A stretch of DNA of 64,000 nucleotides from the sequence record SRR20825010_4291; one strand, given 5' to 3'. Numbering within the stretch: position 1 is the first letter of the stretch; each line of letters starts with the position of its first letter. Both the position numbers and the translations under genes were made by a program. This document shows positions 1 to 64,000 of this stretch, one piece after another. Below the pieces are notes generated by a model. It was not told the DNA's origin, searched no databases, and saw only the letters and a list, made by a program, of their open reading frames with translations.

Positions 1-615
1 TCCGTACCACCATTGTACTAAAGCATCTTGTACACCAGCGTACCATGAGTAACTTTTAAACATGGTTACTGGAATCTCAAAGGAGTTCACTACGTGCAAA
101 ACAGCAACGGTAACAAATGTGGCGATGTAAAACCAAATGGCTACATACATGTGGCGTTCTCTTCTTTTCAGAATCGTACCAATCATGTTGATACCAAACA
201 CCACCCAAATTATTGTAATCGCAATATCAATTGGCCATTCTAGCTCCGCATATTCCTTCGAGGTATTCATCCCCAATGGAAGTGTAATTACAGCAGCTAC
301 AATAATGAGTTGCCAGCCCCAGAAGTGGATCCAACTCAACATATCGCTAAACATGCGGGCTTTTAACAACCGCTGCATGGAGTAATACACCCCCGCAAAC
401 ATGGCATTACCCACAAATGCGAAAATTACCGCATTGGTGTGTAGCGGACGAATACGGCCAAAAGTGGTGAATTGAAGACCCAAATTAGCTTCGGGTAAAA
501 AAAGTTGGGTGGCCATTAAAATACCCACCAACATACCTATCAGCCCGAAAGTGACCGTGGCGATGACGAAGTATTTGACAATTTTGTTGTCGTACTTGAA
601 TTGCTGTAGTTCCAT
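1..615 (-). CDS. ccoN: cbb3-type cytochrome c oxidase subunit I (N-terminal part; runs off the window edge; often a CcoN-CcoO fusion in Bacteroidota)
   Basis: Not in the ORF track. Manual translation from ATG at 615: MELQQFKYDNKIVKYF...TFGRIRPLHTNAVIFAF...SKEYAELEWPID...VQDALVQWWYG, containing hallmark CcoN motifs. Confidence 0.95.
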   Translation of the reverse strand, partial: MELQQFKYDNKIVKYFVIATVTFGLIGMLVGILMATQLFLPEANLGLQFTTFGRIRPLHTNAVIFAFVGNAMFAGVYYSMQRLLKARMFSDMLSWIHFWGWQLIIVAAVITLPLGMNTSKEYAELEWPIDIAITIIWVVFGINMIGTILKRRERHMYVAIWFYIATFVTVAVLHVVNSFEIPVTMFKSYSWYAGVQDALVQWWYG

Positions 616-647
616 AGTTAAAAAGGCGTAGTTATTCCTAAACCTTT

Positions 648-713
648 GCAAGGTAGATTCAACAGCATAATTCCAACCTGACAGGTATTAGCCAAAAAGA
701 TGATATAAATCAG
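648..713 (-). promoter_or_regulatory. ccoN promoter: -7-like element plus two tandem Crp/Fnr-type boxes
   Basis: Minus-strand TACCTTGC at 648-655; TGAC-AGGT-ATTA at 679-690; TGAT-ATAA-ATCA at 701-712. Confidence 0.65.
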
Positions 714-858
714 GTTTTTGAATTTGGACATTAATCATCGCTTGAATCGCCAACCACAAAAATGGCTTTATATCATGGTCTATAATCGTTTGTTCAACGA
801 ATGATCAATTGAGTTTCAAAACTCTTTGTACCTTAACTTTTAAGTAAAAACTTCCCTC

Positions 859-1236
859 ATGAGAAATACGCTAAAACTTGAAGAAATCGGCCTGTTTATA
901 CTTTTCAGCCTAGTTTATTTCGAATTTTATGAAGGTGGATGGGTGCTTTTCGCCAGTTTATTCTTTGCGCCAGACTTGGCTTTTATCGCGATCGCGATTA
1001 ACAAAAAAGTAGCAACGATTGCTTACAATGCTGCCCACCACAAAGGCTTAATTTCGCTATTAATGATTATTGGCTACTTGCTCTCGAATGAACTGCTCAT
1101 TCTTATTGGGCTGATCTTTATGGCGCACTCTTGCTTCGATAGAATGCTCGGCTATGGATTAAAATACTTTGACAGCTTTGACCATACGCATCTGGGATGG
1201 ATGGGGAAAAGCAAGCATAAAAATCTGGAAGTTTAG
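859..1236 (+). CDS. DUF4260-like small membrane protein
   Basis: LKLEE start, APDL, YNAAHH, AHSCFDRMLGYGLKY..F.HTHLG motifs. Confidence 0.8.
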   Translation: MRNTLKLEEIGLFILFSLVYFEFYEGGWVLFASLFFAPDLAFIAIAINKKVATIAYNAAHHKGLISLLMIIGYLLSNELLILIGLIFMAHSCFDRMLGYGLKYFDSFDHTHLGWMGKSKHKNLEV

Positions 1237-1356
1237 TTAATGGTTATTAGGGATGAGTTATTGGGAAGGGCGATTTTCAACCATGAGTCTTCAATCGATT
1301 TATCTATAAATCTAATCAAAAAACCTTCTCCATAACTTCACAAGCTAATCACCCAA

Positions 1357-1375
1357 CCCCTTTTCCAAAAAGGGG
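1357..1375. terminator. Hairpin between convergent genes (possible terminator)
   Basis: CCCCTTTT-CCA-AAAAGGGG. Confidence 0.35.
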
Positions 1376-1452
1376 GAGAGCTCCGAATCAGCGATAGTTG
1401 TAATTATAAAATTAAGCCAAAAATGAACGATCAGTCTAGCAAGGCATGGTGA

Positions 1453-2796
1453 TTACACTGCCCGACTAAACAGCTTATTTCTGTTTTCTGGTTCGTAATA
1501 GGCATCGAAAAGGGCACAGATATTTCTGAGGAACATCATGCCTTTGGTGGTTACTTGGTAGTTGAGGCAGAAACGCTCTACTAAACCTTCTTCTACCATT
1601 TCATTGAAGGCCAAATACTTTTCGCTGTTCAAGGTCAATACATCTTGCATTTGAATGCGGGCACTGCAAGCAATATCAAGAATCAGTTTTTTGGCCTCCA
1701 TTTCTGGCGCAGTCATTAAATGGCCTTTGAATATTGGGAATTCACCGGCATCTACTTTAGCCCTGTAGCCTTCTACCGATTTCACATTTTGCGCATAGGC
1801 CACGCCAATATCCGATATGGACGACACGCCCAAACCAATCATAAAATTGGTTCTGGATTCGGTATAGCCCATAAAATTACGGTGCAGCCTTCCTTTACTT
1901 CTGGCTTGGCAAAGCGGATCTTCAGGCAAAGCAAAATGATCCATCCCAATGGATTCATAGCCCATGTCCTCCAACAATGCCTGCCCCAGCATATTCAATT
2001 TGTGTTTCTCTTCCCCCTCAGGAATATGCTCTTCAGAATAAGCCCTTTGACCAGGCTTTACCCAAGGCACATGCGCATAACTGTAAAAAGCAATGCGGTC
2101 GGGCATAAAGCTTTTCACCACATCCATGGTTTGTTTTATGCCATAAATGGTTTGAAAAGGCAAACCGTAAATCAGATCGAAATTAATGGAAGTATAACCA
2201 ATTTCTCTGGCCGCTTTGGTCACCTTTTCTATATTCTCCAAAGGCTGAAGTCTATTAATGGCCTTTTGCACTTTAAAGTCAACATCCTGAACGCCATAAC
2301 TCACGCGAGTAAAACCTACATCGTAAAGCGCCACCAAATGCTCGTAAGAAGTATTGTTGGGGTGACCTTCAAAACTAAATTGATAATCTGGATGAACATC
2401 AATAGTATCTAAGATGGACTCCATTAAATACCTCAAGTTTTCAGGAGAGAAGAACGTTGGAGTTCCTCCTCCCAAATGAATTTCTCGCACCAAAGGCTTC
2501 TTACCAAATAGGCCCAAATATAACTTCCACTCGTTAAGTAAAGATTCGATATAAGGTAATTCCACCTTATGATTAATGGTGATACGCGTATTACAACCAC
2601 AGTAAGTACAGAGCGATTCGCAATAAGGCAAATGTAAATAAAGGCTGATCCCCTCTTCTTTGGTTTGTTGAAAAGAAGCCTTTAGCCTTCCTTTATATTC
2701 TTCCAATTGAAAAGCATTTACATCCCAAGCCGGCACCGTTGGGTAGCTGGTGTAGCGAGGAACAGGCACATCGTATTTCTTCACTAAATCAATCAT
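1453..2796 (-). CDS. hemN: Oxygen-independent coproporphyrinogen III oxidase (radical SAM)
   Basis: PRYTSYPT, YLHLPYCESLCTYCGC (CxxxCxxC), GGGTP, RNFMGYT. Start moved to ATG 2796 (MIDLVKK), which overlaps the ccoS stop. Confidence 0.93.
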   Translation of the reverse strand: MIDLVKKYDVPVPRYTSYPTVPAWDVNAFQLEEYKGRLKASFQQTKEEGISLYLHLPYCESLCTYCGCNTRITINHKVELPYIESLLNEWKLYLGLFGKKPLVREIHLGGGTPTFFSPENLRYLMESILDTIDVHPDYQFSFEGHPNNTSYEHLVALYDVGFTRVSYGVQDVDFKVQKAINRLQPLENIEKVTKAAREIGYTSINFDLIYGLPFQTIYGIKQTMDVVKSFMPDRIAFYSYAHVPWVKPGQRAYSEEHIPEGEEKHKLNMLGQALLEDMGYESIGMDHFALPEDPLCQARSKGRLHRNFMGYTESRTNFMIGLGVSSISDIGVAYAQNVKSVEGYRAKVDAGEFPIFKGHLMTAPEMEAKKLILDIACSARIQMQDVLTLNSEKYLAFNEMVEEGLVERFCLNYQVTTKGMMFLRNICALFDAYYEPENRNKLFSRAV

Positions 2797-2959
2797 CTTT
2801 GGCCTCCTTTTCTTTTTTAACGCGGTCTTCAAATAACATTCTCACAGATGGAGAGTAGGTATCATCGAACTGCCCAGATTTAACCGCCCAGAAAAAGGCA
2901 GCTAAAAAGACAATAGCGACAACCAAACTGACCAAGATGAGCACAAGTATGACCGACAT
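2789..2959 (-). CDS. ccoS: cbb3-type cytochrome oxidase assembly protein CcoS/FixS (56 aa)
   Basis: Below the ORF-track size cutoff. Manual translation MSVILVLILVSLVVAIVFLAAFFWAVKSGQFDDTYSPSVRMLFEDRVKKEKEAKDD has the W..KSGQFDD motif and lies directly after ccoI. Confidence 0.92.
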   Translation of the reverse strand: MSVILVLILVSLVVAIVFLAAFFWAVKSGQFDDTYSPSVRMLFEDRVKKEKEAKDD

Positions 2960-2961
2960 AT

Positions 2962-5373
2962 TTATTTAAGTTTTATTTTTTTCGAAATCAGGTTAATAGA
3001 CACAGTGGTGAAAACCACTATAGAAATACTGCTTAGCGGCATAAGAATGGCCGCAACGAGAGGCGTTAACTCTCCAGCTACAGCAAAACTTATCCCAATG
3101 CCATTGTAGAGTAAAGACAAGATGAAACTAGCTAAAATGACATTTCTTCCCTCGTGAGCAAGCTTGATGAATTTATGTAAATCCATCAAGTTGGATGCTT
3201 TTAAAATAGCATCACTGGCGGGAGAAAAGAGCGATACATCCTCAGTAATGGCAATACCCACCTTACTTTGCTGTAATGCACCAGCATCATTTAGACCATC
3301 GCCCAACATGATTACTTCATTACCATTGGCTTGAACTTCTTTGATGGCCTTGAGTTTGTCTTCGGGGCTTTGGTTAAAGCGTAAAGCTGAACTTGCCGGA
3401 AACATAGATTTTAAACGTTCGGCTTCTTTATCGTTATCGCCAGAAAGTACCTGAAACTTGAATTTATCTTTCAATGCGTCCAGCAAAACACTCAATCCTT
3501 TTCTATAAGTCGCTTCAAAACTGAAGTAGCCTTTATAGTCATCGCCTATGCTTAGATGTACCTGAGTGGCATTGTTTTGAGTGTTTGTTTCTACTCCTAA
3601 AAATTTGGCAGAGCCAACCTTAACAGTCAAACCACTAACCACAGCCACAAAGCCCTTGCCCTCTATTTCATCAAAAGACTCTATGCTGTAATCGAAACCT
3701 TTGGCTTCGGTAAACTGCTTTATCCAACGACTCAAGGGATGTGTACTACTAGCTACTGCTGTATTGATAAGCGCTTTTTCAGCTTCAGAAAGTTCTTCTC
3801 CACAAAATTTTAAAGCTTCACCCTGTGTTTCGGTAATCGTCCCTGTTTTATCGAAAACGATTGTGTTAGTAGCGTTCAGTTTTTCAATAACATCTGCATT
3901 TTTCAGGTAGAAATGATTTCTCCCAAAAACACGCATGATACTGCCCATGGTGAATGGCGTAGAAAGTGCCAAAGCACAAGGGCAAGCAATAATTAGGACA
4001 GCTGTAAACACGAGCCAAGTTTGACTTGGGTCTGTCAGTTGCCAAAAAATAGCCGAGCCAAAGGCAATCAGAAGTATAACTAGCGTAAAGTAGCGACTTA
4101 CTTTATCGACCAGCTTAGTGTGGGTTTCCTTTTCTCCAAAGGCATCGTTATTCCAAAGTTGCGTGAGGTAACTCTGCGAAACTTCTTTCTGAACGATAAA
4201 GCGAACCTGTTTTCCCACTTGTCTTCCACCAGCATAAACATAATCACCTTTTTTACGCGCTACAGGCACCGATTCTCCTGTTACAAAACTGTAATCTATA
4301 GAAGCGTAATCGTCAATTAATATGGCATCGGCAGGGAGCACTTCCCCATTTCTGAGCATCACTTCATCGCCTTTCTTCAACTCCTTAACAGGTACTGGGG
4401 CAAAAACATCATTAATTTTCTTTTGAACCGCTAGTGGGAAGTAAGATTGGTAATCTCGATCGAATGAAAGCGCAGCGTAAGTTTTACCCTGGAACCATTT
4501 CCCTATGAGAAGAAAAAACACCAACCCGACCAAAGAATCTAAATAACCAGGACCAACATCTGCAATAACTTCATAGCTGCTTCGAACAAAGAGCGCCAAT
4601 AAACCGATGGCAATTGGCACGTCTATGTTGGCGAATTTTTGCTTTGCACTCTTTAATGCCGAAGTGAAATATTCGTCTCCAGCATAAAAAACGACTGGAA
4701 TAGAAAGTGCTAAGTTTAAATACCTGAAAAAACCTCGGTAATCCTCTTCAATACCTACTATACCCAAATAATCAGGAAAACTGAGCAACATTACATTACC
4801 AAAACAGAAACCAGCAATCCCCATTTTAATGAGTAATTGTTTATCAAAAGCCCTTTGTGGTTTTTTAGATTGGTCTGAATCTTTCAAGTTAATCTGCGGG
4901 CCATAACCAATCGAATCGAGCATTTCGGCCAATTGCCTTAAGCTCATTTCATCCGACTTATAATTGACCGTCAGTTTCTTTGATGAAAAGTTAATTGATG
5001 AATCAAGCACCGCTGTGCTCAAGCGATCTAGGCTTTCGAGCAACCAAATACATGAACTACAATGTACATTGGGAATGTGTAGTGTAGCTCTTTGAAAACC
5101 TTCGCCTTCAAAATCTAACACTTCTCTTTTAATGGATTCATTGTCCAAAAAATCGAAGATGGAATGCTCTGCTTTATCTTTGACAGTAAACCCTGGGGTG
5201 TTTTCCATGGCGTAATAATCACAGAGATCATTGCTACTTAAAATTTCATATACCGTTTTACAGCCGTTGCAACAGAAGTTATGCTCTTCAAAGGTCAATT
5301 TCCCTTCAAGGCAATCTTCTCCACAGTGATAGCACTTGGTTTCTGGTTTCGCTATGGATTTTACTGAACTCAA
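2962..5373 (-). CDS. ccoI: Heavy-metal (Cu) P1B-type ATPase, CcoI/FixI type
   Basis: N-terminal CYHCG..FCCNGC, HMA CSSC, TGES, CPCAL, DKTGT, GDGLND; adjacent to ccoS and hemN. Confidence 0.9.
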   Translation of the reverse strand: MSSVKSIAKPETKCYHCGEDCLEGKLTFEEHNFCCNGCKTVYEILSSNDLCDYYAMENTPGFTVKDKAEHSIFDFLDNESIKREVLDFEGEGFQRATLHIPNVHCSSCIWLLESLDRLSTAVLDSSINFSSKKLTVNYKSDEMSLRQLAEMLDSIGYGPQINLKDSDQSKKPQRAFDKQLLIKMGIAGFCFGNVMLLSFPDYLGIVGIEEDYRGFFRYLNLALSIPVVFYAGDEYFTSALKSAKQKFANIDVPIAIGLLALFVRSSYEVIADVGPGYLDSLVGLVFFLLIGKWFQGKTYAALSFDRDYQSYFPLAVQKKINDVFAPVPVKELKKGDEVMLRNGEVLPADAILIDDYASIDYSFVTGESVPVARKKGDYVYAGGRQVGKQVRFIVQKEVSQSYLTQLWNNDAFGEKETHTKLVDKVSRYFTLVILLIAFGSAIFWQLTDPSQTWLVFTAVLIIACPCALALSTPFTMGSIMRVFGRNHFYLKNADVIEKLNATNTIVFDKTGTITETQGEALKFCGEELSEAEKALINTAVASSTHPLSRWIKQFTEAKGFDYSIESFDEIEGKGFVAVVSGLTVKVGSAKFLGVETNTQNNATQVHLSIGDDYKGYFSFEATYRKGLSVLLDALKDKFKFQVLSGDNDKEAERLKSMFPASSALRFNQSPEDKLKAIKEVQANGNEVIMLGDGLNDAGALQQSKVGIAITEDVSLFSPASDAILKASNLMDLHKFIKLAHEGRNVILASFILSLLYNGIGISFAVAGELTPLVAAILMPLSSISIVVFTTVSINLISKKIKLK

Positions 5374-6161
5374 TTCTTATAGATGAATAACGGTGAGTTT
5401 TTCGCTCTACAGTCAGCAGTACTTTTTGGGCAGGTCAATATTTCTTGGCCTAAATTACAGCCCGTTAAAATCATCGCTTTGTCGGTATCAGCATTTAGCT
5501 CATTAAAAAATTCATTTATCGGCTCTTCTACCATTAGTTGCATCCCAACATTAGGAAAGGCCATTTTGAGGTAGTCAACAAAGAATTTTTCGTTCTCGGA
5601 TTGCTTTTCGTCTTCTGGAAAATTGAACAATACTGAAAGCGGAAGTTCAGCCAAATCAGGCTTGAAAATTTTTAAAAAATCTTTAACGATCTGCAGTGAG
5701 TGGTGCTCAGGTTCGTGCACCATGATTAAGCGTCTTACTTTGGCACTCTCTGGTAAAACCAAAATTGGACAATTCACTTTTTGAATCAATTTTATCAATT
5801 CATTCCAGCCATTTTGATTTACAAAAACAGAGGAGTCTACAATAAACAAATCTGCAACGCCAGAAAGACCAGCTAGACTTGCCTCGTTAAGTTCAGACTT
5901 AAATACGTCAACGGTTACATTGGATGGAACAGCCAACTCTTCAACTTTCAACTCGAATTCCACCTTCCTCAGTAAATTCAAAGAGTTTGAAGAGCGACTT
6001 GAGAGCTTAATAGCATCAATCAGTTCGCTTTCCGCGCCTTCATCTACACATAAGAAAGTCAAGAAATATTCATTCAATGGATTTAAGAACCCCTCTATTC
6101 TTTGATAGAACACCCCTAAGTCGCTGTGAACTCCTGCCCCGATTAAAATCTTCTGTTTCAA
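5370..6161 (-). CDS. Hypothetical protein, possibly a degenerate universal-stress-protein-like fold
   Basis: ADLFIV and VNCPILVLP resemble USP strands; TTG start; overlaps the ccoI start by 4 nt. Confidence 0.5.
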   Translation of the reverse strand: MKQKILIGAGVHSDLGVFYQRIEGFLNPLNEYFLTFLCVDEGAESELIDAIKLSSRSSNSLNLLRKVEFELKVEELAVPSNVTVDVFKSELNEASLAGLSGVADLFIVDSSVFVNQNGWNELIKLIQKVNCPILVLPESAKVRRLIMVHEPEHHSLQIVKDFLKIFKPDLAELPLSVLFNFPEDEKQSENEKFFVDYLKMAFPNVGMQLMVEEPINEFFNELNADTDKAMILTGCNLGQEILTCPKSTADCRAKNSPLFIYKN

Positions 6162-6188
6162 AACCCTTAATTCAGATTACTACTGAAA

Positions 6189-6254
6189 CAAAGGTAAATT
6201 TAAGTATCTCGGATTGGATTGATACGCATCAGAGAAAACAATGACAAAAGTCAT
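6189..6254 (-). promoter_or_regulatory. Promoter of the USP-like/ccoI/ccoS/hemN operon: TAnnTTTG element plus two tandem Crp/Fnr boxes
   Basis: Minus-strand TACCTTTG at 6189-6196; TGAT-ACGC-ATCA at 6220-6231; TGAC-AAAA-GTCA at 6242-6253. Confidence 0.7.
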
Positions 6255-6259
6255 GTTTT

Positions 6260-6979
6260 CTAGCCATAGAAATCTGCCTCATGCAACAACTTATCGGCAT
6301 CGAGAACTTTGATTTTCTTTCCTTCCAAAGCGATCATTTTGTCTGACTTGAATTCGGAAAGTAATCTAATTACGGTTTCAGTGGCAGTACCGACAATATT
6401 GGCCAAATCTTCTCTGCTCAATACGATATCAATGACTTCGCTGCCCTCTCCTTCCATACCGTAAGTTTCCTTCAGCATAAGGATTGTAGCCGCTAATCTC
6501 TCCCTTACTGATTTTTGTGATAGCTGTGCTAGTTTAGTTTCCATCACACCTAGCTCATGACAAACGGCTTTCATTAGCTTGCCAAAAAATTCTGGATTAG
6601 AATGAAGCACTTTTAAAAAATCACTTTTTGGAATAAAACAGATGGCTGCTGCTTCTAATACAGTTGCAGAGGCACCATAAAATTCTTCACTCAACAATGA
6701 CCTATAGCCAAGAAAATCACCTTTCTGGGCAATGAAAAGGATTTGTTCCTTTCCGTTAGAACCCATTTTAAACACTTTAACCTTTCCACTATTGATACAG
6801 AAAATCCCCATAGGCCGGGTTCCTTCATAAAATAAAGTCTGGTTTTTTTTATATGTAACACATGATTTGTGTTCACTCAAAATCTCTAAATCTTCATCTT
6901 TCAGATTCGAGAAATGAGAATCACCTCTAGATTGACATGCAATACATTGGAGCTGAACTTTCGTGTTTTTTAAAGACAT
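6260..6979 (-). CDS. Crp/Fnr family transcriptional regulator
   Basis: N-terminal CxxC, cNMP-binding barrel (SGKVKVFK..GKEQIL), C-terminal HTH LSREDLANIVGTATETVIRLLSEF. Confidence 0.93.
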   Translation of the reverse strand: MSLKNTKVQLQCIACQSRGDSHFSNLKDEDLEILSEHKSCVTYKKNQTLFYEGTRPMGIFCINSGKVKVFKMGSNGKEQILFIAQKGDFLGYRSLLSEEFYGASATVLEAAAICFIPKSDFLKVLHSNPEFFGKLMKAVCHELGVMETKLAQLSQKSVRERLAATILMLKETYGMEGEGSEVIDIVLSREDLANIVGTATETVIRLLSEFKSDKMIALEGKKIKVLDADKLLHEADFYG

Positions 6980-7046
6980 AAGAAATAGCGATTACATCTA
7001 AAGATATAGAAGTATTAAAGGATAAACAAGGGTCACTTTCAATAAC

Positions 7047-7940
7047 CTACCCAAGCAATTGCCCCACTCCAAACAACACTACATAGAGCAAGGTAGTCAA
7101 GGCCATTTGCTTTAAAAACGGGTCGAGTTTAGACGATTCAGTATGTGTTTTAACGGCCTTGGCATTCTTAATTAACCCAGGCAAAGCCAAAACAATGATG
7201 AATTGCCAATAACTGGTGTAGTTCATCAAAATATAGGTCAATCCTAAAATAAAACCCATCCCTAATAAAAACCAATGGTAGAATACGGCCTTCTTTCTCC
7301 CAATTCTTACTGGAATAGAAATTTTCCCTGCTTCTTTGTCCGATTCAATGTCACGGATATTGTTCACATTCAGTACTCCAACTGAAAAAAGGCCAGTCGA
7401 AATGGCGGGAAGCAGGTACTCCCATTTCAATTCTTGCTCATACAAATAGGCAGAACCCATTACGCCTACAAAGCCAAAAAAGATCAATACGCTGATATCG
7501 CCCAGGCCAATATACCCATAGGGCTTATAGCCGGCAGTGTAAGTAATGGCGGCAAGAATGGCCAAAACGCCCAGTCCTAAAAAGAATCCAAATACCTCTG
7601 GCGACCAGCCGAAAGCCAAATAAATCAAGCCAATACCCGAAAGAAGTGACAGTGTAGAAAAGAGGATTATTGCATTACGCATGGCCTTCAAGGAAATAAC
7701 GCCAGACTGAACTGCTCTTGATGGCCCTGTTCTTTTGTAACTATCTGCTCCGTGAACAGAATCACCATAGTCGTTGGCTAAATTTGAAAGTACTTGAAGT
7801 AGAATGGTGGTGAGTGCACAAAGGGCGAAAACTCCTCCCTTAAAATGACCAGCAGAGGCTGCTAAAAATGTCCCCATCCCTATACTGGCCAGGGCCAAAG
7901 GAAGCGTACGTAGCCTAAAAGCTTTTACCCAATGTTTCAT
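7047..7940 (-). CDS. menA: 1,4-dihydroxy-2-naphthoate polyprenyltransferase
   Basis: R.RTLPLA, NLANDYGD...GAD, NNIRDIESD..AGK; multi-TM UbiA family. Confidence 0.92.
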   Translation of the reverse strand: MKHWVKAFRLRTLPLALASIGMGTFLAASAGHFKGGVFALCALTTILLQVLSNLANDYGDSVHGADSYKRTGPSRAVQSGVISLKAMRNAIILFSTLSLLSGIGLIYLAFGWSPEVFGFFLGLGVLAILAAITYTAGYKPYGYIGLGDISVLIFFGFVGVMGSAYLYEQELKWEYLLPAISTGLFSVGVLNVNNIRDIESDKEAGKISIPVRIGRKKAVFYHWFLLGMGFILGLTYILMNYTSYWQFIIVLALPGLIKNAKAVKTHTESSKLDPFLKQMALTTLLYVVLFGVGQLLG

Positions 7941-7946
7941 TTTAAT

Positions 7947-8459
7947 TTATAAAGCTTCAGTAATGGCCTCGTCCATTGGGTTTACCGATGAAGGGAAGAA
8001 CGCGACTACTTTCCCTTTCTCATCAATTAAGTATTTGTTGAAATTCCAGCTAGGTGCTTTACCCGACTCTTTCTCCAACCACTCATAAAGCGGTGCCTTG
8101 TCCTTTCCGAGTACTGAAATCTTTTCGAACATTTGAAAAGTAACACCAAATTTGGCGGTGCAGAATTGTTGAATCGTTAAGTTCGAGCCTGGTTCTTGTC
8201 CGCCAAAGTTATTGGCAGGAAAACCCAAAACCACAATCTTATCTCCGTAAGTCTCGTGCAAATTCTGAAGGTCTTCGTATTGCGGAGTAAATCCACATTC
8301 AGAAGCTACATTTACTACCAGTACCTTTTTGCCTTTAAACTCACTCAAAGAAATTTCTTTTCCTTCAATGGTCTTCATTTTAAAATCGTAGAAAGTCATT
8401 TCTTTAGGTTTTGGGTTGAAGATATTCAGCAATAAAAATAGGCTAAGACAGAAGTTCAT
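7947..8459 (-). CDS. Glutathione peroxidase family protein
   Basis: VNVASECGFTPQY, LGFPANNFGGQEPG, WNFNKYLID. Confidence 0.92.
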   Translation of the reverse strand: MNFCLSLFLLLNIFNPKPKEMTFYDFKMKTIEGKEISLSEFKGKKVLVVNVASECGFTPQYEDLQNLHETYGDKIVVLGFPANNFGGQEPGSNLTIQQFCTAKFGVTFQMFEKISVLGKDKAPLYEWLEKESGKAPSWNFNKYLIDEKGKVVAFFPSSVNPMDEAITEAL

Positions 8460-8460
8460 A

Positions 8461-10266
8461 TTACATGCGATTTGGGACGTTGATTCCCAATAAGTCCATG
8501 TTTACCTTTATGGTTTGGGCAGCTAGAGCCGAAAGCCCAACACGGAATTTTCGTTTTTCTAAGTCGCCTTCACTGAAAATAGAGACCTCTGCGTAAAAAC
8601 GATTGTACTCTTTCGCAATGTCGTAAACGTATTGCGCGATTACCGCTGGAGAGTAATCATTTGCGGCCAAAGCCACTTTTTCTGAATACTGACTTATCGC
8701 ATAAATCAAATCTTTTTCTGTATCGTGCAAATCGCTGATTTGGCTGTAATCAATTGCAGCAATATCAATATCGAGTTGCACCGCCTTGCGTACAATCGCA
8801 CTAATTCTTGCATACGTATACTGAATAAAAGGGCCAGTGTTCCCTTGGAATTCAATCGACTCTTCAGGATTGAAAAGCATTCTCTTTTTAGGGTCTACTT
8901 TCAGTAAGAAGTACTTGATAGCACCCAAACCTAAGGTTTCGTAAAGTTTGCCTGCCTGGTCTTCTGTAAAGCCTTCAATCTTACCCAATTCTTCTGTTCT
9001 GCTTTTGGCCGTGTCGGCCATTTGCTGAATCAAATCATCAGCATCAACAACTGTTCCTTCACGCGATTTCATTTTCCCAGACGGAAGGTCTACCATACCA
9101 TAAGACAGATGATAACAGGCCTCAGCCCACTTGTATCCTAATTTCTTCAGGATAATAAAGAGCACCTTGAAGTGGTATTCTTGCTCATTTCCTACAGTGT
9201 AGATCAGCTGAGAAAGGTCTGGATAATCTTCATAACGCATAATGGCGGTACCAATATCTTGGGTCATGTATACCGAAGTGCCATCACTTCTCAATAGTAG
9301 TTTTTGATCTAAACCTTCATCCGTTAAGTCCACCCAAATGGAACCGTCTTCTTTCGAATAGAATACTCCTTTTTCAAGGCCTTCCATTACACGATCACGG
9401 CCAATGAGGTAAGTCTCACTCTCGTAATATAGCTTATCGAAATCAACGCCCATGCGTTGGTAAGTGTCTTCGAAGCCAGCATACACCCAACCGTTCATTT
9501 TTTCCCAAAGGGCATAAACTTCTGGTTCCTTGGCTTCCCATTTCAAAAGCATTTCTTGTGCCTGGATAAAAATAGGAGCCTGCTTTTCAGCGGCTTCACT
9601 ATCTATTCCTTCAGCTACGAGTTTTTTAATTTCTTCTTTATAGGCCTTATCGAAAGCCACATAGTATTTTCCTACCAAGTGGTCGCCTTTGATGCCTGCG
9701 CTTTCTGGTGTTTCACCTTCGCCAAACTTGAGCCAAGCCACCATCGACTTACAAATGTGAATACCACGATCATTGATGATCTGTACTTTCACGACTTTAT
9801 TACCATCAGCCTTTAAAATTCGAGCTACCGAATTACCCAAAAAGTTATTTCTCAGGTGGCCTAAGTGAAGAGGTTTATTGGTATTGGGTGATGAATACTC
9901 CACCACCACCGTTCTATTCTTATCTTCAATACTGAAAACAGGAGAAGCCGCTACATTTGCTCCATCGAATATTTTGGCAAACAAATCGACTTGCGATCCT
10001 TCTGAGAGTTCTAGGTTTAAAAAGCCCTTCACCACATTATAATCGGCTACAACGTTAGGAATGTTTGCCTTCAAATATTCACCAATGGCCAGGCCCGTTT
10101 GCTCAGGGTTCAGCTTAGAAATTCTTCCAAAAGGAAAAGTGACCAAGGTATATGTACCAGCAAAGTCTTTTCGTGTGGGTTGTAGAGCAATTTCTTCGGC
10201 AGAAATTGTGTGATTGTATAATGCTGCAAACGCAGCCGAGATTCCTTCTTTAATTTGTAATTCCAT
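8461..10266 (-). CDS. argS: Arginine--tRNA ligase
   Basis: EYSSPNTNKPLHLGHLRN (HIGH-type), KMKSREG, DALR-like C-terminus. Confidence 0.97.
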   Translation of the reverse strand: MELQIKEGISAAFAALYNHTISAEEIALQPTRKDFAGTYTLVTFPFGRISKLNPEQTGLAIGEYLKANIPNVVADYNVVKGFLNLELSEGSQVDLFAKIFDGANVAASPVFSIEDKNRTVVVEYSSPNTNKPLHLGHLRNNFLGNSVARILKADGNKVVKVQIINDRGIHICKSMVAWLKFGEGETPESAGIKGDHLVGKYYVAFDKAYKEEIKKLVAEGIDSEAAEKQAPIFIQAQEMLLKWEAKEPEVYALWEKMNGWVYAGFEDTYQRMGVDFDKLYYESETYLIGRDRVMEGLEKGVFYSKEDGSIWVDLTDEGLDQKLLLRSDGTSVYMTQDIGTAIMRYEDYPDLSQLIYTVGNEQEYHFKVLFIILKKLGYKWAEACYHLSYGMVDLPSGKMKSREGTVVDADDLIQQMADTAKSRTEELGKIEGFTEDQAGKLYETLGLGAIKYFLLKVDPKKRMLFNPEESIEFQGNTGPFIQYTYARISAIVRKAVQLDIDIAAIDYSQISDLHDTEKDLIYAISQYSEKVALAANDYSPAVIAQYVYDIAKEYNRFYAEVSIFSEGDLEKRKFRVGLSALAAQTIKVNMDLLGINVPNRM

Positions 10267-10268
10267 TC

Positions 10269-11219
10269 CTAGAAATTCTGAATCAATGACGCAGTGGTAG
10301 CTTCGAGAATTTCGAAAGCGTTATTAGCCATTCTGTTTTCGGTGTCCAAAGTTGGGTTAACCTCTACGATTTCCCAACAACAAACACGCTTATCTTTGAT
10401 TAATTCGATGTTTAACTCTAATGCTTGCTCCTTTGTAAGTCCTTCAGGAACGGGTGTGCCAGTTCCTACAGAAATGGAAGTATCTAAACTGTCTACGTCA
10501 AAAGAAATATAAATCTGATCACAGTCTTTTAAAATTTCCAAAGCTTCTTTAGACACTTGATGAATGCCTTTTTCGGTCACCTCGGCAGTAGTGAAATTCT
10601 TAATGCCATGCTTCTTCATCAAGAAATCTTCGGGAGACTCAGTATCTCTAACTCCTATAAAAACCACATCTTCAGGTTTCATTTTGGGGCCACGCATACC
10701 AATAGATTTAATCCGTTCCCAAAGGGCTTCTGTTTCTTCCTCAATATCGTTTTGCTCACATTCAATATTGTCGATAGCCGTGGCCATGGCCAAAGGCATA
10801 CCGTGCATATTGCCCGAAGGCGTGGTGTATGGAGAATGGAAATCGGCATGGGCGTCAATCCATATGGCGCCCAAGCGTTTGTCTGGATCGGCCTTTTTTA
10901 TACCAGCAATTGTACCAGCCGCAGTTGAGTGATCACCCGCCAATACAATTGGAAATAGCCCTTCTGCACGAAGGTCACTTATGGCATCACATACTCTTTT
11001 GAGTACAGTGTAAACGCCTTCACCGTATTTGGCATTTTTGAACTTTGGCTCTCGAAACAACTGATCATTTTCATTCTTCACCCTGATAGGCTGAAAACGT
11101 AAAAAGAAATCGGAATGCTGACTTAAGCTAGCCACTTTCATGGCGTCAATCCCCAAACTAGCACCTCTGGTACCCGCTGCCAACTCTGACCTTACCTCAA
11201 CTAAGCGAATCTTTCTCAT
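10269..11219 (-). CDS. Arginase / ureohydrolase family Mn enzyme
   Basis: AGDHS, DAHADF, SGNMHGMP, SFDVDSLD, GTGTP, EVNP motifs. Confidence 0.9.
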   Translation of the reverse strand: MRKIRLVEVRSELAAGTRGASLGIDAMKVASLSQHSDFFLRFQPIRVKNENDQLFREPKFKNAKYGEGVYTVLKRVCDAISDLRAEGLFPIVLAGDHSTAAGTIAGIKKADPDKRLGAIWIDAHADFHSPYTTPSGNMHGMPLAMATAIDNIECEQNDIEEETEALWERIKSIGMRGPKMKPEDVVFIGVRDTESPEDFLMKKHGIKNFTTAEVTEKGIHQVSKEALEILKDCDQIYISFDVDSLDTSISVGTGTPVPEGLTKEQALELNIELIKDKRVCCWEIVEVNPTLDTENRMANNAFEILEATTASLIQNF

Positions 11220-11234
11220 CTTGTTGTTCTTTAA

Positions 11235-12215
11235 TTACCAACCTAATACGTAAGCAAAAACCAATGGTGCTACAATTGTAGCATCTGATTCAATAATGTA
11301 CTTAGGTGTATCCATGTCTAGTTTTCCCCAAGTAATTTTTTCATTCGGAACTGCCCCAGAATACGAACCGTAGCTTGTGGTAGAGTCAGATATTTGGCAG
11401 AAATAACTCCAAAAAGGAATTTTATCCATTTCCATATCTTGGTAAAGCATTGGCACCACACAAATTGGAAAATCACCTGCGATACCTCCACCAATTTGGA
11501 AGAAGCCCACTCCTTTTCCTTCTGAATTTTTTACGTACCAATCAGCCAAGAATGTCATGTATTCAATACCCGACTTCATAGTTGAAGCTTTTAACTCACC
11601 TTTTATGCAGTAGGAAGCAAAAATATTCCCCATAGTAGAATCTTCCCAGCCAGGAACAATGATTGGAATGTTCTTTTGGGCCGCGGCTAACATCCAGCTG
11701 TTGGCCGGATCGATTTCGTAAAATTGTTCCAAATCACCAGAAAGCAACATTTTGTACATGTACTCATGTGGCAAAAACCTCTCTCCTGCTTCTTCGGCAC
11801 CTTTCCATTGCTTAAATATTTTAGACTGTAAGCGTCTAAATGCTTCTTCTTCTGGAATACATGTATCCGTAACACGGTTCAAACCTTGTTCTAATAAATC
11901 CCACTCATCTTGTGGGGTTAAATCTCTGTAATTCGGAACTCTTTTGTAGTGTGAGTGCGCCACAAGGTTCATAATATCCTCTTCTAGATTGGCACCTGTA
12001 CATGAAATAATGGCCACCTTATCTTGACGAATCATTTCAGCAAACGATTTACCTAATTCAGCGGTGCTCATTGCACCTGCAAGTGTCACCATCATTTTTC
12101 CGTCTTCGGCCAAGTGCTTATTATAGCCTTTGGCGGCATCAACTAAGCTGGCAGCGTTAAAATGGAGGTAATGCTTTTCAATAAAATCGGATATCGGTTT
12201 CTGAGACATATTCAT
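11235..12215 (-). CDS. Deoxyhypusine synthase-like protein (candidate homospermidine-forming enzyme)
   Basis: LAGAMS, TGANLEED, NRVTD, GGG, GSYSGA.PNEKITWGK (conserved active-site Lys), ESDATIVAPL. Confidence 0.9.
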   Translation of the reverse strand: MNMSQKPISDFIEKHYLHFNAASLVDAAKGYNKHLAEDGKMMVTLAGAMSTAELGKSFAEMIRQDKVAIISCTGANLEEDIMNLVAHSHYKRVPNYRDLTPQDEWDLLEQGLNRVTDTCIPEEEAFRRLQSKIFKQWKGAEEAGERFLPHEYMYKMLLSGDLEQFYEIDPANSWMLAAAQKNIPIIVPGWEDSTMGNIFASYCIKGELKASTMKSGIEYMTFLADWYVKNSEGKGVGFFQIGGGIAGDFPICVVPMLYQDMEMDKIPFWSYFCQISDSTTSYGSYSGAVPNEKITWGKLDMDTPKYIIESDATIVAPLVFAYVLGW

Positions 12216-12563
12216 TTAATTTTTTGACGGTTCTAATTAGACTCAAATCGGTCATAGAACGGTCTGCAATTTGCTAAAATTCGTTGACTATTTCATATTG
12301 AAAGTCCATTCTCTGCTGGGCCTATAAACACAGTATGTATTACAAGTACTGAAAAAGAAGTATGGGAAGCAGAATAGCGTTACAAACGATTTATTCTCAA
12401 TTAATTAGCAATGAACACAAAACAGACACTCAAAAGCAAAGAAGCATTATCAAGTGCCAGCTCATTTTTTTTACTTTATGAATTAACATTTGATTGGCAA
12501 GCTTTCTTTTAAAAGTTTAGAAATTTCTAATATTGCAGCTTTCGAATTTTGTAAAAGCGGTAG

Positions 12564-13949
12564 ATGAAAAGTTATTTCGACCTTATTGACCAGACCTTTG
12601 ATTTTCCAACAGAAGAGTTTAAGGTAAATGGTAAGTACTTAGAGTTTCATGATGTTCCATTAAAGGACATTATTAAAGAACACGGAACGCCCCTGAGGCT
12701 GACTTATCTCCCCAAGATTTCGGAAAACATACAGAAAGCCAGAAAATGGTTCGAAAATTCAATTAAGAAGCATAAATATCAAGGGGATTATACTTATTGC
12801 TACTGTACCAAGTCATCTCATTTTAGCTTCGTATTAGACGAAACGATCAAAAATGGCTGCCAATTAGAAACTTCTTCTGCCTTCGATATTCCAATCATAA
12901 GAAGTCTTCATGCGAAAGGAAAAATTGATAAAGACATTCTAATTATATGCAACGGTTTTAAGCGACCGCTTTACACACAGTATATTTCTGAGTTGATCAA
13001 TGACGGATTTACCAATTGTATACCTGTTCTGGACAACATGAATGAGCTAGATGTATACAAGGATTTGATCGAAGATGATTTCCAAGTGGCACTTCGTGTA
13101 GCAGCCGATGAAGAACCTAATTTTGAGTTCTATACCTCGCGCTTGGGAATTCGCTATGGCGACATTACAGATTATTACAAAGAGCACATTGAAGGTAGCC
13201 GGGCTACATTGAAAATGCTTCACTTCTTTATCAATACTGGCATTAAAGACACCGCTTACTACTGGAGTGAGTTGAGCCGCTTTATGTACAAGTATTGTGA
13301 GCTTAAAAAGATATGCCCATCGTTGGACACAGTTGATATTGGTGGTGGTTTCCCTATTAAAACTTCGCTTACTTTCGAATACGACTACCAATATATGGTA
13401 GATCAAATCATAGAAAACATCAAGTGGATTTGTAACAAAAGCAATGTACCTGTCCCTAATATTGTTACTGAATTTGGAAGCTTTACTGTCGGTGAAAGTG
13501 GTGCATTTATCTACTCTATCCTTGATCAGAAACTACAGAATGATAAAGAGCTTTGGTATATGATTGATGGTTCTTTCATTACTCATTTGCCTGATGCTTG
13601 GGGCTTGAGCCAAAAGTATATTCTACTGGCTATCAACAAATGGGATCATCCTTTCCATAAAGTGAATATGGGCGGACTCACTTGCGACAGTATGGATTAT
13701 TATAACTCTGAAGCGCATACCTCTGAAGTGTTTATGCCGCTGATTGAAGAAGATGAAAACCTATATGTTGGCTTCTTCCATACTGGCGCTTATCAGGAAT
13801 CATTGGGCGGTTATGGCGGAATTCAACATTGCTTGATTCCTGCCCCTAAACACGTTTTGATTGACCATGATGAAAATGGAAAAATCAGAAGTCGAGTGTT
13901 TGCAGCAGAGCAAGTGGAAGAGAGTATGCTGAAGATTTTAGGCTACTAA
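12564..13949 (+). CDS. speA: Arginine decarboxylase (alanine-racemase fold, Bacteroidota short form)
   Basis: YCTKS PLP lysine, CNGFK, DIGGGFP, EFGSF, TCDSMD, TGAYQESLGG. Confidence 0.85.
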   Translation: MKSYFDLIDQTFDFPTEEFKVNGKYLEFHDVPLKDIIKEHGTPLRLTYLPKISENIQKARKWFENSIKKHKYQGDYTYCYCTKSSHFSFVLDETIKNGCQLETSSAFDIPIIRSLHAKGKIDKDILIICNGFKRPLYTQYISELINDGFTNCIPVLDNMNELDVYKDLIEDDFQVALRVAADEEPNFEFYTSRLGIRYGDITDYYKEHIEGSRATLKMLHFFINTGIKDTAYYWSELSRFMYKYCELKKICPSLDTVDIGGGFPIKTSLTFEYDYQYMVDQIIENIKWICNKSNVPVPNIVTEFGSFTVGESGAFIYSILDQKLQNDKELWYMIDGSFITHLPDAWGLSQKYILLAINKWDHPFHKVNMGGLTCDSMDYYNSEAHTSEVFMPLIEEDENLYVGFFHTGAYQESLGGYGGIQHCLIPAPKHVLIDHDENGKIRSRVFAAEQVEESMLKILGY

Positions 13950-14015
13950 AAAGGTTTTCAAGTGTTGGGGTATTGAAGTGCGGAAGTACTTGAGTACTTG
14001 ACGAAAAATAGAAAT

Positions 14016-14052
14016 GGGGACTAGGTTGCATTTGCAGCTTAGTCCCCGTTTT
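14016..14052. terminator. Probable bidirectional intrinsic terminator between speA and the arsC-like gene
   Basis: GGGGACTAGGTTGCA-TT-TGCAGCTTAGTCCCC stem with A-rich 5' flank and T-rich 3' flank. Confidence 0.7.
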
Positions 14053-14068
14053 AGTTTTAACCTACTCC

Positions 14069-14410
14069 TCAAAGTAAGGCCTTCACATTTTCTGGTGGGC
14101 GACCTAAAACGGCTCTATCTCCTTTCACTACAATTGGTCTTTCAATAAGCTTAGGATATTCTACCATCGCAGCAATCCATTCGTCTTCGGTTAAGGTTTC
14201 ACCCTTGAATTGCTCTTTGTAAATGGCCTCTGATTTACGTACGATTACCTCCGCCTTCATTCCTAACTTTTTAAGAATATCACGTAATTGATCTTCCGAA
14301 GGTGTTTCTTTCAAATACTCTACAATCGTGAGCATCTCACCACTTTCTTCAATTAACTGAAGCGTCTGCCGACTTTTTTGACATTGGGGGTTATGATATA
14401 TTTTCAACAT
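14069..14410 (-). CDS. arsC: ArsC/Spx family (glutaredoxin-dependent arsenate reductase-like) protein
   Basis: IYHNPQCQKSR, YLKETP, PKLIERPIV, GRPPE. Confidence 0.88.
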   Translation of the reverse strand: MLKIYHNPQCQKSRQTLQLIEESGEMLTIVEYLKETPSEDQLRDILKKLGMKAEVIVRKSEAIYKEQFKGETLTEDEWIAAMVEYPKLIERPIVVKGDRAVLGRPPENVKALL

Positions 14411-14502
14411 ATTTTCAGGTTTTGAATTTCAAATTAAGCAATTTTAAAGAGTGCTGTTTATTTAAAGAACCAGCTTGATCTATACACTTCAAAAATAGAA
14501 AT

Positions 14503-15036
14503 ATGACCGCTGACTTACGTTATCCAATTGGAAAATTTGATCCTCCAGCTAATATTACGGCTTCTGATATTCAGGGATACATCCAAAGAATTAAGAATAC
14601 TCCTGAAAAACTCAAAAAAGCGATTGAAGGTTTAACAGAAGAGCAACTCAACACGCCATATCGCCCTGAAGGCTGGACTGCAAGGCAGGTAATTCATCAT
14701 GTGGCAGACAGTCATATGAATGCCTATATCCGCTTCCATTGGGCTTTAACGGAAGATGCTCCTCGCATAAAAGCCTATGACGAACAAGCTTGGGCAAAAT
14801 TGCCTTATCAGGAGGAAGTTCCTTTGGAAGTTTCTTTAAACCTAATTGCAAACCTCCATGAGCGTTGGGTGCATTTACTTAAGAGTATGTCGGAAGGAGA
14901 GTTTAACAGAACTTACATTCATCCAGTAGGAGAAAAAGTTTATGTACTTAGAAAAGTAGCGGCTATGTATGCTTGGCATGGCGACCACCACATCGCACAT
15001 ATTACCTCACTAAGAGAAAGAATGGGTTGGAAATAG
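14503..15036 (+). CDS. YfiT/BstA family (DinB superfamily) bacillithiol transferase-like metalloprotein
   Basis: DLRYPIG, YRPEGWT.RQVIHHVADSH, YAWHGDHHIAHI. Confidence 0.88.
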   Translation: MTADLRYPIGKFDPPANITASDIQGYIQRIKNTPEKLKKAIEGLTEEQLNTPYRPEGWTARQVIHHVADSHMNAYIRFHWALTEDAPRIKAYDEQAWAKLPYQEEVPLEVSLNLIANLHERWVHLLKSMSEGEFNRTYIHPVGEKVYVLRKVAAMYAWHGDHHIAHITSLRERMGWK

Positions 15037-15044
15037 GCAATCAA

Positions 15045-15126
15045 AACTCTCCAAGAGTTATTATTCAATTGGCTACTGTCTTTGCTTTCATAAGAAGGTG
15101 CTTAAATCACAAACTCTTGGAGAGTT
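15045..15126. repeat. REPIN-like inverted doublet, copy 1
   Basis: AACTCTCCAAGAGTT (15045-15059) and AACTCTTGGAGAGTT (15112-15126), 52-bp spacer. Confidence 0.8.
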
Positions 15127-15206
15127 AATTCAGTTTTGAAATAGCTTTTGGTACTTTAGTACGAGCTTCCAATTCAAAGAAATAAGCAGCTTTAAAAAAC
15201 GAAAAT

Positions 15207-15596
15207 ATGAGCAATAGCAAAAAATTAATTTACGGAACCGTTGGCTGGTTTGATTTAACCGTGCCAAATGCCACAGAGGTGAAAGATTTTTACGCCAAAG
15301 TAACGGAATGGAAGCCTGAGCCAGTTTCGATGGGTGATTATGATGACTACAACATGACGGTTGATGGAGAACCTAAAGCTGGTGTTTGCCATAAGCGCGG
15401 TGGCAACAGTGATATTCCATCACAATGGATGATGTACATCAATGTAAGAGATTTGGATCAAAGCAGATCGGAATGTATAACAAACGGTGGTAAGTTGGTT
15501 ACCGACATTAAGAGTGCTGGCAGTATGGGACGCTACTGCTTTATTGAAGACCCTGCTGGTGCAGTTTGTGCCCTTTTTGAGCCTAAGGAACCCTGA
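15207..15596 (+). CDS. VOC/glyoxalase family protein
   Basis: GWFDLTV, FY..V..W, WMMYINV.DLD, IEDPAGA. Confidence 0.88.
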   Translation: MSNSKKLIYGTVGWFDLTVPNATEVKDFYAKVTEWKPEPVSMGDYDDYNMTVDGEPKAGVCHKRGGNSDIPSQWMMYINVRDLDQSRSECITNGGKLVTDIKSAGSMGRYCFIEDPAGAVCALFEPKEP

Positions 15597-15662
15597 AATG
15601 ACCAAGCAAGTATTAGTCTACTATAAAAAAATCTTCGTAAATTCATTTTTTAAAGACATCCT

Positions 15663-16466
15663 ATGAAAGCTCTTTTCCCACTTGTATTTCTATTTTTTGG
15701 GTTTAAACCCACCTCAGAACCAGCCTGCATTACCTGTGATCAAAACCGAGATTACCTATGCGCTTCCAATACTTTGGCCATGAATTCTCGCTTGTGTATG
15801 GACATGTCAGAAGTGTCTGGGCAGATGTATAAAGTCTTTTTATTAGACCTGAAGAAGCAGCATGGAGAAAAGTCAGACGAATACACTTCCAACCTACCCG
15901 ATTGGGAGATCTGGAAAGAGCTTCACCCTGTTAAAACAGCCCCAGAAATTTCAAAGCTATTCTTTGAGACTACCACTTTTTCCTTAGCCCCTATGGTAGG
16001 TATTAGCTATGACCAAGCAGTCGTGTTTACAAAATGGCGTACGGAAGCTTTCAAAAAAGAGCTTGAAGGCATGAAGGAAAAAGAAAGAGAGGCCTTCCCT
16101 AAAAAATTTGAATTTAGATTACCCACGCCTGGTGAATGGTCTAGGATGAGGTTTATGAACCAAGATAAAGGACTGCTTAAACAAGTAAGCAAAATCACCG
16201 ATGCTTATAAGAAAGAATTCAAAATCGATAAAAATGAATTCTTGAATAATAGTACTACGGTTCACAATGTTTTTTCAACTATGGATGAAAAATTGGGGCT
16301 CTTTGGTTTACACGACAATGTAGCAGAAATGACTTCTGAAAAAGGAGTAGCCATGGGCGCAAGCTGGAACAACAAAAGCACTGAAGCAGATTTCATGAAA
16401 ACATCAGAATTCACTACTCCTCAAGCTTGGTTAGGTTTCAGGTGTATTTTTGAAATTATTCAATAG
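15663..16466 (+). CDS. Secreted FGE-sulfatase (SUMF1/GldK-like) domain protein
   Basis: Signal-like N-terminus; SEVS, PMVGISYDQA..F.KW, FRLPT..EW, NVAEMT, LGFRC. Confidence 0.75.
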   Translation: MKALFPLVFLFFGFKPTSEPACITCDQNRDYLCASNTLAMNSRLCMDMSEVSGQMYKVFLLDLKKQHGEKSDEYTSNLPDWEIWKELHPVKTAPEISKLFFETTTFSLAPMVGISYDQAVVFTKWRTEAFKKELEGMKEKEREAFPKKFEFRLPTPGEWSRMRFMNQDKGLLKQVSKITDAYKKEFKIDKNEFLNNSTTVHNVFSTMDEKLGLFGLHDNVAEMTSEKGVAMGASWNNKSTEADFMKTSEFTTPQAWLGFRCIFEIIQ

Positions 16467-16471
16467 GTCAA

Positions 16472-17881
16472 TTACTTCCTCAGCTGCTCAAACATCCCCA
16501 TTAAATCCTCCTCAGAGAAAACCTGAGCACCCAATACAAGCCTGTTGATCGCTTGAGTGTTGGCTATATTTTCTAAAGGATTGGCATTAAGAATAAGTAG
16601 ATCAGAAGATTTACCGACCTCCACCGAACCATAAAAACCCTCCATTCTCATAAATTTTGCTCCGTTAATGGTCGCAGTGCGAAGTGCTTCGGCAGGCGTT
16701 AAACCAGCCGCTACCAGAGCTTGTAATTCAAGGTGCAACGAAAGACCTTGATACACATAGGAATTGGACGCTCCAGAATCGGAACCCGCCAAAAGCGAAA
16801 CGCCAGCGGCCTGCATTTTAGGGATCAGCTTTTCGAAAGTACTGTTCAGTTCATGTCTTTCTGCAATGGCATTTTCATTCGCACGCATCGCAGACCTTAC
16901 TCTTCCCTGATAAGTTTTAATAATTCCATCGCCTACATAGTTAAGGTACTCGTCATTCTCATGATTGTCCCTGTCTAAATAGGAAAGCGTATTTCCGATA
17001 TGCTTGGTAGGTACTACGTAAGTATTGTTGCTTTTCAGCATCTCAAAAACTGTATTGGCTTGTGCCTCATCATAGGTGGCAATCAGCTTATCCATGGAAC
17101 CCCAAAAGCCAGCCTTGCCGTCTATTACATCTTGTGTTATTTCTTTTTCTTGAGTCGAAGCCCCTTTGAGTATATAATAAAGGTGCTCCACAGAACCCAG
17201 CCCAGCATTGACTGCGTCTTCCAACATCACAGTAAAAGGCATATGACCCGAAGTGGTAATTCCTCGCCTTTTCGCTTCTTCAATAATCCAGATATAAGCT
17301 TCTTTCGAAATAGTGCTGTCGTAAATTTTGATAAAGTCAACACCCATACTTTCGAGAGAATCCACACCTTGAATTACTTCTGTCTTGGTTGTCACAGGAA
17401 TTGAACCCGCCCAAGTTCCGCGTGGGCCATCTAGCTTTGGTCCCGAAGTAAAAATCACTGGCCCAACAAGACTACCAGCTTTTATATCTTCTCTCCACTT
17501 AAAAATTTCAGAAGTCATATCACCCCCTGCTTCGCGAACGCCAGTGACGCCATTGGCAATAAATAAGGGAAGCAGATTCTTGTTCTCTTGTATTAATTCT
17601 TCTCCACCTCTAAAATGCACATGCATGTCCCAGAGCCCGGGAATAACAAATTTATCGGTGGCGTCAATAGTTTTGGCAGCATTATAATCATTATTATTTC
17701 CTGCTTCGCGAACAAAAATGATGGTGTCATTTCGAATACCAATTTGCTGATTGGACATCGTTTGACCCGTTTTCACATCCACTACATTAGCGTGATCGAT
17801 TAGCAGATCAAGCTTTGTTTTTTCAATATTGGAACAAGAAAAAAGAAAGGCAAGAAGGAATAATAGAGATAGTTTTTTCAT
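16472..17881 (-). CDS. Amidohydrolase family lipoprotein
   Basis: Lipobox LFSC after MKKL (ATG 17881); PGLWDMHVH, EH, LLAGSD, ATINGA, DLLILNANPL. Confidence 0.88.
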   Translation of the reverse strand: MKKLSLLFLLAFLFSCSNIEKTKLDLLIDHANVVDVKTGQTMSNQQIGIRNDTIIFVREAGNNNDYNAAKTIDATDKFVIPGLWDMHVHFRGGEELIQENKNLLPLFIANGVTGVREAGGDMTSEIFKWREDIKAGSLVGPVIFTSGPKLDGPRGTWAGSIPVTTKTEVIQGVDSLESMGVDFIKIYDSTISKEAYIWIIEEAKRRGITTSGHMPFTVMLEDAVNAGLGSVEHLYYILKGASTQEKEITQDVIDGKAGFWGSMDKLIATYDEAQANTVFEMLKSNNTYVVPTKHIGNTLSYLDRDNHENDEYLNYVGDGIIKTYQGRVRSAMRANENAIAERHELNSTFEKLIPKMQAAGVSLLAGSDSGASNSYVYQGLSLHLELQALVAAGLTPAEALRTATINGAKFMRMEGFYGSVEVGKSSDLLILNANPLENIANTQAINRLVLGAQVFSEEDLMGMFEQLRK

Positions 17882-18033
17882 AGTCAGGTTTCTGAATAAC
17901 ACCCTAACCTATTCATTATTAAGAAGCTCTGAAATAGCTATTTTTTGAATGGCAATGTTTGAGTAGTTAGTATCTAGTATTTAGTACCTAGAAATGGGCG
18001 AATTGAAGAGTTGAAGATTCCACTTGGCTTTCC

Positions 18034-18510
18034 TTATCCTTTTGGTATCCTCTTCAATCTCAGCCTATAAAACAACGTATCAATGGGGTTTCTCAAAAAA
18101 TCCGTGGGAAGTTCCTTTTCATCAATTTGCTGAAATCCATGTTTTTGGTAGAAGCTTTGCGCAGCTTTAAATTGAGTCATCGTACCTAAATAGATCCACT
18201 CAAGCTGATTTTTCTCTGATTCATCGATAGCAGTTTGGAGTAACAGTTTTGCAACATTGTGAACCGTGCCCCTAAACTCCTTTTTGAGCATCACCTTCTT
18301 TAAAATCCCATACTCATGATTAATGATCATCAAGGCGATAGTCCCAATCACTTCCCCATCGTACGTGGCTACCCAATACTTATCGGGAAAAACAACTGAA
18401 TTGCTTTTTTGCCCACCCATAATAGGCTCGATAAACGCTTCTGCAATTTCTTGCATCATGCTATCAATACCCGCCTGATATTTTGATTCGTATGGAACAA
18501 TATCGATCAT
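18034..18510 (-). CDS. GNAT family N-acetyltransferase
   Basis: VIGTIAL, EFRG..VAKLLL, IYLGT, AAQSFYQKHGF. Confidence 0.88.
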   Translation of the reverse strand: MIDIVPYESKYQAGIDSMMQEIAEAFIEPIMGGQKSNSVVFPDKYWVATYDGEVIGTIALMIINHEYGILKKVMLKKEFRGTVHNVAKLLLQTAIDESEKNQLEWIYLGTMTQFKAAQSFYQKHGFQQIDEKELPTDFLRNPIDTLFYRLRLKRIPKG

Positions 18511-18536
18511 ATGATTTTCTAATACGAAGAGGAAAT

Positions 18537-19208
18537 CTAACGCTTCACCCCCTTATTCTGAAACCTAAAATTCAATACCGAAGCGGGCGTATCTAAACCT
18601 GCTTTGCAGTCTTCATTCTTAACCGCTCTGCCTGGATGAACCTCCAGTTCCAGAACTCCGGCCCAAACATCTAAATCATGATCAAAATTTTCGTCAACCG
18701 CTCCTTCATCTCGTACTTTGGCAGAAGCTTCTGTGATGTCAATGCCGATGACCAGGGTACTGTTCAATTCCTTTTCATTAGGCTCTCGAGCTTCCGACCA
18801 GCGGCCAGCAATAATGTTTTCAGTGATGATCTCTAATGCTTCCATTTTCTCGGCAGGATCTTCAATCAATACGGGCGAACCAAAAACCACAACCGACCTA
18901 TAATTCACCGAATGATGAAATACCGAACGCGCTAATACGAGCCCGTCCAGATGAGTGACTGACAAACTTACTTTCTCTTGCTCCAAAAGTGAAAGCATCA
19001 TTCTGTTCTTCATGGAACCATGAATCAACAGTCGATCTCCTTTTCGACCATAAGCCGTTGGAATTACAATGGCAGCATTTTCATGCACATAAGGCACATG
19101 ACAAAGGAAATGTGAATCGAGGATTTCGTACACCAAAACCTTGTCGTAATGTGCTCGCTTGCTTCCTCGGATGACCTTATTTAAAGTAGATTTTGAAAAT
19201 TCAGACAT
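18537..19208 (-). CDS. Pyridoxamine 5'-phosphate oxidase-like flavin-binding protein
   Basis: RAHYD, IPTAY, HGS, HLDGLVLARSVFHHSVNYRSVVVFG, WAGV. Confidence 0.88.
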   Translation of the reverse strand: MSEFSKSTLNKVIRGSKRAHYDKVLVYEILDSHFLCHVPYVHENAAIVIPTAYGRKGDRLLIHGSMKNRMMLSLLEQEKVSLSVTHLDGLVLARSVFHHSVNYRSVVVFGSPVLIEDPAEKMEALEIITENIIAGRWSEAREPNEKELNSTLVIGIDITEASAKVRDEGAVDENFDHDLDVWAGVLELEVHPGRAVKNEDCKAGLDTPASVLNFRFQNKGVKR

Positions 19209-19247
19209 AATATTGATTGTTATCTGCTACGAATATCTAAATTGATC

Positions 19248-19291
19248 GGACTATTAAAGCAATCCACTTCAATACAATTGAGTAGTCCACT
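19248..19291. promoter_or_regulatory. Putative MocR operator (direct plus inverted repeats)
   Basis: GGACTA (19248-19253) inverted to TAGTCC (19283-19288); direct repeats AATCCACT (19261) and AGTCCACT (19284). Confidence 0.45.
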
Positions 19292-20764
19292 ATGGTTTCA
19301 TTTAAGAATTTAATCTACATAGATCGAAGCGCTGAAACTCCAATCTATCTTCAGTTGAACAACGCCATTATTAAAATGATCAAATCGGGAGTCATCCAAA
19401 GTGGCGCAAAACTACCGGGTACTCGAAGTCTTTCAGTTCAAATTGGCCTGCATAGAAAAACCGTGATTGCCGCCTATGACGAATTGATGGGGCAAGGTTG
19501 GATCTCTACCATTCCGGCCAAAGGCACTTTTGTAAGCGACAAACTGCCTGAAGTAAAACCACGAGGAAAAGGAGTTGAGAAGGGTCCAGAATCAGCTGCT
19601 GGTTTTTCTTTTGTAGCCAGAAAACACCTCCATCGACCATACGCACAACTGCCTTCAATGCTAACGATTGATGAGGGAATTCCAGACGTTCGGATCGCCC
19701 CCATCGTTGAAATTTTGCGCCATTACCGCAGTATTATTTCGCGCAGTTACAATGCCAAGTATTTAAGTTATGGCTCGTTTTTCGGAGATAATTCCCTTCG
19801 GGAAATTTTAGCCAACTACCTCCAAGAAACCCGAGGGATTGCTTGCTCAAAAGAGAACATCTTGATCACAAGAGGAAGCCAAATGGGAGTGTATTTGGCT
19901 TCGCAATTGATTCACCAAAAAGGAGGCTCTAGCATTGTAGGGGAAACCAATTACATTGCCGCAAGCCTTACTTTGACCGATGCTGGTGCTTCGCTACTTC
20001 GGGTACGCGTGGACGAAAACGGCTTAAACACCAATGACATTCAAGCCCTCTGCGAAAAGCATAAAATCAAATCGGTGTATGTTACTTCACACCATCATCA
20101 CCCCACTACGGTAACGCTTAGCCCAGAAAGAAGACTTCATTTGATTGAGCTAGCACATCAATATGGATTTGCCATATTGGAAGATGACTATGATTACGAC
20201 TTCCATTATCAGCGAGCCCCACTTTTACCCTTGGCCAGTGCCGATGAAGGAAATCATGTGATTTACATGGGCGCGATTTGTAAAATTATTGCACCTGCCA
20301 TTCGTGTGGGTTATATGGTAGGACCTAGTGATTTTATAGCCACAGCCGCGCATTTAAGAAGAACGATTGACCGCCAAGGCGACACCATATTAGAAAAAGC
20401 GATTGGGCAAATGATTGAGCAAGGCGATCTTCAGCGACACAGTAGAAAGGCACTCAAACTTTATCATGAACGCAGAGATCATTTCAATCAACTTTTAAAC
20501 GACCATCTTTCGGAGTTTATCAATTTTCAGGTTCCCGAAGGCGGAATGGCCTTTTGGGTTACACTTAGAGAGGGTTTGAGCTGGGAAGCCATTGCCAAAA
20601 CTTGCTTAGAAAATGAAATGGTAATTCCTGATTGGAAAAACTACGACAGCCATAATTCAGGCCATAATGGTATCCGTTTGGGCTTCGCTTCCTTAAATTT
20701 TGAAGAACAAACCAAGGCCATTCTCATTCTGAAATCAGCCATGAAAAAAGAAAGTGAAAATTAA
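19292..20764 (+). CDS. MocR/GabR family PLP-dependent GntR regulator
   Basis: wHTH PIYLQL..LPGTR.L..V..AYDEL..QGW..KGTFV; aminotransferase domain EDDYD, K..APAIRVG, IRLGF. Confidence 0.92.
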   Translation: MVSFKNLIYIDRSAETPIYLQLNNAIIKMIKSGVIQSGAKLPGTRSLSVQIGLHRKTVIAAYDELMGQGWISTIPAKGTFVSDKLPEVKPRGKGVEKGPESAAGFSFVARKHLHRPYAQLPSMLTIDEGIPDVRIAPIVEILRHYRSIISRSYNAKYLSYGSFFGDNSLREILANYLQETRGIACSKENILITRGSQMGVYLASQLIHQKGGSSIVGETNYIAASLTLTDAGASLLRVRVDENGLNTNDIQALCEKHKIKSVYVTSHHHHPTTVTLSPERRLHLIELAHQYGFAILEDDYDYDFHYQRAPLLPLASADEGNHVIYMGAICKIIAPAIRVGYMVGPSDFIATAAHLRRTIDRQGDTILEKAIGQMIEQGDLQRHSRKALKLYHERRDHFNQLLNDHLSEFINFQVPEGGMAFWVTLREGLSWEAIAKTCLENEMVIPDWKNYDSHNSGHNGIRLGFASLNFEEQTKAILILKSAMKKESEN

Positions 20765-20775
20765 TTTAGCGAAAT

Positions 20776-20802
20776 TGTCCCCTGCTCACACTGGCTTTCG
20801 TC
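20776..20802 (+). promoter_or_regulatory. ECF-sigma-type promoter (TGTC-N19-CGTC) upstream of the YciI gene
   Basis: TGTC at 20776-20779 and CGTC at 20799-20802. Confidence 0.45.
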
Positions 20803-20858
20803 AATAGGGTGAATCTCAAAAAGAGAACTCGATTTTTAAACCATAATTTTTTAACACG

Positions 20859-21203
20859 ATGAAAAAGTTTTTATACCTGTTTAGAGGTGGCGATGCAAGA
20901 ATGGCCGAAATGTCTCCAGAAGAAGTGCAAGCTGAAATGGCCAAATGGGGTGAATGGATGCAAGGGTTGGCCGAAAAAGGTCAATTGATTGATGGTTTGC
21001 CTTTAAAGGCTGAAGGCATGCAAGTATCAAAAGGTGGTCAATTGGTTACCGATGGTCCATTTGCTGAAGGTGCTGAAATTGTTGGTGGTTACTTGATGGT
21101 GAATGCTACTGATATGAACCAAGCCGTAGAATTATCGAAAGGTTGCCCAATCTTAAATGCTGAAGATGGCAATATCGAAGTAAGGGAAATTGCTGATATG
21201 TGA
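20859..21203 (+). CDS. YciI/DGPF family protein
   Basis: VTDGPFAE..E.VGGY, CP, IEVRE. Confidence 0.9.
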   Translation: MKKFLYLFRGGDARMAEMSPEEVQAEMAKWGEWMQGLAEKGQLIDGLPLKAEGMQVSKGGQLVTDGPFAEGAEIVGGYLMVNATDMNQAVELSKGCPILNAEDGNIEVREIADM

Positions 21204-21212
21204 GATTTTAAG

Positions 21213-21248
21213 AGAAGTCGCTTTTGATAATCATGGCGACTTCTTTTT
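21213..21248. terminator. Intrinsic terminator between convergent yciI-like and SDR genes
   Basis: AGAAGTCGC (21213-21221) and GCGACTTCT (21236-21244), followed by a T run. Confidence 0.65.
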
Positions 21249-21254
21249 AGAAAA

Positions 21255-22043
21255 CTACCTCACTTTGACTTTCTTGATTAATCTGGCAAATAGGCCAGGG
21301 ACGAATCGTTTGGCGTAGACTCCGTATGATTCTTTGCCAATGTAAATTTCACGCTTTTCTTTTTTGATGGCCTTAATGATAGCTTTGGCACAGTCTTCTG
21401 CTGGAATTCCATTGGCTTGGGCATCATCCATTACATTGGCTTTTGAGCCATCGCCCACCAAAGCATTCACCGACACATTGGTTTTTACGAAGCCCGGTGC
21501 GGCTATTGTTACTTTGATTCCATCATCTTCCAGTTCGGCACGAAGACTATCGTAAAAGCCGTGAAGCGCATGTTTTGTGGCTGCATAACCAGAACGATAA
21601 GGCGTTCCGAAAATCCCAGTCAGGCTCGTCACCACTACAAAATGGCCACTCCCCTTTTCGAGCATATGTGGCAGCAGGTTTTTAGCCAAAGCAATATTCC
21701 CAAAGTAGTTGACTTCCATCAAGTCTCGATCTACCTCAAGTTTGGTATCCTTTACCAAAGACCGCTGACTGATACCACCATTGTTGATAAGAATATCCAC
21801 CTGCCCGAAAAGAGCAATGGCTTCGTTGGTCTTGGTGGCCAAGCTATCGGCTTCGGCTAAATCGAGGGTGAGGGTTTTGATTTTATCTTGATTGGAACAA
21901 TTGGATTTCACCCTTTCCAATTCGGCTAGTCTGCGGGCAGAGAGAATCAATTGAGCCCCTTCGGCAGAAAGCTGCATGGCCAAAGCTTCTCCAATTCCTG
22001 AAGAAGCGCCTGTGATCCAGATGGTTTTGTTGGTTAAAGACAT
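21255..22043 (-). CDS. SDR family oxidoreductase
   Basis: TGASSGIG, NNGG, YAATK. Confidence 0.93.
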   Translation of the reverse strand: MSLTNKTIWITGASSGIGEALAMQLSAEGAQLILSARRLAELERVKSNCSNQDKIKTLTLDLAEADSLATKTNEAIALFGQVDILINNGGISQRSLVKDTKLEVDRDLMEVNYFGNIALAKNLLPHMLEKGSGHFVVVTSLTGIFGTPYRSGYAATKHALHGFYDSLRAELEDDGIKVTIAAPGFVKTNVSVNALVGDGSKANVMDDAQANGIPAEDCAKAIIKAIKKEKREIYIGKESYGVYAKRFVPGLFARLIKKVKVR

Positions 22044-22067
22044 ATTTTAGTTCTTCTATCAGCACAC

Positions 22068-22147
22068 AACCCTCCAAGAGTTCCAATCCGATATTGGCTG
22101 TAAATTGTACTTTAACGAAGGAGTTGACTATTAACTCTTGGAGGGTT
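22068..22147. repeat. REPIN-like inverted doublet, copy 2
   Basis: AACCCTCCAAGAGTT (22068-22082) and AACTCTTGGAGGGTT (22133-22147), 50-bp spacer. Confidence 0.8.
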
Positions 22148-22163
22148 AGCCAACTAAAACGTA

Positions 22164-22667
22164 TTACTTCCGAACATAAGTTACAAAGTCGAAAGCATAT
22201 TTATGCTTTTCATCCGCTTCATGATGCTCTCTTCCTTCTTCCTTCCATTCACTTTTATCGAATTTAGGGAAGAAAGTATCTGCACCTTCGATTACCGCTT
22301 CTACTTCGGTAATCAGCATTCTATCGACCAATCCTTTTTCAATGGCTTCGGTATAAATTTTCCCACCGCCAATAATCATGCATTCGCTCAATCCTTGTTT
22401 TTCGCAATAGGCCAAAGCTTCTTCTAAGCTATGTGTTACGACATGGCCTTCTGGCATTTCAAAATCCTTATTGCGGGTAATCACCACCGAAGTACGGTTG
22501 GGTAAAGGCTTCCCAAGGGATTCATAAGTCTTGCGTCCCATCAGAATATGATTCCCTGAGGTCACCGTCTTGAAGAATTTGAAATCATCGGGCAGTCGCC
22601 AAAGCAAATCGTTGTCTTTGCCTATGGCATAGTTTTCTGAAATCGCTACTACAATGGTCCTGATCAT
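22164..22667 (-). CDS. folA: Dihydrofolate reductase
   Basis: IG..NDLLW.LPDDFKFFK, MGRKTYES, PLPNR, IIGGG.IY, DTFFP. Confidence 0.96.
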   Translation of the reverse strand: MIRTIVVAISENYAIGKDNDLLWRLPDDFKFFKTVTSGNHILMGRKTYESLGKPLPNRTSVVITRNKDFEMPEGHVVTHSLEEALAYCEKQGLSECMIIGGGKIYTEAIEKGLVDRMLITEVEAVIEGADTFFPKFDKSEWKEEGREHHEADEKHKYAFDFVTYVRK

Positions 22668-23581
22668 AATTGTGTCCCTCTTAAAAACGATTCAATATCC
22701 ATTCGTTTCTTTCCTTCCATTTGCAATTCGGTAATGGCCAAAGCGCCCGTTCCTGTTTGAATATGAAGGAAAGTTTTATTGTCGGTTTTGTATTCACCTG
22801 GCTCAGTTTTTTTGCCTGAGTCCATTTTTTTGGTGGCGAAAATTTTAAAGTTTTTATCGTTGATGCATGTCCAAGCTGCGGGATAAGGCGATAAACCTCG
22901 AATGAAATTATAGACTTCTTCGGTTGGTTTCTTCCAGTCAATTTCGCAGGTCTCTTTAAATATTTTAGGCGCATGCTTAATCTCCACCGACTCGTCTTGT
23001 GGCAGTTGCGGATAATCACCCGCCTCAATGGCACGAACCGTTTTGAGCACCAATTTGGCACCTCGCTGCATTAGTCTTTCATATACATCGCCTACATTAT
23101 CTTCTTCGCCTATGGGTTCTTTTTCTTGGAAAATAACATTTCCAGTATCAATCTCATGTTTCAGGAAGAAGGTGGTCACACCCGTTTCTTTTTCACCATT
23201 GATAATGGCCCAGTTGATAGGCGCAGCACCTCGGTATTGTGGCAACAAAGAACCATGTAGGTTGAAAGTACCAATTTCGGGCATGTCCCAAACAGCTACG
23301 GGCAGCATTCTAAAAGCCACCACAATTTGCAGGTTGGCATTGTAGCTTTTCAGCTCTTCTAAAAACTCTGGGGACTTTAAATTGGTAGGCTGCAACACAG
23401 GAATATTCTGCGAAACGGCATAGTCCTTCACCGGTGTAGTAGTTAATTTTTGCCCCCTGCCCTTCGGACGGTCAGGCGCAGTGACCACGGCCACCACATT
23501 GACGCCATTTTCAACCAAAATTTGTAAGCTAGGCACCGCAAACTCAGGCGTGCCCATATATATAATTTTTAAGTCTTTCAT
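22664..23581 (-). CDS. fmt: Methionyl-tRNA formyltransferase
   Basis: MGTPEFA, PDRPKGRG, NLHGSLLPQYRGAAPI, GVTTF..IDTG. Confidence 0.97.
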   Translation of the reverse strand: MKDLKIIYMGTPEFAVPSLQILVENGVNVVAVVTAPDRPKGRGQKLTTTPVKDYAVSQNIPVLQPTNLKSPEFLEELKSYNANLQIVVAFRMLPVAVWDMPEIGTFNLHGSLLPQYRGAAPINWAIINGEKETGVTTFFLKHEIDTGNVIFQEKEPIGEEDNVGDVYERLMQRGAKLVLKTVRAIEAGDYPQLPQDESVEIKHAPKIFKETCEIDWKKPTEEVYNFIRGLSPYPAAWTCINDKNFKIFATKKMDSGKKTEPGEYKTDNKTFLHIQTGTGALAITELQMEGKKRMDIESFLRGTQL

Positions 23582-23730
23582 CTATGTTTTTAGAGTCCCA
23601 CAAAAATAGGGAAATGGTATGAGTATTGGGAATTTTGGTAACTCTCATAATGGCACAACGGGAATAACAAATCATAAATTCATATTGACTGGCTATATGA
23701 AGAGTGAGCTTTCAACAGCTCAATTTAAAC

Positions 23731-24726
23731 TTATGCCTCTATTGAGTTGATAAATGTAGAGTCTTTCTGTTTTATCAGTTTCGTAACTAATGTATTAGGA
23801 TGCTTTGTCGCCAATTCATTAATATATTTCTGGGCTTTCCTTAATCGTGCTTTGTCTACACTATTAAGATACGAGAGCCATCCCTCCACATGTCTTAGAA
23901 GTTCCTCGTTTGTCTGTTCACCAACAAGTGTCAAATGATGAATTTTTGCTCTTAAAGTCTTATATTTTCCCCTTCCAATTCCGACCCTTTCCTCAGATAT
24001 GACCAATCCTGTCACAATTTTAGCCCTTGCTGAGCCTGAAATTCTAGTTTTTTTGTGATTGAGTTTAAATCCTTCACTATTGATGATATTATCAATCATC
24101 GGCAAAATTTTCACCACATTCGAAGGACTAAGACCTGAAAATGAAAGGTCATCAGCATACCTCGTATAAGTTATACCTCTTTTACCAACATATCCGAGAA
24201 CCCTCAAGTCTAACTTCCAAGAAGCGAGATTAGCAATTATCGGTGAACATGGACTGCCTTGAGGTAAAGCATCCTTATATGTACAGATATTAGAAAAGAC
24301 AGTTGAAATAAGATCATTATACCCCAGAGACTTAAAAACACTAAACACCTGATTGGAATTTACACTTGGGAAAAAGTCCTTAATATCAAGGTTTAGGATT
24401 GTATTTGCACCTAAGTGCGGAAGGGCATTATCTAAGGTTGAACTCTTTTTCTTAAAACCTTTACAAGAAGGAGAAACATGTGTGTTATTTAAAATATTTA
24501 CTAAGATCCACGATTGAAGACCTTTGAGCTTCTTACTAGGTTGACTAATTGTACGTTTACCTCCTGATTTTTTAGGAATCTCGTAAGTCTTATAGTATTT
24601 ATTGGAGTGATATGATAATTGATAAATAGTATAGTTTGATATATGAATGACTTTTGAGAACTCGTCAATACTACGAATCACAGGCAATCCAAGCATACTA
24701 AGCTTAATGATTTCAGTCTTTACCAT
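23731..24726 (-). CDS. Retron-type reverse transcriptase
   Basis: PKKSGGKRTI, region X NALPH (NAxxH), LDIKDFFPS, LPQGSPCSP, catalytic YADD (aa 190-193), region Y VTG (aa 238-240); 331 aa, no maturase or endonuclease domain. Confidence 0.95.
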   Translation of the reverse strand: MVKTEIIKLSMLGLPVIRSIDEFSKVIHISNYTIYQLSYHSNKYYKTYEIPKKSGGKRTISQPSKKLKGLQSWILVNILNNTHVSPSCKGFKKKSSTLDNALPHLGANTILNLDIKDFFPSVNSNQVFSVFKSLGYNDLISTVFSNICTYKDALPQGSPCSPIIANLASWKLDLRVLGYVGKRGITYTRYADDLSFSGLSPSNVVKILPMIDNIINSEGFKLNHKKTRISGSARAKIVTGLVISEERVGIGRGKYKTLRAKIHHLTLVGEQTNEELLRHVEGWLSYLNSVDKARLRKAQKYINELATKHPNTLVTKLIKQKDSTFINSIEA

Positions 24727-24746
24727 ACTTAATATTAATGAAGGAT

Positions 24747-24922
24747 GGGTAGTCCTTTTTACTCCTCAAATTTTGAGTGAAGTTTAAGTTTGAAAGCTTC
24801 AACGAAGCTTTTGAGCTTAAAATTTGCGATTATAACGCTGTGTTTTACTCTCGGATGCCGAAACAACATCCACTCGATTGTACATTGCGAACAATGTAAC
24901 TTAGTCTAAAAAGAACATACCC
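24747..24922 (-). ncRNA. Retron msr-msd non-coding RNA
   Basis: RNA 5' arm GGGUAUGUUCUUUUUA (24922-24907) pairs with 3' arm UAAAAAGGACUACCC (24761-24747); candidate branching G at 24906; msr hairpins at 24881-24898 and 24853-24871; msd hairpin at 24777-24827. Confidence 0.88.
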
Positions 24923-25816
24923 TTACACCTTCAGTTTCTTATTTCTATTTCTCAAATTTAATATTTCTAGTCTTAAGTTATCAATTTCTGATTTTTCATC
25001 CTGCCTTTTTACTCTAGTCCTTGTTTTCTGAAAGGCCGAGAGACTATTAGAACCCAATGTGGTTATTTTATATCCTTCTGTGGTTAATTGAACGTATCGT
25101 TTTTTTATCAACATTGTTAGAGCAATAGTGGCTGTCTGGAAAGCGTTTTTCTCATCTTCGGTAGCAGAGGCTACAATGTTTATTAAAGTTGTCTTGGTAA
25201 CAGGTTCTAGAAGATATATTGAAGGCAACAAAAAATTATCCAATTGTAATAATGAAATCTTCTCATGATGCTTATTGCTTTGTCTTTTCATCTTCTTGAG
25301 AGCAGACGTTAGCTTGTCTATTCCATTATCGATTTCCACTGGATTGATAAACAATACATTTGATGAGTTCGACTTCCTAACTAATTTCAGAGGCCCTTGA
25401 TTAATAAAGCTTTTATCCTTTTTATATCTCTCATCAATAACACAAATAAGCTTTTCCCTTAATTTTTCATCATTTGAAAATGCTCCAAGCTCAGCAAAGG
25501 ATCCAGGACTTTCAGGTATCAAAACTATAGCATCAACACTGTTAGCTAGAATACCTTCAAGTGAGAGCAAATCCTTAGTTCTTGAGCTATAGAGAAGCTC
25601 TTCAAATATATCTTCTGGATATATAATATCTATCCAAAAATCGCCCTTTAGAAGTTCAGCTATTTTATATCTCAGTTTTTCTTTTTGATTAATGTCTGCG
25701 CCACATAAAAATATAGTGGTTTTATAATTATTAGCAGGCCGGTATATATCATCCCTGATTTTATTTGAGATGTGGATGCAATCCTCTTTTGAAATATGAT
25801 TATGACTCTTAATCAC
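24923..25816 (-). CDS. Retron effector: nucleoside-deoxyribosyltransferase-like domain plus C-terminal winged helix (Ec86/Ec73/St85-type)
   Basis: TIFLCGA, YPEDIFEELL, LLSLE..LA.SVD, PESPGSFAELGAF (E109), SFINQGP; C-terminal LIKKRYVQLTTEGYKITTLG; directly upstream of the msr/msd and RT. Confidence 0.85.
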   Translation of the reverse strand: MIKSHNHISKEDCIHISNKIRDDIYRPANNYKTTIFLCGADINQKEKLRYKIAELLKGDFWIDIIYPEDIFEELLYSSRTKDLLSLEGILANSVDAIVLIPESPGSFAELGAFSNDEKLREKLICVIDERYKKDKSFINQGPLKLVRKSNSSNVLFINPVEIDNGIDKLTSALKKMKRQSNKHHEKISLLQLDNFLLPSIYLLEPVTKTTLINIVASATEDEKNAFQTATIALTMLIKKRYVQLTTEGYKITTLGSNSLSAFQKTRTRVKRQDEKSEIDNLRLEILNLRNRNKKLKV

Positions 25817-25992
25817 TCTTTAACTGCTGGTTTCTATTATGTGACGTATGTTAATGAAGATTTCGTTTCCTACTCCTTTCAAAGATTTATTCAATATAAG
25901 AAAGTTAGTTTTACTTGTTATTGATTGTGGTAACTCTTCTTTCCTTTTGGTAAAGTTCTGCACTATCTGAAAATAATGCCCTAAGAGGTTTG

Positions 25993-27159
25993 TTACTCAA
26001 AATCCTTATACAACAAATATTGTTTTCTTTTCGCCTTGTAAGCGTTCAAATCTTCTTGCCAAGTCGCTTTAATTTCTCCCTCGGTCATTCCGGCTTCAAT
26101 CTGCTTTCGCAGTTCGGCAGTTCCAGCCAAGAGGGTAAGGTAATCTTTGAAGAATTCGGTTTTGTCTTTTAAGGCTTCGTAATAAGCAATGAGGTATCGC
26201 AAGGTCAGTTCATGCGGTTGATCCACGACAGAAAAGCTTTGACCAAAGCATTCCTTTCCTTCCAGTGGTGGATATTTAGAGCCTTCATTGGGTTGCGGAG
26301 TGAAAGTATAAGAACCCAAACTAAAATCAGGGTGACCAATTACTTCGAAAGGGAAATCGGTTCCTCGGCCTACGCTTACTACCGTGCCCTCAAAAAAACC
26401 AAGGGAAGGATAAAGCGCAATAGCATTATCGGTGGGTAAATTGGGCGAAGGTTTTACAAGCAATAAATAAGTAGCATTATGATCCCAGCCTTTCATTTTT
26501 ATAACGGCCAAATCAGCTTTTACGCCATTTTCTAACCATCCTTCTCCATTAATCATTTGCGCCAGTTCGCCCACGGTAAGGCCATGAACAACCGGAATTG
26601 GATGCATGGCAATAAAACCATTAACGCTATCCTCTTTTACAGGGCCGTCAATGTACATACCGTTCGGATTGGGCCTATCGAACACAATGACCTGCTTATT
26701 ATTTTCAGCTGCGGCCTCCATAATATAATGCATGGTGCTGATGAAGGTATAAAAGCGCACCCCTACATCTTGAATATCGAAAATGAGTACGTCTACATCT
26801 TTCAACATTTCTGGTGTCGGTTTTTTATTGCTGCCGTAAATCGAAACGATTGGAATGCCTGTTTTTCCGTCTTTGGAATCGTTGACTTTTTCGCCATCTG
26901 GCGCTTCGCCTCTAAAGCCGTGCTCAGGTGCCATCACTTTTTTAATGTCAACGCCCAAGCTGTGCAACGTATCTACCAAATGCGTTTGGCCCACCATAGA
27001 AGTTTGATTGACCACCAAAGCCACTCGTTTACCTTCCAGCAATGGGAGGTATTCTTTCATTCTTTCGGCTCCTACTTGGAGGGTTTCCTTTTGCTCGGTT
27101 TGCGATTGACAGCCAAAACATGTCATTAAAATAAAAAGGGCAGATAGCAGTCTATTCAT
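25993..27159 (-). CDS. NamZ/DUF1343 exo-beta-N-acetylmuramidase family lipoprotein
   Basis: VNQTS, APEHGFRG, FDIQDVGVRFYTF, DRPNP, HGLTVGELA, PSPNLP, SVGRGT. Confidence 0.9.
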   Translation of the reverse strand: MNRLLSALFILMTCFGCQSQTEQKETLQVGAERMKEYLPLLEGKRVALVVNQTSMVGQTHLVDTLHSLGVDIKKVMAPEHGFRGEAPDGEKVNDSKDGKTGIPIVSIYGSNKKPTPEMLKDVDVLIFDIQDVGVRFYTFISTMHYIMEAAAENNKQVIVFDRPNPNGMYIDGPVKEDSVNGFIAMHPIPVVHGLTVGELAQMINGEGWLENGVKADLAVIKMKGWDHNATYLLLVKPSPNLPTDNAIALYPSLGFFEGTVVSVGRGTDFPFEVIGHPDFSLGSYTFTPQPNEGSKYPPLEGKECFGQSFSVVDQPHELTLRYLIAYYEALKDKTEFFKDYLTLLAGTAELRKQIEAGMTEGEIKATWQEDLNAYKAKRKQYLLYKDFE

Positions 27160-27210
27160 TCGGTTCGTTATCTTTGAAATTTAACGGTAGCATCAAAATT
27201 AACCATATTC

Positions 27211-28425
27211 TTGAACCTCCCTTATTTCATAGCAAAAAGAATCAGCGATCCGGGCGATAACAGCTTCTCGGCCGTAATCCATAAAATTGCCATTGCCAGC
27301 GTTGCGCTGGGTTTGGCTATTATGATGATTGCTTTTTTTGTGCTTGGTGGTTTTCAAGAGAATATCAAAGACAAGATTTTTAGCTTTTCTGGTCACATTC
27401 AAATCAAAAAATTCTCCCTTAATAATTCATATGAGGAAGAGCCGATAGTTGTAGAGCCCGATCGCTTGAAGGCAGTCGCGACAGACCCATATGTTGTTCA
27501 TGTGCAGGAATACGCCCATAAACCGGGCTTAATTTCCAAAGATGGTGAAGTGTACGGGGTACTTTTTAAGGGGGTAGCACCGAGCTTTAACGAAACATTG
27601 TTTGATAAGTACATGGTGGAAGGCGAATTCATCAGTTTTAACGATAGCACTTCCACCGATGTGATGATCAGCTCTAAAATGGCCAAAAACTTGGGTTTAA
27701 AAATTGGCGACAAGGTGATCAATTACTTTATTATGGATCCGCCCAAAACGCGTAGGGTAACCGTAAAAGGAATTTACAGCACTGGGCTCGATACTTTTGA
27801 CGACCAAATGATGATTGGGGATATCAATGTGGTTAGAAGTTTAAATGGCTGGAAGGATAATGAAGTAGGAGGCTACGAAGTATACCTTAAAAACATAGAT
27901 GATATTGCGGCTGCGGATGATGCCATCATTGGTAATTTAAGTGTAGAGCATTACACAGAAAGAGTAGATAATAAATTCGTGCAAATTTTTGACTGGCTTA
28001 ATCTGCTCAGTAAAAACGTGAGCATTTTCATTTGGCTCATTCTATTGGTCGCCTCATTTAATATGGTTTCGGTTTTGTTTATCCTCATTATGGAACGTAC
28101 TCAAATGATTGGCACTTTCAAGGCATTGGGAGCTTCAAATAGCCTAATCAGAAGAATATTTTCCTACAATGGCTTTAGACTAGTGCTCAAAGGTTTATTA
28201 GTGGGAAATGCGATAGCCATTGGTTTTGCTTTTCTTCAAGATTTCTTCCACATCATCCCTTTAGATGCTGCCAACTATTATATGGAGTATGTGCCAATTG
28301 ATTGGGATTGGTCGGTGACGATTGGACTCAATTTACTCACATTGATCTTGGTGTCCTTTGTGCTGATTATCCCTACGGCCATTATTGCCAGAATAAAACC
28401 AGTAACGGCCATTAGGTTTGATTGA
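27211..28425 (+). CDS. LolC/E-FtsX family ABC transporter permease
   Basis: N-terminal TM, periplasmic domain, ERTQMIGTFKALGA, C-terminal P..AIRFD. Confidence 0.9.
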   Translation: MNLPYFIAKRISDPGDNSFSAVIHKIAIASVALGLAIMMIAFFVLGGFQENIKDKIFSFSGHIQIKKFSLNNSYEEEPIVVEPDRLKAVATDPYVVHVQEYAHKPGLISKDGEVYGVLFKGVAPSFNETLFDKYMVEGEFISFNDSTSTDVMISSKMAKNLGLKIGDKVINYFIMDPPKTRRVTVKGIYSTGLDTFDDQMMIGDINVVRSLNGWKDNEVGGYEVYLKNIDDIAAADDAIIGNLSVEHYTERVDNKFVQIFDWLNLLSKNVSIFIWLILLVASFNMVSVLFILIMERTQMIGTFKALGASNSLIRRIFSYNGFRLVLKGLLVGNAIAIGFAFLQDFFHIIPLDAANYYMEYVPIDWDWSVTIGLNLLTLILVSFVLIIPTAIIARIKPVTAIRFD

Positions 28426-28443
28426 GTTGCGCCTCTAAGAAGC

Positions 28444-29226
28444 TTAGGCTTCCTTTTCTGCGTAATTGAACGACTGTTCCAAACCCGCTTCAGTTTCTCT
28501 TCTATAAGTTTTGAAAAAGCTCCCGATTTTGATTTGCATCACCCCAAAAACGGCTTCTTTAATAATCCCACTGGTCATTTTAGATTTGCCTTTCGTGCGG
28601 TCAGTGAAAATGATAGGTACTTCAGTAATGTTGAATCCGTACTTCCAAGCTAAAAATTTCATTTCAATTTGAAAGGCATAGCCCATAAAGCGGACTTTGT
28701 CTAAATCTATGGTTTCGAGTACCGAACGTCTGTAGCATTTAAAACCCGCAGTAGTATCTCTAAAAGGCATTCCCGTTACCATGCGCACGTAGTAGCTGGC
28801 AAAAAACGAAAGCATTACACGGCTCATGGGCCAGTTCACCACATTTACTCCCGTTACATAGCGCGATCCAATGGCCACATCGTTTCCATCGGTTTTACAA
28901 GCCTTATATAAGTTGTTTAAATCTTCGGGGGGATGTGAAAAATCGGCATCCATTTCAAAAATATATTCGTAGTGGCGGGCCAAAGCCCAACGAAAACCAT
29001 GAATATATGCGGTGCCCAAACCTAATTTCCCTGCTCGTTCTTCTAAATGCAAGCGCTCAGGATATTCCACCATTAAGCCTTTTACCATATCGGCCGTGCC
29101 ATCTGGAGAATTATCATCCACAATAAGCAACTCAAATCCAGAAGGTTGAGAAAGAACAGCGTGAATAATTTCCGCTATATTCTCCTTTTCATTGTAAGTT
29201 GGAATAATGACTAGGCTATCTTTCAT
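28444..29226 (-). CDS. Polyprenol monophosphomannose synthase (GT2, DPM1-like)
   Basis: IIPTYNE, VDDNSPDGT, GLGTAY, EMDADFSH, GYAFQIEMK. Confidence 0.92.
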   Translation of the reverse strand: MKDSLVIIPTYNEKENIAEIIHAVLSQPSGFELLIVDDNSPDGTADMVKGLMVEYPERLHLEERAGKLGLGTAYIHGFRWALARHYEYIFEMDADFSHPPEDLNNLYKACKTDGNDVAIGSRYVTGVNVVNWPMSRVMLSFFASYYVRMVTGMPFRDTTAGFKCYRRSVLETIDLDKVRFMGYAFQIEMKFLAWKYGFNITEVPIIFTDRTKGKSKMTSGIIKEAVFGVMQIKIGSFFKTYRRETEAGLEQSFNYAEKEA

Positions 29227-29374
29227 TACATGATTCTAAAAATCTTCTTTGAAAGAATGTTTCTTCCAAAAAGGTTAAATTCATTAGTTTTATCCGTCTG
29301 GGAGTTGAGGCCCGTAAGTTTAGAACGGGGAAGTTAATTAAATGTTAATCACAAAAGAAAAGCAAGTGAATAAA

Positions 29375-29890
29375 ATGAACAAATGTGTTTTCATGGACAG
29401 GGATGGTGTGTTGAATAAAGAGTTAGGTCGACACATTTTAAAAATTGAAGAATTTATAATTCCTGAAGATGTTCCGAATGGCTTGAAAAGGCTAAAAGAT
29501 GCTGGTTATAAATTAGTTGTAGTAACTAATCAAAGTGGAATTGCTAGAAAATATTATGACAACAAATTGGTTGACGACTGTCATGATTTGCTTCAAGATG
29601 CTTGCGGAAATTTAATAGATCAATTTTATTATGCGCCTTTGGTGGACAGCATGAGTAAATCTTTAATGCGCAAACCAGATTCGCTTATGTTGGAAAAAGG
29701 ATTGGCGAAATTCAACATTGACCCAGCTCAATCATGGATGGTGGGCGACAAAGAGCGTGATTTAATTCCAGCAAAGAAATTGGGCATCAGAAGAATTCAG
29801 CTAATGGCAATGGTTGAAGAAAGTGAGTTGGCCGAAGTGGTAGCACACACTTTCACGGAAGTTGTTGATGCCATTCTTGGTGAAAGCTAA
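29375..29890 (+). CDS. gmhB: HAD-IIIA phosphatase, GmhB-like
   Basis: DRDGV, VTNQSG, RKP, MVGDKERD; the start at ATG 29375 is more likely than 29342. Confidence 0.75.
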   Translation: MNKCVFMDRDGVLNKELGRHILKIEEFIIPEDVPNGLKRLKDAGYKLVVVTNQSGIARKYYDNKLVDDCHDLLQDACGNLIDQFYYAPLVDSMSKSLMRKPDSLMLEKGLAKFNIDPAQSWMVGDKERDLIPAKKLGIRRIQLMAMVEESELAEVVAHTFTEVVDAILGES

Positions 29891-29997
29891 AGTTTGCGGG
29901 TTTCATCCAGAGAAATTACGTGTTCACCGATATTTTTTGGTTGGGTTAGGTGCAAAAGCCACTTTTGGATCAATCAAAAACTCAAAATATCTAACAC

Positions 29998-30870
29998 ATG
30001 AAAAAGAAAACCAAAGTATTCGCCACACTCTTACTGCTGTGCTTCTTTTTAAGCTCATGCGTTTATTCGCTGTTTCCAATTTACACTGATGACACCTTGG
30101 TGTATTTGCCAGAAATTGTTGGTAAATGGCAGAACGGCAGCGATACAGAAGATTACATTCTAATTTCTGATGGACTTACGGTGGAAGGAACTGTTACCGT
30201 AACTGAGTCTGATAACAAAACTCCGAAAGAAAGTGGAGTTAAAATCAGCAAACCTACTTTTAAGGTAACCATTGACGAAGGTGATTATGCCATTATTGAA
30301 GGTGATACGATCAGAGATCAAGCAAAACTTCAAGCTTATTACGAAAAGCAATTCGACTCTCTTATTTCAAGTAAGGAAATGAAGGCTAACTTTAAGAAGT
30401 TAGGTGAAAACCTGAATGAATTTGGAGAACGATTAAATGGTTTAGGCAAACCAAATAAGCCAAAAAGCTACTCCATCGATGAAAAGTCATATTTGATGAC
30501 TGTGGTTGACGATGGCGAACCCATCAAATATGAATTGCATTTGGTAAAAATTGGAGACGATATTTTTATGGACTTGGCTGCAACTGACAGCGATTATAGT
30601 GATGCTGCATTTGAGTCGATGGTTTGGTTTCCTGTGCATACTTTTATGAAGATGGATTTGAAAGGAGACCAGCTTAATCTTACCCACTTTGATTTGGACA
30701 AGCTTAATAAGCTGTTCAAAAGCAACCTGATTCGTTTACGACACGAAAATGTAGACGGTACCATTTTGATCACTGCGCAGCCTAAAGATCTTCAGAAATT
30801 TTTGGATAAATACTCAGATGACGAAAGTGTTTTTGATGACACCGAAATCTATACTCGTGTAGCACAATGA
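29998..30870 (+). CDS. Hypothetical lipoprotein
   Basis: Lipobox LSSC; overlaps the start of the downstream kinase gene. Confidence 0.7.
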   Translation: MKKKTKVFATLLLLCFFLSSCVYSLFPIYTDDTLVYLPEIVGKWQNGSDTEDYILISDGLTVEGTVTVTESDNKTPKESGVKISKPTFKVTIDEGDYAIIEGDTIRDQAKLQAYYEKQFDSLISSKEMKANFKKLGENLNEFGERLNGLGKPNKPKSYSIDEKSYLMTVVDDGEPIKYELHLVKIGDDIFMDLAATDSDYSDAAFESMVWFPVHTFMKMDLKGDQLNLTHFDLDKLNKLFKSNLIRLRHENVDGTILITAQPKDLQKFLDKYSDDESVFDDTEIYTRVAQ

Positions 30871-31886
30871 AGTTCCTCAACAAACTCATACGCTTAAAAT
30901 GGTTACAGCATTCCGTGTTTTGGATGCTGTCCATTTATGCGATCGGGAGCTATTTCTCGATTGCTATTAAGATTTTCGCTTTCATTGATTATTTCTACGC
31001 CATCCTATTTCACATTCCATTGGTCTTCTTGGTCTATGTTAATTTGCGCCTGTTAATTCCAAAATTTCTCCAGAAGGGCAAATATCTACTTTATGCGCTT
31101 TTCGTAGCAATAGACATTGCTTTTGCTTACTTGGTTCACGAATTCACTTTTGAAATTCTTTTGCCTGTTCTGCCCACTGAATTTTACATGGTTTCCTTTA
31201 CAGAATGGCAGGTTTTGGTCAATATTTTCGTCATCTATTTGGTGCTAACGACCTTGCTCAAACTCTCCAAATCCTGGTACACTTTGCAGCAGGTGGAAAA
31301 AGAAAAGGTAGAATTAGAATTGAAGTCATTGAAAATGCAGATCAACCCTCATTTTCTCTTCAATAGTTTGAATAGCATATACGCCATGGCTTTGGTGAAA
31401 AGCGATAAAACTGCGGCTTCGGTTTTAGAACTCTCCAACCTTTTGCGCTACATGATCTATGAAGTGGGCGACAAACGTGTAAGCCTAGAAAAAGAAGTAG
31501 AAATTATTCAAGGCTATCTCGATTTACAACGCCTACGCTCCGATGCCAGTACCGAGGTGAGCTTCCAAATTGAAGGTGGCCTCAAAGGAAAAATGATTGC
31601 TCCACTTTTGTTTTTCCCGCTGATTGAAAATAGTTTTAAACATGGTGTGAAGGGAGTTTCCGATTCGGCTTTTGTGCATATGCATTTAAAGTGCAGCAAT
31701 AACCATATCGATTTTAGTATTGTGAACAACAAAGGCGAAATTGATGATATGGAAGCTGGGCAATATGGCGGAATCGGTCTACAAAATGTAGCATCTAGGT
31801 TGGCCTTAATTTACCCAGAAAAACACCAATTTAAAGTAGAAGATGAGCAAGATAAATTCACGGTCCGTTTAACAATTAAGTTATGA
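30867..31886 (+). CDS. LytS/YehU-type sensor histidine kinase
   Basis: Four TM segments; LKMQINPHFLFNSLNSIY, ENSFKHG, GIGL.NV. Confidence 0.92.
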   Translation: MKFLNKLIRLKWLQHSVFWMLSIYAIGSYFSIAIKIFAFIDYFYAILFHIPLVFLVYVNLRLLIPKFLQKGKYLLYALFVAIDIAFAYLVHEFTFEILLPVLPTEFYMVSFTEWQVLVNIFVIYLVLTTLLKLSKSWYTLQQVEKEKVELELKSLKMQINPHFLFNSLNSIYAMALVKSDKTAASVLELSNLLRYMIYEVGDKRVSLEKEVEIIQGYLDLQRLRSDASTEVSFQIEGGLKGKMIAPLLFFPLIENSFKHGVKGVSDSAFVHMHLKCSNNHIDFSIVNNKGEIDDMEAGQYGGIGLQNVASRLALIYPEKHQFKVEDEQDKFTVRLTIKL

Positions 31887-32563
31887 TTAAATGCCTGATA
31901 GTAGACGATGAGCCGCTTTCACGCGATGTGCTGACAACTTATTGCACGGATCATCCTGACTTGGAAATTACCGCTATCTGTAAAGATGCTTTTGAAGCCA
32001 TGAATGCACTCGGCAAGTCAAATGTTGATTTGATTTTCCTCGATGTCAACATGCCAAAATTATCAGGCATCAACTTTTACAAGTCGCTGAACCAAAAACC
32101 GATGGTGGTATTTACCACGGCTTATCCTGAGTTTGCGGTAGAAGGTTTTGAACTAGATGCTATCGATTATTTACTAAAACCCTTCTCTTTCGAGCGCTTT
32201 GTAAAAGCGGTGAATAAGGTGAAAGAGAAAAACATCAACCAAACTGACACGGACGAAAAATACATTCTACTCAAAGCCGACAGGAAAGTATACAAGGTTG
32301 ATTTCTCTGAAATTCTCTTTTTCGAAGCCCTTGGCGATTATGTAAAAGCGCATTTACAAGACAAGGTGTTGATTGTCACTACTACCTTAAAAAAGCTTAT
32401 GGAAGAATTACCCTCTTCTGCCTTTATGCGCACCCATAAGTCCTTCATCATTGCCAAAAGTAAAATTGAATACTTAGAAGGAAATCAAATTCAACTCCCG
32501 CATCACAAAGTCCCCATTGGCCAAGCCTACCGCGAAGAAGTATTGAAGAAGCTGGAGGGTTAA
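31883..32563 (+). CDS. LytTR family response regulator
   Basis: IVDDEP, FLDVNMP, FTTAY, DYLLKP, FMRTHKSFII. Confidence 0.93.
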   Translation: MIKCLIVDDEPLSRDVLTTYCTDHPDLEITAICKDAFEAMNALGKSNVDLIFLDVNMPKLSGINFYKSLNQKPMVVFTTAYPEFAVEGFELDAIDYLLKPFSFERFVKAVNKVKEKNINQTDTDEKYILLKADRKVYKVDFSEILFFEALGDYVKAHLQDKVLIVTTTLKKLMEELPSSAFMRTHKSFIIAKSKIEYLEGNQIQLPHHKVPIGQAYREEVLKKLEG

Positions 32564-32623
32564 TAACGAATCTGAGCAAATGTTTACTGTGTTATACGGA
32601 CAGAGTCCTAAAACCCATAATAA

Positions 32624-32688
32624 GTCACAGGTTCGGAGAACCTGCGATAGTAGCAAAGGCAGATAAATCGGAGAACCTGCGACAGTAG
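32624..32688. repeat. REP-like hairpin with an adjacent partial direct repeat
   Basis: TCACAGGTTC-GGA-GAACCTGCGA hairpin; TCGGAGAACCTGCGAYAGTAG at 32633-32653 and 32668-32688. Confidence 0.6.
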
Positions 32689-32693
32689 TTTCT

Positions 32694-33209
32694 TTATTCC
32701 AAACTTACCCTGTGTTTTATAGCTTGCTCATAAAAATGATGGATTCTGAACATCTGCTCGGCTCCTACTTTTTGGCCAGCTTGAGCCACTAAATACAAGC
32801 CTATTGCAATAGCGGCCAATATTGGGATGACCCATAAAATAGGAGCTTCCTTTTCAAGCATTACCTGAGAAAGCCCATATACCCCAGCAAATAAAGAAAG
32901 CACCCCAAGCGCAGCATAGGACATAAAAAACACAGCCCAAACACTTGGCTTCGGCCCATACAGACCTCTTACCTCTAAACTCCCCTCCGATGTTTCTTCC
33001 AAAGTAAGCGTTAATTCTGGCGACCAATAATGCCTTTCTTCAAGGCAAATTTTGATCACACAATATTGTTCGGAAACAAGCCCTATGAATTCTTGATTCT
33101 GATCCATGGCTTCTTTGATAGTACTAATGTATTCTTTGGCGGTTCCGGTTACAGTCTCCTTAAACCGTGGTCTGATATGAAGGCTTGACATGGCTAGAAA
33201 AATAAACAT
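32694..33209 (-). CDS. Hypothetical two-TM membrane protein
   Basis: IRPRF, HYWSPEL, GLYGP.PSVW; two hydrophobic helices. The start may be at 33191. Confidence 0.7.
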   Translation of the reverse strand: MFIFLAMSSLHIRPRFKETVTGTAKEYISTIKEAMDQNQEFIGLVSEQYCVIKICLEERHYWSPELTLTLEETSEGSLEVRGLYGPKPSVWAVFFMSYAALGVLSLFAGVYGLSQVMLEKEAPILWVIPILAAIAIGLYLVAQAGQKVGAEQMFRIHHFYEQAIKHRVSLE

Positions 33210-33248
33210 TCACCTGTCAAAAAATAATCATAGAAGCAAATGTATTCC

Positions 33249-35657
33249 TTACTTCAACACTTTAATATCAAACTTTAGGGCGCCCATTTGACCGTTATCA
33301 CCATAAGCATCTATATGGACATTAAAAATGGATCGAATATCAGATGTAAAAAACGTGACCTCAGCTTCGCCATTTTCATTGGTGAGGATACTAGGCCTCC
33401 AAATCAATGAATTTCGGAAATCGGTAAAAACTCTGTCTTCAGGCACTTTATCATAGTCGGGTTCGTAAACTTCTGGCACCTCATAATAACCATTAAAGTA
33501 ACGAGTAGAACTTGCTTCTTTAGGAGATCTATAAGTTTTGAATACTCCATTTATATAGAGCTTTTCACCATCCCTAGGCGCCCTCCCGCTTAAATGATTC
33601 GTACAGTTGAGGATATTGTACATACAGACATAATCAGTGTTCCTACCTTCAATTATATTTCGAGCATTACCATGGGCAACACCATATTCGTCTTGATGAG
33701 ATTCAACTACAAAATCGTCTAACCTTCTTACATCATTTTCTACTTGAGGAAGAACATTCCAATTTTTTGTTGACGCAAAAACTCTTGTTTGCTGATCAAA
33801 TTTGTCCCAACTCCAAGCAACGGTGGCATCAAAAGGAGTATGAAAATCTAAAAGCGCACCTTCAACTTCATCGGTTTTAAAAAACATCTTCCCGCCTTTC
33901 GACCAATACAGCATATTATCTGTTAACATCAACTCTCCGTTTATATCGGTACTTAAAATTGATGCCCCAAACATAGATACCACCTGTATCTCTTGTTGGT
34001 CTAAAGCCTTCAGCACCTTTTTAGAAACCGAGTTAGGGTTAATTCTCACCGACACTTTTAAGTCCTCTTCCGTTAAGTTTTTCGATTGAACTCTAGGCCA
34101 ACGGTACGAGCGCCAGCCTTGGGTAAGCATTAATAAATCCAAATGGTCATTATCTGCTTTTAGATCCCCAGAAAAATAGCTTTTCGGGTTATGGATTTGT
34201 CCTCTAATTTCATTCGACAAGAAGAAATAGGAAACGATATTATCCTCGTTAAATACAGATTTGTAAATCTCATCCACTACTGATAACCCAATTACCGTTT
34301 GAACAGGATCTCCCTGACCATCAGTTACTTTTAGTTTAAGATCAATCCTTTCCTTTGTGGTAAAATTGATCTTATTCAGTTCGTAGGCAATGTTCAGCTT
34401 TTTTTGATTGTTCACAAAAACCAACCGCTCTGCCAATTTTTGCCCCTTGCTATTCGATAAGCTGACTTTGATAATACCCTTAGGTAATGACACAGTCGGC
34501 ACCTTCAAAGGCACTCCGTCTCCAGACATGATAATCATTGACTCATAAAACAACTGCCCTCGCTGCTCCATGGAGAATGTCAGAGAATCTCCTTCAAAAC
34601 CTTCGCTCTTTTTAATAGCAAAAAGAAGGTCGTCTTCTGTTTGTTTGGACACATTCAGCACAAACCCTGTATCAAATACTTTAGGGAAGCTAAAAACCGA
34701 GTCGATTTTAGGAGAGATGATGGAGACCGAGTATTCCTTAGAAGGGAGTGGTAAAAAGTAAAAGCTACCCATTCCGTTGTGGCGCGATTTAAAAGAGGTA
34801 ACCACCGATCCTTTTTCATCCATAACGATGGCAGAATCAATTTCTATTGGCAATCCGTTTTTATGAACCGCCTTAAAGGCTATTTGCGTAGAAATTCCTT
34901 GAACAAGACTTCCTCCTTCTGGCATTAGATTGAATTGGATCCGTTGTGTATTTGAAGGTAGTGCAACAGGAAGTTCAAATTGTTCCTCGCCCAAATTAGA
35001 ATCCACATCAATCTTCAATATTAGATTCTCGAATGTTTTTAATTTATTGAAACTGGGTATAGCAATCCCTAGACTATCGGTAATGGTTTTGACTCGCGCT
35101 ACGCGTTTGTTTTCACTCCATATTTCAGCATTAACCTTCGCTGCCTTCACCAACTCACCAGACCTTCTCACCACTTTAATATTTGGTGATAATGTGTTTA
35201 AGCCAGACGCTAATGTTTGATCAAAATTGACATCCACCAATATCGAAGGGGTGATTCTTGATTTAAGTAAAATGCTTTTGGTCTTTTTCACCTCATCGGA
35301 AAAGGAGTTTCTAGTAAAGGCAAAAAGGCTATACTCCCCTTGTTTCAGCGTGTCGGCAAGAAAAAGATGACCTTCTGAAAAGCCATTACTGATTTCGAAA
35401 ATCTCTTTAAAAACAACTTGATTTTCAGCCTTGCTCCTTAGTTCTACAAATAGGGAAGAATCAAGGCTAGAAGGAAGTAGGCTTTGAGAGTTTAAAACAG
35501 TAGCGCTAAACCACAAATCTTCGCCCAATTCGAAAACTGATTTATTGAGTTGAAGATAAATGGACTGTTCATTCGAAGGGGTTTGCGCAGCCAAATCACC
35601 CTTGAGGGATACTTGAAGCCCAACAATAAAAAATAAAAGGCTGATGAGCTTTTTCAA
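33249..35657 (-). CDS. Large secreted MG2/macroglobulin-like domain protein
   Basis: IYLQLNK....GEDLWF, PEGGSLV, LDLLMLTQGWR, DFRNSLIWRP, FFTSD. The true start is probably TTG 35657 (signal peptide LKKLISLLFF); the track start overlaps icmF. Confidence 0.7.
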   Translation of the reverse strand: MKKLISLLFFIVGLQVSLKGDLAAQTPSNEQSIYLQLNKSVFELGEDLWFSATVLNSQSLLPSSLDSSLFVELRSKAENQVVFKEIFEISNGFSEGHLFLADTLKQGEYSLFAFTRNSFSDEVKKTKSILLKSRITPSILVDVNFDQTLASGLNTLSPNIKVVRRSGELVKAAKVNAEIWSENKRVARVKTITDSLGIAIPSFNKLKTFENLILKIDVDSNLGEEQFELPVALPSNTQRIQFNLMPEGGSLVQGISTQIAFKAVHKNGLPIEIDSAIVMDEKGSVVTSFKSRHNGMGSFYFLPLPSKEYSVSIISPKIDSVFSFPKVFDTGFVLNVSKQTEDDLLFAIKKSEGFEGDSLTFSMEQRGQLFYESMIIMSGDGVPLKVPTVSLPKGIIKVSLSNSKGQKLAERLVFVNNQKKLNIAYELNKINFTTKERIDLKLKVTDGQGDPVQTVIGLSVVDEIYKSVFNEDNIVSYFFLSNEIRGQIHNPKSYFSGDLKADNDHLDLLMLTQGWRSYRWPRVQSKNLTEEDLKVSVRINPNSVSKKVLKALDQQEIQVVSMFGASILSTDINGELMLTDNMLYWSKGGKMFFKTDEVEGALLDFHTPFDATVAWSWDKFDQQTRVFASTKNWNVLPQVENDVRRLDDFVVESHQDEYGVAHGNARNIIEGRNTDYVCMYNILNCTNHLSGRAPRDGEKLYINGVFKTYRSPKEASSTRYFNGYYEVPEVYEPDYDKVPEDRVFTDFRNSLIWRPSILTNENGEAEVTFFTSDIRSIFNVHIDAYGDNGQMGALKFDIKVLK

Positions 35658-35681
35658 TATTGACGTTTTAAGTAGAAGCGA

Positions 35682-35714
35682 ATACCAGTCAGGTTTCAAA
35701 AACCTGACTGGTAT
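35682..35714. terminator. Perfect 15-bp hairpin just after the icmF stop (terminator or REP-like)
   Basis: ATACCAGTCAGGTTT-CAA-AAACCTGACTGGTAT. Confidence 0.7.
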
Positions 35715-35718
35715 GAAA

Positions 35719-38700
35719 TTACATATTCCTCCTATACTGTCCACCTACTTCGAACAATGCAGAAGTGATTTGACCGAGTGAGCAATACTTACTGGCTTCC
35801 ATCAATTCTTCGAAAATATTCTCGTTCTGAACCGCAGCCGCTTGAATTTTCTTGATCAACTCTTCAGCTTTCTCTGCATTTCCTTTTTGAAGTTGCTCCA
35901 GCATTTTAATCTGGTATTCTTTCTCTTCAGGGGTTGCACGAATTACCTCTTTTGGCAGTACAGTTGGTGAGCCTTTTGAACTTAAGAAGGTGTTCACCCC
36001 AATAATCGGGAATTCACCCGTATGCTTAAGCGTCTCGTAATACAATGATTCTTCCTGAATTTTGCTTCGCTGATACATGGTTTCCATCGCACCAAGCACT
36101 CCTCCACGTTCGGTAATTCTATCAAATTCAAGCAATACGGCTTCTTCTACCAATTCAGTCAGTTCTTCAATAATGAAAGAACCTTGAAGCGGATTTTCGT
36201 TGGTCGCTAAACCTAATTCTTTATTGATGATCAACTGAATGGCCATTGCTCTACGCACTGACTCTTCCGTTGGGGTTGTAATGGCTTCATCATAAGCATT
36301 TGTATGTAGAGAGTTACAGTTGTCGTAAATCGCATACAAAGCCTGTAACGTAGTTCTGATATCATTGAAATCGATTTCTTGCGCGTGTAACGAACGACCC
36401 GAAGTTTGAATATGGTATTTCAGCATTTGCGCTCTGGCATTTGCACCATACTTCTGCTTCATCGCTTTCGCCCAAATTCTTCTTGCTACACGGCCTATCA
36501 CCGCATATTCAGGATCAATTCCGTTGGAGAAGAAGAAAGAAAGGTTCGGCCCGAACTTATCAATGTCCATTCCACGACTCAAGTAGTATTCTACATAAGT
36601 GAAGCCATTTGCCAAAGTAAAGGCCAATTGCGAAATTGGATTCGCACCTGCTTCGGCAATATGGTAACCTGAAATCGATACCGAATAGAAGTTCCTTACA
36701 TTCTTATCGATAAAATATTGCTGAACATCTCCCATCAAACGAAGGGCAAATTCAGTTGAGAAAATACAAGTGTTTTGTGCTTGGTCTTCTTTTAGAATGT
36801 CAGCTTGCACCGTACCACGCACCACAGAAAGTGTTCTGGTTTTAATTTCTTGGTAAACATCGGCAGGCAAAACCTGATCGCCAGTAACGCCTAAAAGCAT
36901 TAAGCCTAAGCCATCATTCCCCTCAGGAAGTTCGCCTTGGTATTGCGGACGTACCACGCCTTTCTTCTTATAAATGGCTTTGATTTTTTCTTCGATCTCA
37001 GCCTCTAAGCCATTCTCTTTAATGTACACTTCACACTGCTGATCGATGGCGGCATTCATAAAGAAACCAAGCAACATTGGCGCAGGGCCGTTGATGGTCA
37101 TTGAAACGGAAGTAGTTGTTGATGACAAATTGAAGCCTGAATAGAGTTTCTTGGCATCGTCAAGGCAGCAAATACTAACTCCAGAGTTACCAATCTTACC
37201 ATGAATATCCGGTCTGTAACCAGGATCGTTTCCGTAAAGTGTTACCGAATCGAAAGCCGTAGACAAACGAGCAGCTGGCATTCCTAAACTCACATAGTGA
37301 AAACGTCTGTTGGTTCTTTCTGGCCCACCTTCACCCGCAAACATACGGGTTGGATCTTCGCCCTCTCTTTTGAAAGGATAAATACCTGCTGTATAAGGAA
37401 ATTCACCCGGTACGTTTTCTTGCAGTGACCATCTTAAAATATCTCCCCAACTTCTGAATTTTGGCAAGGATACTTTTGGCACTTGAGTATGAGAAAGCGA
37501 CTCGGTATGTGTCTGTATTTTAATTTCTTTGTCCCGAACTTTGAATGAGTAAACAGGGTCAGTATAAGTCTTCTTTTTGGCTTCCCACTCTTCAATTAAA
37601 ATCCAGTTTCTAGGGTCCAAATCAAGCTTTACTTGCTCGTAAGTTTCCTGTAAACCTTTGATCAATCGGTCGCGGTCTGCAATGGTCGAGTTTTTCAACG
37701 TAGCCATTGAAGTATCTAAACCGTAAAGTTTATCGGCTACATCGGCTTGGGATAAAGCCCACTCATCGTAGGAGCGATTTGATTCAGAAATCTCTGAAAG
37801 GTAGCGAGTTCTACTCGGAGGAATCACAAAGATTTTCTCCGACATTTCATGCGTGATTTCAAAAGTAGAATTCAATTTCACTCCCGTTTTTTCAACCATC
37901 TTATCCATGATTACACGGTAAAGTGAGTTCATGCCAGGATCGTTGAACTGCGAAGCGATGGTGCCATGCACAGGCATGTCGTCTACCTTAGCAGACCACA
38001 AGCCATGGTTACGCTGGAATTGCTTCTTCACATCGCGAAGGGCATCTAAAGCGCCACGCTTATCGAATTTATTGAGCGCAATTACATCGGCAAAATCGAG
38101 CATATCGATTTTTTCCAATTGCGTTGCCGCACCGTACTCTGGCGTCATCACATAAAGCGATACATCAGAGTGGTCTAATATTTCAGTATCGGATTGGCCA
38201 ATACCAGATGTTTCTAAAATAATGAGGTCGTATTGCGCAGCTTTTAAGATTTGAATCGCTTCGCGAACGTGCTTTGAAAGTGCCAAATTGGACTGACGAG
38301 TCGCTAATGAACGCATATAAACACGAGAATTGTTAATCGAATTCATTCGAATTCTATCTCCCAAAAGTGCTCCGCCTGTTTTTCTTTTCGAAGGGTCAAC
38401 CGATACAATGGCGATAGTTTTGTCTTCAAAGTCCATCAAGAACCTGCGTACCAGTTCATCTACCAAAGATGATTTCCCCGAACCCCCAGTTCCTGTAATC
38501 CCAAGAATCGGAGTCTCTACCTTATCGGCCATGGCATGCACCTTGTCCATTTCGCCTTTTGATTCTTCAGGAAAATTTTCCGCAGCAGAAATCAATCGCG
38601 CAATCGCTTTTGTATTCTTCTCTACGATATGGTCAACCTCATCAGTCAAATTTTCTCCCGTAGGAAAATCGCATTGCTGCACCATATCGTTGATCATGCC

Positions 38701-39099
38701 TTGCAAACCCATTTTACGCCCATCATCTGGCGCATAAATTCGGGTAATGCCATAGTCCATTAGTTCTTTAATTTCTTCAGGCAGAATTACACCACCTCCA
38801 CCACCAAAAATCTTAATGTGACCAGCGCCTTTTTCCATTAACAAGTCACGCATGTATTTGAAATACTCTACGTGCCCACCTTGGTAAGAAGTCATTGCAA
38901 TGGCCTGCGCATCTTCTTGAATGGCAGTATTCACTACTTCATCTACACTTCTATCATGCCCCAAATGAATTACTTCGCAGCCAGTCGCCTGGATGATTCT
39001 CCGCATAATGTTAATCGCGGCATCGTGGCCATCAAAAAGGGAGGCGGCTGTGACTAATCTTACTTTATTTTTGGGTTTGTATGGTGTTACTTCTTGCAT
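35719..39099 (-). CDS. icmF: Fused isobutyryl-CoA mutase / MeaB-like GTPase
   Basis: B12-binding DGHD..SYQGGH, GTPase GTGGSGKSS / DPS / NKFD, mutase domain PTRMFAGEG (Phe) and VQADILKE. Confidence 0.9.
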
Positions 39100-39151
39100 A
39101 AAATGGTGTTCTAAGCTATTGGATTGCGAATTTAAGCAAAAGCAGTGAGTT

Positions 39152-39169
39152 TCCTAACAGTTGTTAGGA
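39152..39169. promoter_or_regulatory. Palindromic operator candidate between icmF and the TA cluster
   Basis: TCCTAACA-GT-TGTTAGGA, a perfect 8-bp inverted repeat. Confidence 0.45.
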
Positions 39170-39239
39170 GGAAGTAAATGACGATATCTCCACATATTGA
39201 AAGTCTGTCATTTTCGTTAACTTTGATAAAAAGGCTGAA

Positions 39240-39458
39240 ATGGATATTCAAACTGCAAAATTGGAGCTCGTAAAGCTAATCATTGGTATCGATAACAAAT
39301 CGATTATAGACAAACTGCTAAGTGCACTAAAATCAGAGAATAACGATTTTTGGTTAGATCTCTCGGAAAGCGAAAAACAAGAAATACAGTTTGGAATTGA
39401 TCAATTAGATTCAGGACATAGAGTTTCTCTGGATGATTTTTTAAAGAAAGTCTCATAA
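39240..39458 (+). CDS. Putative addiction-module antitoxin
   Basis: 72 aa, acidic; MDIQTAKLELVK..DFWLDLSE..KQEI..G..Q..G.RVS; directly upstream of a RelE/ParE gene; TAACTTTG promoter element at 39218. Confidence 0.7.
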   Translation: MDIQTAKLELVKLIIGIDNKSIIDKLLSALKSENNDFWLDLSESEKQEIQFGIDQLDSGHRVSLDDFLKKVS

Positions 39459-39461
39459 TCA

Positions 39462-39773
39462 ATGAAAGTGTTCCTCTCCCCTTTAGCAGAGAAAAAAGCA
39501 CTATTACTTCTTGAATACTTGGAGAATGAATGGTCGAAAAACGTTAGGGATGAGTTTCTTTCCAAACTTTTAGATTCATTTTCTCTAATATCGAATTACC
39601 CTAAAAGTTGTGTAGCATCTAAATCTTTCCCGAACATCTACAAATGCGTAGTTACCAAACAGTGTTCATTCTTTTATAGGATCAAGTCGAATGAAATTGA
39701 AGTCATCACTCTTTTCGATAATAGACAAAACCCCGACACAATTCAAAAGGAACTCAAAGACTACTTCAAATAA
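39462..39773 (+). CDS. RelE/ParE family type II toxin
   Basis: VFLSPLA...L..YLE.EWS, YP, FFYRI....IEVITLFDNRQNP. Confidence 0.85.
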   Translation: MKVFLSPLAEKKALLLLEYLENEWSKNVRDEFLSKLLDSFSLISNYPKSCVASKSFPNIYKCVVTKQCSFFYRIKSNEIEVITLFDNRQNPDTIQKELKDYFK

Positions 39774-39782
39774 ATCTGCCAG

Positions 39783-40148
39783 ATGAAAGGAATTATAAAA
39801 AATGAGGAGCAGTATCAGAAAGCCTTAAACCAATTGGAAGCAATTTTTGATGCTCCAATAGCCAGTGCAGAAAGTGACGAAGCAGATTTGCTTGTTTTAC
39901 TCATTGACGATTATGAGCAAAAGCATTACCCTATCGAAACGCCAGACCCTATTGAGGCCATTAAGATAAGAATGGAGGAAATGCAACTCAAACAAAAAGA
40001 CCTGATCTCTGAGATTGGCGGAAAAAATCGTGTCTCAGAAATTTTGAATAAAAAAAGAAAGTTAACGGTTGAAATGATTAGAAACTTTACGAGTAGATTA
40101 AACCTATCCGCAAATATTTTGGTCAAGGATTATCAACTCACCAAATAG
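39783..40148 (+). CDS. HigA-like XRE HTH antitoxin/regulator
   Basis: IKNEEQYQ.AL, LIDDYEQKHYPI..PDPIEAIK.RMEE..LKQKDL...IG...RVSEILN.KRKLT. Confidence 0.85.
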   Translation: MKGIIKNEEQYQKALNQLEAIFDAPIASAESDEADLLVLLIDDYEQKHYPIETPDPIEAIKIRMEEMQLKQKDLISEIGGKNRVSEILNKKRKLTVEMIRNFTSRLNLSANILVKDYQLTK

Positions 40149-40150
40149 CA

Positions 40151-42337
40151 TCACTTCTCCAGTTCTTTCAATGCTTTTTGGTTGATGTCATCCTTAATGC
40201 CATCCAGAATATTAAGAATTTCACGGTCTGTTAATCGCCAACTCAAAGAGGCACGGTTCGACTTCTGATTTTGATATTCAAATTCAACACGTCTCAAATG
40301 GCTTCCATAGTCAGATGAAATCATATCGAAGCGCTGTTCATTTTTTATCGTCTGAATTTGATCCCAACTATTCACCGCCCCCTGAATTGGCGAAATAAAC
40401 TTCTGAATTAAGCTTTTTGAATAATCCGCCTCCACTGATGGCTCTTTGCTAGAATCCCTGATGGTGATCATCACCACTTCCGAAGTATTCTCCTTGATCC
40501 AGTCCTCAAATACATGTAGGAATGTGGTAGCATCTGAAATTCCATAATTGTCCGAAATACCGGCATCTGCAATACTCATTTTAGGAGCTGTGGGTAGCGA
40601 AATAGAAGGAGAAAAATACGGAAAAGTAGCACTCATTCGCAGGGCTGTCAAAAACCTTAAACTGTCGGGCTGATGCTCGGCCAAAAGCAAGTTAAAATCA
40701 ACGCCTTGAATTTTCGAATGGTCTTTACTAGCTCCAGTGTTAAAAAAGGCTGTTGGGTGTGGCGACACATAAAGTTTTCTGCCATCGTTGGTAATGGTAG
40801 ACCCTACAATCAGTAAAGGAATTTCAGCATTATACTCTGGAGCTCTATAGGCTGAAATTGGGTTATCCAATAAGCCATGAAGGTTAGACTTTAGGCGTTG
40901 CTCAAACTCATACCCTCTTTCCTTTTTGTACTTGAACCCACCATATTCAAAACTCCTAAATTTGATAAACAGATCGTTCACCAGTAGGGTGAAGATTACT
41001 GGATTAAGGACATCCTTACTAATATCACCCAAATGCTCGTGCGCTTGTTGATCTAAATTCTTCCATGCCAATTCTCGATAAAAAGCCGCTCCAAATAAGC
41101 CCCCAGAAGCCCCTGTAATCATAAAGGTATTATTCATTAAATCACCTTTAAAAACAGAATCTGCTTTCTGCATGACATTGGTCGTCCATAAAGCAGAACG
41201 TTGCCCCCCTCCACTTACCGTAATCAAAACCATGCGTGGCTTATCTTCTTTGAACTTTGCTTTCCAGTTTTCAAGTACTTCCAGCATGTATTCTTTAGAT
41301 GCTTCTACATTTTCTTCCGAAGCATATTCTCGAAGATTTTCTAGGTTATATTCTGCCGGATCGCTTTGGTAATTTAGGCCATAGGCCGGATATTGATATG
41401 TAAGAAAATCCGTAGCAAAAACCATATTCAGTAGAATGAATACCCCCAAAATTCCGCTAATAATCCATGACCTAAACCAGAAGCTTAATGCGCCTGTCAA
41501 CATGATAATCATGGTGAGCATAAGCACTCCTGAAGCAGCAGCTGGGATTTGGAAAATGGCAACATCTTGAAAAAGCCCCAAACCAAAAATGATCACGAGT
41601 ACCAGTGACTCTATGATAATTGCATTCCGTTGGTTCTGAAGAAAGACCCTCAAAATCGCCATTCGGTCATAATACTCTTCGAAACGTCTGGTAGAGTAAA
41701 CCTTAAAATTGAGACTGATGTAATAGTTCACCTTCACCCTACTTCTTTTCAACGACTGAAGTTTTCTGAAAGCCTTTAGTTTTTGGCTGTTGGTGCGTTT
41801 TAGTTTGAGCTGTTGGTTAATGCCCAATACCTTGAAAATATCTCGATTGGTTTTAAAGAAGTAGGCAAACAAGAATATTAAAAAGGCAATACAGCCTATC
41901 AAAACACCCGATACTTTTATGGCCGTTTCTTGGCTTGCTCCCTGACCAGCGTCTTGTTGAAATTGTATGATTCGGATCACATAAAACACCAAAAAGCTAA
42001 AGGGAATTAAGGAGTTATTGATGCAGAAATGAGCGAGCGGCTTTGGTAAGGTTCCTAAAAAAGGAAATCTAAAACCGTCTAGTATATAGCTGGTAATATT
42101 AAAGGCCATACCAAAGCCTGCCACGGCAACCCCCATGATGATAAAGCCCCAAATAGAAACTTCATCTAAATAAACAGGGTCTAAAAAGAGGTAAGGAACA
42201 CCTAAGTTTTCACCGAAGCTACCTCCAACAGCAGAAAACAGAATGAACCAGTACACCAATAAAAATTGGTTGTATTTAACGTGTACAACTAGCAGCTGTA
42301 CAGGGAAACTGGACCATATTTTTCTCAATAACTTCAA
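40151..42337 (-). CDS. Membrane-anchored patatin-like phospholipase
   Basis: Multi-TM N-terminal half; SGGGQRSA, GASGG, RMSATFPY, DAG. Confidence 0.8.
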   Translation of the reverse strand: MKLLRKIWSSFPVQLLVVHVKYNQFLLVYWFILFSAVGGSFGENLGVPYLFLDPVYLDEVSIWGFIIMGVAVAGFGMAFNITSYILDGFRFPFLGTLPKPLAHFCINNSLIPFSFLVFYVIRIIQFQQDAGQGASQETAIKVSGVLIGCIAFLIFLFAYFFKTNRDIFKVLGINQQLKLKRTNSQKLKAFRKLQSLKRSRVKVNYYISLNFKVYSTRRFEEYYDRMAILRVFLQNQRNAIIIESLVLVIIFGLGLFQDVAIFQIPAAASGVLMLTMIIMLTGALSFWFRSWIISGILGVFILLNMVFATDFLTYQYPAYGLNYQSDPAEYNLENLREYASEENVEASKEYMLEVLENWKAKFKEDKPRMVLITVSGGGQRSALWTTNVMQKADSVFKGDLMNNTFMITGASGGLFGAAFYRELAWKNLDQQAHEHLGDISKDVLNPVIFTLLVNDLFIKFRSFEYGGFKYKKERGYEFEQRLKSNLHGLLDNPISAYRAPEYNAEIPLLIVGSTITNDGRKLYVSPHPTAFFNTGASKDHSKIQGVDFNLLLAEHQPDSLRFLTALRMSATFPYFSPSISLPTAPKMSIADAGISDNYGISDATTFLHVFEDWIKENTSEVVMITIRDSSKEPSVEADYSKSLIQKFISPIQGAVNSWDQIQTIKNEQRFDMISSDYGSHLRRVEFEYQNQKSNRASLSWRLTDREILNILDGIKDDINQKALKELEK

Positions 42338-43504
42338 TTAATTTTCTCTACGGGTTCCAGCGTATAATTCATACTCCAACAGTCGAGAATCAATTTTCGC
42401 ATTATAAAACTCTATCCTTCTTTTGGTACGTAAACCAATGCGTTTGGCCAAATCTAAGTTTCCTGTAAACACGTACCCCATGTATCCTTTGCATTGCTGT
42501 TTGAAGAAATCGCCAATGGCAGAATAGATTTCCTCTAAGTCTTTATCAGCCCCTAGTCGTTCGCCATATTCTGGGTTAAACATCACTACTCCGGGCTCTT
42601 CGGGAATTTCCGTTTCTCTAAAATCACACACTTGGAAATCGATTAGGTCAAAAACGCCTGCGGTTCTAGCATTCATTTTTGCAGAAGTAATAGCGCCACC
42701 ATTGATGTCTGATGCTATAATTCTAAAGTCGAGCTGTTTTTTTTGTTGCAGCTGCGCTAATCGTATATAGCCTTGCCATGATTCTTCACTATAACCATTA
42801 AGGTGCATGAAACCAAAGTTTTCACGCATCAAGCCCGGAGCAGTATTGGTTGCTATCAAGGCTGCTTCAATGGCCAAAGTACCACTTCCGCACATTGGAT
42901 TTACAAAAGTACTTTTCTTATCCCACCCACTAGCAATAATGGCCGAAGCCGCCAAAGACTCAATCATTGGTGCTTTGCCTGGTATTTTTCGGTAACCATG
43001 CTTGGCAATTGTTAGTCCAGAAGTATCGAAGTAAACGCGTACTTTTTCGTCTTTCCAGTATAAATGAATGACAGCACCGTCTCTATCGGAACCTGAATCA
43101 GGGCGCTTGCCCGTTTTTTTCACAAATCGATCGGCAATTGCGTCTTTCGCTCTGAGATTAGCAAAACGGTCATCGGTAATGGTATCATTGCGAACGTAAG
43201 AAGTGATCGAGAAATAGTCATCTATATCGAAATAATCTTCCCACGGAATCTTGGATATCTCTTTATACAAATCATCCGCGTTGACAGCCCTGAATCTTTT
43301 GATTTGAAAAAGCACCCGTCCTGCGGTACGCAAAAACATATTGAGCTTTAAACAATCGTCCATAAAGCCGTTCACCTCAACTTCGGTGATGCTCTGACTT
43401 TCTACTGTAAAGCCTAAAGCCTCCACTTCTTTAGCAAGCCAAGGGCTTTGTCTTGGGAAACAAGTGACTACAATTTGACTGGGGTAAGGGAATACTTGAC
43501 TCAT
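42338..43504 (-). CDS. THUMP-domain RNA methyltransferase (RlmL/UPF0020-like)
   Basis: RVLF, KDAIADRF, DTSG..HGYR, APMIESLAA, PMCGSGT, NPEYG. Confidence 0.88.
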   Translation of the reverse strand: MSQVFPYPSQIVVTCFPRQSPWLAKEVEALGFTVESQSITEVEVNGFMDDCLKLNMFLRTAGRVLFQIKRFRAVNADDLYKEISKIPWEDYFDIDDYFSITSYVRNDTITDDRFANLRAKDAIADRFVKKTGKRPDSGSDRDGAVIHLYWKDEKVRVYFDTSGLTIAKHGYRKIPGKAPMIESLAASAIIASGWDKKSTFVNPMCGSGTLAIEAALIATNTAPGLMRENFGFMHLNGYSEESWQGYIRLAQLQQKKQLDFRIIASDINGGAITSAKMNARTAGVFDLIDFQVCDFRETEIPEEPGVVMFNPEYGERLGADKDLEEIYSAIGDFFKQQCKGYMGYVFTGNLDLAKRIGLRTKRRIEFYNAKIDSRLLEYELYAGTRREN

Positions 43505-43690
43505 ATTGGCGTGAATTACCGAAATTTTTAACGAAAAATTCGACTTCGAGAAGATAGCTGATATAAAACTTATAAACCAGAAGTAATTCTACAAGAGTGT
43601 GCGTGAAGTTTCTGTGACAGAAATTCGAAATCTCTACTGTTTTCATCAATATCAATTGTATTTTTGATCCCTCAAATAAAGAATGGAAAT

Positions 43691-44203
43691 ATGAAAACTT
43701 GGTTTACCTGTAAGGTGAAATACATGAAGGAAGATGAGCAAGGCCGCACCAAAAGTGTGAGCGAAACGTATTTGGCCGATGCCCTTTCTTTTACCGAAGC
43801 CGAAGCTAAAATTTACGAAGAAATTGGCCAGCGAGTAATGGGTGAATTTCAAGTAACTGGCATTGCGAAAAGCAGAGTAACCGATGTTTTCGAATACCCA
43901 GATGCCGACACTTTCTTTAATTGCAAAGTAGTGTACATGGCAGCCGATGCTGATTCTGGAAAGGAAAAGAAGATTGCCAACCTGATGATGGTAACGGCCA
44001 GCGATGTAAAGCAGGCTTACGAACGTATTCGCGAAAGCTTAAATAATATGTTGGTTACTTTCACCATTCCTGAAGTGAAGGAGTCGCCAGTTTTGGAAAT
44101 TTTCCATCATTCGGCAGAACAGAAAGTACCAGAAGGCTTTAAGCCTATTGCTGAAGTTCAGGGTTCACCAGAAGATGAAGACGAAGAATATGAAGAAATT
44201 TGA
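43691..44203 (+). CDS. DUF4494 domain protein
   Basis: WFTCKVKY, ETYLADALSFTEAEA, GKEKK; start at ATG 43691. Confidence 0.85.
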   Translation: MKTWFTCKVKYMKEDEQGRTKSVSETYLADALSFTEAEAKIYEEIGQRVMGEFQVTGIAKSRVTDVFEYPDADTFFNCKVVYMAADADSGKEKKIANLMMVTASDVKQAYERIRESLNNMLVTFTIPEVKESPVLEIFHHSAEQKVPEGFKPIAEVQGSPEDEDEEYEEI

Positions 44204-44447
44204 TCAAGTAAATCCCGCTGCATTCGAGTGTCTAAGGGCTAAGTTGAAAAGTCAGGGCATTGAGCTTCAAGGCATCAGTGGTTACCTGTCTAAAAATGGT
44301 ATTTCGCTCGATTTCGATTATTCAGAAGCAGAAGAAAGTCTGAGCATTTCTAATCTCGAAGTGGGTTTTCCTGCCTCTATGATTGGCATGAATAAAGACA
44401 AAGTACTCGGTATTTTAGAGAAGGCCATTTCTGAATGTAGAGGGTAA
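44190..44447 (+). CDS. Hypothetical protein
   Basis: ORF overlapping the DUF4494 gene end and followed 3 nt later by the next gene; ATG 44190. Confidence 0.55.
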   Translation: MKKFDQVNPAAFECLRAKLKSQGIELQGISGYLSKNGISLDFDYSEAEESLSISNLEVGFPASMIGMNKDKVLGILEKAISECRG

Positions 44448-44450
44448 AAC

Positions 44451-45227
44451 ATGAACAGCAAGTACATTTTTGGCGCACTGATTACCATTCCCCTGTTGCC
44501 AATCATGTACTTTCAAGGTAAAAGAATTCGCGCCAGCGTACCTTCTTTACCCGAAGCAAAAGGTACTGAAGGAATTATTTCATCATTCCCTTCTTCCAAA
44601 GCACTTCAAATTATCACCCTAGGCGAAAGCACCATTGCAGGGGTTGGCGTATCCACACATGAGGAAGGCTTTACAGGAACTTTAGCCAATAGTTTGGCAG
44701 ACAAACTCAGCACAAATATTAGTTGGAAGGTCTATGCAAAAAGTGGTTATACTGCCAAACAGGTCACGACAAAATTGATTCCTCGTATCAAAGAAACTGA
44801 AGTCGATCTTTTGGTGATAGGGCTTGGCGCAAACGACTCATTTACTTTCAATAGCCCCAAACAATGGGGGAAAGATATTGACGCTTTAATTATCGCTTTG
44901 AGGAATAAGTTTGGAAACACTCCGATTCTTTTCACCAGCATGCCCCCGATTAAACTCTTCCCTGCTTTTACCCGCCTGATTAAATTTTCTATGGGGAACT
45001 TGGTTGAAATGCTGGGAGAAAGGCTTGAGCAAACCATCGCCAAACATGAAAATGTTTTTTACGATGCGCAGAAAATCAGTTTTGAAAATTGGATTGATAA
45101 AATAGATCCTTCCACCAGTAGCTCAGATTTCTTTAGCGATGGTGTTCATCCTTCCAAACTTACCTATCAAGTTTGGGCCAGAGAAACCGCTAATTATGTG
45201 ATTCAGAATTCTTTGATCAAGGCTTAG
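44451..45227 (+). CDS. SGNH/GDSL hydrolase
   Basis: LGEST.AG.G, GLGAND, DGVHPS. Confidence 0.9.
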   Translation: MNSKYIFGALITIPLLPIMYFQGKRIRASVPSLPEAKGTEGIISSFPSSKALQIITLGESTIAGVGVSTHEEGFTGTLANSLADKLSTNISWKVYAKSGYTAKQVTTKLIPRIKETEVDLLVIGLGANDSFTFNSPKQWGKDIDALIIALRNKFGNTPILFTSMPPIKLFPAFTRLIKFSMGNLVEMLGERLEQTIAKHENVFYDAQKISFENWIDKIDPSTSSSDFFSDGVHPSKLTYQVWARETANYVIQNSLIKA

Positions 45228-45247
45228 TCTCTACTATATTCTGAGAA

Positions 45248-45328
45248 AACCCTCCAAAAGTTCTTTTTTATAGATTGAATGAAGCCATTAACTCCTGCTG
45301 ATCTAGGAACATCAACTTTTGGAGGGTT
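45248..45328. repeat. REPIN-like inverted doublet, copy 3
   Basis: AACCCTCCAAAAGTT (45248-45262) and AACTTTTGGAGGGTT (45314-45328), 51-bp spacer. Confidence 0.8.
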
Positions 45329-45388
45329 CCGACCATTAGTGCAGAATACTAAAGTCTAATATCTAAGTACTAGGTACTCAATACTACT

Positions 45389-46657
45389 TCAATACCCATA
45401 CTTTTCTTTCCACATGGCTTGCAGGCGCTTGCGCATTTCTTCTTCACGTGGATTTTTACCCGGATCGTAGAGTTTGGTTCCTTTGATTTCCGCAGGTAAA
45501 AATTCTTGGTTGACAAAGTTACCGGGGAAGTCATGCGAGTATTTGTAGCCTTTGCCATAACCCTCTTCCTTCATCAATTTAGTTGGCGCATTGCGGATGG
45601 GCAATGGCACTTGTAAATCGCCAGTTTGACGCACCAAAGCTTGGGCTTGATTAATGGCCATGTAGGCCGCATTACTTTTAGCGGAAGCCGCCAAATAAGT
45701 AACGCATTGTGACAAAACGATTCTTCCTTCAGGATAGCCGATCATGCTCACGGCCTGAAATGCTGTGGTGGCAATGACCAAAGCGGTGGGGTTTGCGTTC
45801 CCAATATCTTCGGAAGCCAATATGACCAACCTGCGGGCGATAAACTTAATATCTTCACCGCCCTCAATCATTCTTGCTAAATAATACACCGCTGCATTAG
45901 GATCGCTGCCTCGAATGGATTTGATGAATGCCGAAATGATATCGTAATGCTGTTCGCCCGATTTATCGTAAATGGCCACCCGCTGTTGCGCAATATCGAT
46001 TACTTTATCGTCTGTGATTTCTACTTCTTGGCCACCAAGGTTTTCCACCACCAAATCGAGCAAATTGAGCAGTTTTCTGGCATCACCACCAGAAATACTG
46101 AACAGCGCTTGGGTTTCCTTTAAATGGATAGTTTTCTGACTTAATATCTTATCCTTCTGAATGGCACTTTCCACCAAACGAAGTAAGTCTTCTGTAGAAA
46201 GCCCTTTGAGCGTATACACCTGCGATCGCGACAAAAGTGCCGAATTGACTTCGAAAGAAGGGTTTTCTGTGGTGGCACCGATCAAGGTAACATCCCCTTT
46301 TTCCACCGCACCCAAAAGGGCATCTTGCTGCGACTTATTGAAACGATGAATTTCGTCAATAAAAAGAATGGTATTTGATTGGAATTTCGCCCTTTGAATT
46401 ACTTCTCTGATTTCCTTTACGCCTGCACTTATCGCACTCAGGGATATAAACGGGGCTTTTACGGTATTCGCAATAATATTGGCAATGGTGGTTTTACCCA
46501 CGCCCGGAGGCCCCCATAAAATCATGGATGGAATTCCACCCGACTCAATGGCCCTGCGCAACACTCCATTTTTCCCCACTAAATGTTCCTGACCAATCAG
46601 GTCGTCTAAGGTTTGGGGACGGATGCGTTCGGCAAGAGGTTTTTGAGACATTTCCAT
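45389..46657 (-). CDS. rarA: Replication-associated recombination protein A (MgsA)
   Basis: PLAERIRP, GPPGVGKTT, IDEIHRFNK.QQD, ATTENPSF, KSIRGSD, SEDIGNA. Confidence 0.95.
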   Translation of the reverse strand: MEMSQKPLAERIRPQTLDDLIGQEHLVGKNGVLRRAIESGGIPSMILWGPPGVGKTTIANIIANTVKAPFISLSAISAGVKEIREVIQRAKFQSNTILFIDEIHRFNKSQQDALLGAVEKGDVTLIGATTENPSFEVNSALLSRSQVYTLKGLSTEDLLRLVESAIQKDKILSQKTIHLKETQALFSISGGDARKLLNLLDLVVENLGGQEVEITDDKVIDIAQQRVAIYDKSGEQHYDIISAFIKSIRGSDPNAAVYYLARMIEGGEDIKFIARRLVILASEDIGNANPTALVIATTAFQAVSMIGYPEGRIVLSQCVTYLAASAKSNAAYMAINQAQALVRQTGDLQVPLPIRNAPTKLMKEEGYGKGYKYSHDFPGNFVNQEFLPAEIKGTKLYDPGKNPREEEMRKRLQAMWKEKYGY

Positions 46658-46696
46658 GAAACGAAATTAGGAAGGTTATGTGAGAAGAACAGTGAC

Positions 46697-46711
46697 AATT
46701 CTCCAAAAGTT
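46697..46711 (+). repeat. Single arm of the REPIN-like repeat
   Basis: AATTCTCCAAAAGTT with no inverted partner found nearby. Confidence 0.45.
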
Positions 46712-46756
46712 ATCTAACGATTTACAGACATAGAAAATCTAAAATTGAAGAAAGAT

Positions 46757-47005
46757 TCAGAACCTCCGCTCCCACTGGCTGGCTTGTTGCTTTTTTCTCA
46801 TTTCGCCAGAATCTATCATTTCTTGAAGGCGAGGCAAGCGTTCAGCATTTCTGGAGGTCATATGCCAATAGCCGCAGTCTCGACATTCATACACATTTTG
46901 CGGCCCTTGGTGCTCGGCAAAGCCTTTATAAATATGCTGATCGATCAGGGCACTTTCGGCCAAATGCTGAGAATCGTATTGAATTTTACCTGAGGAGCAA
47001 CGCAT
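46757..47005 (-). CDS. Small putative zinc-binding protein
   Basis: C..GK..Y near the N-terminus and YECRDCGYWHMT. Confidence 0.65.
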   Translation of the reverse strand: MRCSSGKIQYDSQHLAESALIDQHIYKGFAEHQGPQNVYECRDCGYWHMTSRNAERLPRLQEMIDSGEMRKKQQASQWERRF

Positions 47006-47071
47006 AGCGCAAAGATACTGAACAGGGATTGGTTTGGTGTAAAATTGATTGCTAAATCATCGACACCGTTG

Positions 47072-47309
47072 TCAAACAAACCTTTTAAACATAAAAGCTC
47101 TTCCAGAGCCAGATTTCAAGTACTTTTCAAATTCAAAAGCCTTGTATCTGTCAGGGAAATTTATCGTAAGTACCAACTCAAAAGGCAACCTTGATTTCGT
47201 ATAGTTCACCTCTCCCTTTATTATGCCGTTTTAATCTTTCCTCAAGATTACCAGTACAGCCTACATAAGTGGAGTCATCAGAACATTTGAGGATATAAAC
47301 GGTGTGCAT
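47072..47309 (-). pseudogene. Frameshifted small GIY-YIG nuclease
   Basis: MHTVYILKCSDDSTYVGCTGNLEERLKRHNKG; after removing one base in AAAGGGAGAGG (about 47210-47219) it continues EVNYTKSRLPFELV...AFEFEKYLKSGSGRAFMFKRFV* (78 aa). Confidence 0.8.
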
Positions 47310-47386
47310 AAGTGAATTATTTACCGATCAAGATAAATATTCCAGGGATTAATCACACGTAGAATAGTGAATTTAGAAATTGAATA

Positions 47387-47593
47387 GTCCAATTTCGCTG
47401 AAGCTTCGGTCGACAATGCCCCGGCTTTGCGCTGACGCGCTATGGCGGACGAAGACTCGCCTACGCTAAAGCTTCGATGGGTACTAGTGGAGTTTCTCCA
47501 CCGAAGCCCGCATGTACTGAGGCCTCGAAACAACAGGTGTTGGTTAAAAAAAATAAAGCCCGCCTTCGCTCTAAAGAGCTATGGCGGGCGAAG
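47387..47593. repeat. Cluster of about four related imperfect palindromes (CGCCTWCGCT..AGCTWYGGCG-like)
   Basis: Copies at about 47394-47409, 47421-47454, 47458-47476 and 47558-47593. Confidence 0.65.
47546..47589 (-). terminator. ssrA intrinsic terminator
   Basis: GCCCGCC...GGCGGGC stem followed on the minus strand by TTTATTTTTTTT. Confidence 0.7.
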
Positions 47594-47961
47594 GTGGAGC
47601 CGGAGGGGTTCGAACCCTCGTCCAGATAAGGAACACGAAGCGCCTTCTACATGCTTATTCGCTGATTAATTTTCGAGTCTAGCAAGGTCAGCAACCAACC
47701 TAATCTATACCTTATTCGCAATTGATCTTACCGCTTCTATCACGACACCTAGAAACGGCCAGTTCTGCGTGTGATGCCTCGATTTCCCACCCGGCAGAAC
47801 GGAGGGTGAGAGAGACACATTACTGCTAATTCTTAATTAGGCAGCAAGGGCAAATTGTCTTTCGCCAATTATAAATGTGAAAGTTTTATTTAAGGGAAAT
47901 ACTCACAACTCCCTGCATGCTTACACTTGAATTACACCTACTGTCAATTCCAGTCGGCCCC
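47593..47961 (-). ncRNA. ssrA: tmRNA
   Basis: 5' GGGGCCGACTGGAATTGAC; 3' T-arm GAGGGTTCGAACCCCTC and CGGCTCCACC (G3-U70 Ala identity pair); tag ORF at 47866-47837 encodes GERQFALAA*. Confidence 0.96.
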
Positions 47962-48142
47962 ATATAATTTAAAAGGCCATTTACCTTTCTATTGAGTCTG
48001 CGAAAGTACGGTCTTTTCTACAGCTTCTAAACATGTTCAACAAAAGAATGTTGCTAGAAAGTTTCAAAACCTCAATTTCTCTATTCTTTAAAACCCTATG
48101 CCGCCTAAAAGGTTATTTAAGAACAAATTTAAAAAATGAATT

Positions 48143-48454
48143 ATGAAAACTAACGATAGAACACTTTCGCAGGTATTGGCAGAATTGAACGAAAAAGGCT
48201 TTAAGGAGCAGTTTACAGCCAAAGAAAAGAGTATTGTGGCAACGGCCAGCAAGAAAGAATATACACCTTACCAACTTAAAATCATAAAAACGTATCGCTT
48301 TGATGGGATGACCAATCCAGGTGATGAGGAAGAGATTTTTGTGATCGAAGCCAACGATGGCACCCGAGGTACATTAATTATGGCTGGAGGGCCTGATCAG
48401 TCGCAGAATGTGGAATTGGTAAAGGAAATTCCTGAGGCTGCTCCATTGGACTAA
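48143..48454 (+). CDS. Conserved small hypothetical protein (Bacteroidota)
   Basis: TLSQVL..L..KGF, YRFDGMTNPGDE, IEA.DG.RGTL. Confidence 0.75.
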   Translation: MKTNDRTLSQVLAELNEKGFKEQFTAKEKSIVATASKKEYTPYQLKIIKTYRFDGMTNPGDEEEIFVIEANDGTRGTLIMAGGPDQSQNVELVKEIPEAAPLD

Positions 48455-48935
48455 GCGCATCACCCAAAGAAATCAGACCACTCGTTAAGATTCTGGCGGT
48501 TATTCCTCCGTGCCCACGCATGGCGTTATAGCCGCCATTCCCTAAATTTTCTTCCATTCTGGAACAAGGATGACAATCGCCAGTATGCTCAAGCAACGCA
48601 TTTCCAACTCGAAATTTCTTCCCTTTTAAGGATTGAAGGTTAATTCCCTCCACAACAATATTCCTTCTCAATAACAGAGGATCAATTTCAGCTTGGCCAA
48701 CCATGGAAGCCACAGCCCTGATATGCTCTCCTTGAATCAGCGTCACTTGCCGCTTCCCTCCTTTTGATGCATAATGATCACCTTCTAAACCTATTTCTTC
48801 AATGGCTTTAACTTCTTGCACAGTTTGCGGCAGTTCACCTCTTTTTGGACGGATAGAAATAAAGACCACTTTACCAGCCTGAGCGAACTGAGTAGTTAAA
48901 TAAGGAATGGTTTTTTGTTCGGGAGAAAGCTTCAT
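48378..48935 (-). CDS. MOSC domain protein
   Basis: GLEGDH, RQVTLI, LRRNIVV.G, CHPCSRM, RGHGGI.A. Confidence 0.88.
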   Translation of the reverse strand: MKLSPEQKTIPYLTTQFAQAGKVVFISIRPKRGELPQTVQEVKAIEEIGLEGDHYASKGGKRQVTLIQGEHIRAVASMVGQAEIDPLLLRRNIVVEGINLQSLKGKKFRVGNALLEHTGDCHPCSRMEENLGNGGYNAMRGHGGITARILTSGLISLGDALSPMEQPQEFPLPIPHSATDQALQP

Positions 48936-49790
48936 CTATTTTTTTGGAACAAGATTTTGAACTTGTGCTTCTTCCGGAACCCTGTAAGGTTGAAAAGGAA
49001 TTTTGAGCAGATTCACCATATTGTCATTTTCTTTTGGGTTCATGTGGGTATCAATGCCATAAATCAACTCTTTTGTATCTTCCACTTGGGCGAAAGTGCC
49101 GAAAATGCGATCCCAAATAGAAAAGATATTTCCGAAGTTGGTGTCGGTTAGTGGTTGCATATAATGGTGATGCACCTTATGCATTAAAGGAGTTACAAAC
49201 AACCAAGAAAGTGTCCTATCTACTGATTTGGGCATACGGATGTTTGCATGCGTGATATGTGCAAAAAGTACTGAAAGACTTTGGTATACCATAATGAGCC
49301 ACATAGGCGCACCCACAATAATTACCGCCAAAATGGTAAATACAATTCTGAAAATGGTTTCACCTGGATGATGGCGCAAACCCGTAGTCACATCCACTGT
49401 GGTATCGCTATGGTGTACCAAATGAAATTTCCACATCCATTTCACCTTGTGTTCGGTATAATGAACCAAGTAAGCGCCAATAAAATCGAGTAGTAAAACT
49501 CCAACAATCAACTGCCCCCAAAGTGGTAATTCTATGACATACAGCAGTCCAAACTGATTGTTGGCGACCAGATCTGAGGCGGCCAAAAGCACACCCGCTA
49601 AGCCAAAGCCAATAATGGCGGTAGTTAAGGTGAAAAAGAGGTTAAGTCCTGCGTGTCTCACTTTTTTATACTGGAAAGCAAAGAGCGGAAGTGTGCCTTC
49701 AACAATCCAAAAAATGACCACTCCACCAATTAAAATGCCCGCCCGAAACTCTGTGGGGATATTATCAAAGAAATTTACCAGACTTTCCAT
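48936..49790 (-). CDS. Sterol desaturase / fatty acid hydroxylase family protein
   Basis: His boxes HYTEH, HLVHHS, RHHP, HAN, HKVHH; NFGNIFSIWDRIFGT. Confidence 0.9.
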   Translation of the reverse strand: MESLVNFFDNIPTEFRAGILIGGVVIFWIVEGTLPLFAFQYKKVRHAGLNLFFTLTTAIIGFGLAGVLLAASDLVANNQFGLLYVIELPLWGQLIVGVLLLDFIGAYLVHYTEHKVKWMWKFHLVHHSDTTVDVTTGLRHHPGETIFRIVFTILAVIIVGAPMWLIMVYQSLSVLFAHITHANIRMPKSVDRTLSWLFVTPLMHKVHHHYMQPLTDTNFGNIFSIWDRIFGTFAQVEDTKELIYGIDTHMNPKENDNMVNLLKIPFQPYRVPEEAQVQNLVPKK

Positions 49791-49881
49791 CTTACAATTT
49801 ATTCTGCTTGCCTAACATATGCAATGTTCGAGCTTAATTAGAAAGCATAATTCTTTAACTTTCATGCTTTAACCTATTACT

Positions 49882-51306
49882 ATGAACTTTAGAAACCTCC
49901 TTGCCTCCACACTTTTCCTCCTTGCCTTTCAAGTTTCCTTTGCCCAAGAATTCTCAAGGGCAGTTCGCCCTTACGTGGCTGTGCAGGAAGACATTGTTGC
50001 CCTCACGCATGCTAAAATGATTGATGGCACTGGCGCAGACATCAAAACGAATCAAACCTTAGTTTTCAAAAACGGCATTATTACCACCATGGGAAATACA
50101 GGTGAAGTAACTATTCCAGCTGGCGCGAAAGTGATTGACTGCACAGGCAAAACTATAGTGCCCGGAATGGTGATGCTCCACGAACACATTTTCTACCCAA
50201 AACCTTTTGATGGTATTTTTAGCGTTTCACAAATGACATTTACTTTCCCGCGCCTGTATTTGGCTGGAGGTGTAACCACCATTCGGACTGCTGGAAGTAT
50301 TGAACCGCAAACTGATTTAAACATTAGGAAATGGATTGAACAAGGCAGAATGTTGGGGCCAAAAATGGACTTAACAAGTCCGTTTATTGAACGAGAAGGC
50401 ACTTCTGTTCCTGAAGTAGGAGTAATCAATAGTTCAGACGAAGCTGCTGAAATGGTTAATTTCTGGGCAGACCGAGGTATCAATTCCTTTAAGGTTTACC
50501 AAAACATTACGAAAGAAGACCTAAAAAGCGTAGTGAACGCTGCACACGCCAAAGGCAAAAAAGTAACAGGCCATATCTGCTCTGTCACCTACCGTGAAGC
50601 AGCCGAAATTGGCATTGACAACCTTGAACATGGTTTCTTCCAAAGCTCTGACTTTGTGGGCGACAAGGTGGATGACTTCTGCCCTGCTTTCAAGCGTGGC
50701 CAAGCATTACGCGCCTTACCAGTAGACGCTCCAGAAATGAAAGAGCTAATGGAGTTCTTGATCGAAAAAGATGTAGCGGTAACTTCTACACTAACAGTTT
50801 TTGAACCCTATACCGATAGAGAAGTAGTTTTGGGTGGTGGTTTAGAAGCGATGAGTCCTGAAATTCGTGAAAGTCTAGAAACCAGCCATAAGCGTCAGCA
50901 AGGGCGAGATGAAACTGCTATGCTTGACTTTAAAAAGCAAATGGCTTGGGAGAAGATGTTTTACGAAATGGGAGGTAAACTTTTAGCAGGGACCGATCCT
51001 ACTGGAGCAGGCAGAACCATAGCAGGTTACGCCAATCAGCGTATGATCGAGCTTTTTATTGAGGCTGGCTTTTCGTTAACAGAAGCTATAAAAATATCGA
51101 CTTTGGATGGCGCTAAATTCTTAGAGCGTGCTGATAAAGTAGGTTCACTAGAAGTAGGAAAACAAGCAGATATCCTTATCATCAATGGTGACTTAGAAGC
51201 AGATGTAAGCAATATCCGAAAAATGGAAATTGTCTTTAAAGGTGGCATAGGCTTTAACTCTCCAGCCATTTTCAAATCAATGAACGGTAAAGTAGGCATG
51301 TATTAG
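49882..51306 (+). CDS. Secreted amidohydrolase family protein
   Basis: Signal peptide; PGMVMLHEH, GVTTIR, GH, EHG, AGTD, GKQAD. Confidence 0.88.
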   Translation: MNFRNLLASTLFLLAFQVSFAQEFSRAVRPYVAVQEDIVALTHAKMIDGTGADIKTNQTLVFKNGIITTMGNTGEVTIPAGAKVIDCTGKTIVPGMVMLHEHIFYPKPFDGIFSVSQMTFTFPRLYLAGGVTTIRTAGSIEPQTDLNIRKWIEQGRMLGPKMDLTSPFIEREGTSVPEVGVINSSDEAAEMVNFWADRGINSFKVYQNITKEDLKSVVNAAHAKGKKVTGHICSVTYREAAEIGIDNLEHGFFQSSDFVGDKVDDFCPAFKRGQALRALPVDAPEMKELMEFLIEKDVAVTSTLTVFEPYTDREVVLGGGLEAMSPEIRESLETSHKRQQGRDETAMLDFKKQMAWEKMFYEMGGKLLAGTDPTGAGRTIAGYANQRMIELFIEAGFSLTEAIKISTLDGAKFLERADKVGSLEVGKQADILIINGDLEADVSNIRKMEIVFKGGIGFNSPAIFKSMNGKVGMY

Positions 51307-51330
51307 ATTTCAATTTTTACAAAGACAACG

Positions 51331-51783
51331 ATGAAAAACATTTTTAAGCAAGAAGTAACTCAAGAGGTCATTGATAGAATCAACAAACTCACACCAGAGA
51401 CTAAACCGCTTTGGGGTAAAATGAATGTAGGCCAAATGCTAGCGCATTGTAGTGTCACTTACGAAATGATTTATGACGGCACCCATCAACCCCCAAAAGG
51501 CATGATGAAATTGATGCTGAGGTTTTTCGTGAAAGGAATGGTGACAAGCGAGAAGCCATATAAAAAGAACCTAAGGACAGCACCTCAGTTCTTAATGACT
51601 ACTGAAAAAGACTTCGAAGCGGAGAAAAAAAGGCTGATTGACTACCTCGCAAAAACACAAGAGCTTGGCGAATCGCATTTCGACAATAAGGAATCACTTT
51701 CTTTTGGCCGCCTAAGCATCAATGAATGGAACAATATGTTTTATAAACATTTGGATCACCATTTAAACCAATTTGGCGTCTGA
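51331..51783 (+). CDS. DUF1569 (DinB-like) protein
   Basis: WGKMNVGQMLAHC, FG.L...EW...YKHLDHHL.QFGV. Confidence 0.88.
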   Translation: MKNIFKQEVTQEVIDRINKLTPETKPLWGKMNVGQMLAHCSVTYEMIYDGTHQPPKGMMKLMLRFFVKGMVTSEKPYKKNLRTAPQFLMTTEKDFEAEKKRLIDYLAKTQELGESHFDNKESLSFGRLSINEWNNMFYKHLDHHLNQFGV

Positions 51784-51846
51784 TCTCTCCCCAAACATTA
51801 TCTTTCACATAGCCCGTCTTCAAATTCGGGTCAATCATAAATTTTA

Positions 51847-53061
51847 ATGCATAGGAAAAGGTACATTTTCGGAATACTGTTGGCCATTGCTGTTATTGCC
51901 GTAAACCAAAGTTTCATTCAATACTGGTTACATAAAAAGAACCAAGATGCTCGAGTCCTCAACCTTTCTGGTCGTCAACGGATGCTGAGCCAAAAAATCA
52001 ATATCGAATTTCATCAATTTAAAGAAGGACAAAGCACCCTTGATTATGTGAAAAAACATAATAGAGAGTGGAATCAAGTTCATTTTGCATTGTTAAATGG
52101 TGATGACGCGGTCGGAATAGATGCGGTAGACGATGAGATGGCCAGAAACCTTTTAGCCGAGCTCAATGAGAATGTAGAGTACATTTCAAACCTACTTGAA
52201 AAAGCTTCTTACCCCAACGATATAGACATTAATGCCATCGATAAAAACCAAGAATTATTCCTCAATAGAATGGATTTGGTAGTAAAGAACCTAGAGCTAT
52301 CTTCTGATAAAAAACTTAGGTTTATTGTACTTGTGGAAATCATTCTGGCAGTTTTGTCCATCATTATTCTTTCCCTCGAAGTCATCTACATTTATCTCCC
52401 TATTGAAAAGCACTTATCCAAAACAGTAGAGCGTCTCTCCTCTTCGGAAAATAAACTGAGGGCGATTATGAACAGTACAAACGACAGCCACATCCTTATT
52501 GGCACCGACTTCCAGATTCTCTCATTTAACAAAAAAGCCCAAGAGAATAGCGAATTACTCCTCCATAAAAAGTTAAAAGAAGGTAATAAAATTTGGGAAT
52601 ATCTGATTGACATAGAAAAGGAGGTATTTAAAAAAAATGCAGATATAGCTCTTTCAGGCCAAAGCGCATTTCATCAAATAGAAACGAATTTTAACAAAAG
52701 CACTCAGTGGTTTGAAATCAGTTATTTACCTGCCTACGGAAAAAACGATGAGCTTATTGGCGTTACATTTAGTTCTACCAATATTGATAGACGCAAAGAA
52801 ACAGAGCAGGAAATCAAAACACAAAATGAACGTTTAGCCGAACAGAACAGAAAGCTAAAACAGATTGCATGGGAGCAATCGCACGAAACTAGGCGGCCAT
52901 TGGCCAATATTTTAATTTTTCTCGATTTATTAAAGTCCGACAAAGAAGCTGACCAAGAAAGAAAGGAGGAGTACCTAGCATATCTCTCACAATCGGTACA
53001 TCAATTAGATGAAATTGTAGAAAGAATCACCAGTAACACAGTCGACAAGAAGGGAAATTAG
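51847..53061 (+). CDS. NarX/PilJ-type periplasmic sensor + PAS + HisKA (DHp) protein lacking an ATPase domain
   Basis: P-box-like LNLSGRQRMLSQK, two TMs, PAS/PAC, H-box QSHETRRPLANIL, then the stop codon. Confidence 0.75.
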   Translation: MHRKRYIFGILLAIAVIAVNQSFIQYWLHKKNQDARVLNLSGRQRMLSQKINIEFHQFKEGQSTLDYVKKHNREWNQVHFALLNGDDAVGIDAVDDEMARNLLAELNENVEYISNLLEKASYPNDIDINAIDKNQELFLNRMDLVVKNLELSSDKKLRFIVLVEIILAVLSIIILSLEVIYIYLPIEKHLSKTVERLSSSENKLRAIMNSTNDSHILIGTDFQILSFNKKAQENSELLLHKKLKEGNKIWEYLIDIEKEVFKKNADIALSGQSAFHQIETNFNKSTQWFEISYLPAYGKNDELIGVTFSSTNIDRRKETEQEIKTQNERLAEQNRKLKQIAWEQSHETRRPLANILIFLDLLKSDKEADQERKEEYLAYLSQSVHQLDEIVERITSNTVDKKGN

Positions 53062-53175
53062 CTACCCTCTGTTTTTATCAGTAATCATATTCTATTAATT
53101 TACTATATCGAATATGTATTTCCTCTTGGTTTTACTTCAACACTCTTTTCACTAGATTCAACCAAATTTGACACT

Positions 53176-54771
53176 ATGAAGAAGCACCTTTTTTTATTCG
53201 CCTTTATACTTTCCACCAATCTTCTTATCGCCCAAAAACACCAAGAAAGGTTCAATGCAATTGATGTTCAGCATTACAGGTTTGAAATTCAATTGACGGA
53301 TGAATCTGACAAAATCAACGGAATTGCTTTGGTGACTGTGAAATTCAAAAAAGATGTTCAGCAGTTCAATTTAGACCTCGTTAAGGCTAAAGCCAATAGC
53401 AAGGGGATGACCATGATTGCTTTAATGGCCGGTGACAAAAAAATATCCTTTGAGCATTCTGAGAATAAATTAAACATCAATTATGCAGGTAAGGCTGGGC
53501 AAAGCCAAACTTTTACAATTGCCTATGAAGGAATCCCAGAAACTGGCCTTATCATTTCCAAAAACAAATATGGCGACCGCACTTTCTTCGGAGATAATTA
53601 CCCCGACCGTGGTCAGCATTGGTTGCCCATTGTGGATCACCCTTCTGACAAAGCCACTGTGGAATGGGTTGTTACCGCCCCAAGTCATTATCAGGTAGTG
53701 GGCAATGGCCTTTTGATAGAGCGCACCAACATTAATGATAAAACGATGCTCACACACTGGAAAACAGAGGTCGAACTTCCGACCAAAGTAATGGTGATTG
53801 GTGTGGCACGTTTTGCGATTCAGAACGTAGCCAATGTTTATGGCGCTACCGTATCTAGTTGGATTTATCCTCAAGACAGAGAAAAAGGCTTTTACGATTA
53901 TGCTCCAGCAGCCCCAATTTTAGATTGGTTTATTAACCATATAGGCGATTACCCTTTTGCCAAATTGGCCAATGTTCAGTCTAAAACTCAGTTTGGAGGC
54001 ATGGAGAATGCGGGTAATATTTTCTATTCTGAAAACTCGGTTACGGGCACTCGTAATGTAGAAGGCTTGCTTGCACATGAAATTGCACACCAGTGGTTTG
54101 GCAATTCGGCCTCCGAAGGCAACTGGCACCACGCTTGGCTAAGCGAAGGCTTTGCCACCTATTTCACCATTCTCTACATGGAACAAAAATATGGTAGAGC
54201 CAAAGCTTGGGAAACCGTTTCAGGAAACAGAAATCAGGTAATTGCCTTCAGCAAAAAGAACCGTGTACCCATTGTAGACACTTCTGTAGAAAACTACATG
54301 GAGATTCTTAATGCCAATACTTACCAAAAAGGTGGTTGGGTGTTGCATATGCTTAGAAAAGAAGTAGGAGACGAAGTATTCTGGGAAGCAACTCGCAAAT
54401 ACTACAACAAATACAAGCTCTCCAATGCCCTATCAGATGACTTGAAAGAGGTGTTTGAATCTATTTCTGGAAAAAATCTCGATGCTTTCTTCAACCAATG
54501 GGTGTATCAGGCTGGCCAACCAGAAATAGAAGCCACATGGAGTTACTCTAAAGGCCAATTGAATATGGAACTCAACCAAACCCAGAAAGAGAACTTTACT
54601 TTCGATTTAGAAATTGAATTGGTTTATGCAGACGGAAAAACGGAACGAAAGACCATTCTCGTCAACTCAAAAAATCAAAAGTGGATGCCCAAGCTAAACA
54701 ACAAGCCTGTTAAGATAATTCTTGACCCTGACACTTGGTTATTATTTGAATCGACACTCATAGAAAAATAG
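53176..54771 (+). CDS. M1 family aminopeptidase
   Basis: GGMEN, HEIAHQWFG..WLSEGFATY, YQKG..VLHMLR. Confidence 0.93.
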   Translation: MKKHLFLFAFILSTNLLIAQKHQERFNAIDVQHYRFEIQLTDESDKINGIALVTVKFKKDVQQFNLDLVKAKANSKGMTMIALMAGDKKISFEHSENKLNINYAGKAGQSQTFTIAYEGIPETGLIISKNKYGDRTFFGDNYPDRGQHWLPIVDHPSDKATVEWVVTAPSHYQVVGNGLLIERTNINDKTMLTHWKTEVELPTKVMVIGVARFAIQNVANVYGATVSSWIYPQDREKGFYDYAPAAPILDWFINHIGDYPFAKLANVQSKTQFGGMENAGNIFYSENSVTGTRNVEGLLAHEIAHQWFGNSASEGNWHHAWLSEGFATYFTILYMEQKYGRAKAWETVSGNRNQVIAFSKKNRVPIVDTSVENYMEILNANTYQKGGWVLHMLRKEVGDEVFWEATRKYYNKYKLSNALSDDLKEVFESISGKNLDAFFNQWVYQAGQPEIEATWSYSKGQLNMELNQTQKENFTFDLEIELVYADGKTERKTILVNSKNQKWMPKLNNKPVKIILDPDTWLLFESTLIEK

Positions 54772-54836
54772 GACTTCATGAGCTGTAAAAGCGCTATTCA
54801 GTAAAACCCTTATCTTTGCAGCTTATTCAATAAAAA

Positions 54837-55046
54837 ATGGAAACGAAAGACAGCAACGGCAACATTCTTGAAGACGGTGATTCAGTTCACGTAACCAAAG
54901 ATTTAAAAGTAAAGGGGATGAACACTACCTTGAAGAGAGGTAATTTAATCAAAGGCATTCGACTAACAGGCAGTCCTGATGAAGTGGAATGCCGAGTGGG
55001 CAAGAGCCAAATTGTTTTAAAAACAATGTTTTTGAAGAAGGCTTAA
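54837..55046 (+). CDS. PhnA/YjdM C-terminal domain protein
   Basis: KDSNGNILEDGDSV...KDLKVKG, IRL, LKT.FLKK. Confidence 0.85.
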   Translation: METKDSNGNILEDGDSVHVTKDLKVKGMNTTLKRGNLIKGIRLTGSPDEVECRVGKSQIVLKTMFLKKA

Positions 55047-55055
55047 CTCTAATTT

Positions 55056-55508
55056 TTAGAATACATCAAGGAGATTGATTTGCTTTCCACCGAAATCAAA
55101 TGAATCTCCTTTCTTTTTACCCAACATGGCCCTGCCTATTGGTGAAGCTGGAGAAATAGCAAAATAGACTTCCCCTTCCTCCTTAATTTGCCCCAAAGAA
55201 ACAGAAAGAAAATATTTGGCATTTGCTGTAATGGCCAAAGCGCCAAGTTCTATTTGTTCATTCTTCTTTTCAATATTGATTTGAGCCAAAGCCATTTTCA
55301 TTTTAGACACTTCCGAAAGCTGGGTGGATAGTTTTTCCTTCTCCAAGTGCATCATCGCACGGCCCGTTTCATACTTATCGCCAGCACTACTTTTTGTTTC
55401 TTCATTGGCAGAAGCCTGTGCATTCCGCATGGCTTCTTCGATATGAGTCACTCGCTCGTCAACGAGTTTCAAACATGATTCATAAAGTTTGGTTTTGGAT
55501 TCCAACAT
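55056..55508 (-). CDS. GreA/GreB-like protein
   Basis: ETKSSAGDKYETGRAM coiled coil; ISP.SPIGRAMLGKK.GD. Confidence 0.8.
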   Translation of the reverse strand: MLESKTKLYESCLKLVDERVTHIEEAMRNAQASANEETKSSAGDKYETGRAMMHLEKEKLSTQLSEVSKMKMALAQINIEKKNEQIELGALAITANAKYFLSVSLGQIKEEGEVYFAISPASPIGRAMLGKKKGDSFDFGGKQINLLDVF

Positions 55509-55642
55509 TTACGCAAGGTGGTTCAAGAAAATTTCGGTTACAAATCAGAGCGGTTAAATTCTTTATTCAAAAATCTCTATTCTGTTTGTCATGAGAAAAT
55601 TTGAAAAGTATTCTTAACTTTCTATATAAAACCCAGATTCAC

Positions 55643-56062
55643 ATGCTTTTTGAACTAATCTATCATAGCAAAGCTGTGCTCAATATTGAGGACTATGAGA
55701 TTGAAAGTATCCTCAAAACCTCTCGTGAGTTTAATGCAAAGCATCATATCACAGGTTGTTTACTTTTTCATAATAATCAATTTTTACAAATTCTTGAGGG
55801 AGATTTTGACAAAGTGAATGCATTATACAAAAGCATTCGTGCAGACCAGAGGCATCACAGCGTCATTACTCTCCACATGCAGGAAATCAAAACGTTGTCC
55901 TACCGAAATTGGAGTATGGCTTATCAGAAATTCACCAACGACTCAATAAACAGCACATTGGGGATTAATGAGTTTCATGACATACTTGAAAAAAACGACT
56001 TTAGTAGCACCTCGAAAGACATCTTTACTTTTATGAGCAAGGTTATTTTAGAGTCGAATTAA
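55643..56062 (+). CDS. BLUF (blue-light, FAD) domain protein
   Basis: LIYHS, SREFN...ITGCL, FLQILEG, D.RH, WSM; ATG 55643. Confidence 0.9.
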   Translation: MLFELIYHSKAVLNIEDYEIESILKTSREFNAKHHITGCLLFHNNQFLQILEGDFDKVNALYKSIRADQRHHSVITLHMQEIKTLSYRNWSMAYQKFTNDSINSTLGINEFHDILEKNDFSSTSKDIFTFMSKVILESN

Positions 56063-57285
56063 AACCGAGCCGCTAACAACAGACTTAAATCCTTAAAAGG
56101 AAGGTTGAACCTTCTGGCAATTCCTAAATTAGTAGTGCTGCCTTTATACGCGTAAACCCCTTTGTTAAACCATCCATATTGGTACATCATATCATCAACT
56201 CCACCTACTTCAGCAATTTTCAATAGTACGGGGGTCAGAATATTACTCAATGCTGTGGTTGCAGAACGCGCTGCTCGTGAAGCGATGTTTGGAACGCAAT
56301 AATGAATCACCTCATATTTTGTAAATGTAGGTTTATCATGGCTTGTGCATTCAGAGGTTTCAATGCAGCCACCTTGATCAATAGACACATCGATGATTAC
56401 AGCACCAGACTTCATTTGAGCTACCATTTCTTCTGTCACTACACAACGAGCTCTACCTTTCTCTGCACGTAGGGCTCCAATTACAACATCGGCCGATTTT
56501 AAAGATTGCGCTAATGTTGCCGAATCGATGGTAGAGGTAAATACTTGGCTTCCAAGTTTATGCTTTATTCTTCGAAGCTTATAGAGTTCATTATCAAAAA
56601 TGCGAACTTCAGCACCTAAACCCAGGGCCGCTCGGGCCGAATATTCGCCCACGGTGCCCGCTCCTAGAATAATAACCCTGCTAGGCGGAACACCAGTAAT
56701 TCCTCCCAAAACAACTCCTTTACCTCCGCTTACAGTGCTCATCAATTCAGAAGCGATAGGAATAGCCATACTGCCCGCCAATTCACTCATGGCATTCACA
56801 ATTGGAAGTCCGCCTACTTTGTCTTCCAGCATTTCATAACCAATGGCTGTAATTTTCTTTCTGTTCAGCGCTTCAAAATATTCAGCAGAAGAGCTCCCCA
56901 ATTGCAAGGCAGAAAAAATAGTTACCCCTGGTTTCATCAAGGCAATTTCCTTTAATGTAGGTGGCTCAACTTTTACAATAATATTAGCTTCAAAGGCCTC
57001 TTTGTTAGAGTATACTATTTTGGAGCCTTGTTCGCTAAAATCATTATCTAAAAAAAAGGTCTTTTTTCCAGCGCCCTGTTCTACCAAAACTTCTTGGCCA
57101 TTATTCACTAGAATACCGGTTGCCGCTGGTGTAAGTGCAATTCGGCTTTCCTGATAAGATACTTCGCTGGGAATAGAAATATTAAGTGACTTACTTCCAG
57201 ACTTCACTTTCATCAACTTTTCTTGGGGATAAAGACTACTCTCTTTGGCCAGTTCAGCAAACCCCGATTTCTTACCCTCAGTCAT
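56059..57285 (-). CDS. ald: Alanine dehydrogenase
   Basis: E.RIALTP, VEQGAG, KVEPP, MSELAG, GAGTVG, DVSIDQGGC.ET, HYCVPNI. Confidence 0.9.
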   Translation of the reverse strand: MTEGKKSGFAELAKESSLYPQEKLMKVKSGSKSLNISIPSEVSYQESRIALTPAATGILVNNGQEVLVEQGAGKKTFFLDNDFSEQGSKIVYSNKEAFEANIIVKVEPPTLKEIALMKPGVTIFSALQLGSSSAEYFEALNRKKITAIGYEMLEDKVGGLPIVNAMSELAGSMAIPIASELMSTVSGGKGVVLGGITGVPPSRVIILGAGTVGEYSARAALGLGAEVRIFDNELYKLRRIKHKLGSQVFTSTIDSATLAQSLKSADVVIGALRAEKGRARCVVTEEMVAQMKSGAVIIDVSIDQGGCIETSECTSHDKPTFTKYEVIHYCVPNIASRAARSATTALSNILTPVLLKIAEVGGVDDMMYQYGWFNKGVYAYKGSTTNLGIARRFNLPFKDLSLLLAARF

Positions 57286-57712
57286 GTTTTGTTAGTTTAA
57301 TTACTCTCGAATTATCGTCTAGTACCTCAATAAATATCTTCATATATTCATCAGGGATCAATTCACTAATTTTTTCAGGCCATTCAATCAAACACAAATT
57401 GCCGGAATCGAAGTATTCTTCAATACCGATATTGGCCAATTCTTCAATATCTTCAATTCTATAAAAGTCGAAATGGTAAATGGCTCTTCCCTTATCGGTC
57501 AAATACTCATTCACCAATGAAAAAGTTGGGCTCTGAACCAAATCCACCACACCTAAGTCGCTACAAATCGCCTTTGAAAGCGTGGTTTTACCAGCTGCCA
57601 TTTGCCCCATAAGTAGCCAAATATTATGCTCCCTACCAAAGGTGATTATTTGTTGGGCGACATTTTTCAAGTCGTTTAGCCCTTTTGATTCCAAGCGCAA
57701 TTCAGTGGTCAT
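57278..57712 (-). CDS. tsaE: tRNA t6A biosynthesis ATPase
   Basis: GQMAAGKTT, SPTFSLVNEY, HFDFYR, IEW. Confidence 0.95.
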   Translation of the reverse strand: MTTELRLESKGLNDLKNVAQQIITFGREHNIWLLMGQMAAGKTTLSKAICSDLGVVDLVQSPTFSLVNEYLTDKGRAIYHFDFYRIEDIEELANIGIEEYFDSGNLCLIEWPEKISELIPDEYMKIFIEVLDDNSRVIKLTKHD

Positions 57713-59277
57713 TATGCCCTTTTCGAATTTAGCGAAATAAAAGGAATTATCATTTCATCCATGGAAATACCACCATGCTGAAATGTGTCCTTATAGTACT
57801 TCACGTAATGGTTATAGTTATTCGGGTAAGCGAAAAATAGGTCTTCAGTAGCAAAAGCATAGGAAGTAGAAACATTCGGACGCGGTAAGTGTATTTTTAC
57901 CGGATCACGTACCGTATATATAGCCTGATGATCCTTGTAGCCCAAATTCTTACCGTGCTTATACCTTAAATTAGTGTTCACTGTTTTATCACCCGCAATT
58001 TTAAAGGCCTTTTTCACACGATATGTACCGTGGTCGGTAGTAATCATTACCCTCAAGCCTTTGTCGCTGATCATTTTTAGGAGATCGAACAAGGGCGAAT
58101 GAAGAAACCATGATTTAGTTAATGAGCGATAGGCCGATTCGTCTGCCGCCAATTCACGAATCATTCGCATATCCGTTCGGGCATGAGAGAGCATATCTAC
58201 AAAATTGTAGACCACCACATTCAAATCATTTTGAAGCAGGTTATTGAATTGATCGTTCAACTGTTTCCCTTGGGAAGAGTGAATAATTTTATTGTAACTC
58301 GTTTTAATATTGAGCCTTAACCTTTGAATCTGTCGCTTTAAGAACTCTTCCTCATTGTTGTTCTTTCCTTCGTCATCATCATCATTATCGCTAACCCATA
58401 TATCGCTCTCTCTTTTCGACATTTCCAAAGGCATTTGCCCAGAAAAAATAGAATTTCTCGCATAAGCGGTAGTCGTTGGTAAAATGGAATAATAAGCAGA
58501 CTCTTCTAGAATGTTAAAGTAGTCTGTCAACTCACCTTCAATGGTTTTCCATTGGTCGTAACGCAGGTTATCGATCACAATCAGAAACAAAGGCTTATCC
58601 TTTACTTCCGGAAAAACCTTCGCCTTAAGCAAATTATTGGAAAGCAGTGGGCGATCGATATTGGGGTCATTCAACCAATCTTCGTAATTGTCGATCACAA
58701 ACTGAGCAAAGTTACTATTGGCTTCAATCTTCTGCATGTCCAAAATTTCGCCCATGCTTTTGTTCTCGGTTTTATCAATTTCCAATTCCCAATACACCAG
58801 CTTTTTATGGATTTCCACCCACTCTTTATGATCCATATATTCGTTATAGGCCATACTGATGTTTCGAAACTCTTGCTGATATTCAATATTCGTGCGCTCT
58901 GTCACCAACCTTTTATTATCAAGAATCTTCTTCACAGAAAGTAAAATCTGACTTGGGTTCAGCGGTTTGATCAGGTAATCCGCAATATGAGATCCAATCG
59001 CTTCTTCCATAATACTCTCTTCTTCGCTTTTGGTAATCATTACCACTGGCAAAGAAGGGCGCTTACTTTTGATGTATTTAAGGGTTTCAAGGCCCGTCAT
59101 ACCTGGCATATTCTCATCTAAAAAAACCACATCAAACTGCTGATTTTCAACCGCATCAATGGCATCGGCACCACTCGCGACTGGAGTGATGTCGTAACCT
59201 CTATCGGTAAGGAACAAGATGTGTGGTTTAAGCAGGTCTATCTCATCATCTGCCCATAAAATATTATATCTTTGCAT
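57712..59277 (-). CDS. porX: T9SS-associated response regulator with PglZ domain
   Basis: WADDEIDLLKPH, LDENMPG, DNLRYDQW, LPTTT.YARN, DMLSH, TDHG, FQHGG; upstream of tsaE. Confidence 0.9.
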   Translation of the reverse strand: MQRYNILWADDEIDLLKPHILFLTDRGYDITPVASGADAIDAVENQQFDVVFLDENMPGMTGLETLKYIKSKRPSLPVVMITKSEEESIMEEAIGSHIADYLIKPLNPSQILLSVKKILDNKRLVTERTNIEYQQEFRNISMAYNEYMDHKEWVEIHKKLVYWELEIDKTENKSMGEILDMQKIEANSNFAQFVIDNYEDWLNDPNIDRPLLSNNLLKAKVFPEVKDKPLFLIVIDNLRYDQWKTIEGELTDYFNILEESAYYSILPTTTAYARNSIFSGQMPLEMSKRESDIWVSDNDDDDEGKNNNEEEFLKRQIQRLRLNIKTSYNKIIHSSQGKQLNDQFNNLLQNDLNVVVYNFVDMLSHARTDMRMIRELAADESAYRSLTKSWFLHSPLFDLLKMISDKGLRVMITTDHGTYRVKKAFKIAGDKTVNTNLRYKHGKNLGYKDHQAIYTVRDPVKIHLPRPNVSTSYAFATEDLFFAYPNNYNHYVKYYKDTFQHGGISMDEMIIPFISLNSKRA

Positions 59278-59327
59278 AGCTTCGCTTTAGCAACAAGCCC
59301 GAATTTAAAGGAATTAACGCACAAACA

Positions 59328-60557
59328 TTGAACAAAAAAAAGATAATCAATGATCCGGTTTACGGATTTATCACAATCAGAAGCGAACTGATTTTCGACA
59401 TCATCGATCACCCCTATTTTCAGCGGCTTAGACGAGTCAAACAATTGGGCCTAACAGACCTGATTTACCCAGGTGCCCATCATACCCGATTTCATCATGC
59501 CTTAGGTGCTAAACACCTGATGGGCGCCACTTTAGAAAACCTTAGAAACAAAGGAGTCGAAATTTCTGATGAAGAATTTGAAGGCGCACTAATTGCCATT
59601 CTGCTGCACGACATTGGCCATGGCCCTTTTTCTCATGCCTTAGAATTTAGTTTATTAGAAGGGGTGCCTCATGAGCAAATTTCTAGAATGATCATATCTA
59701 AATTGAATAACGAATTCAATGGTCAGTTAGATCTCGCGCTTGAAATCTTCAATAACACCTACTCCAAGAAATTTCTTTCCGAATTGGTTTCTAGTCAACT
59801 GGACATCGACAGGCTTGATTACCTTAAAAGAGACAGCTTCTTTACGGGTGTTTCTGAAGGAACCATTGGAGCCGACAGAATCATCAAGATGCTTGATGTA
59901 CATGAAGGCAGATTGGTAGTTGAAGAAAAAGGCATTTACAGTATAGAGAACTTCTTGAGCGCTAGAAGGTTAATGTACTGGCAGGTTTATTTGCACAAGA
60001 CCAGCGTGAGTGCAGAAAAAATGCTCATTGCTATCATTAAGCGAGCAAGAAAACTGGCAAAAAAGGAGAAGCAACTCTTCTACACACCAGCCCTAGGCAT
60101 TTTTCTAAAAGAACAAGTTGGGATTGACCGTTTTGCCAACGAACCAGCCATTTTGGAAGCTTTTCTGCAACTGGACGATTATGATGTTTGGGGAGCAATT
60201 AAAGTATGGGTGCATCATGAAGATCCTATTCTCTCAAAATTATGTAGGATGCTGCTCGATAGAAACCTTTTTCGGATTGTCATTTCGAATGACCCTCCTT
60301 CTAAAGAAGAAATTAAGGCAGACGAATCTAAAATTGCTGCGGCTTACCAGCTAGACACCAAAGATGTCAAGTATTATTTCTCTCATGGTCAATTGTCGAA
60401 CAGCGCCTATATGGCCTCCGACAAAGAAATCCTTATTCTTTCCAAGTCAGGTCAAGTACGAGGAGTAACCGAAGCAGCTGATTTACCGAACATCAAAGCC
60501 ATGAGTAAAATCGTACGTAAATATTATCGATGCTGGCCAAAAGACATATCTTTGTGA
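59328..60557 (+). CDS. HD domain phosphohydrolase
   Basis: DPVYG, FQRLRR.KQLG, HTRFHH, LLHDIGHGPFSH, DRLDYL.RD. Confidence 0.92.
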   Translation: MNKKKIINDPVYGFITIRSELIFDIIDHPYFQRLRRVKQLGLTDLIYPGAHHTRFHHALGAKHLMGATLENLRNKGVEISDEEFEGALIAILLHDIGHGPFSHALEFSLLEGVPHEQISRMIISKLNNEFNGQLDLALEIFNNTYSKKFLSELVSSQLDIDRLDYLKRDSFFTGVSEGTIGADRIIKMLDVHEGRLVVEEKGIYSIENFLSARRLMYWQVYLHKTSVSAEKMLIAIIKRARKLAKKEKQLFYTPALGIFLKEQVGIDRFANEPAILEAFLQLDDYDVWGAIKVWVHHEDPILSKLCRMLLDRNLFRIVISNDPPSKEEIKADESKIAAAYQLDTKDVKYYFSHGQLSNSAYMASDKEILILSKSGQVRGVTEAADLPNIKAMSKIVRKYYRCWPKDISL

Positions 60558-60574
60558 CACTCAAAATTTTATGA

Positions 60575-61594
60575 ATGGAAATATCAGTACAGCAAGTTGC
60601 GCAACTTCTTGAAGGAAAGGTAGATGGAGACGGAAGTCTCATGGTCAGTCGACTAGAAAAAATAGAAGAAGCTACCGCTGGAAGTATTGCTTTTCTGGCC
60701 AATCCAAAGTATACAGAGTACATCTATAGCACAAAGGCAAGTGCAATAATTGTAAAGGAAGATTTAGAGTTAAAGCAAGAAATCAACGCAGCTCTAATAC
60801 GTGTTTCAGATCCCTATTCAAGTTTTTCCAAACTTTTGGAAGAATACCAAAAGCTTACACAAATTCAGAAGTCAGGAATCGAACAACCTTCATTTCAAAG
60901 CATCACGAGCCAAATTGAAGACGATGTGTACCTTGGCGCTTTCTCTTATTTGGGGGAAAACGTAAAAATTGGAAAAGGCACAAAAATATATCCTAATTGC
61001 GTAATTGGTGACAATGTAACCATCGGAGAAAACACCATTTTACATGCTGGAGTGAAAGTTTATGCTGATTGCAAAATTGGTGATCACTGTAAAATTCATT
61101 CTGGTGTGGTGATTGGTAGCGAAGGTTTTGGTTACGCCCCACAACCCGATGGCACTTTCAAAACTATTCCGCAAACGGGCAATGTGGTCATCCACAACAA
61201 AGTAGACATTGGAGCAAATACGGTTGTAGATTGTGCTACTATGGGTTCCACCATCATACGAGATGGAGCCAAAATAGACAATCTAGTACAGATCGCTCAC
61301 AACGTAGAAATAGGAAAGAATACCGCCATAGCATCGCAAGCTGGAATTTCAGGCAGTGCTAAAATTGGTAAAAATGTAATGATTGGAGGTCAAGCTGGCA
61401 TTACTGGTCATTTAACAATTGCTGATAAAGTAATTATTGGGCCACAATCTGGCGTACCCAAAACGATTGAAAATCAAGGAATTTACACTGGAACTCCAAT
61501 TATGGATCATAGAGAGTTTCTTAAGGCAAGTATCGCGCTAAGAAAACTTCCAGAGTTATTAAGAAGAGTCACCCAACTCGAAAAAAAGGGTTAA
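60575..61594 (+). CDS. lpxD: UDP-3-O-acylglucosamine N-acyltransferase
   Basis: FLANPKY, hexapeptide repeats, GSEGFG, KIDNLVQIAHNV. Confidence 0.95.
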   Translation: MEISVQQVAQLLEGKVDGDGSLMVSRLEKIEEATAGSIAFLANPKYTEYIYSTKASAIIVKEDLELKQEINAALIRVSDPYSSFSKLLEEYQKLTQIQKSGIEQPSFQSITSQIEDDVYLGAFSYLGENVKIGKGTKIYPNCVIGDNVTIGENTILHAGVKVYADCKIGDHCKIHSGVVIGSEGFGYAPQPDGTFKTIPQTGNVVIHNKVDIGANTVVDCATMGSTIIRDGAKIDNLVQIAHNVEIGKNTAIASQAGISGSAKIGKNVMIGGQAGITGHLTIADKVIIGPQSGVPKTIENQGIYTGTPIMDHREFLKASIALRKLPELLRRVTQLEKKG

Positions 61595-61618
61595 ATTTGT
61601 CGAATTTTTGAGGAGAAA

Positions 61619-63007
61619 ATGAAGAACAAACAACATACGATCAAAAGACCGGTAACGGTGTCAGGCGTAGGTTTACATACTGGGGTAATTTCAAACATGA
61701 CGTTTAACCCCGCCCCTGCAAATCACGGAATCAAGTTTCAAAGGATAGACCTAGAAACCCGTCCAATTGTTGACGCAGATGTAGATTATGTCGTGGACCT
61801 TTCAAGAGGAACTACCATTGAACATAATGGTGCTAGAATTAATACGGTTGAGCACACACTGGCTGCTCTGGTCGGTTTAGAAATAGACAATGTACTTATT
61901 CAGTTAGATGGTCCGGAGCCCCCTATCATGGATGGTAGCTCTAGAATGTTTATCGATGCGCTTGAAACCGTGGGTTTTGAAGAACAAAATGCACTCAGAA
62001 ACTTTTACGAAGTAACAGAGAGTATTCGTTATAAAGACCCAGAAAGAGACGTAGAAATTGCCGCATTACCACTAGATGATTTCCGTGTAACAGTAATGGT
62101 TGATTACAATTCGCCAGTATTGGGCAGTCAGCATGCATCACTTAACCACATCAGTGATTTCAAAAAAGAAATCTCTTCGAGTAGAACATTCTGCTTTCTA
62201 CATGAGTTAGAAATGCTACACAAAAACAACCTGATCAAAGGAGGCGACCTGAATAACGCCATTGTGGTGGTAGACCGTGTTGTTAAAGAAGATGAACTTG
62301 ATTATTTGGCTGCGCTTTTTAATAAACCAAAAGTTGAAGTTAGACAAGAAGGCATTCTCAACAATGTTGAACTTAGACATAAGAACGAACCCGCCAGACA
62401 TAAACTATTAGATGTTGTGGGTGATTTAGCACTAATTGGAAGACCATTGAAAGCTCAGATTTTAGCCGCAAGGCCGGGACATGCTGCCAATGTAGCTTTT
62501 GCTAAGAAGGTAAAAAAAGAGATGCAGTTGGCGAAAAATTCAGCACCTCAATACGATCCTAAAGTAGATCCGGTAATGGATATTAACCAGATCATGCAGA
62601 TTCTACCACACCGTTATCCATTCCTTTTGATTGACAAAATCATTCATTTGGATGATACGATGGTGGCAGGAATTAAAAACGTAACCATGAATGAACATTT
62701 CTTCTTGGGGCATTTCCCTGGCAACCCTGTAATGCCTGGAGTATTGCAAATTGAAGCTATGGCGCAAATCGGTGGGATTTTGGTACTCAACACTGTACCC
62801 GATCCAGAAAATTATACTCCTTACTTCCTTGGAATCGACAAATGTAAATTCAGAAAGATGGTAGTCCCAGGAGATACACTTAAATTTAAATGTGAGCTAA
62901 CAGCCCCTATCAAAAGAGGTATTGCTCAAATGAATGGTACAGCTTACGTAGGTAACACCTTGGTTTGCGAAGCCGCTATGACCGCTAGAATTGTTAAGAA
63001 TCAATGA
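61619..63007 (+). CDS. lpxC-fabZ: Bifunctional LpxC deacetylase / FabZ dehydratase
   Basis: GVGLHTG, TVEH, DGSS, HKLLDVVGDL; LPHRYPFLLID, HFPGNPVMPGVLQIEAMAQ. Confidence 0.95.
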   Translation: MKNKQHTIKRPVTVSGVGLHTGVISNMTFNPAPANHGIKFQRIDLETRPIVDADVDYVVDLSRGTTIEHNGARINTVEHTLAALVGLEIDNVLIQLDGPEPPIMDGSSRMFIDALETVGFEEQNALRNFYEVTESIRYKDPERDVEIAALPLDDFRVTVMVDYNSPVLGSQHASLNHISDFKKEISSSRTFCFLHELEMLHKNNLIKGGDLNNAIVVVDRVVKEDELDYLAALFNKPKVEVRQEGILNNVELRHKNEPARHKLLDVVGDLALIGRPLKAQILAARPGHAANVAFAKKVKKEMQLAKNSAPQYDPKVDPVMDINQIMQILPHRYPFLLIDKIIHLDDTMVAGIKNVTMNEHFFLGHFPGNPVMPGVLQIEAMAQIGGILVLNTVPDPENYTPYFLGIDKCKFRKMVVPGDTLKFKCELTAPIKRGIAQMNGTAYVGNTLVCEAAMTARIVKNQ

Positions 63008-63786
63008 ACCAGCCTTTAGCATATATTCACCCAGAAGCCAAAATTGCCTCAAATGTGGTGATCGAGCCTTTTGTGACCATAAGTAAAAATGTCACCATTG
63101 ATGAAGGCAGTTGGATAGGGCCCAATGTTACCATTATGGAAGGGGCAAGGATTGGCAAGAATGTCAAGATTTTCCCTGGAGCAGTTATTTCTGCAGTTCC
63201 TCAAGATTTAAAGTTTGGGGGAGAAGAAACCACCCTTGAAATAGGTGACAACACAGTCATTAGAGAGTGTGTCACACTGAACAGAGGTACACATGCTACC
63301 AAGAAAACATCGATAGGTAAGGATTGCTTAGTGATGGCTTACACCCATGTAGCCCACGATTGCCATATTGGTGATAATTGCATTCTTGTAAATGCTGTTC
63401 AACTCGCTGGTCACGTGACGATAGAAGACTGGGCTATTATTGGAGGTGCTGCTGCGGTACATCAATTTGTAAAAATCGGAGCACATACCATGGTTTCAGG
63501 CGGCTCTTTGGTTAGAAAAGATGTCCCTCCGTATACAAAAGCAGGACGTGAACCCCTTAGTTATGCGGGTATTAATTCCGTTGGCTTAAGAAGAAGGGGC
63601 TTTGCAAACGAAAAAATAGCCGAAATCCAAGAATTGTATCGCTACATTTTCCTTAAAGGGCTAAACAACTCTAAGGCATTAGACCTTTTGGAACTTGAAA
63701 TGCCACCTTCAAGAGAAAGGGATGAGATTATTAATTTCTTCAGAAATTCAGATCGAGGAGTTATGAAAGGCTATACGGCCAGATAA
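63004..63786 (+). CDS. lpxA: Acyl-ACP--UDP-N-acetylglucosamine O-acyltransferase
   Basis: PQDLKF, IRECVT.NRGT, HVAHDC, VHQF, KDVPPY, GLRRRGF. Confidence 0.96.
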   Translation: MNQPLAYIHPEAKIASNVVIEPFVTISKNVTIDEGSWIGPNVTIMEGARIGKNVKIFPGAVISAVPQDLKFGGEETTLEIGDNTVIRECVTLNRGTHATKKTSIGKDCLVMAYTHVAHDCHIGDNCILVNAVQLAGHVTIEDWAIIGGAAAVHQFVKIGAHTMVSGGSLVRKDVPPYTKAGREPLSYAGINSVGLRRRGFANEKIAEIQELYRYIFLKGLNNSKALDLLELEMPPSRERDEIINFFRNSDRGVMKGYTAR

Positions 63787-63787
63787 A

Positions 63788-64000
63788 ATGAGGATTAAGG
63801 TTGAAAACCTAGGAAAAAAGTATGCGAAGGAATGGATATTCAGGAAGCTTGATATGGAATTCGATTCTCAATTTTCCTATGCCATTACAGGGCCAAATGG
63901 TAGCGGTAAGTCAACTTTGCTTCAAATTCTTACAGGCGTATTCTTACCAACAGAGGGGACTATTTCGTATTTTCAGGGTGATGAAAAAATTCTTGAAGAG
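63788..64000 (+). CDS. ABC transporter ATP-binding protein (partial, runs off the window edge)
   Basis: Manual translation MRIKVENLGKKY..EWIF...ITGPNGSGKSTLL (Walker A). Confidence 0.85.
   Translation, partial: MRIKVENLGKKYAKEWIFRKLDMEFDSQFSYAITGPNGSGKSTLLQILTGVFLPTEGTISYFQGDEKILEE

Follow-up and report, generated by a model that had tools for sequence, protein, structure and literature searches.

The closest described system to the locus reported here is the Escherichia coli retron Ec86 (Eco1), whose mechanism, together with that of type II retrons more widely, is set out in the accessible portions of three sources (PMC12673091; 10.1101/2023.08.16.553469; 10.64898/2026.10.13.758329). As far as Table 1 of Mestre et al. 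(2020) goes, the reverse transcriptases (RTs) of type II-A3, represented by Ec86, belong to clade 9 and those of type II-A1, represented by St85 and Ec73, to clade 1. The II-A3 retrons studied so far come from Proteobacteria and Firmicutes; the experimental census holds six of them (seven rows), with no Bacteroidetes, and a 2026 metagenome survey contains just 28 II-A3 candidates and names ncRNA models only for "firmi/proteo". Bacteroidota II-A3 retrons thus appear to be experimentally untried as a phylum.

Within a 64-kb stretch of DNA analysed as a whole (the window), we find a locus that is very probably an intact type II-A3 (Ec86/Eco1-like) three-part anti-phage retron, its msDNA production and defence being assigned by homology. 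A preliminary description of the window had named three adjacent minus-strand parts, an effector, a spacer and an RT, and an ORF check places them as follows:

24923-25816, minus strand: effector gene, 297 aa, GTG start, NDT-like/winged-helix
24727-24922: spacer between effector and RT, 196 nt
23731-24726, minus strand: RT gene, 331 aa, ATG start
23582-25992, unstranded: whole inserted block, 2,411 bp, from the namZ stop codon to the fmt start codon

The cassette has the same orientation as namZ and fmt. The analysis shows the three parts, the families to which they belong, how the RNA folds and that the block is inserted. Family scans, solved-structure matches and RNA covariation support the earlier proposal that the retron is intact, tripartite and of type II-A. 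Its second assertion, of a known family with a perhaps uncharacterised member, likewise stands: this is not a new kind of system.

The RT carries the motifs that had been ascribed to it, namely NALPH (NAxxH) from residue 100, YADD from residue 190 and VTG from residue 238. It scored 412.6 bits against the PADLOC model RT_II-A PDLC02941, all 25 of its best PADLOC matches were retron RT models, and with 292.1 bits it passed the cutoff of 235 for the NCBIfam model retron_St85_RT. Scores against other NCBIfam models fell below their cutoffs (group II intron RT, 70.6 bits against 300; Drt3a, 36.8 against 200; Drt2, 36.6 against 390). Among solved chains, the Ec86 RT matched at 304 bits (51% identity), followed by Ec67 at 123 bits and the type I-A Ec78 RT chains at 99-102 bits. 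The Pfam scan returned only the generic RVT_1 domain for the RT and matched nothing in the effector, a result that would suit an RT of the group II intron, DGR, Abi or DRT type lying beside an unrelated ORF. However, given the retron models above cutoff, the group II intron, Drt3a and Drt2 models far below it, the PADLOC ranking and the linkage of effector and RT in 19 of 19 loci, such a non-retron reading is scarcely credible and is refuted as far as sequence goes.

The motifs reported for the effector are every one present (FLCGA from residue 36, YPE from residue 66 and PESPGSFAELGAF from residue 101), and residue 109 is the expected E. The protein matched two NDT_II-A models of PADLOC, PDLC02930 at 295.5 bits (residues 11-291) and PDLC02928 at 131.7 bits, as well as the NCBIfam model STM3845_fam at 189.1 bits (cutoff 100). 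A PADLOC search, suggested as a check in the preliminary description, therefore places both proteins in retron type II-A, and NCBIfam agrees. In a solved-structure search the Ec86 effector chain 7v9x_C aligned at 185.9 bits over residues 21-294, and this full-length alignment to a protein whose structure has both parts gives the effector the NDT-like N-terminus and DNA-binding C-terminus of type II-A. Identity to the Ec86 effector of E. coli BL21(DE3) is 39%. E109 aligns with Ec86 E106, a glutamate invariant in all 22 aligned effectors; E106 is described as catalytic, locking the ligand together with D69, in the accessible part of 10.1101/2023.08.16.553469, and the structure chain 8qbl_G carries a non-wild-type residue at that position. 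E109 is accordingly the predicted catalytic glutamate. The Ec86 D69 position is E72 in the window effector and D in the clade consensus, which counts against our preferred explanation. The preliminary description had also taken a non-toxic effector as evidence against a retron; this expectation does not hold, since the Eco1 effector is reported, in the portion of 10.64898/2026.10.13.758329 available, to be non-toxic alone yet protective.

The subtype, judged by model and chain scores, is II-A3 (Eco1-like) and not II-A1 (St85/Ec73), because Ec86's own proteins match the same PADLOC sub-models best: the top sub-models of the Ec86 RT and effector, at 401.7 and 313.8 bits, are the window's two. 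The remaining PADLOC models rank for the window RT in nearly the same order as for the Ec86 RT. Placement in clade 9 is by PADLOC model and solved-chain scores rather than by full phylogeny, and the Ec78 RT would be a clade 1 comparator if grouped with the I-A/II-A1 module, to the extent that Mestre et al. describe it. A Sen2/St85-like type II-A1 toxin-antitoxin, in which RcaT is toxic alone, tetrameric and released by Dam methylation of the msDNA GATC, could be argued from the NCBIfam name "retron St85 family" given to both proteins and from the second NDT_II-A match (PDLC02928). Yet that name is broad, being also applied to the Ec86 genes and even to an Ec78 RT chain, whereas Ec86 itself scores best on the very PADLOC sub-models that rank first here, and the RT matches Ec86 at 304 bits but the Ec78 chains at 99-102 bits. 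In addition, the msr-msd of St85 lies upstream of the effector according to the accessible text of PMC11701397, unlike that of the window, and the ncRNA here is without GATC. We consider the II-A1 reading very unlikely and retain II-A3.

The spacer had been described as structured, and its fold is indeed beyond chance: the minimum free energy (MFE) is -53.4 kcal/mol against -34.2 +/- 3.9 for shuffled sequences (z = -4.99), with none of 200 shuffles as good. The features of the RNA are as follows:

24747-24922, minus strand: msr-msd ncRNA, about 176 nt, immediately 3' of the effector stop codon
24907-24922, minus strand: a1 inverted repeat (5' arm of the closing helix), pairing with 24747-24761 in the MFE fold
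24747-24761, minus strand: a2 inverted repeat (3' arm of the closing helix), from the MFE fold and the consensus alignment
24906, minus strand: candidate branching guanosine, the G of an invariant TAG just 3' of a1
24853-24871, minus strand: conserved msr stem-loop GGATGTTGTTTCGGCATCC, the predicted RT-recognition hairpin
24783-24822, minus strand: long msd stem-loop, the predicted template for the msDNA DNA stem-loop
24805-24810 and 24794-24799, minus strand: double-stranded AAGCTT palindrome in the msd stem

The consensus structure of 20 homologous spacers has 32 pairs, 21 of which covary with changes on both sides, and 93.5% of its paired cells can pair, as opposed to 81.1% in shuffles (0 of 500 reach this value) and 40-55% when partners are slid. 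By helix, the 15 closing pairs of helix 1 include 10 with compensatory change (93.9% of cells paired), helix 2, the msr hairpin, has 98.1% of cells paired, and all nine pairs of helix 3, the msd stem-loop, show changes on both sides. Positions T16 T17 T18 A19 G20 recur unchanged in each of the 20 spacers, and by analogy the 2'-OH of G24906 would prime msDNA synthesis. As in retrons generally, the RT is thus accompanied by an adjacent ncRNA closed by a1 and a2, with a conserved G beside a1.

A covariance model built for the clade (R1) scored 168.2 bits at the window ncRNA and found no second copy in the window. The 19-nt hairpin is letter-for-letter that of the Ec86 ncRNA of BL21(DE3) (L022, 4343-4361), and on the Ec86 ncRNA the clade model aligns this hairpin only (18.1 bits, E 0.046); the rest of the RNA has therefore diverged, and the msr/msd boundaries are extrapolated. 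An Rfam scan of 23400-26200 gave nothing below E = 1, the published IIA3 models of the Proteobacteria and Firmicutes classes being absent from Rfam, and the spacer had no blastn match in complete E. coli genomes. Just before a2 the clade has its own conserved hairpin and motif (TTCACTCAA...GTAAA), and the msd stem-loop of the window is unlike the common ...AAAATCCAGTNGGTTTT... version of its relatives. CCWGG and GATC, the known trigger sites of Eco1 and Sen2, are absent from the ncRNA. Since the clade model extends to Ec86 only through the hairpin, the ncRNA may be a separate sequence class with IIA3 architecture. An St85-type ncRNA upstream of the effector was also considered and rejected: 25817-25992 gave z = +0.85, with 162 of 200 shuffles folding as well, and the clade model scored it at 9.1 bits (E 4.1), which is not credible.

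The host is a relative of Roseivirga, a marine Bacteroidota bacterium, as the preliminary assignment to Bacteroidota had anticipated. Fmt proteins 99% and 90-94% identical to that of the window are encoded on other contigs. The closest retron-free relative found (L023; fmt 83% and NamZ 70% identical) has the namZ TAA directly abutting the fmt ATG, so that the 2.4-kb AT-rich block is an insertion. Comparison of the fmt-namZ junction had been proposed as a check on horizontal acquisition, and the unoccupied junction bears it out. Neither RT nor effector was present in any of the 80 fmt loci examined. The AT-richness noted earlier is confirmed as a dip in GC content, 0.32-0.37 in 500-nt windows across 23500-26249, whereas both flanks lie at 0.40-0.47. 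Nor was the cassette acquired recently, because a lineage about 91% identical (about 9% nucleotide divergence) carries the cassette at the same junction. Relative to run X3, the cassette differs at 199 of 2,216 nt, similar to the flanks (164 of 2,004 and 100 of 1,233). Despite the roughly 9% nucleotide divergence, the RT and effector encoded on a contig of the same length are 96% and 92% identical, and this conservation points to selection on the proteins themselves and a cassette kept under constraint.

Non-overlapping ORFs of 130 aa or longer number 51 in the window, 49 of them non-retron. It contains no integrase, transposase or other defence gene, all 49 non-retron ORFs belonging to housekeeping families, so the absence claimed for the vicinity of the cassette extends to the entire window. 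PADLOC was run on the two retron genes and 40 of the 49 others, its sole match among those 40 being the PglZ-like domain of the T9SS regulator PorX, and the nine nearest neighbours were scanned by Pfam only. A tmRNA lies at 47593-47961, and there is no tRNA gene in the window. A sigma-70 promoter scan, which does not cover Bacteroidota promoters, stayed at chance level (9 against 10.5 expected), as did an intrinsic terminator scan (1 against 1.5 expected).

The consensus TAnnTTTG is the Bacteroidota-type -7 box. Four such boxes occur on the coding strand in 2.8 kb, compared with about 1.5 expected, too few to argue from; none lies upstream of the effector, and read-through from namZ may therefore express the cassette. 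One box stands 20 nt upstream of the fmt ATG, within the inserted DNA. Because the cassette also separates a namZ-fmt pair that is contiguous in relatives, it could conceivably be silent, not expressed or making no msDNA, and retained merely for signals that express the downstream fmt. Such a cassette, however, would hardly be expected to keep all of its catalytic motifs and both reading frames intact, the full covarying fold of its ncRNA, and an RT and effector still so similar after about 9% nucleotide divergence. We regard silence as improbable and an active retron as the better account.

A short direct repeat brackets the cassette:

25924-25937, unstranded: 14-nt direct repeat, left copy, 13/14 identical, family D6
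23632-23645, unstranded: 14-nt direct repeat, right copy, bracketing the cassette with the left copy

A 13/14 match was reached by 6 of 400 shuffles, and the repeat is a possible target duplication, for which this is weak evidence. In X3, 25911-25995 is replaced by 82 unlike letters, so the left copy may not be conserved. An insertion intrinsic to the retron (RT/msDNA-dependent), in which a self-contained 2.4-kb unit with no recombinase of its own entered the zero-length junction and left the 14-nt duplication, appears improbable. A smaller proposal, that a phage adenine methyltransferase specific for AAGCTT is sensed through the palindrome of the msd stem, is likewise improbable. Alignments of 260 nt upstream and downstream across 17 loci revealed no shared cassette termini. 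Separately, the idea of the namZ-fmt junction as an insertion hotspot was rejected: namZ lies upstream of fmt in 33 loci, eight of which have 0.75-4.2 kb between the two genes, and an ORF of 211-220 aa recurs in seven of these eight. An HhH-GPD base-excision-repair domain was identified in the single example scanned, from L027, and the recurring ORF accordingly looks like a resident gene rather than cargo.

The cassette probably entered the zero-length namZ-fmt junction in an ancestor of the Roseivirga-like lineage and has been inherited vertically since. By homology to Eco1, the retron could operate as follows. Once transcribed, the ncRNA would fold with a1 pairing a2, and the RT would bind the conserved msr hairpin, prime from the 2'-OH of G24906 and copy the msd from about 24762 back toward about 24840, giving an msDNA of roughly 75-85 nt. 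The RT-msDNA complex would then bind and restrain the NDT-like/winged-helix effector, as in Eco1 filaments, until a phage altered the msDNA, for instance by methylating its DNA stem-loop, and so freed or activated the effector. The released effector would hydrolyse NAD(P)+ or nucleosides via E109, and the infection would abort. We infer msDNA production and phage defence by the cassette on this analogy.

Related cassettes occur at 19 loci (L001-L019) in Bacteroidota and others, for example Flavobacterium sp. XN-5 and Reichenbachiella ulvae. Their effectors are 50-72% and their RTs 59-76% identical to those of the window, their spacers of 164-200 nt share the same covarying fold, and the effector-ncRNA-RT order holds in 19 of 19; NCBI records of these relatives bear the automatic label "retron St85 family". 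Hundreds of relatives at 65-77% identity are present in aquatic metagenomes, and a scan of viral contigs with the effector alignment gave one pattern match and no confirmed relative. The window and its aquatic relatives thereby form a well-populated Bacteroidota branch with what may be its own ncRNA class, in which the Ec86 hairpin predicted for RT recognition is kept exactly, and the covariation-backed ncRNA model could be used for this branch by annotation pipelines. The general understanding of retrons is unchanged by the cassette. It is, though, compact and apparently self-sufficient, and could be tried for recombineering or for making msDNA in Bacteroidota, a phylum with few such tools; it is also a clear natural example of a defence cassette that has become fixed within a housekeeping gene pair.

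The window copy stands alone compared with its relatives, for which 17 loci have scannable flanks: an AAA_15/OLD-type ATPase gene adjoins the cassette in five of the 17, several more lie beside R-M, GmrSD, HEPN or HipA/Fic genes, and an integrase or transposase is found within 4 kb in five of the 17, whereas the window copy has none of these. With Sen2 (St85) it has in common an effector of the RcaT superfamily (NDT-like plus DNA-binding) that RT-msDNA would restrain, as described in the accessible part of 10.64898/2026.10.13.758329, and the NCBIfam name. It differs from Sen2 in RT clade (9 against 1; Mestre et al. 2020, as given in Table 1), in the trigger GATC, absent from the window ncRNA, and from St85 in the place of the msr-msd, which is upstream of the effector there (PMC11701397, in the portion available). 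The RcaT of Sen2 is moreover toxic and tetrameric, whereas Eco1-type RcaT is reported to be dimeric and non-toxic (10.64898/2026.10.13.758329, same part). From Ec86 the cassette is set apart by its host (Bacteroidota rather than Pseudomonadota), by its place between housekeeping genes where Ec86 is carried among phage genes in a P2-like prophage, by the extra conserved hairpin and motif before a2, by an ncRNA without CCWGG, and by the position of a1, which here begins just behind the effector stop codon but in Ec86 overlaps the 3' end of the effector, whose stop TAG supplies the G. The preliminary description had placed the Ec86 effector after the RT, which is wrong: in the BL21(DE3) annotation both genes are on one strand, with the effector at 877889-878812 and the RT downstream of it at 879050-879937. 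Effector-ncRNA-RT is therefore the Ec86 order, and that of the window is not unusual. The two also share the layout of the ncRNA (a1, TAG, variable hairpin, conserved hairpin, long msd stem-loop, a2) and the ...TTAG... at the end of a1.

We located every effector and RT motif named in the preliminary description at a definite position within two reading frames separated by 196 nt:

24923-25816, minus strand: effector ORF, 297 aa, GTG start
23731-24726, minus strand: RT ORF, 331 aa

In the effector these are FLCGA at residue 36, YPE at 66 and PESPGSFAELGAF at 101-113, which includes E109; in the RT they are NALPH at 100, YADD at 190 and VTG at 238. The AT-richness ascribed to the block was likewise apparent, with a GC fraction of 0.32-0.37 over 23500-26249 against 0.40-0.47 on both flanks. 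Pfam returned only RVT_1 for the RT and no domain match for the effector; the specialised libraries were decisive and, judged by sequence, settle the retron family of both proteins. PADLOC, the check that had been proposed, matched the RT to RT_II-A (PDLC02941, 412.6 bits) and the effector to NDT_II-A (PDLC02930, 295.5 bits), and in NCBIfam the RT matched retron_St85_RT (292.1 bits, cutoff 235) while the effector matched STM3845_fam (189.1 bits, cutoff 100), a model named "retron St85 family effector". Assignment of the RT to group II introns or to Drt was rejected, its NCBIfam scores falling far under the cutoffs of those models. Among solved structures, the RT was closest to that of Ec86/Eco1 (304 bits, followed among retron RTs by Ec67 at 123) and the effector to that of Ec86 (186 bits, residues 21-294 aligned).

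The spacer between the two genes folds at -53.4 kcal/mol compared with -34.2 +/- 3.9 for shuffles (z = -4.99, equalled by 0/200), and its ends pair with each other as a long closing helix. The other candidate region, upstream of the effector (25817-25992), showed no excess of structure over shuffled sequence (z = +0.85 versus -4.99 for the spacer) and was rejected as the site of the ncRNA. Scanning an alignment of 22 effectors against one genome per species yielded 19 related loci, all of which carry the effector followed by the RT on the same strand with 164-200 nt between them. The consensus fold of the 20 aligned spacers contains 32 pairs. In 21 of these both partners change and pairing is preserved, compared with 9.8 covarying pairs expected (0/500 shuffles attained 21). 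Paired cells amounted to 93.5% of the alignment versus 81.1% after shuffling (0/500 shuffles matched the observed value) and dropped to 40-55% when partners were slid by 1-3 columns. The fold comprises the following elements:

24922-24907 with 24761-24747, minus strand: a1/a2 closing helix, covariation-supported
24871-24853, minus strand: near-invariant 19-nt hairpin, covariation-supported, found in Ec86 too
24822-24783, minus strand: long stem-loop, sequence varying and pairing kept in 9/9 pairs

An invariant TAG immediately follows a1 in 20/20 spacers, and its G, G24906, is a candidate branching residue. We built a covariance model on these spacers, which scored the window RNA at 168 bits and detected no further copy in the window; no Rfam family matched the spacer ncRNA.

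The Fmt protein encoded beside the cassette shares 99% identity with metagenomic copies and 80-84% with its counterparts in named Roseivirga species; these identities place the host in Cytophagales as a Roseivirga-like bacterium, in agreement with the Bacteroidota host first proposed. A metagenome scan with fmt recovered 80 loci, none of which held an RT or effector match. In 33 of these loci namZ precedes fmt in the same orientation, with the aligned gene ends less than 250 nt apart in 25 of the 33. At the closest empty locus, L023 (fmt 83%, NamZ 70%, DHFR 65% and SDR 74% identical, gene order the same), the junction has zero length, the namZ stop codon abutting the fmt ATG. Because the window has 2,411 bp at this point (23582-25992), the whole AT-rich block is, on this comparison, an insertion into an otherwise contiguous namZ-fmt pair. 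Eight more distant loci have larger namZ-fmt gaps, which mostly hold a recurring ORF of 211-220 aa (L024, L027, L034, L036, L038, L039 and L043) that is missing from the window and L023. We rejected the junction as a hotspot since this ORF looks like a resident repair gene, the single one scanned, from L027, having an HhH-GPD base-excision-repair domain.

The reported lack of an integrase, transposase or other defence gene nearby held for the 51 window ORFs of at least 130 aa, surveyed by Pfam and, for 42 of them, by PADLOC (both retron genes plus 40 of the 49 others, the nine nearest neighbours being covered by Pfam only). The sole PADLOC match outside the retron, among those 40 ORFs, is PorX, the T9SS response regulator (57712-59277, minus strand, 806.7 bits), whose phosphatase domain also matches BREX PglZ models and which is not a defence gene. 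The window contains no tRNA gene; its sole tRNA-like gene is a tmRNA (47593-47961, minus strand, tag peptide GERQFALAA) 22 kb from the retron. The cassette is flanked by a 14-nt direct repeat with 13/14 identity (23632-23645 and 25924-25937), a level that shuffling both flanks reached in 6 of 400 trials. Since the diverged relative has unrelated sequence in place of the 83 nt that include the left copy, and the 17 related loci compared show no shared termini or comparable repeat (a promoter-like motif repeated on either side of the cassette in L002 excepted), we treat the repeat as a weak lead.

We also surveyed 85 flanking ORFs at the 17 related loci with scannable flanks. An AAA_15/OLD-type ATPase gene lies directly beside the cassette, 35-220 nt away, in five:

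L003:3110-4897: AAA_15 ATPase gene, with OLD-like TOPRIM domain
L008:7142-8965: AAA_15 ATPase gene
L010:7311-8963: AAA_15 ATPase gene
L013:238-2022: AAA_15 ATPase gene, with OLD-like TOPRIM domain
L018:7127-8989: AAA_15 ATPase gene

This arrangement could be mere co-location in defence islands, or it could be a recurrent four-part variant borrowing a type I-B-like effector. Other related cassettes adjoin methyltransferase, GmrSD, HEPN or HipA/Fic genes, with a tyrosine integrase within 4 kb in 2/17 and a transposase in 3/17; as annotated, the cassette family travels in varied company. The viral contig collection yielded no members of the clade. Seven of the 19 related cassettes (L003, L004, L005, L012, L015, L016 and L019) reside in MAGs labelled non-Bacteroidota, the labels being Smithellaceae, Marinamargulisbacteria, Ignavibacteriales, Pseudomonadota, Planctomycetota, Gammaproteobacteria and Nitrospirae; their effector identities are 55-67%, and the labels reflect broad horizontal transfer of the cassette or else contigs binned wrongly.

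In four public runs we found contigs that contain part of the cassette. Two of these runs, from two studies, are identical to the window over the retron and its flanks on both sides and do not count as independent support, as the source sample may be one of them. The third run comes from a different study and contains a relative whose 7,069-nt contig covers 23696-25911 and continues into namZ, with 199 differences plus 8 indels in the 2,216 nt of that interval and 164 differences in 2,004 nt on the namZ side; a 347-nt contig connects fmt with the RT-proximal spacer, while a further contig over fmt and folA has 100 differences in 1,233 nt. A lineage approximately 8-9% diverged thus has the cassette at this junction too, and, with cassette and flanks similarly diverged, this is consistent with one insertion followed by vertical inheritance. 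A contig of that length, 7,069 nt, encodes the closest protein matches (RT 96%, effector 92% identical) and is presumably the same one; if so, amino-acid change is well under nucleotide change, as under purifying selection.

Based on homology to Eco1 as described in PMC12673091, 10.1101/2023.08.16.553469 and 10.64898/2026.10.13.758329, the RT would bind the conserved msr hairpin and prime from G24906, copying the msd region into msDNA of ~75-85 nt; the RT-msDNA would keep the effector in an inactive assembly, and a phage-made change to the msDNA would trigger NAD(P)+/nucleoside hydrolysis via E109. Eco1-type effectors are reported in 10.64898/2026.10.13.758329 to be non-toxic alone, so a non-toxic effector, which the preliminary description had held against the identification, would not be counter-evidence. 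The inner msd stem (24794-24810) contains double-stranded AAGCTT (sites 24805-24810 and 24794-24799), and the DNA stem has no other palindromic site; most relatives have another loop region, ...AAAATCCAGTNGGTTTT..., and a methylation-sensor role for the palindrome is pure speculation. Boxes matching TAnnTTTG, a Bacteroidota -7 consensus, include:

24953-24960: TAnnTTTG box, 31 nt upstream of a1, in the effector 3' end
23601-23608: TAnnTTTG box, 20 nt ahead of the fmt start codon ATG, in inserted DNA

No such box lies upstream of the effector. Given these positions, the insert may supply an fmt promoter and effector expression may rely on read-through from namZ. In L002:1-2496 a promoter-like motif (GTTAnCGGTAATTTTAA...) closely precedes the effector and recurs on the downstream side of the RT, with similar motifs ahead of the effector in L001, L006, L007, L010 and L012. 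The motif may represent a Bacteroidota promoter that these loci share, or mark where an adjacent cassette begins.

Close homologues of both genes already bear NCBI retron names, and NCBI models would name the window genes automatically. Our literature searches returned no characterised Bacteroidota II-A3 retrons, though the supplementary tables of Mestre et al. may list such elements, and none from Bacteroidetes stands among the 7 II-A3 rows (6 retrons) of the experimental census table. The SPIRE survey table counts 28 candidates for II-A3; Bacillota is the leading phylum (46%), and the ncRNA models named are "firmi/proteo". The element is thus a well-supported further member of a known retron family, correctly identified, and perhaps itself uncharacterised, as first surmised.

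Mestre et al. 2020 split II-A into II-A1, II-A2 and II-A3, equate II-A1 with RT clade 1 (St85, Vc81, Ec73) and II-A3 with clade 9 (Ec86, Vc137), and assign the I-A/II-A1 RT module to clade 1; on our reading, Ec78 would belong to that clade. The RT and effector of Ec86, taken from E. coli BL21(DE3), have the same two best PADLOC sub-models as the window proteins (401.7 and 313.8 bits) and nearly the same ranking of remaining models; BLASTP identities to Ec86 are 51% for the RT (156/305) and 39% for the effector (114/292), and the RT scored only 99-102 bits against type I-A Ec78 RT chains. On these PADLOC sub-models, BLASTP identities and structure scores, we file the element under II-A3. The suggestion that its gene order may differ from that of Ec86 did not stand, as BL21(DE3) also has the order effector-ncRNA-RT, with the effector (877889-878812) ahead of the RT (879050-879937), both genes on one strand, and the a1 of the intervening ncRNA overlapping the last effector codons. 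The two elements differ in that Ec86 D69 is E72 in the window effector and Ec86 is cargo of a P2-like prophage; the Eco1 trigger site CCWGG and the Sen2 trigger site GATC are absent from the window ncRNA. The ncRNAs have the same layout and an exactly matching 19-nt hairpin, GGATGTTGTTTCGGCATCC, which is all that the 20-spacer covariance model aligns in Ec86 (18.1 bits, E 0.046); they thus have architecture and a presumed RT-recognition element in common, with the rest diverged.

Follow-up and report, generated by a model that had tools for sequence, protein, structure and literature searches.

The stretch at positions 24747–24922 on the minus strand of SRR20825010_4291 is very probably the msr-msd ncRNA gene of a type II-A retron in three parts that belongs to the Ec86 kind (Retron-Eco1, II-A3) and is carried by a member of the Bacteroidota. 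The initial annotation had read a complete msr/msd architecture in this stretch, and our analysis bore this out: the stretch is flanked by genes for a retron reverse transcriptase (RT) and an NDT-type effector, its layout is Ec86-like, the G that had been predicted as the branch point is invariant among the relatives, and the helices covary. In the following, "the window" refers to the whole stretch of DNA that was analysed (64,000 nucleotides), and all positions without a locus name are positions in the window.

Gene content and host of the locus

A gene for an NDT-like (nucleoside deoxyribosyltransferase-like) effector, a non-coding stretch and a retron RT gene follow each other head to tail on the minus strand of the window:

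24923–25816, minus strand: effector gene, an ORF of 297 aa
24747–24922, minus strand: non-coding stretch of 176 nt, the ncRNA gene
23731–24726, minus strand: retron RT gene, an ORF of 331 aa

The effector gene's stop codon (TAA, 24925–24923) abuts a1, the 5′ arm of the inverted repeat that closes the ncRNA, and the start codon of the RT gene lies 20 nt past a2, its 3′ arm.

The RT was recognized by Pfam (RVT_1, 1e-26), by PADLOC (RT_II-A, 2.2e-124) and by NCBIfam ('retron St85 family RNA-directed DNA polymerase', 292 bits; cutoff: 235 bits). Its translation contains NALPH, which conforms to NAXXH, the catalytic YADD, and VTG; NAXXH and VTG are described as marks of retron RTs in the accessible text of Mestre 2020. 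When compared with the PDB, where only solved retron structures can be matched, the RT was most similar to Ec86 RT (1.1e-89), and the next match was Ec67 (1.8e-34). It shares 156 of 305 residues (51%) with the RT of the Ec86 locus L072, which is introduced below.

The effector consists of an NDT-like N-terminal domain and a C-terminal DNA-binding part. An effector of this composition next to an ncRNA-RT module is the definition of type II-A in Table 1 of Mestre 2020, in the part of that paper available to us. The 297-aa protein was matched by PADLOC NDT_II-A (1e-88) and by the NCBIfam 'retron St85 family effector protein' (189 bits; cutoff: 100 bits), and the Pfam search assigned it to no family. 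Its best match in the PDB was the Ec86 effector, aligned over residues 21–294 of its 297 residues (8.3e-54), and it is about 40% identical to the effector of L072. According to the accessible part of bioRxiv 10.1101/2023.08.16.553469, defence by Ec86 requires E65, S100, E106 and S133 of the effector. All four are conserved in the window as E68, S103, E109 and S136, and these residues are invariant across 27 relatives. Among 2578 candidates that were scored, 668 relatives of the effector were found at E ≤1e-10; the closest one in the protein collection was 92% identical and the next one about 73%, and many of the relatives with 65–73% identity were labelled Flavobacteriales or Bacteroidetes.

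The neighbours of the retron are housekeeping genes, with fmt and DHFR downstream and namZ upstream. Since the fmt product is 80–84% identical to Roseivirga proteins, the host is probably a Roseivirga-like bacterium, that is, a relative of Roseivirga within the Bacteroidota. Contigs of run X3 represent a relative that is about 91% identical over window positions 22100–27300 and keeps the order fmt, RT, ncRNA, effector, namZ. In these contigs, a1 (at 24919) and a2 (at 24752 and 24754) differ by small indels that could compensate for one another. A joint in an X1 contig that skips 23362–26735 was disregarded, as it has only 20 letters on one side and probably stems from another organism. In the 58 loci that were searched, fmt, namZ and dhfr were absent within 1.6 kb of the retron, showing that the insertion site is not common to the metagenomic relatives.

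A scan of genome contigs with the RT returned 70 loci with 26–44% identity, of which only one (L001) has an effector adjoining the RT. The ncRNA sequence was not found in these 70 loci by blastn-short (best E 0.81). Scans of viral contigs with the effector and with the RT as queries returned no relatives.

Fold of the ncRNA and the predicted msDNA

The minus-strand RNA of 24740–24930 folded with −53.6 kcal/mol (z −3.96), and 0 of 200 shuffled sequences folded as well. The following elements make up the ncRNA gene and its predicted product:

24907–24922, minus strand: a1, the 5′ arm of the closing inverted repeat, paired with a2 in the MFE fold
24906, minus strand: predicted branch (priming) G in UUAG context, unpaired in the fold and invariant in the alignment
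24881–24898, minus strand: msr hairpin 1, 7 bp with a UUCG loop, seen in the fold
24853–24871, minus strand: msr hairpin 2, 19 nt, 8 bp including two U-G pairs and a UUU loop, seen in the fold
24825–24852, minus strand: spacer from hairpin 2 to the msd stem, a block conserved in the alignments
24780–24824 (core 24783–24821), minus strand: msd stem-loop, template of the long msDNA hairpin, seen in the DNA fold and in changes on both sides
24765–24777, minus strand: small hairpin close to where the template starts, plus-strand sequence CTCAA-ATT-TTGAG, seen in the DNA fold
24762, minus strand: invariant G immediately 5′ of a2 and opposite the branch G, seen in the alignment and in L072
24747–24761, minus strand: a2, the 3′ arm of the closing inverted repeat, paired with a1 in the MFE fold
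24763–24843, plus strand: predicted msDNA of about 81 nt, placed with the Ec86 offsets from L072, ends uncertain by a few bases

Folding of both strands recovered the a1/a2, msr and msd hairpins drawn in the initial annotation. In the MFE fold, a1 (24922–24907) and a2 (24761–24747) formed 15 pairs with U24917 bulged and a single wobble pair (U24914–G24754), matching the bulged U and the G-U pair that had been predicted. The base that follows a1, G24906, was unpaired in the MFE as well as in the centroid fold, and both msr hairpins (24898–24881 and 24871–24853) formed where they had been placed. The plus strand of 24762–24850, folded as DNA (z −3.74; 1 of 200 shuffles as good), yielded a mini-hairpin at 24765–24777 and an 18-bp hairpin at 24783–24821, which is lengthened to 24780–24824 by two extra pairs. 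The distal hairpin of the earlier reading therefore forms, but its limits had been set a few bases too wide (24777–24827). Its wobble pairs had been assigned to the plus strand only, and indeed, when one energy model was applied to both strands, the DNA hairpin had 18 pairs, three of them G-T, whereas its RNA counterpart had 14 pairs and no wobble. The mini-hairpin, too, was found in the window, but in a register that only a minority of the relatives share.

The plus strand also folded well as RNA (−51.3 kcal/mol, z −4.76), scoring as well as the minus strand. Since the folding energy alone cannot pick the strand, we took the strand of the ncRNA from the gene orientation and the wobble pairs. 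A search of Rfam gave no match for the region; this is uninformative because the Ec86 ncRNA itself is also unmatched in Rfam.

The 19-nt hairpin 2 had exact matches in eight viral-contig loci, in which the elements around the hairpin have the same order as in the window. The RT of one of them, L072, matched the PDB entry 'RNA-directed DNA polymerase from retron EC86' with 712 bits over all 320 residues. Since it is essentially the Ec86 RT of the PDB, we concluded that the eight loci are Ec86 loci. In L072, a1 and a2 form a perfect 12-nt duplex, a G in TTAG context follows a1, and a G precedes a2. The stretch that the window has in common with Ec86 is only 19 nt long, and with the ncRNA as query, blastn returned nothing from E. 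coli genomes at E ≤10.

The msDNA of Ec86 is 86 nt long. In L072, a span of 86 nt that begins with the second base 5′ of a2 ends exactly 10 nt 3′ of hairpin 2. Moving this span with the L072 offsets to the window gave a template of 24763–24843 and thus a predicted plus-strand DNA of 81 nt. The initial annotation had expected an msDNA of 80–90 nt that follows the plus strand and starts near 24762; strand and length agree with our prediction, and the start was refined to 24763 (a T) by the Ec86 offsets. The latter position is the likelier start, because the invariant G24762 is probably left uncopied. The predicted start may be off by 1–2 bases and the predicted end by more, as the spacer after hairpin 2 deviates from the family consensus in the window; the stop point, carried over from Ec86, is the least secure part of the prediction. 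This spacer (24825–24852) probably contains the stop of reverse transcription (near 24843) and a short RNA-DNA hybrid. In the accessible part of the Retron-Eco11 paper, unpaired G residues are described beside the inverted repeat, with the branch G joined to the first DNA base. The retron census, in the part accessible to us, reports RT-DNA bands that differed in length and abundance.

Covariation and msd stem exchange in a metagenomic family

A metagenome scan in which the query was an alignment of 27 effector relatives returned 55 loci carrying an effector relative. In most of them the effector is 50–73% and the RT 56–82% identical to the proteins of the window, and they are mostly labelled Flavobacteriales or Bacteroidetes. 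Hairpin 2 occurs within four substitutions in 37 of the 55 loci and exactly in 12. The window and the 43 loci with a full effector-to-RT spacer (for L080, the full ncRNA) were aligned with MAFFT, yielding an alignment of 44 sequences that was not fitted to a structure. It left out L111 (a duplicate of L110), the truncated loci L094, L113, L119, L120, L122, L126 and L129, and the distant loci L130–L133. The equivalent of G24906 was invariant in 44 of 44 sequences, as were its TTAG-n-C context and, where a2 has its 5′ edge, a G and a T.

On the raw alignment, RNAalifold returned only 14 pairs, located in hairpin 2 and at the base of the msd stem. Because a1 shifts by one column between the subgroups with and without the bulge, we tested a hand-written structure. 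With this structure, 88.2% of the 1913 cells were standard pairs, compared with only 42.9–49.1% after the partners on the 3′ side had been slid by 1–3 columns. Changes on both sides were found for 28 of the 44 pairs, counted in 44 related sequences whose cells are not independent events, and 0 of 500 covariation shuffles reached any of the five measures. The helices contributed as follows:

a1/a2: changes on both sides in 10 of 15 pairs, 90.2% of cells paired
hairpin 1 base: changes on both sides in 2 of 3 pairs, 95.2% of cells paired
hairpin 2: changes on both sides in 2 of 8 pairs, 99.4% of cells paired
msd lower stem: changes on both sides in 13 of 13 pairs, 93.6% and 76.6% of cells paired in its two segments

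The comparison of homologs thus showed that the a1/a2, msr and msd helices all covary; the initial annotation had named a covariance model of homologous loci, described below, as a check. The exchanges in hairpin 2 among the 44 sequences were from G-C to A-U and from A-U to G-C. The a1/a2 duplex had −9.9 kcal/mol or less in 43 of the 44 sequences and is weak in L125, and a single hairpin of 3–17 bp lies between the G and hairpin 2 in all 44. The window itself has some features of its own: it is without the 3-bp basal stem of hairpin 1 that the relatives keep, its spacer after hairpin 2 is unlike the family consensus, and its msd stem is unlike that of most family members. For the small hairpin, the register of the window was paired in 67% of the cells and a shifted register in 75%, the window having the minority form.

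A covariance model built from the alignment (178 positions, 45 pairs) matched the effector-RT interval on the forward strand in 51 of the 55 metagenome loci at E ≤0.01. The score was at least 58 bits in 48 of these 51 loci, and five of the 48 (L094, L111, L120, L122 and L126) were outside the training set. None of 69 retron-RT loci without this effector was matched at E ≤1. In the whole 64-kb window, which is itself in the training set, the model had a single match (24744–24924, minus strand), indicating that there is no second copy of the ncRNA. The distant loci scored lower: 24.9 bits for L072 (Ec86), 27.1 bits for L001, 26.5 bits for L130 and 28.4 bits for L132 and L133. Since the reverse strands of five family loci reach 25–30 bits with the model, scores of 25–28 bits are no proof alone. 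The model's alignment of the Ec86 ncRNA nevertheless spans it exactly, a1 and a2 included, and places the G that follows a1 on G24906. Because its score for Ec86 is weak, the link to Ec86 rests on the identical hairpin, its position and the proteins. At least 48 metagenomic relatives keep the RT-binding hairpin of Ec86 nearly or fully unchanged; conservation at an RT identity of only about 51% makes hairpin 2 the likely recognition element of the RT.

In one relative, L098, a2 is followed by about 135 additional bases before the RT start (L098:2676–2810). In L080, an insertion sequence (L080:2386–3598) lies between a2 and the RT start codon and parts the RNA gene from the RT; it encodes a 327-aa DDE transposase (Pfam DDE_Tnp_1, 4.2e-35) and has inverted ends with TTAAG on both sides.

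The alignment also bears on the strand for which the msd stem is built. In the RNA-only helices (a1/a2, hairpin 1 base and hairpin 2), 160 G-U cells stand against 26 A-C cells, whereas the msd lower stem has 10 G-U and 32 A-C cells. Since a position that mismatches as A-C in the RNA pairs as G-T once copied into DNA, the wobbles of the msd favour the DNA-product strand. Among 42 distinct msd stems, the stabler hairpin was the DNA-sense one in 28 and the RNA-sense one in 9, and both were equal in 5. The initial annotation had noticed this preference in the window, and it is seen across the family; selection of the msd stem on the DNA-product strand is thus supported, with the same reservation that cells of related sequences are not independent.

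The msd stem (alignment columns 127–162, corresponding to window positions 24783–24821) has been swapped between otherwise near-identical ncRNAs. L080 and L083 are identical at 148 of 153 positions outside the stem and at 15 of 31 inside, and L115 and L124 at 148 of 151 outside and 13 of 31 inside. Conversely, L080 and L088 have the same stem (30 of 31) on a diverged backbone (130 of 153). The double-stranded part of the msd contains the 6-bp palindrome AAGCTT, resembling a restriction site, in the window (24793–24798 and 24806–24811, plus strand) and in three relatives, and GATATC, GAATTC and GTTAAC occur in other msd stems (palindrome carriers: L080, L088, L102, L109, L115 and L103). A general enrichment of 6-bp palindromes was considered and dropped, as 13 of the 42 distinct stems had one versus 8.8 expected from shuffled arms, which is not significant. 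Tentatively, the msd stem may be seen as an exchangeable sensor cassette, each version of which would report a different phage DNA methyltransferase or nuclease, in the way that CCTGG reports Dcm in Ec86; we regard this idea as unlikely. If it were true, nature would offer in this family a library of msDNA sensors built on one chassis, and the wobble asymmetry would let the sensing strand be read from the sequence alone.

How else could the stretch be explained? A structured intergenic element unrelated to retrons, i.e. a terminator, an attenuator or a repeat palindrome, would fit the good folding of the plus strand as RNA and the missing Rfam match. However, the terminator scan was negative across the stretch, the element is always placed between the effector and RT genes, it has the exact 19-nt hairpin and the whole layout in common with Ec86, and it covaries as one closed structure, so that we give this explanation practically no chance. 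A decayed or silent retron, whose RNA gene looks intact and which makes no msDNA and provides no defence in the host, appears very improbable as well: although the insertion sequence in L080 shows that such loci do suffer disruption, both ORFs of the window are full length with intact catalytic motifs and effector residues, all helices are intact, and the relative with about 91% identity retains the whole locus.

A retron ncRNA that differs in its details from our prediction has a somewhat better standing, and we consider it improbable rather than remote. In this case, another G (e.g. G24900) would prime, or the DNA would be clearly longer or shorter than about 81 nt. The ends of msDNAs differ between retrons, those predicted here were carried over from Ec86, and the window has a spacer off the family consensus and a hairpin 1 without basal stem. 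On the other hand, G24906 is invariant (44/44) and directly follows a1 as in Ec86, whereas G24900 lies before hairpin 1 in a single-stranded stretch that is variable in the alignment. We therefore favour an Ec86-type retron ncRNA with G24906 as the predicted branch G.

Proposed mode of action and comparison with known retrons

Priming from G24906, the ends of the msDNA, co-transcription, control of the effector and a role in defence are what we infer for the Ec86-type retron of the window. All three parts (effector gene, ncRNA and RT gene) share one orientation and are probably transcribed as one unit. In the transcript, a1 and a2 would close the folded ncRNA, and the RT would bind the msr hairpins (the conserved one being hairpin 2). 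The RT would then prime from the 2′-OH of G24906, copy the msd part from about 24763 and halt at about 24843, some 10 nt short of hairpin 2. The expected product is a branched RNA-DNA molecule with about 81 nt of DNA, which would fold into a hairpin of 18 bp, three of them G-T, and a second, small one on its 5′ side. Retron priming from the 2′-OH of a conserved G and a halt of reverse transcription before the msr are described in the accessible text of Mestre 2020.

The subsequent steps are proposed by analogy with Ec86: the complex of RT and msDNA would keep the NDT-like effector inactive until some activity of the phage changed the msDNA and so freed it, and the freed effector would deplete nucleotide-related metabolites and so abort the infection. 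For Ec86, the accessible part of bioRxiv 10.1101/2023.08.16.553469 reports that the msDNA stem touches the effector, that the system is activated when phage Dcm methylates CCTGG in the stem, and that the activated effector depletes adenine-related metabolites. For Retron-Sen2, methylation of the msDNA at a single site frees the effector, according to the portion of the published account available to us.

A search for sigma-70 promoters gave 9 sites compared with 10.5 expected, which is chance level. Promoters of Bacteroidetes have the motif TAnnTTTG. The octamer TAAATTTG at 24953–24960 (minus strand), in the 3′ end of the effector gene, matches this motif. Situated 47–54 nt on the 5′ side of the branch G, it could indicate that an ncRNA-RT transcript starts internally. 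As a promoter it was set aside: it is exact in only 14 of the 44 relatives and lies in conserved codons.

To summarize, the complete layout of a retron RNA could be read from the sequence, down to the candidate priming G and the strand of the predicted DNA, and was then confirmed by covariation. For biology at large, this would be an ordinary defence system; for retrons, it would extend the range of the Ec86 type (II-A3) to the Bacteroidota. The RTs and ncRNAs of the Ec86 branch might be interchangeable, which is relevant to genome editing with Ec86. In Table 1 of Mestre 2020, as far as available, the II-A3 ncRNA type is listed under Proteobacteria and Firmicutes, and the accessible part of the retron census table has seven II-A3 rows (six retrons), none of them from Bacteroidetes. 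The literature searched contained no description of the Bacteroidota family, and the supplement of Mestre 2020 may list II-A3 members from Bacteroidota. The sequence of hairpin 2 was absent from the full-text literature search and from the census supplements.

Among the known systems, Retron-Sen2 (St85, II-A1) resembles the window in having an NDT-type effector and an RT of the NCBIfam 'retron St85 family'. Its gene order is ncRNA, effector, RT. The part of the literature on Retron-Sen2 available to us describes its msDNA as a sensor that restrains the effector. In Table 1 of Mestre 2020, as far as accessible, it is set apart from Ec86, however, by its RT clade (clade 1 versus clade 9) and by the type of its ncRNA.

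Retron-Eco1 (Ec86; II-A3 of Mestre 2020), known from E. coli B/BL21, has the same order of effector, ncRNA and RT as the window. Both ncRNAs consist of a1, the G in UUAG context, hairpin 1, hairpin 2, a spacer, a long msd stem, a G and a2, and hairpin 2 is identical in all 19 nt. The two retrons differ in several respects. The host of Ec86 belongs to the Proteobacteria, that of the window to the Bacteroidota. Whereas a1 and a2 of Ec86 form 12 perfect pairs, those of the window form 15, one of them a wobble, and have a bulge. In the window the effector's stop codon directly precedes a1, but in Ec86 it ends on the G itself; in L072, the effector ORF crosses a1 and its TAG (L072:2469–2471) ends on this G, so that coding sequence overlaps the priming site. 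The msd stem of the window is unrelated in sequence to that of Ec86 and is without the CCTGG site, an extra small hairpin is present near the template start, and the predicted DNA is about 81 nt long compared with 86 nt in Ec86. Nevertheless, the proteins of the window match those of Ec86 far better than those of any other solved retron.
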